Assembly: GCF_003334355.1 (NCBI RefSeq)
Contig: NZ_QOWP01000003.1
Direction: 5' to 3' (one strand)
DNA: 64,000 bases
DNA from: Escherichia coli
GTDB taxonomy: Bacteria > Pseudomonadota > Gammaproteobacteria > Enterobacterales > Enterobacteriaceae
Part shown: piece by piece, positions 1 to 64,000 of the stretch
Layout: each line of letters begins with the position of its first letter
How positions within the stretch are numbered: position 1 is the stretch's first letter
Made by a program: the position numbers and the translations under genes
Notes under the pieces: generated by a model
What the model was told of the DNA's origin: nothing
Databases searched by the model: none
Seen by the model: only the letters and a program-made list of their open reading frames with translations

Positions 1-519
1 AGTCAGGTATTACTACAAAGGCGTTTTGTGGAGTCCTGGCTATTTTGCCAGTAGCTGCGGAGGTGCGCCAATATCCGCCATCCGTCAATACATTGAACAA
101 CAGCAAACACCTGGTCAGGTGGAAAACCGCGCCGTATATCCCCGCCCTGAAGGACGGGGTTTTACGGCGCACCGGATAAACCAGGCCAAGCGTATGCTGG
201 TTGATCAAATAATATCCGCCAAGCGCAGCAATATTAATATTCACCTGCAATGGGTCGATATCTGGCTTAAAAATATTGTGTTTCTTCCCTTCATCCAATA
301 AGGATTCCATTAACTGCAAGTGCGCATGGTTAATTTCTAAGAGACGCTGTGATTTTGCATAATGCACACCTTTACTTTGATTTTCACTATGCACAATTTT
401 TAAAAACCAAGGATTAGCAATATAATAATCCCATGTAAAATCAATAATTTTCTCAATGGCTTTTTGTGGCTGGCTAACCTGCTGATTAACGAATACACCG
501 ATACCGACAGCGTAGAATA
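1..519 (-). pseudogene. ytfA: TetR-family regulator fragment, C-terminal ligand-binding domain only; in-frame stop at 520-522 on the upstream side, continues off the window start
   Basis: Hand translation of the minus strand gives about 170 aa of TetR C-domain-like sequence (…[26 protein letters not shown]…) with no HTH region and a TAA immediately upstream. Position next to yjfZ matches the K-12 ytfA pseudogene as I recall it. Confidence 0.4.
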
Positions 520-735
520 ATTACATACCGCACAACAAGAATGGTAAGGCGTGGAAGTCATTTTCTCCCCGGGTGCATCGTTATATCCATAATGAGCGAT
601 TTTTGATATTAATATCTTTCACCATCCGCTATTTTCACCACTTCAGAAAACAAACTTATTTTTATTAATATCAATTCTTTTTCTTTGAACATTCAGCTGC
701 GATATTTGTAAAAATATTAAACAGGTAACATTACA

Positions 736-1530
736 ATGACATTACCAACCACTATTTATTCATTTCCTGCATATTTATCTCGTTTTTCGTCCACCGACAA
801 ACCAGTAAAATTAAAATTTCATCAATACGCACGCGCTACATTACTTTCAAATCGTGGAAGAGATCATAATTGCGATGGCAGACGTACTGTTGAGATCCAC
901 AAACTAGATCTCTCAGACTGGCAAGCATTCAATAAGTTAGCGACGAGGTGTAATGCTTACGATGGAATAACAATGAATGGTGATAATTCTTTTGGATGGA
1001 ACCATGAAGCTACATTAGATAATATTCACGCCCAGAAATACAATAAAGCTTACACGGGTGCGAGGTTAACCGCAGAACTGAAATATTTATTGCAAGATGT
1101 CGAATCCTTCGAACCCAATAGTAAATACACAATACACGAAGTGGTTTTGGGACCTGGTTATGGTACTCCAGACTATACCGGCCAAACGATAGGATACGTT
1201 GTAACCCTTCCTGCCCAAATGCCTAATTGCTGGTCATCTGAACTACCAACAATCGATCTTTATATCGACCAACTTCGCACTGTTACAGGCGTTTCTAATG
1301 CCCTCGGATTCATCATTGCTGCATTGCTAAACGCGTATTCTGATTTACCCCATGATTTGAAAATTGGTCTGCGTTCCTTATCAAGTTCAGCAGCAATCTA
1401 CTCGGGTTTGGGTTTCGAGCGAGTGCCGCAGGACCGAGACATAAGGAGTGATCGTATGCATCTAACGCCAGCAAACCATCCTGACTTATGGACACAAGAG
1501 AATGGTGAATGGATCTACTTGCGAAACTAA
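736..1530 (+). CDS. yjfZ: DUF2686-family protein YjfZ (264 aa)
   Basis: 264 aa ORF, AT-rich, downstream of rplI as in K-12 synteny. Confidence 0.75.
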   Translation: MTLPTTIYSFPAYLSRFSSTDKPVKLKFHQYARATLLSNRGRDHNCDGRRTVEIHKLDLSDWQAFNKLATRCNAYDGITMNGDNSFGWNHEATLDNIHAQKYNKAYTGARLTAELKYLLQDVESFEPNSKYTIHEVVLGPGYGTPDYTGQTIGYVVTLPAQMPNCWSSELPTIDLYIDQLRTVTGVSNALGFIIAALLNAYSDLPHDLKIGLRSLSSSAAIYSGLGFERVPQDRDIRSDRMHLTPANHPDLWTQENGEWIYLRN

Positions 1531-1542
1531 TACCTGACGAAA

Positions 1543-1570
1543 AATAGAAAGCAAAACGCCGACCAATGGT
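1543..1570. terminator. Bidirectional intrinsic terminator between yjfZ and rplI
   Basis: aaaacgccgaccaatggtcggcgttttt: GC stem flanked by an A-run and a T-run, between two convergent genes. Confidence 0.7.
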
Positions 1571-1600
1571 CGGCGTTTTTACGTCTCGTTGAATAACGAA

Positions 1601-2062
<462 letters not shown>

Positions 2063-2091
2063 TCAAAGTCGTATTAATGGACCGTGACCGA

Positions 2092-2638
<547 letters not shown>

Positions 2639-2644
2639 CAGAAA

Positions 2645-3058
<414 letters not shown>

Positions 3059-3366
3059 TTATTCAGCCTCCTGTCTGGGTCAGCCGAATCCCGGGGAGGC
3101 AAGGAACGTGTTAAAGGTCGGCTGAAAAATGACGCGTTATAGTACTTGTATGCCTCGCTAAACTCAAGGGCAGAGCCGAAATAAATCTCCCCTTTCGCAA
3201 TTAACCTCTAAACCGCTGATTTGGAGTTCATCACACTTCATCATGGTGTTTTTTCGAACAACTGCATCAGAAATGGTCACCATCAACTTCTTTATCATTG
3301 ATTAAAATTAAATCAGAAGATCATCACAGAGGAGAGCACACAAAGTCAGCCGTCGAGGAGGTATCT

Positions 3367-3642
3367 ATGTTCAGTCGAGTTTTAGCCCTTCTGGCTGTGC
3401 TTTTGCTAAGTGCAAATACATGGGCAGCCATTGAAATTAATAACCACCAGGCCAGAAATATGGACGATGTGCAAAGCTTAGGCGTGATTTATATCAACCA
3501 TAACTTCGCCACTGAAAGTGAAGCACGTCAGGCATTAAATGAAGAGACAGATGCGCAAGGCGCAACGTACTACCACGTAATTCTGATGCGGGAACCGGGG
3601 AGTAACGGCAATATGCACGCCAGCGCGGATATTTATCGCTAG
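3367..3642 (+). CDS. yjfY: DUF1471 (YdgH/BhsA/McbA-like) periplasmic protein YjfY
   Basis: 91 aa from ATG 3367 with a signal peptide (MFSRVLALLAVLLLSANTWA); the ORF table over-extends the start to 3298. Confidence 0.8.
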   Translation: MFSRVLALLAVLLLSANTWAAIEINNHQARNMDDVQSLGVIYINHNFATESEARQALNEETDAQGATYYHVILMREPGSNGNMHASADIYR

Positions 3643-3682
3643 CACCAGGTATAACCAACGAAACATTGCCATAGTTTGCTTT

Positions 3683-3707
3683 GCCCCCTTCGCAGGGGGC
3701 TTTTTTT
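3683..3707 (+). terminator. Intrinsic terminator after yjfY
   Basis: gcccccttcgcagggggc followed by ttttttt. Confidence 0.75.
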
Positions 3708-3770
3708 GAAAAACGGCTGCGGAATTAGACCAGTTATCTCCCGAGGAAGGAAATTTCCGCAGCGCGTGTT

Positions 3771-4457
3771 CTACTTCTGCCCGTAATAAGCGTTAGGACC
3801 GTGTTTACGCATGAAGTGTTTATTCATCAGGAAGCTGTCGATGTGATTGAGTTGTGGGTTAATACTGCGCGCAATCCACGCCATTTTCGCCACTTCTTCC
3901 ATCACCACCGCGTTATGCACCGCATCGTGGGCATCTTTCCCCCAGGCGAACGGTCCGTGCTGATACACCACAATTCCCGGCGTATGCAGCGGCTCGGCGT
4001 TGCCCAGCGTTTCGATAATCACTTTGCCGGTGTTCAGTTCATACTCGCCCTGCACCTCTTCTTCGCTTAACCCGCGCGTACACGGAATGTCGCCAAAGAA
4101 GTAGTCAGCGTGCGTGGTGCCTAACGCCGGGATCGCCAGCCCCGCCTGCGCCCATGCGGTGGCATGAGTGGAGTGGGTATGGACAATGCCGCCAAGCGAC
4201 GGGTAACGACGGTAGAGTTCGAGATGCGTCGCAGTGTCGGAAGATGGGCGATACTCCCCTTCCACCACCTTGCCGCTCATATCAACCACCACCATATCGG
4301 CCGCTTTCATGGTTTCGTAGGCAACGCCGCTGGGTTTGATCACCACCAGCCCGCGTTCGCGGTCGATAGCGCTGACGTTGCCCCAGGTAAAGGTCACCAG
4401 CCCATAGCGCGGCAGATCCATGTTGGCTTCAAACACCTGCTGTTTTAGCTTTTGCAT
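3771..4457 (-). CDS. ulaF: L-ribulose-5-phosphate 4-epimerase
   Basis: 228 aa from ATG at 4455-4457 ([12 protein letters not shown]…), class II aldolase/epimerase motifs; start overlaps the ulaE stop. Confidence 0.9.
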
Positions 4458-5311
4458 TATGCCGCCTCCACCATGCCTGCTTTGGCCATGCGCGCTTTCA
4501 CCCAATCGCGCGCTTTCGCCACTTCTGCCGCCGGGTCTTCCGCCGTTTCGCTCCACATCTCAATCAGGTACGGCCCGCAATAGCCACTCTGTTTGAGCGT
4601 TTCGAAACAACGTTCGAAATCCACCACGCCTTCGCCAAACGGCACGTTTTTGAAGACGCCCGGTTTGGTGTCTTTCACATGTACCGCGACGATATGCCCG
4701 ATTCCGGCCTGCAACTCCATCTGCACGTCGTTGTCCCACGCCGAGAGGTTGCCGATATCCGGGTAGAGCTGGAACCACGGGTTGTTGAGATAGTGCGCGT
4801 AGCCCAGCGCCTTGCTGATGGAGTTCATCAATGGGTAATCCATGATCTCCATCGCCAGCGTCACCTGCGCGCGGCTTGCCATCTCAACGCTCTCTTTCAG
4901 GCCGTCACGGAAACGACGACGCGTTTCGTTATTGGCTTCCTGATAGTAAACGTCATAGCCCGCCAGCTGGATCACGCGAATACCGACATCCTGGGCGAAC
5001 TGGATAGCTTTACGCATAATCTCCAGCCCCTGCGCCCGCACCGCGTCATCTTCACTGCCCAGCGGGAAACGACGATGAGCAGAAAGGCACATGGACGGCA
5101 CGCGCACGCCGGTTTCAACAATCGCATTGACCAGCGCCAGACGCTGCTCGCGGCTCCAGTCGAGGCGCGACAGGCGCTCGTCCGTTTCATCTACCGACAT
5201 CTCGACAAAATCGAAGCCCAACGTTTTTGCCAGTTGCAGGCGTTCCAGCCAGCACTCCTCGGCGGGGAGCGCTTTTTCATAGATGCCAAGCGGGATTTGT
5301 TTGGACAACAT
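4457..5311 (-). CDS. ulaE: L-xylulose-5-phosphate 3-epimerase
   Basis: 284 aa ORF in the ula operon. Confidence 0.9.
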
Positions 5312-5320
5312 ATCCGCTCC

Positions 5321-5971
5321 TTAGCCCCACAGTTCAGCGATGGAACGTTTGAACTGACGTGCGGCTTCCACCGGAGAAGCGGCATCACGGATACTACGGC
5401 CCGCGATAAAGACGTGAATCGGAATACCCTTGAACAGCGGCAGATCTTCCAGCGCCAGGCCTCCGGTGACGGTGACTTTGAAGCCCATATCGGAAAGACG
5501 TTTGATCGCGGTGATGTCCGCTTCGCCCCACGCCACGCCTGCGGCCTGCGCGTCACGGCTGCGGTGATAAACCACCTGCTGAATGCCTGCATCGCGCCAC
5601 TGTTGCGCCTGTTCCCAGGTCCAGTAACCGGTCAGTTCGATCTGCACGTCGCCGTTAAACTCTTTTGCCACGTCCAGCGCGCCTTTGGCGGTGTTGATAT
5701 CCGCACAGCAAATTACCGTCACCCAGTCAGCGTTGGCTTCGAAGCACATACGCGAAAGGATTTTGCCTGCATCGGCAATTTTGGCGTCTGCCAGTACGAT
5801 TTTGTGCGGGTAGAGCGCTTTCAGGTCACGAACCGCACGCACGCCTTCGCCCACGCACAGAATGGTGCCCACTTCGATAATGTCGACTTCTTCGGCAATC
5901 AGGCGAGTGGTTTCGTAGGCGCTATCCATAGTCTGGTTGTCCAGCGCGACTTGCAACATCGGTAATGACAT
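5321..5971 (-). CDS. ulaD: 3-keto-L-gulonate-6-phosphate decarboxylase
   Basis: 216 aa from ATG at 5969-5971 ([12 protein letters not shown]…); OMP decarboxylase-like. Confidence 0.9.
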
Positions 5972-5984
5972 CTTCAATTCCTTC

Positions 5985-6449
5985 TTAAGCTGCCGCGTTG
6001 GTGCGGTCAATGAGATCCAGTACTTCCTGCTCGGTACGGCAGGCGCGTAAACGGTCGAAATTCTCTTCATCTTCAAACAGGTTGACGATCTGCATGATGC
6101 CCACTTCCTGGTGAGTATTGGCATCGACCGCCGCCATGGTGATGAGGATATCCACCGGATCGTTGTCGTCGTGGTTAAATTCCAGCGGCTTTTTCAGCGT
6201 TACCAGAGAGAAACCTGTTTTCTTAACACCCTCTTCCGGCCGCCCGTGCGGCATCGCCAGCCCCGGAGCGATAACGAAATAAGGGCCAAACTGTTCCACG
6301 CCATCCAGAATCGCCTGGTAATAGCGCGGCTCGACAACATCCGCCGCCACCAGCAGGTCAACGCCGATTTTCACTGCGTCCTGCCATGTCTCTGCTTCAG
6401 CCTGCAGGCGGATGGATTTATTTTCCGCCAGCGAATCACGTAATTTCAT
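5985..6449 (-). CDS. ulaC: Ascorbate PTS EIIA component
   Basis: 154 aa ORF, PTS EIIA-like. Confidence 0.9.
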
Positions 6450-6458
6450 GGCGCGTCC

Positions 6459-6764
6459 TTACTTCACATCCTGCGGGAAATGCTCTTTGATCACTTCCAG
6501 CAGTTTCGGGCCAAAGTCAGCAGGAGAGAGCATGTTGCGCACGCCAACCACGTATTTGTTGCCGGTCACGGTGATTTCGCCCGCAATGTGCGTAGAAGCG
6601 ATGATGATATCCGCGCCGCTCAACTCGCTTTTGTATTCGCCAACCGCGCAGCTGTTTACCGTGTGGTCAATGTTTGATTGGGTTAAAAACTGGTCCACTT
6701 TCATCTTCATGATCATGGAACTGCCTTGTCCGTTGCCACACACAGCCAGAATACGTACGGTCAT
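6459..6764 (-). CDS. ulaB: Ascorbate PTS EIIB component
   Basis: 101 aa, [16 protein letters not shown]… (phospho-Cys motif). Confidence 0.9.
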
Positions 6765-6779
6765 AATCAAAACTCCTTA

Positions 6780-8531
<1,752 letters not shown>

Positions 8532-9596
8532 ATGAGTAAAGTGAAAAGTATCACCCGTGAATCCTGGATCCTGAGCACTTTCCCGGAGTGGGGTAGCTGG
8601 TTGAATGAAGAAATTGAACAAGAACAGGTCGCTCCTGGCACATTTGCGATGTGGTGGCTTGGCTGCACCGGGATCTGGTTAAAATCGGAAGGTGGCACCA
8701 ACGTTTGCGTTGATTTCTGGTGCGGCACTGGCAAACAAAGTCACGGTAACCCGTTAATGAAACAGGGTCACCAAATGCAGCGCATGGCTGGCGTGAAAAA
8801 ACTGCAGCCAAACCTGCGCACCACCCCGTTTGTTCTTGATCCGTTTGCGATTCGCCAGGTCGACGCGGTACTGGCGACTCACGATCACAACGATCATATC
8901 GACGTCAACGTCGCTGCTGCTGTGATGCAGAACTGTGCTGATGACGTACCGTTCATTGGACCGAAAACCTGTGTGGATTTGTGGATTGGCTGGGGCGTAC
9001 CGAAAGAGCGTTGCATCGTGGTCAAACCGGGCGATGTTGTAAAAGTGAAAGACATTGAAATTCATGCGCTTGACGCTTTCGACCGTACTGCACTGATCAC
9101 CCTGCCTGCCGATCAAAAAGCGGCTGGCGTACTGCCGGACGGCATGGACGATCGCGCGGTGAACTATCTGTTCAAAACGCCTGGCGGCTCCCTGTATCAC
9201 AGCGGCGACTCCCACTACTCTAACTATTATGCGAAGCACGGTAACGAACATCAGATCGACGTGGCTTTAGGTTCATACGGCGAAAACCCGCGCGGTATCA
9301 CCGACAAAATGACCAGCGCCGATATGCTGCGTATGGGTGAAGCCCTGAATGCGAAAGTGGTTATCCCGTTCCACCACGATATCTGGTCAAACTTCCAGGC
9401 CGATCCGCAAGAGATCCGCGTGCTGTGGGAGATGAAAAAAGATCGCCTGAAGTATGGCTTCAAGCCGTTTATCTGGCAGGTTGGCGGCAAATTTACCTGG
9501 CCGTTGGATAAAGACAACTTCGAGTACCACTATCCGCGTGGTTTCGATGATTGCTTCACTATTGAACCGGATCTGCCGTTCAAGTCATTCCTGTAA
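8532..9596 (+). CDS. ulaG: L-ascorbate-6-phosphate lactonase (metallo-beta-lactamase fold)
   Basis: 354 aa, [12 protein letters not shown]…, with an HDHNDH-type metal motif. Confidence 0.92.
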
Positions 9597-9609
9597 TCTG
9601 TCGTTTATA

Positions 9610-9641
9610 CCGGATAGCGTGGAGTAGTTCGCGCTATCCGG
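9610..9641 (+). terminator. Stem-loop downstream of ulaG
   Basis: ccggatagcg…cgctatccgg inverted repeat immediately 3' of ulaG. Confidence 0.5.
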
Positions 9642-9703
9642 CGTAGTATTTCCTGGCTATTTCAAATATCATCTAAAAAAATCAAATTTTATCGGAATAG
9701 CTC

Positions 9704-10459
9704 ATGACTGAAGCACAAAGACATCAAATCCTCCTGGAAATGCTCGCACAATTGGGCTTTGTGACCGTTGAGAAAGTCGTTGAGCGTCTGGGAATTTCGC
9801 CTGCCACTGCGCGACGCGATATCAATAAACTTGACGAAAGCGGCAAACTGAAAAAAGTGCGCAATGGCGCAGAAGCTATTACCCAACAGCGCCCGCGCTG
9901 GACGCCGATGAATCTGCATCAGGCGCAGAATCACGATGAAAAAGTACGTATCGCTAAAGCGGCCTCGCAGCTGGTTAATCCGGGCGAAAGCGTAGTCATC
10001 AACTGCGGCTCCACCGCGTTTCTGCTTGGGCGGGAAATGTGTGGCAAGCCAGTGCAAATCATCACTAATTATCTACCGCTGGCAAATTACCTGATCGATC
10101 AAGAACATGACAGCGTGATCATTATGGGCGGACAGTACAACAAAAGTCAGTCCATCACTTTAAGCCCGCAGGGCAGCGAAAACAGTCTCTATGCCGGGCA
10201 CTGGATGTTTACCAGCGGCAAAGGACTGACAGCAGAAGGGTTGTATAAAACCGATATGCTGACGGCAATGGCAGAGCAGAAGATGCTGAGCGTGGTAGGG
10301 AAACTGGTGGTACTGGTTGATAGCAGTAAGATTGGCGAACGCGCGGGAATGCTTTTTAGCCGTGCCGATCAAATTGATATGCTGATCACCGGCAAAAATG
10401 CTAACCCGGAAATCCTGCAACAACTGGAAGCGCAAGGGGTCAGCATTCTGCGTGTTTAA
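9704..10459 (+). CDS. ulaR: DeoR-family repressor of the ula regulon
   Basis: 251 aa, N-terminal HTH plus DeoR C-terminal sugar-phosphate-binding domain. Confidence 0.92.
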
Positions 10460-11205
10460 AGATGCTGGCGGAAAAATGTCACTGCAGCATCTAACGCCTC
10501 AGGCGTAATGCGGTGACGCACGCCTGGCTGCCATGAACAGGTTAGCAGTTTATCCCGTCCCGTCTCGCTTAAGGCCTGCTGCAAACGTAGTGATTCGTCG
10601 GCAGGCACAACGTCATCGTCGAGGCCATGCCACAGCAGTAGAGGTCTGTCACTAAGTTGTTCCAGGTGGTTTGTCGCTTCCCACTCTGCCAGCGGCGCGA
10701 CAATGTTATTGAATTCATTCTGCTGTGCTGTCGTTTCAGGTATCAGCGGTGGAAACAGTGAACGGGCGAGTGATGTAAAATAGCCCGATCCCATCATGCT
10801 GGCGGTACATCTCACCGTGGGGTGGCGAGCGGTAATCCCCAGTGCCGTCATCGCGCCCATCGACGCACCACCGACTGCCAGACGGTCATCAAGCAGCCAC
10901 TTTTCTTCGGCTATTGCCGCACGTAAAGTAGTGAATTCCTGCATACTTTGTAGCAAGATTTGCCAGAATTGATTTAACCGCCGCGCTGCGTCGCCACTAA
11001 AACGACTACCGTGATCGGGCGCATCCGGCATGATCACCCGCAAACCAGCCTGCGCCAGCGCAACGGCAAAATAGCTATACACCAGACTGGACGAAGTAAA
11101 GCCGTGATAAAAAATCGCGCACGGTAACGGGGTATCTTTTTGTCCGACAGGATAAGCATGAAGAACGGGAATATCTGCCAGCTCGCGTGATTCTATTTCA
11201 ATCAT
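10456..11205 (-). CDS. yjfP: Alpha/beta-hydrolase esterase YjfP
   Basis: 249 aa with a GGASMG nucleophile-elbow motif. Confidence 0.85.
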
Positions 11206-11386
11206 CTGTCTCTCCTTTTTGTCTGGTATGACATGAAGAAATCCTTAGCACAAGTTTCTGCTGGCGGTATTAGTTCATAATGTTGAGATGTGGGTTACGC
11301 TTTCGTCACGTTTTCATTCGAAAATCGCGTACCAGGTAACAATTCGGGAACATTCCCCCAAAGTTAAATTAATAAGGCACTACACT

Positions 11387-11716
11387 ATGGTTAGCAGGAA
11401 ACGTAATAGCGTTATTTACCGGTTTGCCAGTTTATTATTGGTGTTGATGTTAAGTGCCTGTAGCGCACTGCAAGGTACGCCACAGCCAGCACCGCCAGTA
11501 ACGGACCATCCGCAAGAGATTCGCCGCGACCAGACGCAAGGGTTACAGCGAATAGGTAGCGTAAGCACGATGGTTCGGGGTTCTCCGGATGACGCATTAG
11601 CAGAAATCAAAGCGAAAGCTGTCGCTGCAAAAGCTGATTATTACGTTGTCGTCATGGTGGACGAAACCATCGTGACAGGACAGTGGTATTCACAAGCCAT
11701 TTTGTACCGTAAATAA
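11387..11716 (+). CDS. bsmA: Biofilm/stress lipoprotein BsmA (YjfO)
   Basis: 109 aa from ATG 11387 with a lipobox (LSACSA). Confidence 0.8.
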   Translation: MVSRKRNSVIYRFASLLLVLMLSACSALQGTPQPAPPVTDHPQEIRRDQTQGLQRIGSVSTMVRGSPDDALAEIKAKAVAAKADYYVVVMVDETIVTGQWYSQAILYRK

Positions 11717-11864
11717 ATCAGACAACTTACATAGTCAGCTTTACATTGCTTTGCGTCCCTATGCGTTTACCTGTGCACAATAAATTACCGGCTGGAAGCC
11801 TGGGCGTTTATTACCGCGATGGAATGCCCTGCAACATGTGGGGAAACGAAAAATGGAGCTGACG

Positions 11865-12140
11865 ATGAAACAATTACTTGCCTCACCCTCGCTGCAATTA
11901 GTGACTTATCCTGCGAGCGCCACGGCACAGTCTGCAGAATTCGCCAGTGCTGACTGCGTGACGGGCCTGAATGAAATAGGTCAGATCTCAGTTAGCAATA
12001 TTTCAGGGGATCCGCAGGACGTGGAACGTATCGTGGCGTTAAAGGCCGATGAACAAGGTGCGTCATGGTACCGCATTATTACCATGTACGAAGACCAGCA
12101 GCCTGATAACTGGCGCGTACAGGCGATACTGTATGCATGA
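11865..12140 (+). CDS. yjfN: DUF1471 small periplasmic protein YjfN
   Basis: 91 aa; same DUF1471 fold family as yjfY and bsmA. Confidence 0.75.
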   Translation: MKQLLASPSLQLVTYPASATAQSAEFASADCVTGLNEIGQISVSNISGDPQDVERIVALKADEQGASWYRIITMYEDQQPDNWRVQAILYA

Positions 12141-12165
12141 GTGTCATCTACAGCAAATGAACAAT

Positions 12166-12200
12166 GCCGGATGCGGCGCGAGCGCCTTGTCCGGCCTACA
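12166..12200. repeat. REP element
   Basis: gccggatgcggcgcgagcgccttgtccggcctaca: canonical enterobacterial REP palindrome. Confidence 0.8.
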
Positions 12201-12256
12201 ATTTTCACATATTTCATTTAGTTAATCGAAACCAGCGTCGCATCAGTCGTATACGC

Positions 12257-13882
12257 TTACACACACACTCCCCCCGTCGCCCGCAGCAATAAATCATTCT
12301 GGATCTGCTCTGACAACCGTACGCCGCCGCGCGTATCTAACATCACCTGACACCACGCCTGCGCCATTGGCGGAGAAGCATATTTCAACATTTGCGCACC
12401 GCAGCCCAGCAGGAATAGCTGATGAGTAATCTCTCGCCCCAGTTCTTCAGCTGGCTTACGCAGCTGCTGCTGTAAACGACGAACCTCGCGATCAAAATAG
12501 CGATCCTGCCCTTTCACTTCCACAAATGCTTCCGACAATAAGTCGTATACGCCCGCTTGCTTATTGAGAACGCGCAACACATCCAGGCACATAATATTGC
12601 CGGAACCTTCCCAAATACTGTTTACCGGCATCTCCCGGTAAAGCCGCGGCAGCTCGCTCTCCTCGCAATAACCAATGCCGCCCAGCACCTCCATCGCTTC
12701 GGCCACAAACGGCATACCTCTTTTGCAGATCACAAATTTTGCCGCAGGCGTAAATAAACGCGCCCACAGGGCTTCTTTGGCATCGGCACGCCGGTCCCAC
12801 GCTCGCGCAAGACGAAACAGCAACGCCGTTTGCCCTTCAAGCTGAAGTGCCATGCGACTTAAGACATGACGCATAAGGGGCTGTTGGATCAATGGATTAC
12901 CAAAAACATGGCGTTGATGTGCATGATAAATCGCCAGCGAAAATGCACGGCGCATCATGGCATGGCTACCCAGGGCGCAATCAAAACGCGTCATCCCACC
13001 CATTTTCAGGATCAGACGAATTCCTTCCCCTTCCTGCCCCAACAACCAACCAATGGCATCCTGAAACTCCACTTCGCAACTGGCGTTAGAGCGATTACCC
13101 AGCTTATCTTTCAGCCGCTCGAGGCGAATCGCGTTGCGTTGCCCGTCAGGCAAAAAGCGCGGCACAAAAAAGCAGGACAGACCACCCGCGGTCTGCGCCA
13201 GCACCAGATGCGCATCGCTTTGCGGAACCGAGAAAAACCATTTATGCCCCACCAGCCGATAAGAGCCATCTTCCAGACGCTCTGCACGGGTGGTGTTGCT
13301 CATAACATCGGAACCGCCCTGCTTTTCCGTCATTCCCATGCCAATCAACAAACCGCGTTTTTGCCCACCTGGCAATAAGTGAGAATCGTAGCGATCGCTC
13401 AATAGCGGCGTGGTCCAGTCCTGAAACGGCGCGGGTAACATCTGTAACAACAATGGCGTGGCGGCAAAGGTCATGGTTATCGGACATAACGACCCTGCCT
13501 CAACCTGCGCATGTAACATAAAACGCGCCGCGCGCGCCACAAATGCGCCGGAGCGAGCGTCTTCTTCCCAGGCAAGATTGTGCACCCGATTGGTACATAG
13601 CGCCTGCATCAGCAGGTGCCAGGCGGGGTGAAAACGCACATCGTCCAGACGGCGTCCTTGCGCATCGTAGCGCAATAATTCAGGCGGATTCACATTCGCC
13701 AGCCGCCCCAGTTCAAGGGATTCAGCCGTTCCTAACTGCTGACCAATACTGGCTAGAAAATCGCTATCCCAGCCAGCACCTTCACGCGTTACCGCTTCGC
13801 AGAGCGCGCCATCAGACAGGTATAAGTTGCTGTTATTTAATGGTATAGGTTGATTAAAAACGGTGTGAGTTTGCCAGTGCAC
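12257..13882 (-). CDS. aidB: Acyl-CoA dehydrogenase-family protein AidB (adaptive response)
   Basis: 541 aa from GTG at 13880-13882 (MHWQTHTVFNQ…); acyl-CoA dehydrogenase fold. Confidence 0.92.
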   Translation of the reverse strand: MHWQTHTVFNQPIPLNNSNLYLSDGALCEAVTREGAGWDSDFLASIGQQLGTAESLELGRLANVNPPELLRYDAQGRRLDDVRFHPAWHLLMQALCTNRVHNLAWEEDARSGAFVARAARFMLHAQVEAGSLCPITMTFAATPLLLQMLPAPFQDWTTPLLSDRYDSHLLPGGQKRGLLIGMGMTEKQGGSDVMSNTTRAERLEDGSYRLVGHKWFFSVPQSDAHLVLAQTAGGLSCFFVPRFLPDGQRNAIRLERLKDKLGNRSNASCEVEFQDAIGWLLGQEGEGIRLILKMGGMTRFDCALGSHAMMRRAFSLAIYHAHQRHVFGNPLIQQPLMRHVLSRMALQLEGQTALLFRLARAWDRRADAKEALWARLFTPAAKFVICKRGMPFVAEAMEVLGGIGYCEESELPRLYREMPVNSIWEGSGNIMCLDVLRVLNKQAGVYDLLSEAFVEVKGQDRYFDREVRRLQQQLRKPAEELGREITHQLFLLGCGAQMLKYASPPMAQAWCQVMLDTRGGVRLSEQIQNDLLLRATGGVCV

Positions 13883-13965
13883 TGTGTCTCCCTCCATCAA
13901 TGGCAGTCACCATTAGTATGGTCACTGCCATGGATTCATGACAGAAAGAGATTGCTAAAACATTC

Positions 13966-23196: not shown

Positions 23197-23272
23197 GGGT
23201 ATTTTCCATTCGAAGCCCGATACGTAAAAATTATCGGGCTAACAAAATATCCATTGAATGGATAGCGATGAA

Positions 23273-24004
23273 CTAGCTGCGCTGGCGCACCGCTTCAAAT
23301 AAGCAAATTCCGGTCGCAACCGAAACGTTCAGGGAAGAAACGCTTCCAGCCATCGGGATGCTGATCAACTCATCGCAATGTTCACGAGTCAGGCGACGCA
23401 TACCTTCACCTTCCGCACCCATCACCAGCGCCAGGCGTCCGGTCATTTTGCTCTGATAGAGTGTATGATCCGCCTCGCCTGCCGTACCGACGATCCAGAT
23501 ATTCTCTTCCTGCAACATACGCATGGTGCGCGCAAGGTTAGTCACCCGAATCAGCGGAACGCTTTCTGCCGCGCCGCAGGCTACTTTTTTCGCCGTAGCG
23601 TTGAGCTGTGCGGAGCGATCTTTCGGCACAATCACCGCATGAACGCCTGCGGCGTCCGCACTACGCAGGCACGCGCCGAGGTTGTGCGGATCGGTTACGC
23701 CGTCGAGGATCAGCAGGAACGGTTGATCGAGCGAAGCGATCAGATCCGGCAGATCGTTTTCCTGATACTGACGTCCTGGCTTCACGCGGGCGATAATGCC
23801 CTGATGCACGGCACCGTCGCTTTTCTCGTCGAGATATTGGCGGTTTGCCAACTGGATAACCACGCCCTGAGACTCAAGGGCGTGAATCAGCGGTAACAGA
23901 CGTTTATCTTCACGGCCTTTTAAAATAAAGACTTCCTGAAAACGTTCAGGGGCGCGCTCCAGCAGGGCCTGCACTGCGTGGATGCCGTAAATCATTTCGC
24001 TCAT
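23273..24004 (-). CDS. rlmB: 23S rRNA (guanosine2251-2'-O)-methyltransferase
   Basis: 243 aa SpoU-family methyltransferase ([17 protein letters not shown]…). Confidence 0.93.
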
Positions 24005-24028
24005 TAATGTACTCGTTGTTTACGTTTT

Positions 24029-24130
24029 GCCTGATGCACTACGTTTATCCGGCCTACATGATCTCTGCAATATATTGAATTTGCGTGATTATGTAGGCCG
24101 GATAAGGCGTTCACGCCGCATCCGGCATGA
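24029..24130. repeat. BIME (pair of inverted REP elements) between rnr and rlmB
   Basis: gcctgatgcactacgtttatccggcctaca … tgtaggccggataaggcgttcacgccgcatccggca. Confidence 0.8.
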
Positions 24131-24183
24131 ACAAAGCGCATTTTGTCAGCAATCTAACCCTCTTCTTTTAAAGAGGGTATTGA

Positions 24184-26625
24184 TCACTCTGCCACTTTTT
24201 TCTTCGCCGCACGCTTCGCTTTGGTCGCTGCAGCTATTTTCTGCGTTTTCGCCGATGGCTTTTTCGCTTTTCTCGCGTCTTTCTTCGCCGCTTTCGGCTT
24301 CGTTTTTTTCTCACCGCAGAAGGCGCTGTCTGGCTCAAAGTTTACCTTTTTACCGACCTGACGACGCTTGCCGCCTTTTTTACCTGCATCGCCTTTTTTC
24401 GCTTTCTCGCGCGCCGTTTTACCGACGTTGCGCGGTGCGCGTTCGCTGGAGATCAGGCTAAAGTCGATTTTGCGCTCGTCCATATTAACCGCTTCGACGC
24501 GAACTTCCACGCGATCGCCCAGGCGATAAGTCTGGCCGCTGGATTCCCCCATCAGGCGTTGCCCTACCTGGTCAAAGCGATAGTAGTCATTGTCCAGCGA
24601 AGAGACATGGACCAGACCATCAATGAACAAGTCGTCCAGACGGACGAAGAAGCCAAAGCCAGTGACGCTGGAAATTACGCCTTTAAAGACGTTACCTACC
24701 TGGTCGAGCATGAAGTCACACTTCAGCCAGTCAGCCACATCGCGCGTTGCTTCGTCGGCACGACGTTCCGCCATCGAACAGTGCTGACCCAGTTGCAGCA
24801 TCTCTTCCATCGAATAATGGTAGCCGCCGGTTTCAGTGGTGTTGCCCTGATGCCCCTGCTCTTTCGCCAGCAGATATTTAATGGCGCGGTGCAGCGTCAG
24901 GTCTGGATAACGACGAATCGGCGAAGTAAAGTGCGCATAGGACTGCAATGCCAGGCCAAAGTGACCACGGTTTTCTGGATCGTAAATCGCCTGTTTCATC
25001 GAGCGCAGCAGCATGGTTTGCAGCATTTCTGCATCAGGACGATCGGCAACCGACTCCAGCAGCTCCGCGTAGTCACGCGGTTCCGGCTTGTTACCGCCCG
25101 GCAGTTCCAGCCCCAGCTCCGCCAGCACTGAACGGAAAGAGGTAATCGCTTCGGTGCTCGGCTTGTCGTGAATACGGAACAGTGCCGGTTCTTTCGCTTT
25201 CTCAACGAAACGCGCCGCCGAGATATTCGCCAGAATCATGCACTCTTCAATTAATTTGTGCGCGTCGTTACGCTGGGTCTGTTCGATACGTTCAATACGG
25301 CGTTCAGCGTTGAAAATGAACTTCGCTTCTTCGCTCTCAAATGAGATCCCACCGCGTTCTTCACGGGCTTTATCCAGCACTTTATAGAGGTTATGCAACT
25401 CTTCGAGATGCTTAACCAGCGGGGCGTACTGCTCGCGCAGATCCTGATCGCCCTGCAGAATATGCCAGACTTTGGTGTAGGTCAGACGCGCGTGAGAGCT
25501 CATCACCGCTTCGTAGAATTTGTAGCCCGTCAGGCGGCCTTTCGACGAAACCGTCATCTCGCACACCATACACAGGCGGTCTACCTGCGGGTTGAGCGAA
25601 CACAGGCCGTTAGAGAGCACTTCCGGCAGCATCGGGATAACCTGCGAAGGGAAGTACACCGACGTGCCACGGTTACGCGCTTCTCTGTCCAGCGGCGTTG
25701 GCGGACGCACATAGTAGCTGACGTCGGCAATCGCGACCCATAAACGCCAGCCGCCGCCGCGTTTTTTCTCGCAGTAAACTGCATCGTCAAAGTCACGGGC
25801 GTCTTCGCCATCAATGGTGACCAGCGGTAAATCGCGCAGATCAACACGGCCCGCTTTTGCTTCTTCCGGCACTTCTTCTTTCAGCCCGGCAACCTGTTGC
25901 TCAACAGCCTGCGGCCAGATGTACGGAATTTCATGGGTACGCAGAGCGATATCAACCGCCATGCCGGTGCCCATATTGTCGCCCAGCACTTCGACGATTT
26001 TACCCACCGCTTTGGTGCGGCGAGTCGGACGCTGAGTCAGTTCGACTACGACCACAAAGCCCATCCGCGCGCCCATGATCTGATCGGGCGGGATTAAGAT
26101 ATCGAAGCTCAGACGGCTATCGTCAGGAACCACAAAGCCGACGCCCGCTTCAGTAAAGTAGCGACCAACAATCTGGCTGGTTTTTGGCACCAGTACGCGG
26201 ACAATACGCGCTTCACGACGACCTTTACGGTCAGCGCCCAGCGGCTGCGCCAGCACCTGATCGCCATGAATGCAGGTTTTCATCTGCTCGCTGGAGAGAT
26301 ACAAATCATCTTTACGCCCTTCAACCCGCAGAAAGCCGTAGCCATCACGGTGGCCAATAACGGTACCTTTCACCAGGTCGAGGCGTTCCGGCAGCGCATA
26401 GCACTGACGACGAGTGAAGACCAGTTGACCATCGCGCTCCATCGCGCGCAGGCGGCGACGCAGGCCTTCAAGCTGCTCTTCGCCTTCAATGTGCAGTTCT
26501 ACCGCCAGCTCATCACGGCTGGCCGGTTTTTCACGTTTGGTTAAATGTTCGAGGATAAATTCCCGACTAGGGATGGGATTCGCGTATTTTTCAGCTTCGC
26601 GTTCCTGGAAAGGATCTTGTGACAT
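24184..26625 (-). CDS. rnr: Ribonuclease R
   Basis: 813 aa from ATG at 26623-26625; RNB domain, S1 domain and lysine-rich C-terminal tail. Confidence 0.95.
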
Positions 26626-26663
26626 CTCGGTTCCTCCGTTGTCATCTCTGATGAAGATTTTCG

Positions 26664-27089
26664 TCACTCCACCAGCAATAATTTATAAAGCGGTTGATTC
26701 TCTTCAACCAAATCGGCAAGCGTGTAGTTATCCAGTTCCATAAGAAAACTTTGCACGGCCTTAGAAAGCGCCTGTTTCAACCGACAGGCAGGTGTAATGT
26801 GGCAAAACTCACTGCTGCAATTCACCAGCGATAAGGGCTCCAGCTCGCGCACCACATCACCAATACGTATCGCACTCGCCGATTTACCCAGGCGAATGCC
26901 GCCATTTTTTCCACGAACAGCAGTCACGTAGCCGGCACGACTAAGTTGATTGATTATTTTGACCATATGATTACGGGAGACGCCGTAGACGTCAGTCACT
27001 TCAGAAATACTGGTCATCCGCCCTTCTGGCAATGACGCCATGTAGATCAGCGCACGTAATCCGTAATCAGTGAAACTCGTTAACTGCAC
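26664..27089 (-). CDS. nsrR: Rrf2-family NO-sensing repressor NsrR
   Basis: 141 aa, Rrf2 HTH, conserved Cys residues. Confidence 0.93.
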
Positions 27090-27293
27090 ATCAACCTCAA
27101 AAGGGAAATCGGGAAAAAATACATTTATATTGATGATAAACCAGCCACAAGCTGTGTCGCTAATTTATTTCAGTTCGGGGAAGGAAAAAAGCGAGGATTT
27201 AACACTGTGTCGGATAGCGTAATGGCTTAACCGACACAGCAATGTATCACACTGTTAGCCCGGCAGGCAAAATATCTGCCAGGCGTACCAGAA

Positions 27294-28595
<1,302 letters not shown>

Positions 28596-28695
28596 TCAAA
28601 ATCACCGTTTGCTTAAAAATGGATTCTACCATCGCTTTTTCAGAGTTACAGCACTTTTTGCACTCAAAAATGACCTCGATCAGTCTGTTTTTTGT

Positions 28696-28893
28696 TCAGC
28701 CAATCGTTTTCCTCAACATGTAGTAGACCACAACGCCCGCAACCACAAGTCCACCGCCAAAACGACGTAAAATATTATCGGGCAAATTGGTCATCGCAGA
28801 GATCATCTTCTTCCATGCCTTCGGGTAAAGCATCGGCCCTAAACCTTCCAGTACCAAAACCAGGGCAAGCGCCAGCCAGATTGTCGAATTCAT
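28696..28893 (-). CDS. yjeT: DUF2065 small membrane protein YjeT
   Basis: 65 aa hydrophobic ORF between purA and hflC. Confidence 0.75.
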   Translation of the reverse strand: MNSTIWLALALVLVLEGLGPMLYPKAWKKMISAMTNLPDNILRRFGGGLVVAGVVVYYMLRKTIG

Positions 28894-28910
28894 TCATTAT
28901 CCTTATAGAA

Positions 28911-28945
28911 AAAGAAAACCACCGACATCCCTGAGGATGCGGTGG
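28911..28945 (-). terminator. Intrinsic terminator after hflC
   Basis: ccaccgcatcctcagggatgtcggtgg stem followed by a T-rich run on the minus strand. Confidence 0.65.
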
Positions 28946-28974
28946 CTTTATTGACCTGTACCGCAGTCGTTATA

Positions 28975-29979
28975 TTAACGCGTTGCGGAAGTCGGCGTCT
29001 TCATATAGCGGAAGAAATCGCTATCCGGGCTCATGACCATCACGTCCTGATTGCCAGAGAAGCTGTTCTCATAAGCACGCAGGCTACGGATGAATGCGTA
29101 GAAGTCCGGATCTTTACTGAATGCATCAGCAAACAGTTTGGCTGCTTCGGCATCGCCTTCACCACGCATGATACGGCCCTGACGCTCAGCTTCTGCCAGC
29201 GTTCTGGTCACTTCATAGTCGGCAGTCGCGCGCAGTTTTTCCGCTTCTTCCTGACCTTGTGAACGGTGACGACGCGCTACCGCTTCACGCTCGGCGCGCA
29301 TACGGTTGTAGATCGCTTCAGACACTTCGGTCGGCAGGTTGATCTGCTTGATACGCACATCGACAACTTCAATACCCAGCGCCGCCATACTGTTCGGGTT
29401 GATGACCGGAACTTTGCCCTTCGTCTCAGCCGTTACGCGCTCTGCCGCTTCGGCAATGGCGTTATCTGCTGCCGGGGTAGTAACTTCATCTTCTGTACCC
29501 GCAGAACCGGAGTTCAGCGCGTCACGTACTTCGAGGGTCAGACGACCACGGGAATCGGTGACGATGTCTTTCACGTCCAGGCGACCAATTTCAGAACGCA
29601 GACGGTCAGAGAACTTACGTTTCAACAGCACTTCCGCTTGCGAAATGTCGCCACCACCCGTTGCCAGGTAGTAACGGCTGAAATCGCTGATGCGCCATTT
29701 GATGTAAGAATCGACGATCAGGTCTTTCTTCTCTTTGGTCACAAAGCGGTCGGCCTGGTTGTCCATGGTCTGAATACGTGCGTCGAGCATTTTCACCGTT
29801 TCAATGAACGGTATCTTGAAATGCAGACCCGGCTCATAAACCAGAGGTTTGTTGTCATCGTCACGCAGTACCTTACCAAAACGCAGCGTAATACCGCGCT
29901 CACCTTCTTTGACGACAAAGACAGACATGTAAAGCACTACCAGCACGATGATGATAATCGCGATAACTGACTTACGCAT
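28975..29979 (-). CDS. hflC: FtsH protease modulator HflC (SPFH/band-7)
   Basis: 334 aa, N-terminal TM segment plus SPFH domain. Confidence 0.95.
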   Translation of the reverse strand: MRKSVIAIIIIVLVVLYMSVFVVKEGERGITLRFGKVLRDDDNKPLVYEPGLHFKIPFIETVKMLDARIQTMDNQADRFVTKEKKDLIVDSYIKWRISDFSRYYLATGGGDISQAEVLLKRKFSDRLRSEIGRLDVKDIVTDSRGRLTLEVRDALNSGSAGTEDEVTTPAADNAIAEAAERVTAETKGKVPVINPNSMAALGIEVVDVRIKQINLPTEVSEAIYNRMRAEREAVARRHRSQGQEEAEKLRATADYEVTRTLAEAERQGRIMRGEGDAEAAKLFADAFSKDPDFYAFIRSLRAYENSFSGNQDVMVMSPDSDFFRYMKTPTSATR

Positions 29980-29981
29980 CG

Positions 29982-31241
29982 TTATTCCCCCTGACGCTGG
30001 TAGTCGTTACGCTGCGCGTTGGCGCGGCGTTGGTCCATAATATCGCCCTGACTGGTGGACGACGTGTTGCTTGCTCCACTGGTTGTGGAGGAAGAGGCTG
30101 GCGGCAAACGCAGCAGATTGCTGGCACCGTTATCGCTCTTCGCCGCAGGGGCGTTACCACCTTTCAGCATCTGGTCTAACGGCAGAACCATCAGGTTGCC
30201 ACCTTTATCGTTAACCAGCACTTTGCGGGTGTTACCCAACACTTTTTCCATCGTCTCGATATACAGACGCTCGCGAGTAATTTCCGGCGCGGCTTTATAT
30301 TCCGGCAGAAGTTTAGCAAAGCGCGCCACTTCACCCTGAGCTTCCAGGATGGTCTGGGCCTTGTACGCACGCGCCTCTTCGAGGATACGTTGCGCCTGAC
30401 CGTTCGCACGCGGCTGAACTTCGTTGGTATACGCTTCTGCTTCACGAATGTATTGCTGTTCGTTTTCACGCGCGGCAATCGCATCGTCAAACGCCGCTTT
30501 TACTTCTTCCGGCGGACGAGCAGCCTGGAAGTTGACGTCCAGCAGCGTGATACCCATGTCATACGGACGGATAGTCTCTTCCAGTTCGCGCTGAGTATCG
30601 CTACGAATCACGGTACGACCTTCCGTCAGAATGCGATCCATGGTGTATTTACCGATAACCCCGCGCAGGGCGCTGTCGGTAGCCTGACGCAGACTGTCAT
30701 CCGGGCTGGTCACGCTATACAGATATTTTTCCGGATTGGTAACGCGGTACTGCACGTTCATCTCAACGCGCACTACGTTCTCGTCCGACGTCAGCATCAC
30801 ACCAGAAGCGGCCAGTTCACGCACGGCTTCCACGTTCACCGGTTTGACTTCGTCGATAAACGTCGGTTTCCAGTTCAGACCCGGCTCAACCAGATGGCTG
30901 AATTTACCAAAGCGTGTTACCACGCCGCGTTCGGCTTCTTTAATGGTATAGAAACCACTGGCCGCCCAGATAATGACAATCGCTGCCGCTGCGATGGTAA
31001 CGACACGACCGCCAAGCTGCGGGCGCGGGCCTTGCGATGAACTGCCACCGCCAGATCCGGTGCCTTTACCGCCGCCCAGACCACCGAGCTTTTTGCTCAG
31101 TTTGCGGAAGATATCATCTAAATCAGGTGGCCCTTGATCGCGACCGCCTTTGTTTCCATTTCCCTCAGAGTTGCCGCCAGGTTTGCTGCTTCCCCACGGG
31201 TCGCGGTCTTGTCCGTTATTACCGGGCTGATTCCACGCCAT
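29982..31241 (-). CDS. hflK: FtsH protease modulator HflK (SPFH/band-7)
   Basis: 419 aa, Gly-rich N-terminus plus SPFH domain. Confidence 0.95.
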   Translation of the reverse strand: MAWNQPGNNGQDRDPWGSSKPGGNSEGNGNKGGRDQGPPDLDDIFRKLSKKLGGLGGGKGTGSGGGSSSQGPRPQLGGRVVTIAAAAIVIIWAASGFYTIKEAERGVVTRFGKFSHLVEPGLNWKPTFIDEVKPVNVEAVRELAASGVMLTSDENVVRVEMNVQYRVTNPEKYLYSVTSPDDSLRQATDSALRGVIGKYTMDRILTEGRTVIRSDTQRELEETIRPYDMGITLLDVNFQAARPPEEVKAAFDDAIAARENEQQYIREAEAYTNEVQPRANGQAQRILEEARAYKAQTILEAQGEVARFAKLLPEYKAAPEITRERLYIETMEKVLGNTRKVLVNDKGGNLMVLPLDQMLKGGNAPAAKSDNGASNLLRLPPASSSTTSGASNTSSTSQGDIMDQRRANAQRNDYQRQGE

Positions 31242-31326
31242 GTTTGTGCTCCATATTTGTTATGCGGTGATCCCTGTTGTCTTTCGACGCCAGAGGATAT
31301 GACTCCACGCTTCAGACGCTACGCCG

Positions 31327-32607
31327 TTAGATCAGGTAATCGATCAACGCCGGTTCTTGTTTACAGAGGCGACGCCAGTCAACGATCGGCATACGAACTT
31401 GCAGACTTACGCTGCCGTCCTCCTCCATCCACTCTTTTTCTATTGCCTGAAGCTGATAAAAACGACTTCTCAGACGTCCTTCCTGCGGCGGCAAACGCAA
31501 TGTATGCTGCGCCACCTCGCCGGAAAGCCGCTCCGTCAAAGCCTGAAAAAGCTGTGGTATCCCCGCTCCGGTCTGTGCGGAAAGCCAGACACGGATCGGT
31601 TTGTTCTCTTCGTCCCGATCAATACGCGGTTCGAAATCTTCCAGCATATCGATCTTGTTCATCACCAGCAGGGTTGGGATCTCGTGAGCGTCGATCTCTT
31701 CAAGAACCGTATTCACCGCTTCGATGTTTTCTTGTACACGTACATCCGCCGCATCAATGACGTGCAGCAGTAATGTGGCTTGCCGCGTCTCTTGTAACGT
31801 GGCTTTAAATGCTGCCACCAGATCGTGCGGCAGGTGGCGAATAAACCCTACGGTATCTGCAAGTACGGTTTCACCGACATCTGCAACGTCAATACGCCGC
31901 AACGTCGGGTCGAGGGTGGCAAACAACTGGTCTGCCGCGTAGACCCGCGCTTCGGTGATGCGATTGAAAAGGGTAGATTTACCGGCGTTGGTATATCCCA
32001 CCAGCGAAACAGTAGGAACGTCGGCTTTGATACGCGATTGCCGCCCCTGCTCACGCTGCTTTTCAACTCTTTCCAGGCGCGACTGTATCTGCACGATGCG
32101 ATTACGCAACAAACGACGGTCGGTTTCGAGCTGGGTTTCACCCGGACCACGCAAACCTATCCCGCCTTTCTGTCTTTCAAGGTGGGTCCAGCCACGCACC
32201 AGGCGCGTAGCCAGATGGCGCAGCTGCGCCAGCTCAACCTGCAACTTACCCTCATGGGTACGCGCACGTTGGGCGAAAATATCTAAAATAAGGCCGGTGC
32301 GGTCGATAACACGACACTCGCACAAACGCTCCAGGTTACGCTCTTGCGCCGGGCTCAGGGCATGGTCAAAAAGAACGACCGAAGCACCCGTCGCTTTGAC
32401 AGCTTCCGCAATTTCAACTGCTTTACCTTCACCTACAAAATACTTTGGGTGCGGCGCTTTACGGCTACCGGTAATCACCTGCAATGCTTCGACACCGGCG
32501 GAAGAGACCAGAGATTCAAACTCCTGGAGGTCTTCCATATCTTTGTCTTGCGTAAAATAGATGTGTACCAGTACCGCCTGCTCACCAGCATCATAACGGT
32601 CAAACAA
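31327..32607 (-). CDS. hflX: GTPase HflX
   Basis: 426 aa with GTP-binding motifs (GYTNAGKST). Confidence 0.95.
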
Positions 32608-32683
32608 GCGTATAACCCTCTAAATAGATCAGCGGGGAACGCAGGATCGCTGGCTCCCCGTGTAAAAAAAACAGCCCGAAACC

Positions 32684-33004
<321 letters not shown>

Positions 33005-33077
33005 TTATATGCTTATTTGTACTTTGAACCTTTCGATTCTGAAAAAATTGCGCACGATACGTCTCAATTGTACACAT

Positions 33078-34028
33078 TCAGCCTGCGATAGCACCAACAA
33101 CCTGTAATACTTCGTCACGCGCCTGTTCTGGTTTTTCACTGTCAAGCCAGTGAACCCCTTCCCAACCACGCAGCCAGGTTATCTGCCGCTTCGCCAACTG
33201 TCTCGTGGCGCAAACACCTCGATAAACCATTTCATCGTATGAGATTTCGCCTTCAAGGTAAGACCACATCTGGCGATAACCCACGCAACGAATGGAAGGC
33301 AAGTCCGTATGCAAATCTCCTCGGGCAAAAAGCGCCCGGACTTCTGCTTCAAAACCTGAAGCCAACATCTGATGAAAACGCTGCTCAATGCGTTGATGGA
33401 GCAGTTCACGGCTCGCCGGGGCGATGGCGAACTGATGCACCTGATACGGTAGAGCGTCTCCTGACGTTTGCGTCAGTTCCGTTAAAGTTTTACCCGAAAT
33501 GAAAAAAACTTCCAGTGCCCGGGAAAGCCTTTGTGGATCATTTGGATGAATCCTTGCTGCCGCAACCGGATCTACCTCCTGAAGTTGACGATGCAATGAC
33601 TCCCAACCTTGCTCTGCCGCCTGTTGCTCAATTCTGGCCCGCACTTCCGGGTCTGCCGACGGTAGCGGCGACAACCCTTCCAGCAATGCCTTGAAATACA
33701 ACATCGTACCGCCCACTAACAGTGGGATCCGCCCCGCCGCGGTGATATCGGCCATTTCCGCCAGCGCATCGCGGCGAAAATCAGCAGCCGAGTAAGCCTG
33801 CGACGGATCGCGAATATCCAGCAATCGGTGCGGCGCGGCGAGTAACTCTTCAGCGTTCGGCTTCGCCGTCCCGATATCCATCCCTTTGTAAATAAGGGCA
33901 GAATCAACGCTTATCAACTCTACTGGTAAAATTTTACGCAGCTCAATGGCTAACGCCGTTTTACCGGAGGCCGTCGGCCCCATCAAAAAAATCGCCTTAG
34001 GCAGGCTCGCCTTACTGATATCACTCAT
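33078..34028 (-). CDS. miaA: tRNA dimethylallyltransferase
   Basis: 316 aa with P-loop GPTASGKT. Confidence 0.95.
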
Positions 34029-35868
34029 CTTTCAGGGCTTTTATCGCCGGATGTAAATCAACAGATTGTAACAGACCACCCGGCGGCGTTTTCACAAGTT
34101 GCGGACATAACCGTTCCACGTCCGCCAGCAGGGTTATGGCCTGTGCCATTGACCACTGCGCATGTTCGCTCATCAGATTTCGTGCAATCCACTGCGCAAT
34201 ATTGCCAGGTTCGAATACGGACTGCTTCGCCAGGTAGCCTATCAGTTCAGGAATCAAGATTTGTAAATTTTGTTGGCGTAAGGGTAAAGGCACGGCCCTG
34301 ATGGTCACATGCTGTGCATCTGACTGGAAATCAATACCCAATTCCGCCAGGGCAGACTGCGCTTTTTCTAATGCCGATTTTTCTTCGCCAGAAACTTTTA
34401 GCCGCAACGGAATAAGCAGCGGCTGAGCGCAAACTGGCGCTTCACCCGGCGTCAGTTGTACCTGACGCAGCCAACGTTCTGCCACTGGCAAGGCTAAAAG
34501 TGAAATGTTGCCGTCGCGCTCCAGCAACGCACAGTCGGAATGGACGATAGTCAGTACCCGACCAAAACTCTGACTGTTCGCCGCAAGTGCAGGTTCCTGC
34601 GGTTCCGGCGCTTTTAATTTTTGCATCGGCGCGGGCGTTTGCAAAAGCTGGCGATACACTTCACCTTGCTGTTTCTGGTAGCCTGGCTGCGCATTCGGCC
34701 AGGGGGCAGCCGGACGACTGCCTGATGCTGGCGCAGGAGTGTAGCGCGGAGCTACCGGCTCACGAGCTGCCGGTTCTGCAAAGTGATTGCGCCCCGCCGC
34801 CACGCGGTTTTCCGGAATGGAACGCGGTGCAGGTTGGGGTTCATCGTCCAGCGGTAGCGGCGTTTCCAGTTGCTGTTGTAGCACGCTCAGCACGCCCTGA
34901 TAGATAAAATCATGCACCAGACGCGACTGATGGAAACGCACTTCGTGTTTGGCGGGGTGCACGTTGACGTCCACCTGATGCGGATCGATCTCCAGATACA
35001 GCACAAATGCCGGTTGCTGATCGGCCCCCAGTTTGTCTTCGCAGGCCTGGCGGATCGCGTGATTGATCAGGCGATCGCGCATCATGCGACCGTTCACGTA
35101 GCAATACTGAATTTCTGCCAGTGCAGGCGTGGTGTGATTTGGATCGGCCACCCAGCCGCGTAGCGTGAGATCGCCGTGTTGCCATTCAATCGCCAGCGCT
35201 TGTTCAAGAAAAGCGGTGCCGCAAATCGCGCCTAAGCGCCGTTCTTTTTGCCCGCCTTCCGGCACTGCGCGGTACTGACGCACAATTTTACCGTTATGCG
35301 ACAGGTTGATCGTGACGTCGAAACGCGCCAGCGCAATGCGGCGGATGATCTCATCAATGTGGTTAAATTCGGTTTTCTCGGTGCGCAGGAATTTGCGCCG
35401 CGCCGGGGTGTTGTAGAACAGATCCAGCACCTCCAGCGTCGTCCCCACAGGATGCGCCGCCGGTTTTACCGTCACGTTCATATCGCGCCCTTCGGCATAG
35501 GCCTGCCAGGCTTCCTGCTGTTCTGCGGTGCGTGAAGTGAGCATCAGGCGGGAAACCGAACTGATACTCGCCAGCGCCTCACCGCGAAAGCCCAGGCTGA
35601 TAATGGCTTCGAGATCGTCCAGAGAGGCGATTTTACTGGTGGCATGACGAGCCAGCGCCAGCGCCAGCTCATCTTTTTTGATACCGCAGCCGTTATCACG
35701 AATGCGGATAAGTTTCGCCCCACCGCGTTCGATATCAATATCGATACGCGTCGCACCTGCATCGAGGCTGTTTTCCACTAGTTCTTTGACTACCGACGCA
35801 GGTCGCTCGACCACCTCACCTGCGGCAATCTGGTTCGCCAGTTGTGGCGGTAAGACCTGAATTGGCAT
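34021..35868 (-). CDS. mutL: DNA mismatch repair protein MutL
   Basis: 615 aa with a GHKL ATPase N-terminus (…[33 protein letters not shown]…). Confidence 0.96.
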
Positions 35869-35877
35869 CAATCGTCC

Positions 35878-37215
35878 TTAGTTTGGCAGCGTGCGATCTG
35901 GCGTCGTCACCGTACTGGCAGTTTGTGCCGTTGCACCCTGCGGCGCAGATTGCATCGGATGCGCAAGGAAGTAATTGCGCAGGCCTTTGTAAATGGCTTC
36001 TGCCAGCTGTTGTTGGTAATCGTCGCTCGCCAGCAAACGTTCTTCGCTGTTGTTGCTGATAAAACCGGTTTCGACCAGTACTGATGGGATATCCGGCGAG
36101 CGCAGAACGCCAAGGCTGGCGTGTTCTGGTCGACGTTTATGTATTTCGCCAATGCGTTGCAACTGACTGATCATACTGGTCGCTACATCATACCCTACCC
36201 GCTGGGAATGACCGAACTGTAAATCCAGCACCGCCTGGCTTAAATAGGGGTCAGACTGACTGTTCGCCAGCACATCACCCGCCCCACCCAGCAGCTCCGA
36301 CTGTTTCTCGTGCTGCTCCAGCCAGTTGGCCATTTCACTGTTGACGCGACGGTTAGAGAGCACCCATACGGAAGCGCCAGTCGCACTGCGGTTCGGTGCG
36401 GCATCAGCGTGAATCGACACGAGGAAATTGGCGTTTTGCTTACGTGCCACATCACTGCGCCCCATCACCGAGATAAAGTAATCCCCGTCACGGGTTAAAA
36501 CGCCTTTAAACATCGGATCGTCATTGAGCAAAGTACGCAATTTACGCGCGATGGCGATGGTGACATTTTTCTCCCGCGTACCACCGGGGCCGATAGCGCC
36601 AGGGTCCTGACCGCCGTGTCCGGCATCAATAGCGATGATAATTTTATCGCCAGTGTTAGCCGTCGCGCGCGCTGCCGGACGCGTTACCGTATTACTGCTG
36701 ATAACACCCGTAGTGCGGTTACTTTCCGTTTTAAACGGATTGCGCGCCGGTTCGCTGACGCGCGGTGCGACAACCGCAGGCGTTTCAACGCGTTTCGCAA
36801 CCACGGGCGGCGGAGGAGGCGGTGGCGGCACATCGGCGTTAATCGTAAAGACGACAGTGTAATTGCTGCCATTCTGCCGCTTCACCGCTTCGGTTTTACC
36901 GTTTTCGGTAAGATCGACCACCAGCCGTAGCGTTTGTGCATCTTTAGGCGTTCCAGAGCGAATCGCCTTCACCAGATTATTGCCGCTGAACAACAACGGC
37001 AGTCCCTGAATCACGCCCGTTTGTTTGATATCGAGCGCCACGGTGCGTTTGCTTTGATGGCTAAACGCATAATCAGGATCGCCAATAAAACTCAACGTTA
37101 TCCGCGCCTGTTGATTACCGTTAGAAACCTGAATATCAGAGAGCGTCGCGGCACCCACCGGCGTGCACAGCAGCAGCAGCGTCGCTACCAACCAATTTCT
37201 GATGCGATACATCAT
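35878..37215 (-). CDS. amiB: N-acetylmuramoyl-L-alanine amidase AmiB
   Basis: 445 aa, signal peptide, Pro-rich linker, amidase_3 domain. Confidence 0.94.
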
Positions 37216-37233
37216 CCCGCCACCTTTCAAAGG

Positions 37234-39212
<1,979 letters not shown>

Positions 39213-39214
<2 letters not shown>

Positions 39215-40352
39215 GTCAGAGCCCCTCGATCTCAATCAGTTAGCGCAAAAAATTAAACAGTGGGGGCTGGAACTGGGCTTTCAGCAGGTAGGTATTACCG
39301 ATACCGATCTCAGCGAGTCCGAGCCCAAACTGCAAGCATGGCTGGACAAACAATACCACGGCGAAATGGACTGGATGGCACGTCACGGTATGCTGCGCGC
39401 TCGCCCTCATGAGTTATTGCCCGGTACGCTGCGCGTGATCAGCGTGCGGATGAATTACCTTCCTGCTAACGCCGCATTTGCCAGCACGCTGAAAAACCCC
39501 AAACTCGGCTATGTTAGCCGTTATGCGCTGGGCCGTGACTATCACAAACTTCTGCGCAACCGACTCAAAAAGCTGGGCGAGATGATTCAGCAACATTGTG
39601 TTTCGCTGAATTTTAGACCGTTTGTCGATTCTGCGCCTATTCTCGAGCGCCCGTTAGCTGAAAAAGCTGGGCTCGGCTGGACAGGTAAGCACTCACTTAT
39701 CCTCAATCGCGAGGCCGGTTCGTTCTTCTTTTTAGGCGAATTGCTGGTCGATATTCCGCTGCCCGTGGATCAACCAGTCGAGGAAGGATGCGGCAAATGC
39801 GTGGCCTGTATGACGATTTGCCCGACCGGTGCCATCGTCGAGCCATATACCGTCGATGCTCGCCGCTGTATCTCTTATCTCACCATCGAACTTGAAGGGG
39901 CGATCCCGGAAGAGTTGCGACCGTTAATGGGAAACCGTATTTACGGTTGCGATGACTGCCAGCTTATCTGCCCGTGGAATCGCTATTCACAACTCACCAC
40001 AGAAGAGGATTTCAGCCCGCGTAAGCCGCTACACGCACCGGAACTCATTGAGTTATTCGCCTGGAGCGAAGAGAAGTTTTTAAAAGTCACGGAAGGATCG
40101 GCGATTCGTCGTATTGGTCACCTGCGTTGGCTGCGTAATATCGCCGTAGCATTAGGCAATGCCCCTTGGGATGAAACGATTTTGACAGCGCTGGAAAGTC
40201 GTAAAGGTGAGCACCCACTTCTCGATGAGCACATAGCGTGGGCGATTGCGCAGCAAATAGAGAGACGAAATGCGTGCATAGTCGAAGTGCAATTGCCGAA
40301 AAAACAGCGTCTGGTTCGGGTGATTGAAAAAGGGTTACCGCGTGACGCCTGA
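39213..40352 (+). CDS. queG: Epoxyqueuosine reductase QueG (4Fe-4S, cobalamin-dependent)
   Basis: 379 aa from ATG 39213 (MSEPLDLNQLAQ…); ferredoxin-type Cys clusters (CGKCVACMTICP, CDDCQLICP). Confidence 0.92.
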
Positions 40353-40621
40353 TTCATCCACAGCTTGTGAATAAAAATAAAAACGCATTGCAATTCAAGA
40401 CGAATAAAATCGTCAAGTGATCGACTCGACAAAACGGAATCTTAATTTTTAACTTATCTATCAATAGGTTAAAAAAATACTATTCACCGTGCGAAGTTTC
40501 TTTGAAATTAAGATTACAGCCTGAGGCTGTGGATAACTCTGTTTACAAGAGTTTGTCAGAGACAACAAAAACCAGCAATAACGCATCGCGTCGCTGTGGA
40601 TATTTTATTGAGAGAAGAATT

Positions 40622-40697
<76 letters not shown>

Positions 40698-40854
40698 TTA
40701 ATCTTCGTCTTTCGAACCGCTACTGCCTTGGCTGCCTTCACTCACCTTAGTCACATACTTTTGTAAGTTCCCAAGGATTCGTTCAGTTGCCGCCTTGTCG
40801 CAATTCGAAATACTGCGATTGGGTGGTCTGTGCTTTGCAGCACTTTTCAAATTT

Positions 40855-40930
<76 letters not shown>

Positions 40931-41140
40931 GTACTATTTAATTTTGCTTTCGTAATTTTCGCATTTCTGCGTCGTTACGGGAGGCGCATTATACGAGAAA
41001 TCTTTCCCTCTGCAACCCCCCAAAAAAGTTTTTTTTGCGTTTTTATCTCAAGTGCTGAAATTATCAGCAAGACGTTCAATTTAGCGTCAAAATCACGCCG
41101 CCGCAAGTGGATTCCGGCGCTTACGTGACCAGGAAAAATT

Positions 41141-41686
41141 TTACAGCTTGATAAAATGCTCGCGGTAGTAAGCCAGCTCCGCCACCGATTCACGGATATC
41201 ATCCATCGCCTGATGCGTCCCCTGCTTGGTAAAACCATCCAGAATTTCCGGCTTCCAGCGGCGCGCCAGCTCTTTCAGGGTGCTGACATCGAGATAACGG
41301 TAGTGGAAGTAGGCTTCCAGCTCCGGCATGTATTTAAACAGGAAACGACGGTCCTGACCGATGCTGTTACCGCAAATCGGCGATTTTCCCGCAGGCACCC
41401 ACTGTTTTAAAAATTCGAGCGTTGCCAGTTCAGCTTCCCGATCGCCCATCGTGCTCGCTTTCACGCGCTCTACCAGCCCGCTGGCGGTATGGGTGCGCAC
41501 GTTCCAGTCATCCATCAGCGCCAGCTGTTCATCAGACTGGTGTACTGCAATGGTCGGCCCTTCTGCCAGAATATTCAGGTTGGCATCGGTCACCAGCGTG
41601 GCAATCTCAATAATGCGATCGCGCTCGGGATCCAGACCGGTCATCTCAAGATCGATCCAAATCAGGTTGTTTTCATTGGCACTCAT
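41141..41686 (-). CDS. orn: Oligoribonuclease
   Basis: 181 aa from ATG at 41684-41686 ([27 protein letters not shown]…); DEDDh exonuclease. Confidence 0.95.
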
Positions 41687-41780
41687 GCTATTTTCCACCC
41701 ATTCACAGTGACTATATTGATCCACAATTGCGTGTATCATAGATGTTTTGCCCATCAGGGGCGACCAGGAGTCTGTACGA

Positions 41781-42833
41781 TTGAGTAAAAATAAACTCTC
41801 CAAAGGCCAGCAGCGCCGCGTGAACGCCAATCACCAGCGTCGTCTTAAAACGTCTAAGGAGAAGCCCGACTACGACGACAATCTGTTTGGCGAGCCTGAT
41901 GAAGGTATCGTCATCAGCCGCTTTGGTATGCACGCTGATGTGGAATCCGCCGATGGCGACGTTCACCGCTGCAATATTCGCCGTACCATCCGTTCGCTGG
42001 TAACCGGCGACCGCGTAGTCTGGCGTCCGGGTAAACCGGCGGCGGAAGGCGTAAATGTCAAAGGGATCGTGGAAGCGGTGCATGAGCGTACCTCGGTGTT
42101 GACGCGTCCGGATTTCTACGACGGCGTAAAACCTATTGCCGCCAACATCGACCAGATTGTCATTGTCTCCGCCATTTTGCCGGAGCTGTCGCTCAATATT
42201 ATCGACCGTTACCTGGTGGCCTGCGAAACCTTGCAGATTGAGCCGATTATTGTGCTCAACAAGATAGACCTGCTGGACGACGAAGGCATGGCGTTCGTCA
42301 ACGAGCAGATGGATATCTACCGCAATATCGGTTATCGCGTATTGATGGTTTCCAGCCATACTCAGGATGGGCTAAAACCGCTGGAAGAGGCGTTGACCGG
42401 GCGCATCAGCATTTTTGCCGGGCAGTCTGGCGTCGGCAAATCCAGCCTGCTGAATGCGTTGCTGGGGCTGCAAAAAGAGATCCTGACCAACGATATCTCT
42501 GACAACTCGGGGCTCGGTCAGCACACCACGACCGCCGCTCGGCTGTATCACTTCCCGCACGGCGGTGATGTGATTGACTCCCCAGGAGTGCGTGAGTTCG
42601 GCCTCTGGCACCTGGAGCCGGAACAAATCACTCAGGGCTTTGTCGAATTCCATGACTATTTAGGTCTGTGTAAATATCGCGATTGCAAACACGATACCGA
42701 TCCGGGCTGCGCTATCCGGGAAGCGGTTGAGGAAGGGAAAATCGCGGAAACCCGTTTCGAAAACTATCACCGTATTCTGGAAAGCATGGCGCAGGTAAAA
42801 ACGCGTAAAAACTTTTCTGATACGGATGACTGA
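41781..42833 (+). CDS. rsgA: Ribosome small-subunit biogenesis GTPase RsgA (YjeQ)
   Basis: 350 aa from TTG 41781 ([14 protein letters not shown]…); GxxGVGKS P-loop and C-terminal zinc-finger cysteines. Confidence 0.93.
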
Positions 42834-42929
42834 CAATTAAGCTAACCGTCGTTAGAATCGTCCCCTTTTTTTCAGGATCCGGCATGTAGGCCGGATCAGG
42901 AACGACAAAACAATGGCCTGGAGGCTACC

Positions 42930-43898
42930 TTGTTAAATTCATTTAAACTTTCGCTACAGTACATTCTGCCGAAACTATGGCTTACTCGCCTGGCGGGTTG
43001 GGGCGCAAGCAAGCGGGCAGGATGGCTGACAAAACTGGTTATCGATCTGTTCGTTAAATACTACAAGGTCGACATGAAAGAGGCGCAAAAGCCGGACACC
43101 GCCAGCTACCGCACCTTTAACGAATTCTTTGTCCGTCCGCTGCGTGACGAAGTACGCCCAATTGATACCGATCCGAATGTACTGGTCATGCCTGCCGATG
43201 GCGTTATCAGCCAGTTGGGTAAAATCGAAGAAGATAAAATCCTGCAAGCCAAAGGCCACAACTACAGCCTCGAAGCCCTGCTGGCAGGCAACTATCTGAT
43301 GGCGGACCTGTTCCGCAACGGTACGTTTGTGACCACTTACCTCTCCCCGCGTGACTACCACCGCGTACACATGCCGTGCAACGGTATTCTGCGTGAGATG
43401 ATCTACGTGCCGGGCGATCTCTTCTCCGTTAACCATCTCACGGCTCAGAACGTGCCGAATCTGTTTGCCCGTAACGAACGCGTGATTTGCCTTTTCGATA
43501 CCGAATTTGGCCCAATGGCGCAGATTCTGGTCGGAGCGACGATTGTTGGCAGCATTGAGACGGTCTGGGCGGGCACCATTACGCCGCCGCGCGAAGGTAT
43601 CATCAAGCGCTGGACCTGGCCTGCCGGGGAAAACGACGGTTCTGTGGCACTGCTGAAAGGCCAGGAAATGGGTCGCTTTAAACTCGGTTCCACCGTTATC
43701 AACCTGTTTGCACCGGGTAAAGTGAATCTGGTTGAGCAACTGGAAAGCCTGTCTGTCACGAAAATTGGCCAGCCGCTGGCAGTATCTACCGAAACCTTTG
43801 TTACGCCAGACGCTGAACCTGCCCCGCTTCCTGCTGAAGAGATCGAAGCAGAACACGACGCCAGCCCATTGGTTGACGACAAAAAAGACCAGGTCTAA
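42930..43898 (+). CDS. psd: Phosphatidylserine decarboxylase proenzyme
   Basis: 322 aa, [24 protein letters not shown]…, LGST self-cleavage motif. Confidence 0.95.
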
Positions 43899-43919
43899 TC
43901 CATCAAAGGAAACGCTGAC

Positions 43920-46900
43920 GTGCGCCTGATTATCACTTTTCTGATGGCCTGGTGCCTCAGTTGGGGGGCGTACGCCGCGACGGCCCCCGATAGCAAACAA
44001 ATCACTCAGGAACTGGAGCAGGCAAAAGCGGCGAAACCCGCACAGCCGGAAGTCGTAGAGGCGCTCCAGTCTGCCTTAAATGCGCTTGAGGAACGAAAAG
44101 GTTCCCTTGAGCGCATCAAACAATATCAGCAAGTTATCGATAATTATCCGAAACTCTCCGCTACTCTGCGCGCACAATTAAACAACATGCGTGACGAGCC
44201 GCGCAGCGTGTCGCCGGGAATGTCTACCGACGCGCTGAATCAGGAAATTCTCCAGGTCAGCAGCCAGTTGCTGGATAAAAGCCGTCAGGCCCAGCAAGAG
44301 CAGGAGCGCGCCCGCGAGATTGCCGATTCGCTGAATCAACTGCCGCAACAGCAAACCGACGCCCGCCGTCAGTTAAATGAGATCGAGCGCCGCCTGGGAA
44401 CGCTTACCGGCAATACTCCGCTCAATCAGGCACAAAATTTCGCGTTGCAGTCTGACTCTGCACGTCTTAAGGCGCTCGTTGATGAACTGGAGCTGGCGCA
44501 GCTGTCTGCCAATAACCGCCAGGAATTAGCGCGCTTACGCTCAGAGCTGGCGGAAAAAGAGAGCCAGCAACTGGATGCGTATTTGCAGGCCTTGCGTAAT
44601 CAATTAAACAGCCAACGTCAGCTTGAGGCGGAGCGGGCGCTGGAAAGTACCGAATTGCTGGCAGAAAACAGCGCCGATTTGCCGAAAGATATCGTCGCGC
44701 AATTCAAAATTAACCGCGAACTATCGGCGGCTTTGAATCAACAGGCGCAGCGGATGGATCTCGTTGCCTCGCAACAGCGTCAGGCTGCCAGCCAGACGTT
44801 ACAGGTCCGGCAGGCGTTGAATACGCTGCGTGAACAGTCGCAATGGCTGGGATCGTCCAATCTGCTCGGCGAAGCGCTGCGGGCGCAGGTGGCACGGCTG
44901 CCGGAAATGCCGAAACCACAACAGCTTGATACCGAAATGGCGCAGTTGCGTGTGCAACGGTTACGTTATGAGGATCTGCTTAATAAACAGCCGCTGCTAC
45001 GGCAAATTCATCAGGCCGACGGTCAGCCGCTGACTGCCGAGCAAAACCGTATTCTGGAAGCACAACTGCGCACTCAGCGTGAGTTGCTGAACTCATTGTT
45101 GCAGGGTGGCGACACGCTACTATTGGAACTGACCAAGCTGAAAGTCTCCAACGGGCAACTGGAGGATGCGCTGAAAGAGGTGAACGAAGCAACGCACCGC
45201 TATCTGTTCTGGACCTCTGACGTGCGCCCGATGACCATCGCCTGGCCGCTGGAAATCGCCCAGGATCTGCGTCGTCTCATTTCGCTGGACACCTTCAGTC
45301 AGTTGGGCAAAGCCAGTGTGATGATGCTGACCAGCAAAGAGACAATTTTGCCGCTGTTTGGCGCGTTGATTCTGGTCGGTTGCAGTATTTACTCGCGCCG
45401 CTATTTCACCCGTTTTCTTGAACGTTCGGCGGCGAAAGTTGGCAAAGTGACTCAGGATCACTTCTGGCTGACGTTGCGCACTCTTTTCTGGTCGATTCTC
45501 GTCGCGTCACCGTTACCGGTGCTGTGGATGACGCTGGGTTACGGCTTGCGCGAGGCGTGGCCTTATCCGCTGGCGGTCGCGATTGGCGATGGTGTAACGG
45601 CCACCGTGCCGCTGCTGTGGGTAGTGATGATTTGCGCCACCTTTGCCCGCCCGAACGGCTTGTTTATCGCTCATTTTGGCTGGCCGCGCGAACGTGTTTC
45701 CCGTGGGATGCGCTACTACCTGATGAGCATCGGGCTTATTGTGCCGCTGATTATGGCGCTGATGATGTTCGATAACCTCGACGACCGTGAATTCTCCGGT
45801 TCGCTGGGACGGCTTTGCTTTATCCTCATTTGCGGTGCGCTGGCGGTGGTCACCCTCAGCCTGAAAAAGGCCGGGATTCCGCTGTATCTCAACAAAGAGG
45901 GCAGCGGCGACAACATTACCAACCATATGCTGTGGAACATGATGATTGGCGCGCCGTTGGTTGCCATTCTGGCGTCGGCGGTGGGTTATCTGGCAACGGC
46001 ACAGGCGCTGTTAGCGAGGCTTGAAACCTCGGTTGCCATCTGGTTCCTGCTACTGGTGGTTTATCACGTTATCCGCCGCTGGATGCTGATCCAGCGCCGC
46101 AGGCTGGCGTTTGATCGGGCGAAGCATCGCCGGGCAGAGATGTTAGCGCAACGTGCGCGTGGCGAAGAGGAAGCGCATCATCACAGTAGCCCGGAAGGAG
46201 CAATTGAAGTCGATGAAAGCGAAGTCGATCTCGATGCCATCAGTGCGCAATCCTTGCGGCTGGTGCGCTCAATTTTGATGTTGATCGCCCTGCTTTCTGT
46301 CATTGTGCTGTGGTCAGAAATCCATTCCGCTTTCGGCTTCCTCGAAAATATTTCGCTGTGGGATGTCACCTCCACGGTACAGGGCGTAGAAAGTCTGGAG
46401 CCAATTACCCTCGGTGCGGTGCTGATTGCCATTCTGGTGTTTATCATCACCACGCAGCTGGTGCGCAACTTGCCCGCGCTGCTGGAACTGGCGATTTTGC
46501 AGCACCTGGATTTAACGCCGGGTACGGGTTACGCCATCACCACCATCACCAAATATCTGCTGATGCTGATTGGCGGGCTGGTCGGCTTCTCAATGATTGG
46601 TATTGAGTGGTCGAAATTGCAGTGGCTGGTTGCCGCGCTCGGTGTTGGTCTCGGTTTTGGTTTGCAGGAAATTTTCGCCAACTTTATCTCTGGTCTGATT
46701 ATCCTGTTCGAAAAACCGATTCGCATTGGCGATACGGTGACAATTCGCGATCTCACCGGTAGCGTGACGAAAATTAACACCCGCGCCACCACCATCAGCG
46801 ACTGGGACCGTAAAGAGATAATCGTGCCGAACAAGGCGTTTATTACCGAGCAGTTTATCAACTGGTCGCTCTCTGACTCGGTCACGCGCGTGGTGTTGAC

Positions 46901-47243
46901 GATACCGGCCCCTGCCGATGCCAATAGCGAAGAAGTGACGGAAATCCTGCTCACCGCAGCGCGTCGCTGCTCGCTGGTGATCGACAACCCGGCACCGGAA
47001 GTCTTCCTGGTGGATCTGCAACAGGGGATTCAGATTTTCGAGCTGCGTATTTACGCCGCTGAGATGGGTCACCGTATGCCGCTACGCCATGAGATCCACC
47101 AGCTGATTCTGGCTGGCTTCCATGCCCACGGTATCGATATGCCATTCCCGCCCTTCCAGATGCGTCTGGAAAGCCTCAACGGTAAACAAACGGGGAGAAC
47201 GCTGACGTCTGCGGGCAAAGGTCGTCAGGCGGGAAGTTTGTAA
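43920..47243 (+). CDS. mscM: Miniconductance mechanosensitive channel MscM (YjeP; MscS family with large periplasmic coiled-coil domain)
   Basis: 1107 aa, GTG start, signal peptide, long coiled-coil region, multi-TM region and MscS-like C-terminal domain. Confidence 0.92.
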   Translation: MRLIITFLMAWCLSWGAYAATAPDSKQITQELEQAKAAKPAQPEVVEALQSALNALEERKGSLERIKQYQQVIDNYPKLSATLRAQLNNMRDEPRSVSPGMSTDALNQEILQVSSQLLDKSRQAQQEQERAREIADSLNQLPQQQTDARRQLNEIERRLGTLTGNTPLNQAQNFALQSDSARLKALVDELELAQLSANNRQELARLRSELAEKESQQLDAYLQALRNQLNSQRQLEAERALESTELLAENSADLPKDIVAQFKINRELSAALNQQAQRMDLVASQQRQAASQTLQVRQALNTLREQSQWLGSSNLLGEALRAQVARLPEMPKPQQLDTEMAQLRVQRLRYEDLLNKQPLLRQIHQADGQPLTAEQNRILEAQLRTQRELLNSLLQGGDTLLLELTKLKVSNGQLEDALKEVNEATHRYLFWTSDVRPMTIAWPLEIAQDLRRLISLDTFSQLGKASVMMLTSKETILPLFGALILVGCSIYSRRYFTRFLERSAAKVGKVTQDHFWLTLRTLFWSILVASPLPVLWMTLGYGLREAWPYPLAVAIGDGVTATVPLLWVVMICATFARPNGLFIAHFGWPRERVSRGMRYYLMSIGLIVPLIMALMMFDNLDDREFSGSLGRLCFILICGALAVVTLSLKKAGIPLYLNKEGSGDNITNHMLWNMMIGAPLVAILASAVGYLATAQALLARLETSVAIWFLLLVVYHVIRRWMLIQRRRLAFDRAKHRRAEMLAQRARGEEEAHHHSSPEGAIEVDESEVDLDAISAQSLRLVRSILMLIALLSVIVLWSEIHSAFGFLENISLWDVTSTVQGVESLEPITLGAVLIAILVFIITTQLVRNLPALLELAILQHLDLTPGTGYAITTITKYLLMLIGGLVGFSMIGIEWSKLQWLVAALGVGLGFGLQEIFANFISGLIILFEKPIRIGDTVTIRDLTGSVTKINTRATTISDWDRKEIIVPNKAFITEQFINWSLSDSVTRVVLTIPAPADANSEEVTEILLTAARRCSLVIDNPAPEVFLVDLQQGIQIFELRIYAAEMGHRMPLRHEIHQLILAGFHAHGIDMPFPPFQMRLESLNGKQTGRTLTSAGKGRQAGSL

Positions 47244-47271
47244 GTTTGTGTGCCGGATGAACCAATCCGGC

Positions 47272-47586
47272 TCACAAACAAAACTGATAGCGCAGAAAAA
47301 ACTGCCACAGCCAGTAGCCGAAAATAGCCAGCGCGGTGGCGTACATAAACCAGCCGCGTTTTTTTCGCCACAAAGCGAACCAGAGAAAAGGGAAAAAGAG
47401 CGGTAACGTCATTATCACACCAACATCACGGGTATCGTCTTCTTCGAGATACATCAACACATCGCAGACGTTGTTAATCCCGCGTCCATCAATCATCCAC
47501 TCTTTGTCCAGCGCGGAAGTGATGGTTATCCAGAGGAACGCCACAATAAACCAGATGCAGCATAAGACAAACATGCGCGCACTCAT
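47272..47586 (-). CDS. yjeO: Inner-membrane protein YjeO
   Basis: 104 aa hydrophobic ORF. Confidence 0.7.
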   Translation of the reverse strand: MSARMFVLCCIWFIVAFLWITITSALDKEWMIDGRGINNVCDVLMYLEEDDTRDVGVIMTLPLFFPFLWFALWRKKRGWFMYATALAIFGYWLWQFFLRYQFCL

Positions 47587-47897
47587 AAGGTAACCGGTCG
47601 CTTAATTTCGCTATAGCGCATACGAAACAAATCGCCGTATCCCACTAATTCCCCGCGAAAAACCAGACATCGGATAAGATAAGCGCAATAAATATCCGGC
47701 AGGTTTCCCCACCGTTTACCATCGCGATCTTTGAGGGTGTTAATGGTGCTACCCACCACCATCGCCACTTTACGGGTGTGGCAGGCATCGACAAAAGAGA
47801 GAATCGTCTGCTCTATTTCCGCTACATCCCCGGCAGAAAATTGCAGCGCCCTGATTTCATCTTCGGTTATTGCCGGGTCCCGGCTGGTGTCATCCAT
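47583..47897 (-). CDS. yjeN: Uncharacterised protein YjeN
   Basis: 104 aa ORF overlapping the yjeO start by 4 nt. Confidence 0.65.
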   Translation of the reverse strand: MDDTSRDPAITEDEIRALQFSAGDVAEIEQTILSFVDACHTRKVAMVVGSTINTLKDRDGKRWGNLPDIYCAYLIRCLVFRGELVGYGDLFRMRYSEIKRPVTL

Positions 47898-47948
47898 AAC
47901 ATTTCCTGTCTTTACGCCCTATCGTCAGGTAGACGATAGGGCATCGGG

Positions 47949-49451
47949 TTATTCCACCGCCCACTGCGGATTTTTTGCCACTCTGCTGCAATAGTTCTGG
48001 TAAATCGCCATCGCTAACAGCGAGAAGAAGACAGGGCCGCCAATCATCCACAATGTGCTGTCCCAGTCTCCGGCTTCAACCACAGGTTGAATGATGGTGA
48101 AGACGTTCGCAAATGTCACCACCAGTACGACAACCACTGTCGCAATCATTGCCGACAAATGCGTTTTGAAAATCACAAACGGTCTGTCGAGATCCTGACG
48201 TGCTTTAAAGAACGGGAAAGCCAGCGCGAGGAACAGGTAAGGAAGCGTCATAGACACGTTCGCCATCAGCGTCAGCTTGTTAAAGAACGCCGATGCGGTA
48301 CCGCCACCAAACGAAACCAGCAGGATGAAGACAGTAACCAACCCGCACTGCATCCACATGGCGATAGACGGCATCCCCATCGCATTCAGGCGCGTCATCG
48401 GTTCCGGCCACAATGCTTTCGGCGTCCCCTGGATGATGGCTTTCAACGGTGAATAGCAAAGCGTAAAGAACGCACCGGTATAGGCGAGGAACATCGAAAG
48501 TCCAGTAATACGCGCAAACCATACGCCCAGCGACAATGACGCTTCAGGTGACAAATGCAGTGCATTACCCAGCGTCATCCCAAGGCTCTTCATCAGCACA
48601 TAGGTAATATTGCCGAGGTTAACGGAACCATTACTTAATACCTGCTGCCAGTTTGTGCTGACGCCCCATAAAAATATTGCCAGCGAATAACCGATTGAAA
48701 TAACAATAGCGGCAAAAACAATACCTTTGGCAAAGTTCTTTTCTGGATTTTCCGTTTTATCGACCAGACCACCAACCGCTTCAATTCCGCCATAGGCAAA
48801 AATGGCAAATACCACAAACGATAGCATTGCCAGACCGGACTGATAACCCGGGTTCGGTGATGCAAGGAAATTAATATCCTGCGCGAAATGCCCACCATTT
48901 AATAACAAAATAGTAATGCTTACTAACAGCAATACTAAATTCAGACACATTACTGCAATACCGCCCACCGCAGTAATGCGGGCAATTTTATTAATCCCCT
49001 TAGAAGCAACGACGGTGACCAGAATCATCCATGCCACTGCCAGCAGACCAACCACCTGCGTAGGCTCCAGTCCGGCAATACGCCAGTGCTGGGTCATGTC
49101 GCTACCATAGAGGAATGTTGAGAACGGTACCCAAACTTTCGCGGAGGTACTCACCATCCAGATGATATAAGAGGAAAACCACATAAACGTACCAATGAAG
49201 GCAAAACGTGGTCCGACACTATTATTCATCCAGGAATAGATACCGCCTTCTTCTTTGCGATAAGCAGCTCCCATTTCAGCCATCATTAAGGCGAATGGAA
49301 TAAAGAATAACAATGCAGAAAATATATAAAAGGGAATCGCACTATAACCCATTAAGTAATAAGCCGATGGGCTATTGGCAAATCCAAATACGGAAGTAAA
49401 GATCATCAATATGAGTCCTATCAGACTCATCTTTTTTATCGTGTGAGGCAT
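47949..49451 (-). CDS. yjeM: APC-superfamily amino-acid transporter YjeM
   Basis: 500 aa from ATG at 49449-49451; about 12 TM segments. Confidence 0.88.
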   Translation of the reverse strand: MPHTIKKMSLIGLILMIFTSVFGFANSPSAYYLMGYSAIPFYIFSALLFFIPFALMMAEMGAAYRKEEGGIYSWMNNSVGPRFAFIGTFMWFSSYIIWMVSTSAKVWVPFSTFLYGSDMTQHWRIAGLEPTQVVGLLAVAWMILVTVVASKGINKIARITAVGGIAVMCLNLVLLLVSITILLLNGGHFAQDINFLASPNPGYQSGLAMLSFVVFAIFAYGGIEAVGGLVDKTENPEKNFAKGIVFAAIVISIGYSLAIFLWGVSTNWQQVLSNGSVNLGNITYVLMKSLGMTLGNALHLSPEASLSLGVWFARITGLSMFLAYTGAFFTLCYSPLKAIIQGTPKALWPEPMTRLNAMGMPSIAMWMQCGLVTVFILLVSFGGGTASAFFNKLTLMANVSMTLPYLFLALAFPFFKARQDLDRPFVIFKTHLSAMIATVVVVLVVTFANVFTIIQPVVEAGDWDSTLWMIGGPVFFSLLAMAIYQNYCSRVAKNPQWAVE

Positions 49452-49669
49452 GAAACCATCCTTCATTTCAGCGCGTGTATAACACGTGCCCACTGAACTG
49501 CACTGCGCAACATTGAGCAGGCAGCGTAAAAACCAATACAGAATTGATACCTGGATGATATCAAATATCCAGTCTTAAATTGTGGCCTTTAACGGAAAAA
49601 TGAAAACATATGCTACAGAATGGCGCTTATCACGCCATTCTTCGCTGTTAATTCAGTAATTTTTCAGAA

Positions 49670-50647
49670 TTATGCCCGGTCAACGCTAAAGGCGATGACT
49701 TCAGCCAGTGTCTCCGCGCCCAGCGCCAACATCACCAGACGATCAACACCTAATGCCACGCCGGAACAGTCAGGCATACCGACTTTCAAGGCTTCAATCA
49801 GATTCTGGTCAATGGGGTGCTGCGGCAAACCGCGCGCCGCGCGCTTACGGTTATCTTGTTCAAAGCGTTGTTGCTGCTCACGGGCATCCGTCAATTCATG
49901 GAAACCATTCGCCAGCTCAATACCTTTATAATAAACCTCAAAGCGTTCAGCGACCCGATGATCTTCGGTACTGATTTGCGCCAGTGATGCCTGGCTGGCT
50001 GGAAAGTGGTACACAAAGGTCGGTTTTTCTTTGCCAATATTTGGCTCTACGCCAAAGGTAAACAGCAATTGTAGCAGCGTGTCGCGGTCTTCTTCGGTAT
50101 CAGCAACATTGCTCAAATCCAGTTTCGCTGCGACTTCCCGCAGTTGCGTTTTGTCGGCAGAGAGCGGGTCAATTTCCAGATAACGCAAGAAAGCTTGTTG
50201 ATAAGAAAGGCTTTCTGCTGCCGGGCAGTCCAGCACCTGTTGTAAGAGATCGTCCACCTCGTTCATCAACCGGTACATATCATAGTGCGGTCGATACCAC
50301 TCCAGCATAGTGAACTCAGGGTTGTGATAACGCCCCATCTCTTCATTACGGAAGCTGCGGCACAGCTGGAATACCGGCCCACAACCGGCAACCAGCAGGC
50401 GTTTCATATGGTATTCCGGGCTGGTCATTAACCAGAGATTCATCCCCTGCGAATGCCCGGGGCCAACGAAACGTGTCTCAAACGGGACCAAATGAATATC
50501 GGTTACCGTCGCCTGGCTCATACAAGGCGTCTCCACCTCCAGCACTCCACGATCGGCAAAGAAACGACGGATCTCCGCCATAATCGCCGCGCGTTTTAAT
50601 AAGTTAGGAATGGATGCGCTCGGCTGCCAGGATGCCGTTTCGCTCAT
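49670..50647 (-). CDS. epmA: EF-P lysine34 beta-lysyltransferase EpmA (PoxA; lysyl-tRNA-synthetase paralogue)
   Basis: 325 aa from ATG at 50645-50647 ([11 protein letters not shown]…); class II aaRS catalytic core. Confidence 0.93.
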
Positions 50648-50824
50648 AGTTAAATCTCCAGTTTTTGACAAGGGCACGAAGTCTACTCGCAACGCGACGG
50701 CGAGACAAATTTTACGCAGGAATCAAACAGCGGTGGGCAGTGACTAAAAAAAGCACGATCTGATGGTTTAGTAATTAAATTAATCATCTTCAGTGATAAT
50801 TTAGCCCTCTTGCGCACTAAAAAA

Positions 50825-50838
50825 ATCGATCTCGTCAA
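50825..50838 (+). promoter_or_regulatory. FNR-binding site of the frdABCD promoter
   Basis: TCGATctcgTCAAA half-site pair (TTGAT-N4-ATCAA-like), about 135 bp upstream of the frdA start. Confidence 0.6.
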
Positions 50839-50971
50839 ATTTCAGACTTATCCATCAGACTATACTGTTGTACCTATAAAGGAGCAGTGGAATAGCGTTC
50901 GCAGACCGTAACTTTCAGGCACTTACCCTGAAGTACGGGGCTGTGGGATAAAAACAATCTGGAGGAATGTC

Positions 50972-64000: not shown

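Follow-up and report, generated by a model that had tools for sequence, protein, structure and literature searches.

Decay of the TetR-family gene ytfA at the yjfZ-ytfB locus of Escherichia coli, and the operon that it very probably controlled

At the start of the E. coli sequence analysed here (64 kb, called the window throughout), the minus strand carries a frame that stays open from position 520 to the window edge, over 173 codons. A preliminary description of this DNA took the frame for about 170 aa of a TetR C-terminal domain devoid of the DNA-binding helix-turn-helix (HTH), truncated at its N-terminus alone, and representing a decayed regulator, probably ytfA, whose ancestral target could not be named. 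How much of the frame is really TetR, by which events was the gene lost, and what did the regulator control when it was intact?

The family assignment and the lack of an HTH were both borne out. The window's own translation matched Pfam TetR_C_29 (E=1.4e-26) and no other Pfam domain, and an NCBIfam search of the remnant returned no family. By tblastn, residues 83-187 of an intact 215-aa regulator (P0006) matched window positions 469-155 with E=4e-64. Over the 296 bases retained, the remnant and its intact counterpart in ATCC 8739 (L007 13647-13942) were 99.7% identical at the nucleotide level, and intact 215-aa E. coli regulators showed 99-100% identity to the remnant in the same part. The domain match and the identity to intact regulators together establish descent from the TetR/AcrR family. 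Residues 1-82 of P0006, which include TetR_N (19-59), had no match in the whole 64-kb window by tblastn, and none of the three minus-strand frames of 523-735 contained an HTH-like sequence. The possibility that an HTH-encoding stretch lies in frame upstream and was overlooked through mis-framing, a caution raised in the preliminary description, was thereby answered.

The TetR-derived part is nevertheless much shorter than 170 aa. K-12 ytfA and all intact alleles show DNA homology to the remnant that begins at window position 470 and ends at 175. The ytfA remnant proper (176-470, minus strand) corresponds to codons 83-180 of the 215-aa TetR/AcrR regulator, that is 98 aa, and covers positions 1-98 of the 119-position TetR_C_29 model. 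The open frame is a mosaic in which these 98 TetR codons are preceded by 17 codons (520-471) antisense to a decayed piece of an SDR gene, and followed by 58 codons (175-2) antisense to the left end of IS609 and the 3' end of its tnpA; that the IS609 antisense reads through without a stop is chance. The frame is closed by a TAA on the minus strand at 523-521, upstream of the TetR part, as read from the sequence and the frame translation. A closing TAA had been correctly recognised, at a position one base off (520-522), as had the absence of any ATG between this stop and an internal Met. Taken at face value, the 173 open codons and a Pfam alignment reaching translation residue 127 would speak for a single contiguous TetR C-terminal ORF of 170 aa, truncated at the N-terminus only and with a target beyond recovery. 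We give this reading virtually no chance, as homology to every TetR allele stops at 175, window 1-175 is IS609, the true C-terminus lies beyond the insertion sequence, and the target can be deduced from intact alleles (see below). The contiguous ORF was ruled out by comparing the filled site with an empty one.

This comparison used E. coli K-12 MG1655, whose ytfA pseudogene (b4205) shares with the window the yjfZ-ytfB locus, the deletion junction, the truncation point and the SDR relic, in a collinear alignment with 98% nucleotide identity over window 175-735. The identification of the decayed regulator as ytfA therefore stands; ytfB itself lies beyond the window edge, and the position of the remnant between yjfZ and ytfB follows from how K-12 and a genome identical to the window are annotated. 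K-12 has no IS609 and keeps codons 83-215 as a 402-bp pseudogene, whereas the window keeps codons 83-180; in the relic region, K-12 is also 6 bases longer.

Alignment of the filled window site with the empty K-12 site, GGTTTAT(C)ACATCAG, placed the IS609 boundary at 175/174, with one ambiguous C and no target duplication. Bases 1-111 (plus strand) are the 3' end of tnpA, called from a profile match and from PGAP annotation. They encode the TnpA C-terminus (a 34-letter translation), whose last 31 residues match positions 96-126 of the 126 in NCBIfam NF033573 with E=2e-6, below the whole-protein cut-off as expected of a fragment, and PGAP annotates tnpA over the identical sequence, naming it IS609 family in some records. 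The left end of the element (112-175, minus strand), delimited by the site comparison and by DNA folding, contains a subterminal hairpin at 170-129 (-21.2 kcal/mol, z=-4.65). Its inner hairpin, with a TTCA loop on a similar stem, recurs at the other IS609 end in E. coli M1/5 (L001). A Y1 (HUH) TnpA, hairpins at both ends, no terminal inverted repeats and no target duplication are the marks of the IS200/IS605 family, and elements of the IS609/IS605 type share with the present one the Y1 TnpA C-terminus, a divergent tnpB (insQ), subterminal hairpins at both ends and this mode of insertion. Unlike intact elements, the copy looks defective in M1/5, and only its last 175 bases fall inside the window.

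E. coli M1/5 is identical to the window over bases 1-1600 and displays the far side of the insertion. Its PGAP order is ytfB, a 35-codon TetR C-terminal piece, a frameshifted insQ/tnpB, tnpA, the TetR middle piece and yjfZ, and the middle piece is labelled a pseudo-CDS "missing N-terminus and C-terminus". IS609 thus displaces the last 35 TetR codons by about 1.7 kb. The window does not contain the true C-terminus (HISMVSPQ...STAHE), which is located beyond the element, so the truncation is not confined to the N-terminus, contrary to what had been thought: the gene was cut on both sides. The M1/5 copy of IS609 (L001 4482-6112) has its insQ/tnpB annotated as frameshifted and an incomplete tnpA, yet the insertion is fixed in 1744 genomes; this copy fits an old, immobilised insertion.

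What was lost on the N-terminal side became apparent from alleles in which the regulator is whole. In ATCC 8739, the intact TetR/AcrR regulator WP_001299246 has an HTH, a start codon, a divergent operon and a palindrome in the shared promoter region, and the window lacks all four. This protein, P0006 and their Salmonella orthologues occupy the same place beside ytfB as the remnant does, with a 17-nt convergent overlap. Alignment to intact homologues had been proposed at the outset as the way to find the lesion, and it proved effective: when the window and K-12 were aligned with both parental segments of ATCC 8739 (blastn), a 546-bp deletion was found, with its junction at window 471-474. The missing segment, L007 13101-13646, comprises SDR codons 1-30, the 212-bp intergenic region and TetR codons 1-82, which correspond to helices 1-4, HTH included. 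The deletion fused TetR codon 83 to approximately codon 31 of the divergent SDR gene, and the parental sequences have a CCGCCAC microhomology at the junction. The SDR relic (475-570, plus strand) covers about codons 31-64; it is 81.6% identical at the nucleotide level to L007 12999-13100, 79-82% identical to all Escherichia SDR alleles tested, and SDR residues 21-64 match the window by tblastn with E=2e-5.

Further out, the 8.8 kb holding the other operon genes in ATCC 8739 (L007 4209-12998) is replaced by window 571-1547. The replacing segment begins with an AT-rich spacer (571-700), for which blastn at word size 7 and tblastx found no credible match in any operon locus, and continues with a yjfZ cassette (701-1541, plus strand). 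Homology to ATCC 8739 resumes at 1548, just before the rplI terminator hairpin (1553-1579, minus strand; terminator scan), which is the conserved far boundary of the replaced segment. We very strongly favour the view that window 176-470 is a dead ytfA fragment produced by three events. The 546-bp deletion would have come first, taking the SDR 5' end, the promoter/operator region and the N-terminal half of TetR. The remaining 8.8 kb of the operon would then have been lost, with about 1 kb, including the orphan yjfZ, taking its place. IS609 would finally have inserted after TetR codon 180, separating the last 35 codons. The order of the first two events is inferred. Viewed as a whole, ytfA here is a case of ordinary gene decay.

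A sister allele occurs in the cryptic lineage Escherichia sp. E1V33. It has the same junction, the same relic and the same AT-rich spacer without yjfZ, the rplI terminator being joined directly to the spacer; identity to the window is 85% over 471-698 and 88% over 698-175. Since the E1V33 allele (L013) otherwise matches and lacks only yjfZ, the cassette 701-1541, in which yjfZ is flanked by 35 bp on its 5' side and 11 bp on its 3' side, is separable from the rest, and its limits were set by this junction alignment. The cassette ends carry no target duplication or repeats, and insertion of yjfZ and its precise loss are for this reason both compatible with the two alleles. The SDR-like stretch and the spacer might alternatively be foreign DNA that arrived together with yjfZ in one replacement event, instead of a deletion followed by an insertion. 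The relic, at 79-82% identity to every Escherichia SDR allele tested, is far more diverged than the TetR part at 99.7%, and 571-700 is without detectable source in a region of low GC, as a foreign origin would lead one to expect. The relic is however collinear with the TetR piece and in the correct orientation, and E1V33 has the junction, relic and spacer with no yjfZ. Its divergence moreover agrees with vertical descent and neutral decay: about 18% separates it from every functional SDR allele tested and about 15% separates E. coli from E1V33, the latter falling within the range of dS for flanking core genes between the same two (fklB 0.16, ytfB 0.47). We consider a single replacement unlikely, and retain deletion followed by operon loss.

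Because the relic divergence of about 15% falls within the flanking-gene dS of 0.16-0.47, the sequence comparison suggests that the deletion is old. The TetR part has apparently had a different history. Between the K-12 remnant and an intact E. coli allele we counted 0 nonsynonymous and 3 synonymous differences, and between the K-12 and E1V33 remnants dN/dS was about 0.10, not about 1. These values fit a TetR part overwritten from intact alleles by recombination anchored in ytfB; recombination that keeps the remnant nearly identical to intact alleles would explain the low pairwise dN/dS. A broader scenario, in which the deletion predates the split of E. coli and E1V33 and has survived as a long-lived presence/absence polymorphism, with yjfZ inserted or born in the scar later and an HTH-less fragment perhaps persisting in IS-free or E1V33-type alleles, seems to us rather improbable as a whole.

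Allele frequencies were measured in 5426 complete E. coli genomes, which are not a random sample, with a threshold of 80% query coverage. A 651-bp probe running from the SDR 5' end across the intergenic region into the TetR N-terminus detected the operon with an intact TetR N-terminus in 3144 of the 5426 genomes (58%). The yjfZ/deletion allele was found in about 2226 (~41%). An IS609 junction at the ytfA site was present in 1745 genomes, and in 1744 of them together with the deletion junction: the insertion is restricted to the deletion allele, 78% of whose copies carry it. K-12 is one of the minority without the IS.

The preliminary description had called the neighbouring yjfZ uncharacterised and AT-rich, which was confirmed: its CDS (736-1530) encodes a full-length DUF2686 protein (PF10887, E=2.7e-153, model positions 17-285 of 285), and GC content over 601-800, where the spacer gives way to yjfZ, is 0.285. 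The YjfZ family consists only of E. coli-type sequences, in 5 near-identical protein clusters among 5.8 billion sequences. yjfZ has been proposed as a PCR marker for E. coli and Shigella as a whole (PMC11057252), but the locus studied here carries it in only about 2226 of the 5426 complete genomes; none of the "YjfZ" primer and probe sequences of that paper was found in the 64-kb window, though yjfZ is present there.

The ancestral target, which had been set down as beyond reach, can be deduced from intact alleles, carried by 58% of complete E. coli and by four other genera. P0006 is a complete regulator of 215 aa, with TetR_N at 19-59 and TetR_C_29 at 83-201 (protein search, Pfam), and its Salmonella orthologues are 83-86% identical. 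In ATCC 8739, the regulator is flanked by ytfB on one side and, on the other, by a divergent operon reaching as far as rplI. This operon has 8 genes: an SDR (annotated "3-ketoacyl-ACP reductase"), a TIM-barrel protein (annotated "sugar phosphate isomerase/epimerase"), an enoyl-CoA hydratase, a YdiF-like CoA-transferase, an FrdA/NadB-like flavoprotein, and the small, large and binding subunits of a TRAP transporter. Salmonella enterica, E. whittamii, E. albertii, one divergent E. coli, Klebsiella spallanzanii and Entomohabitans teleogrylli have the five enzyme genes and the regulator in the same synteny, next to ytfB. The transporter genes that follow the five enzyme genes vary: TRAP in E. coli, an MFS-type protein in Salmonella gene calls. 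Judged from gene order, ytfB / TetR / SDR-TIM-ECH-CoA-transferase-flavoprotein is the arrangement ancestral to enterobacteria. As intact alleles keep the regulator divergent to this conserved operon, the lost target of YtfA was very probably an uncharacterised operon for CoA-dependent acid catabolism, with its TRAP transporter.

Searches of NCBIfam and of PDB sequences gave only generic names with respect to the operon substrate. The matches were PRK12745 for the SDR, the uncharacterised TIM-barrel protein SMc04130 (3ju2), and the YdiF-like CoA-transferase 2ahu; the flavoprotein had no close solved relative in the PDB sequence search, and a literature search on six RefSeq accessions found nothing on the substrate. 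In Alphaproteobacteria, TetR homologues are 33-40% identical; of their loci, only L015 has TIM, SDR and CoA-transferase homologues nearby, a weak match of context. We also observed decay among the alleles scored as intact. The CoA-transferase gene of the ATCC 8739 operon is frameshifted (L007 9210-10750), and the TetR variants P0002, P0060 and P0063 have differing internal or C-terminal frameshifts, which suggests that selection on the pathway is relaxed in E. coli.

The layout of a regulator divergent to its operon, with a palindrome in the shared promoter region, is that of TetR/tetA, AcrR/acrAB, Bacillus FadR and KstR2. Similarity of the regulator to Bacillus-type FadR is weak (E=3e-12, far below the family cut-off), as it is to KstR2 structures (E=5e-5). 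Bacillus FadR and KstR2 sense acyl-CoA, and the ancestral operon of ytfA is likewise CoA-dependent. Unlike these regulators, the window copy cannot bind DNA.

In the shared promoter region of intact loci, the palindrome has the form GATCAACCA-TCTRGT-TGGTTG, with 8-nt arms and a 6-nt spacer, and the SDR start codon follows 68 bp downstream of it. It falls in the block GATCAACCATCT(G/A)GTTGGTTG, invariant in an intergenic alignment of 7 taxa in which the surrounding DNA varies. Each of 10 intact loci has exactly one copy of the palindrome, and none of the deleted loci L001, L002 and L013 has any. A search of the window with up to 3 mismatches gave 0 matches, so that no second operator copy is present. 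By analogy with known family members, the conserved palindrome is probably the operator of YtfA, the candidate sequence for P0006 being GATCAACCATCTGGTTGGTTG. If the intact protein works as TetR-family local repressors do, its dimer would bind the palindrome and be released by a metabolite of the pathway.

Could the fragment that remains in the window still do something? It has no HTH (Pfam TetR_N, PF00440), no intact ORF with a start codon, and no complete ligand-binding/dimerisation domain, 35 codons having been displaced by IS609. With no HTH, in-frame start, operator, target or C-terminal helices, it is regarded as non-functional. One might still imagine that an HTH-less ligand-binding/dimerisation fragment is expressed and retains a residual role, for instance as a ligand sink or a protein partner. 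E1V33 offers the best case, an ATG-initiated chimeric ORF of 166 aa that is in frame and has been called as a database protein (P0011). This ORF (L013 9898-10399) joins 33 new codons, antisense to the SDR relic, to TetR codons 84-215, an additional base at the junction bringing the two into frame. The window and K-12 differ there by 1 nt, which breaks the ATG frame so that it ends after 53 aa: the corresponding ORF (561-400) is antisense to the SDR relic and out of frame with TetR, while the TetR frame itself meets the stop at 523-521 with no ATG before its internal Met. The last 35 residues are also lost to IS609 in 78% of deletion alleles, including that of the window, and other alleles are frameshifted in different ways (P0002, P0060, P0063). 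The low pairwise dN/dS of the remnant, which could be read as a sign of constraint, is explained by its near-identity to intact alleles. As to expression, RpoD holoenzyme and H-NS bind in vitro to the yjfZ-ytfA spacer of K-12 (PMC3946193), and a preprint reports expression changes upon CRISPRi of ytfA; both would favour an expressed fragment. Our promoter scan gave as many hits as expected from shuffled sequence. Some transcription is possible, and the CRISPRi effects are possibly indirect, because ytfA and ytfB overlap convergently. Altogether we hold a residual role to be highly improbable, and the remnant is best described as a dead fragment.

The ytfA locus is itself already known, as the K-12 pseudogene b4205, as a PGAP pseudogene and as a gene of published variable presence: ytfA has been listed among TetR-family regulators that every E. 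fergusonii and E. albertii strain examined possesses but that occur in only part of the E. coli strains (PMC6790063). The present analysis adds that the ORF is a mosaic split by IS609, describes the SDR relic and the yjfZ-less sister allele, and identifies the lost operon and the deleted palindrome. These additions are routine comparative genomics, of little import for biology at large, and their value lies in correction and context. More than half of sequenced E. coli keep the operon, and strains such as ATCC 8739 and E. coli C are natural systems in which the ligand and the substrate could be sought.

Three other features were recorded elsewhere in the window. An RpsF leader (3038-3122, minus strand), upstream of rpsF-priB-rpsR-rplI, and a guanidine-II (mini-ykkC) riboswitch (56433-56479, minus strand) both scored above the Rfam gathering score and are ordinary. 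Two tRNA-Gly(GCC) genes lie at 40622-40930 (minus strand), separated by a 157-nt spacer (40698-40854); the K-12 MG1655 array has three genes (glyV, glyX and glyY) about 36 nt apart, and the window differs from it in both copy number and spacer.
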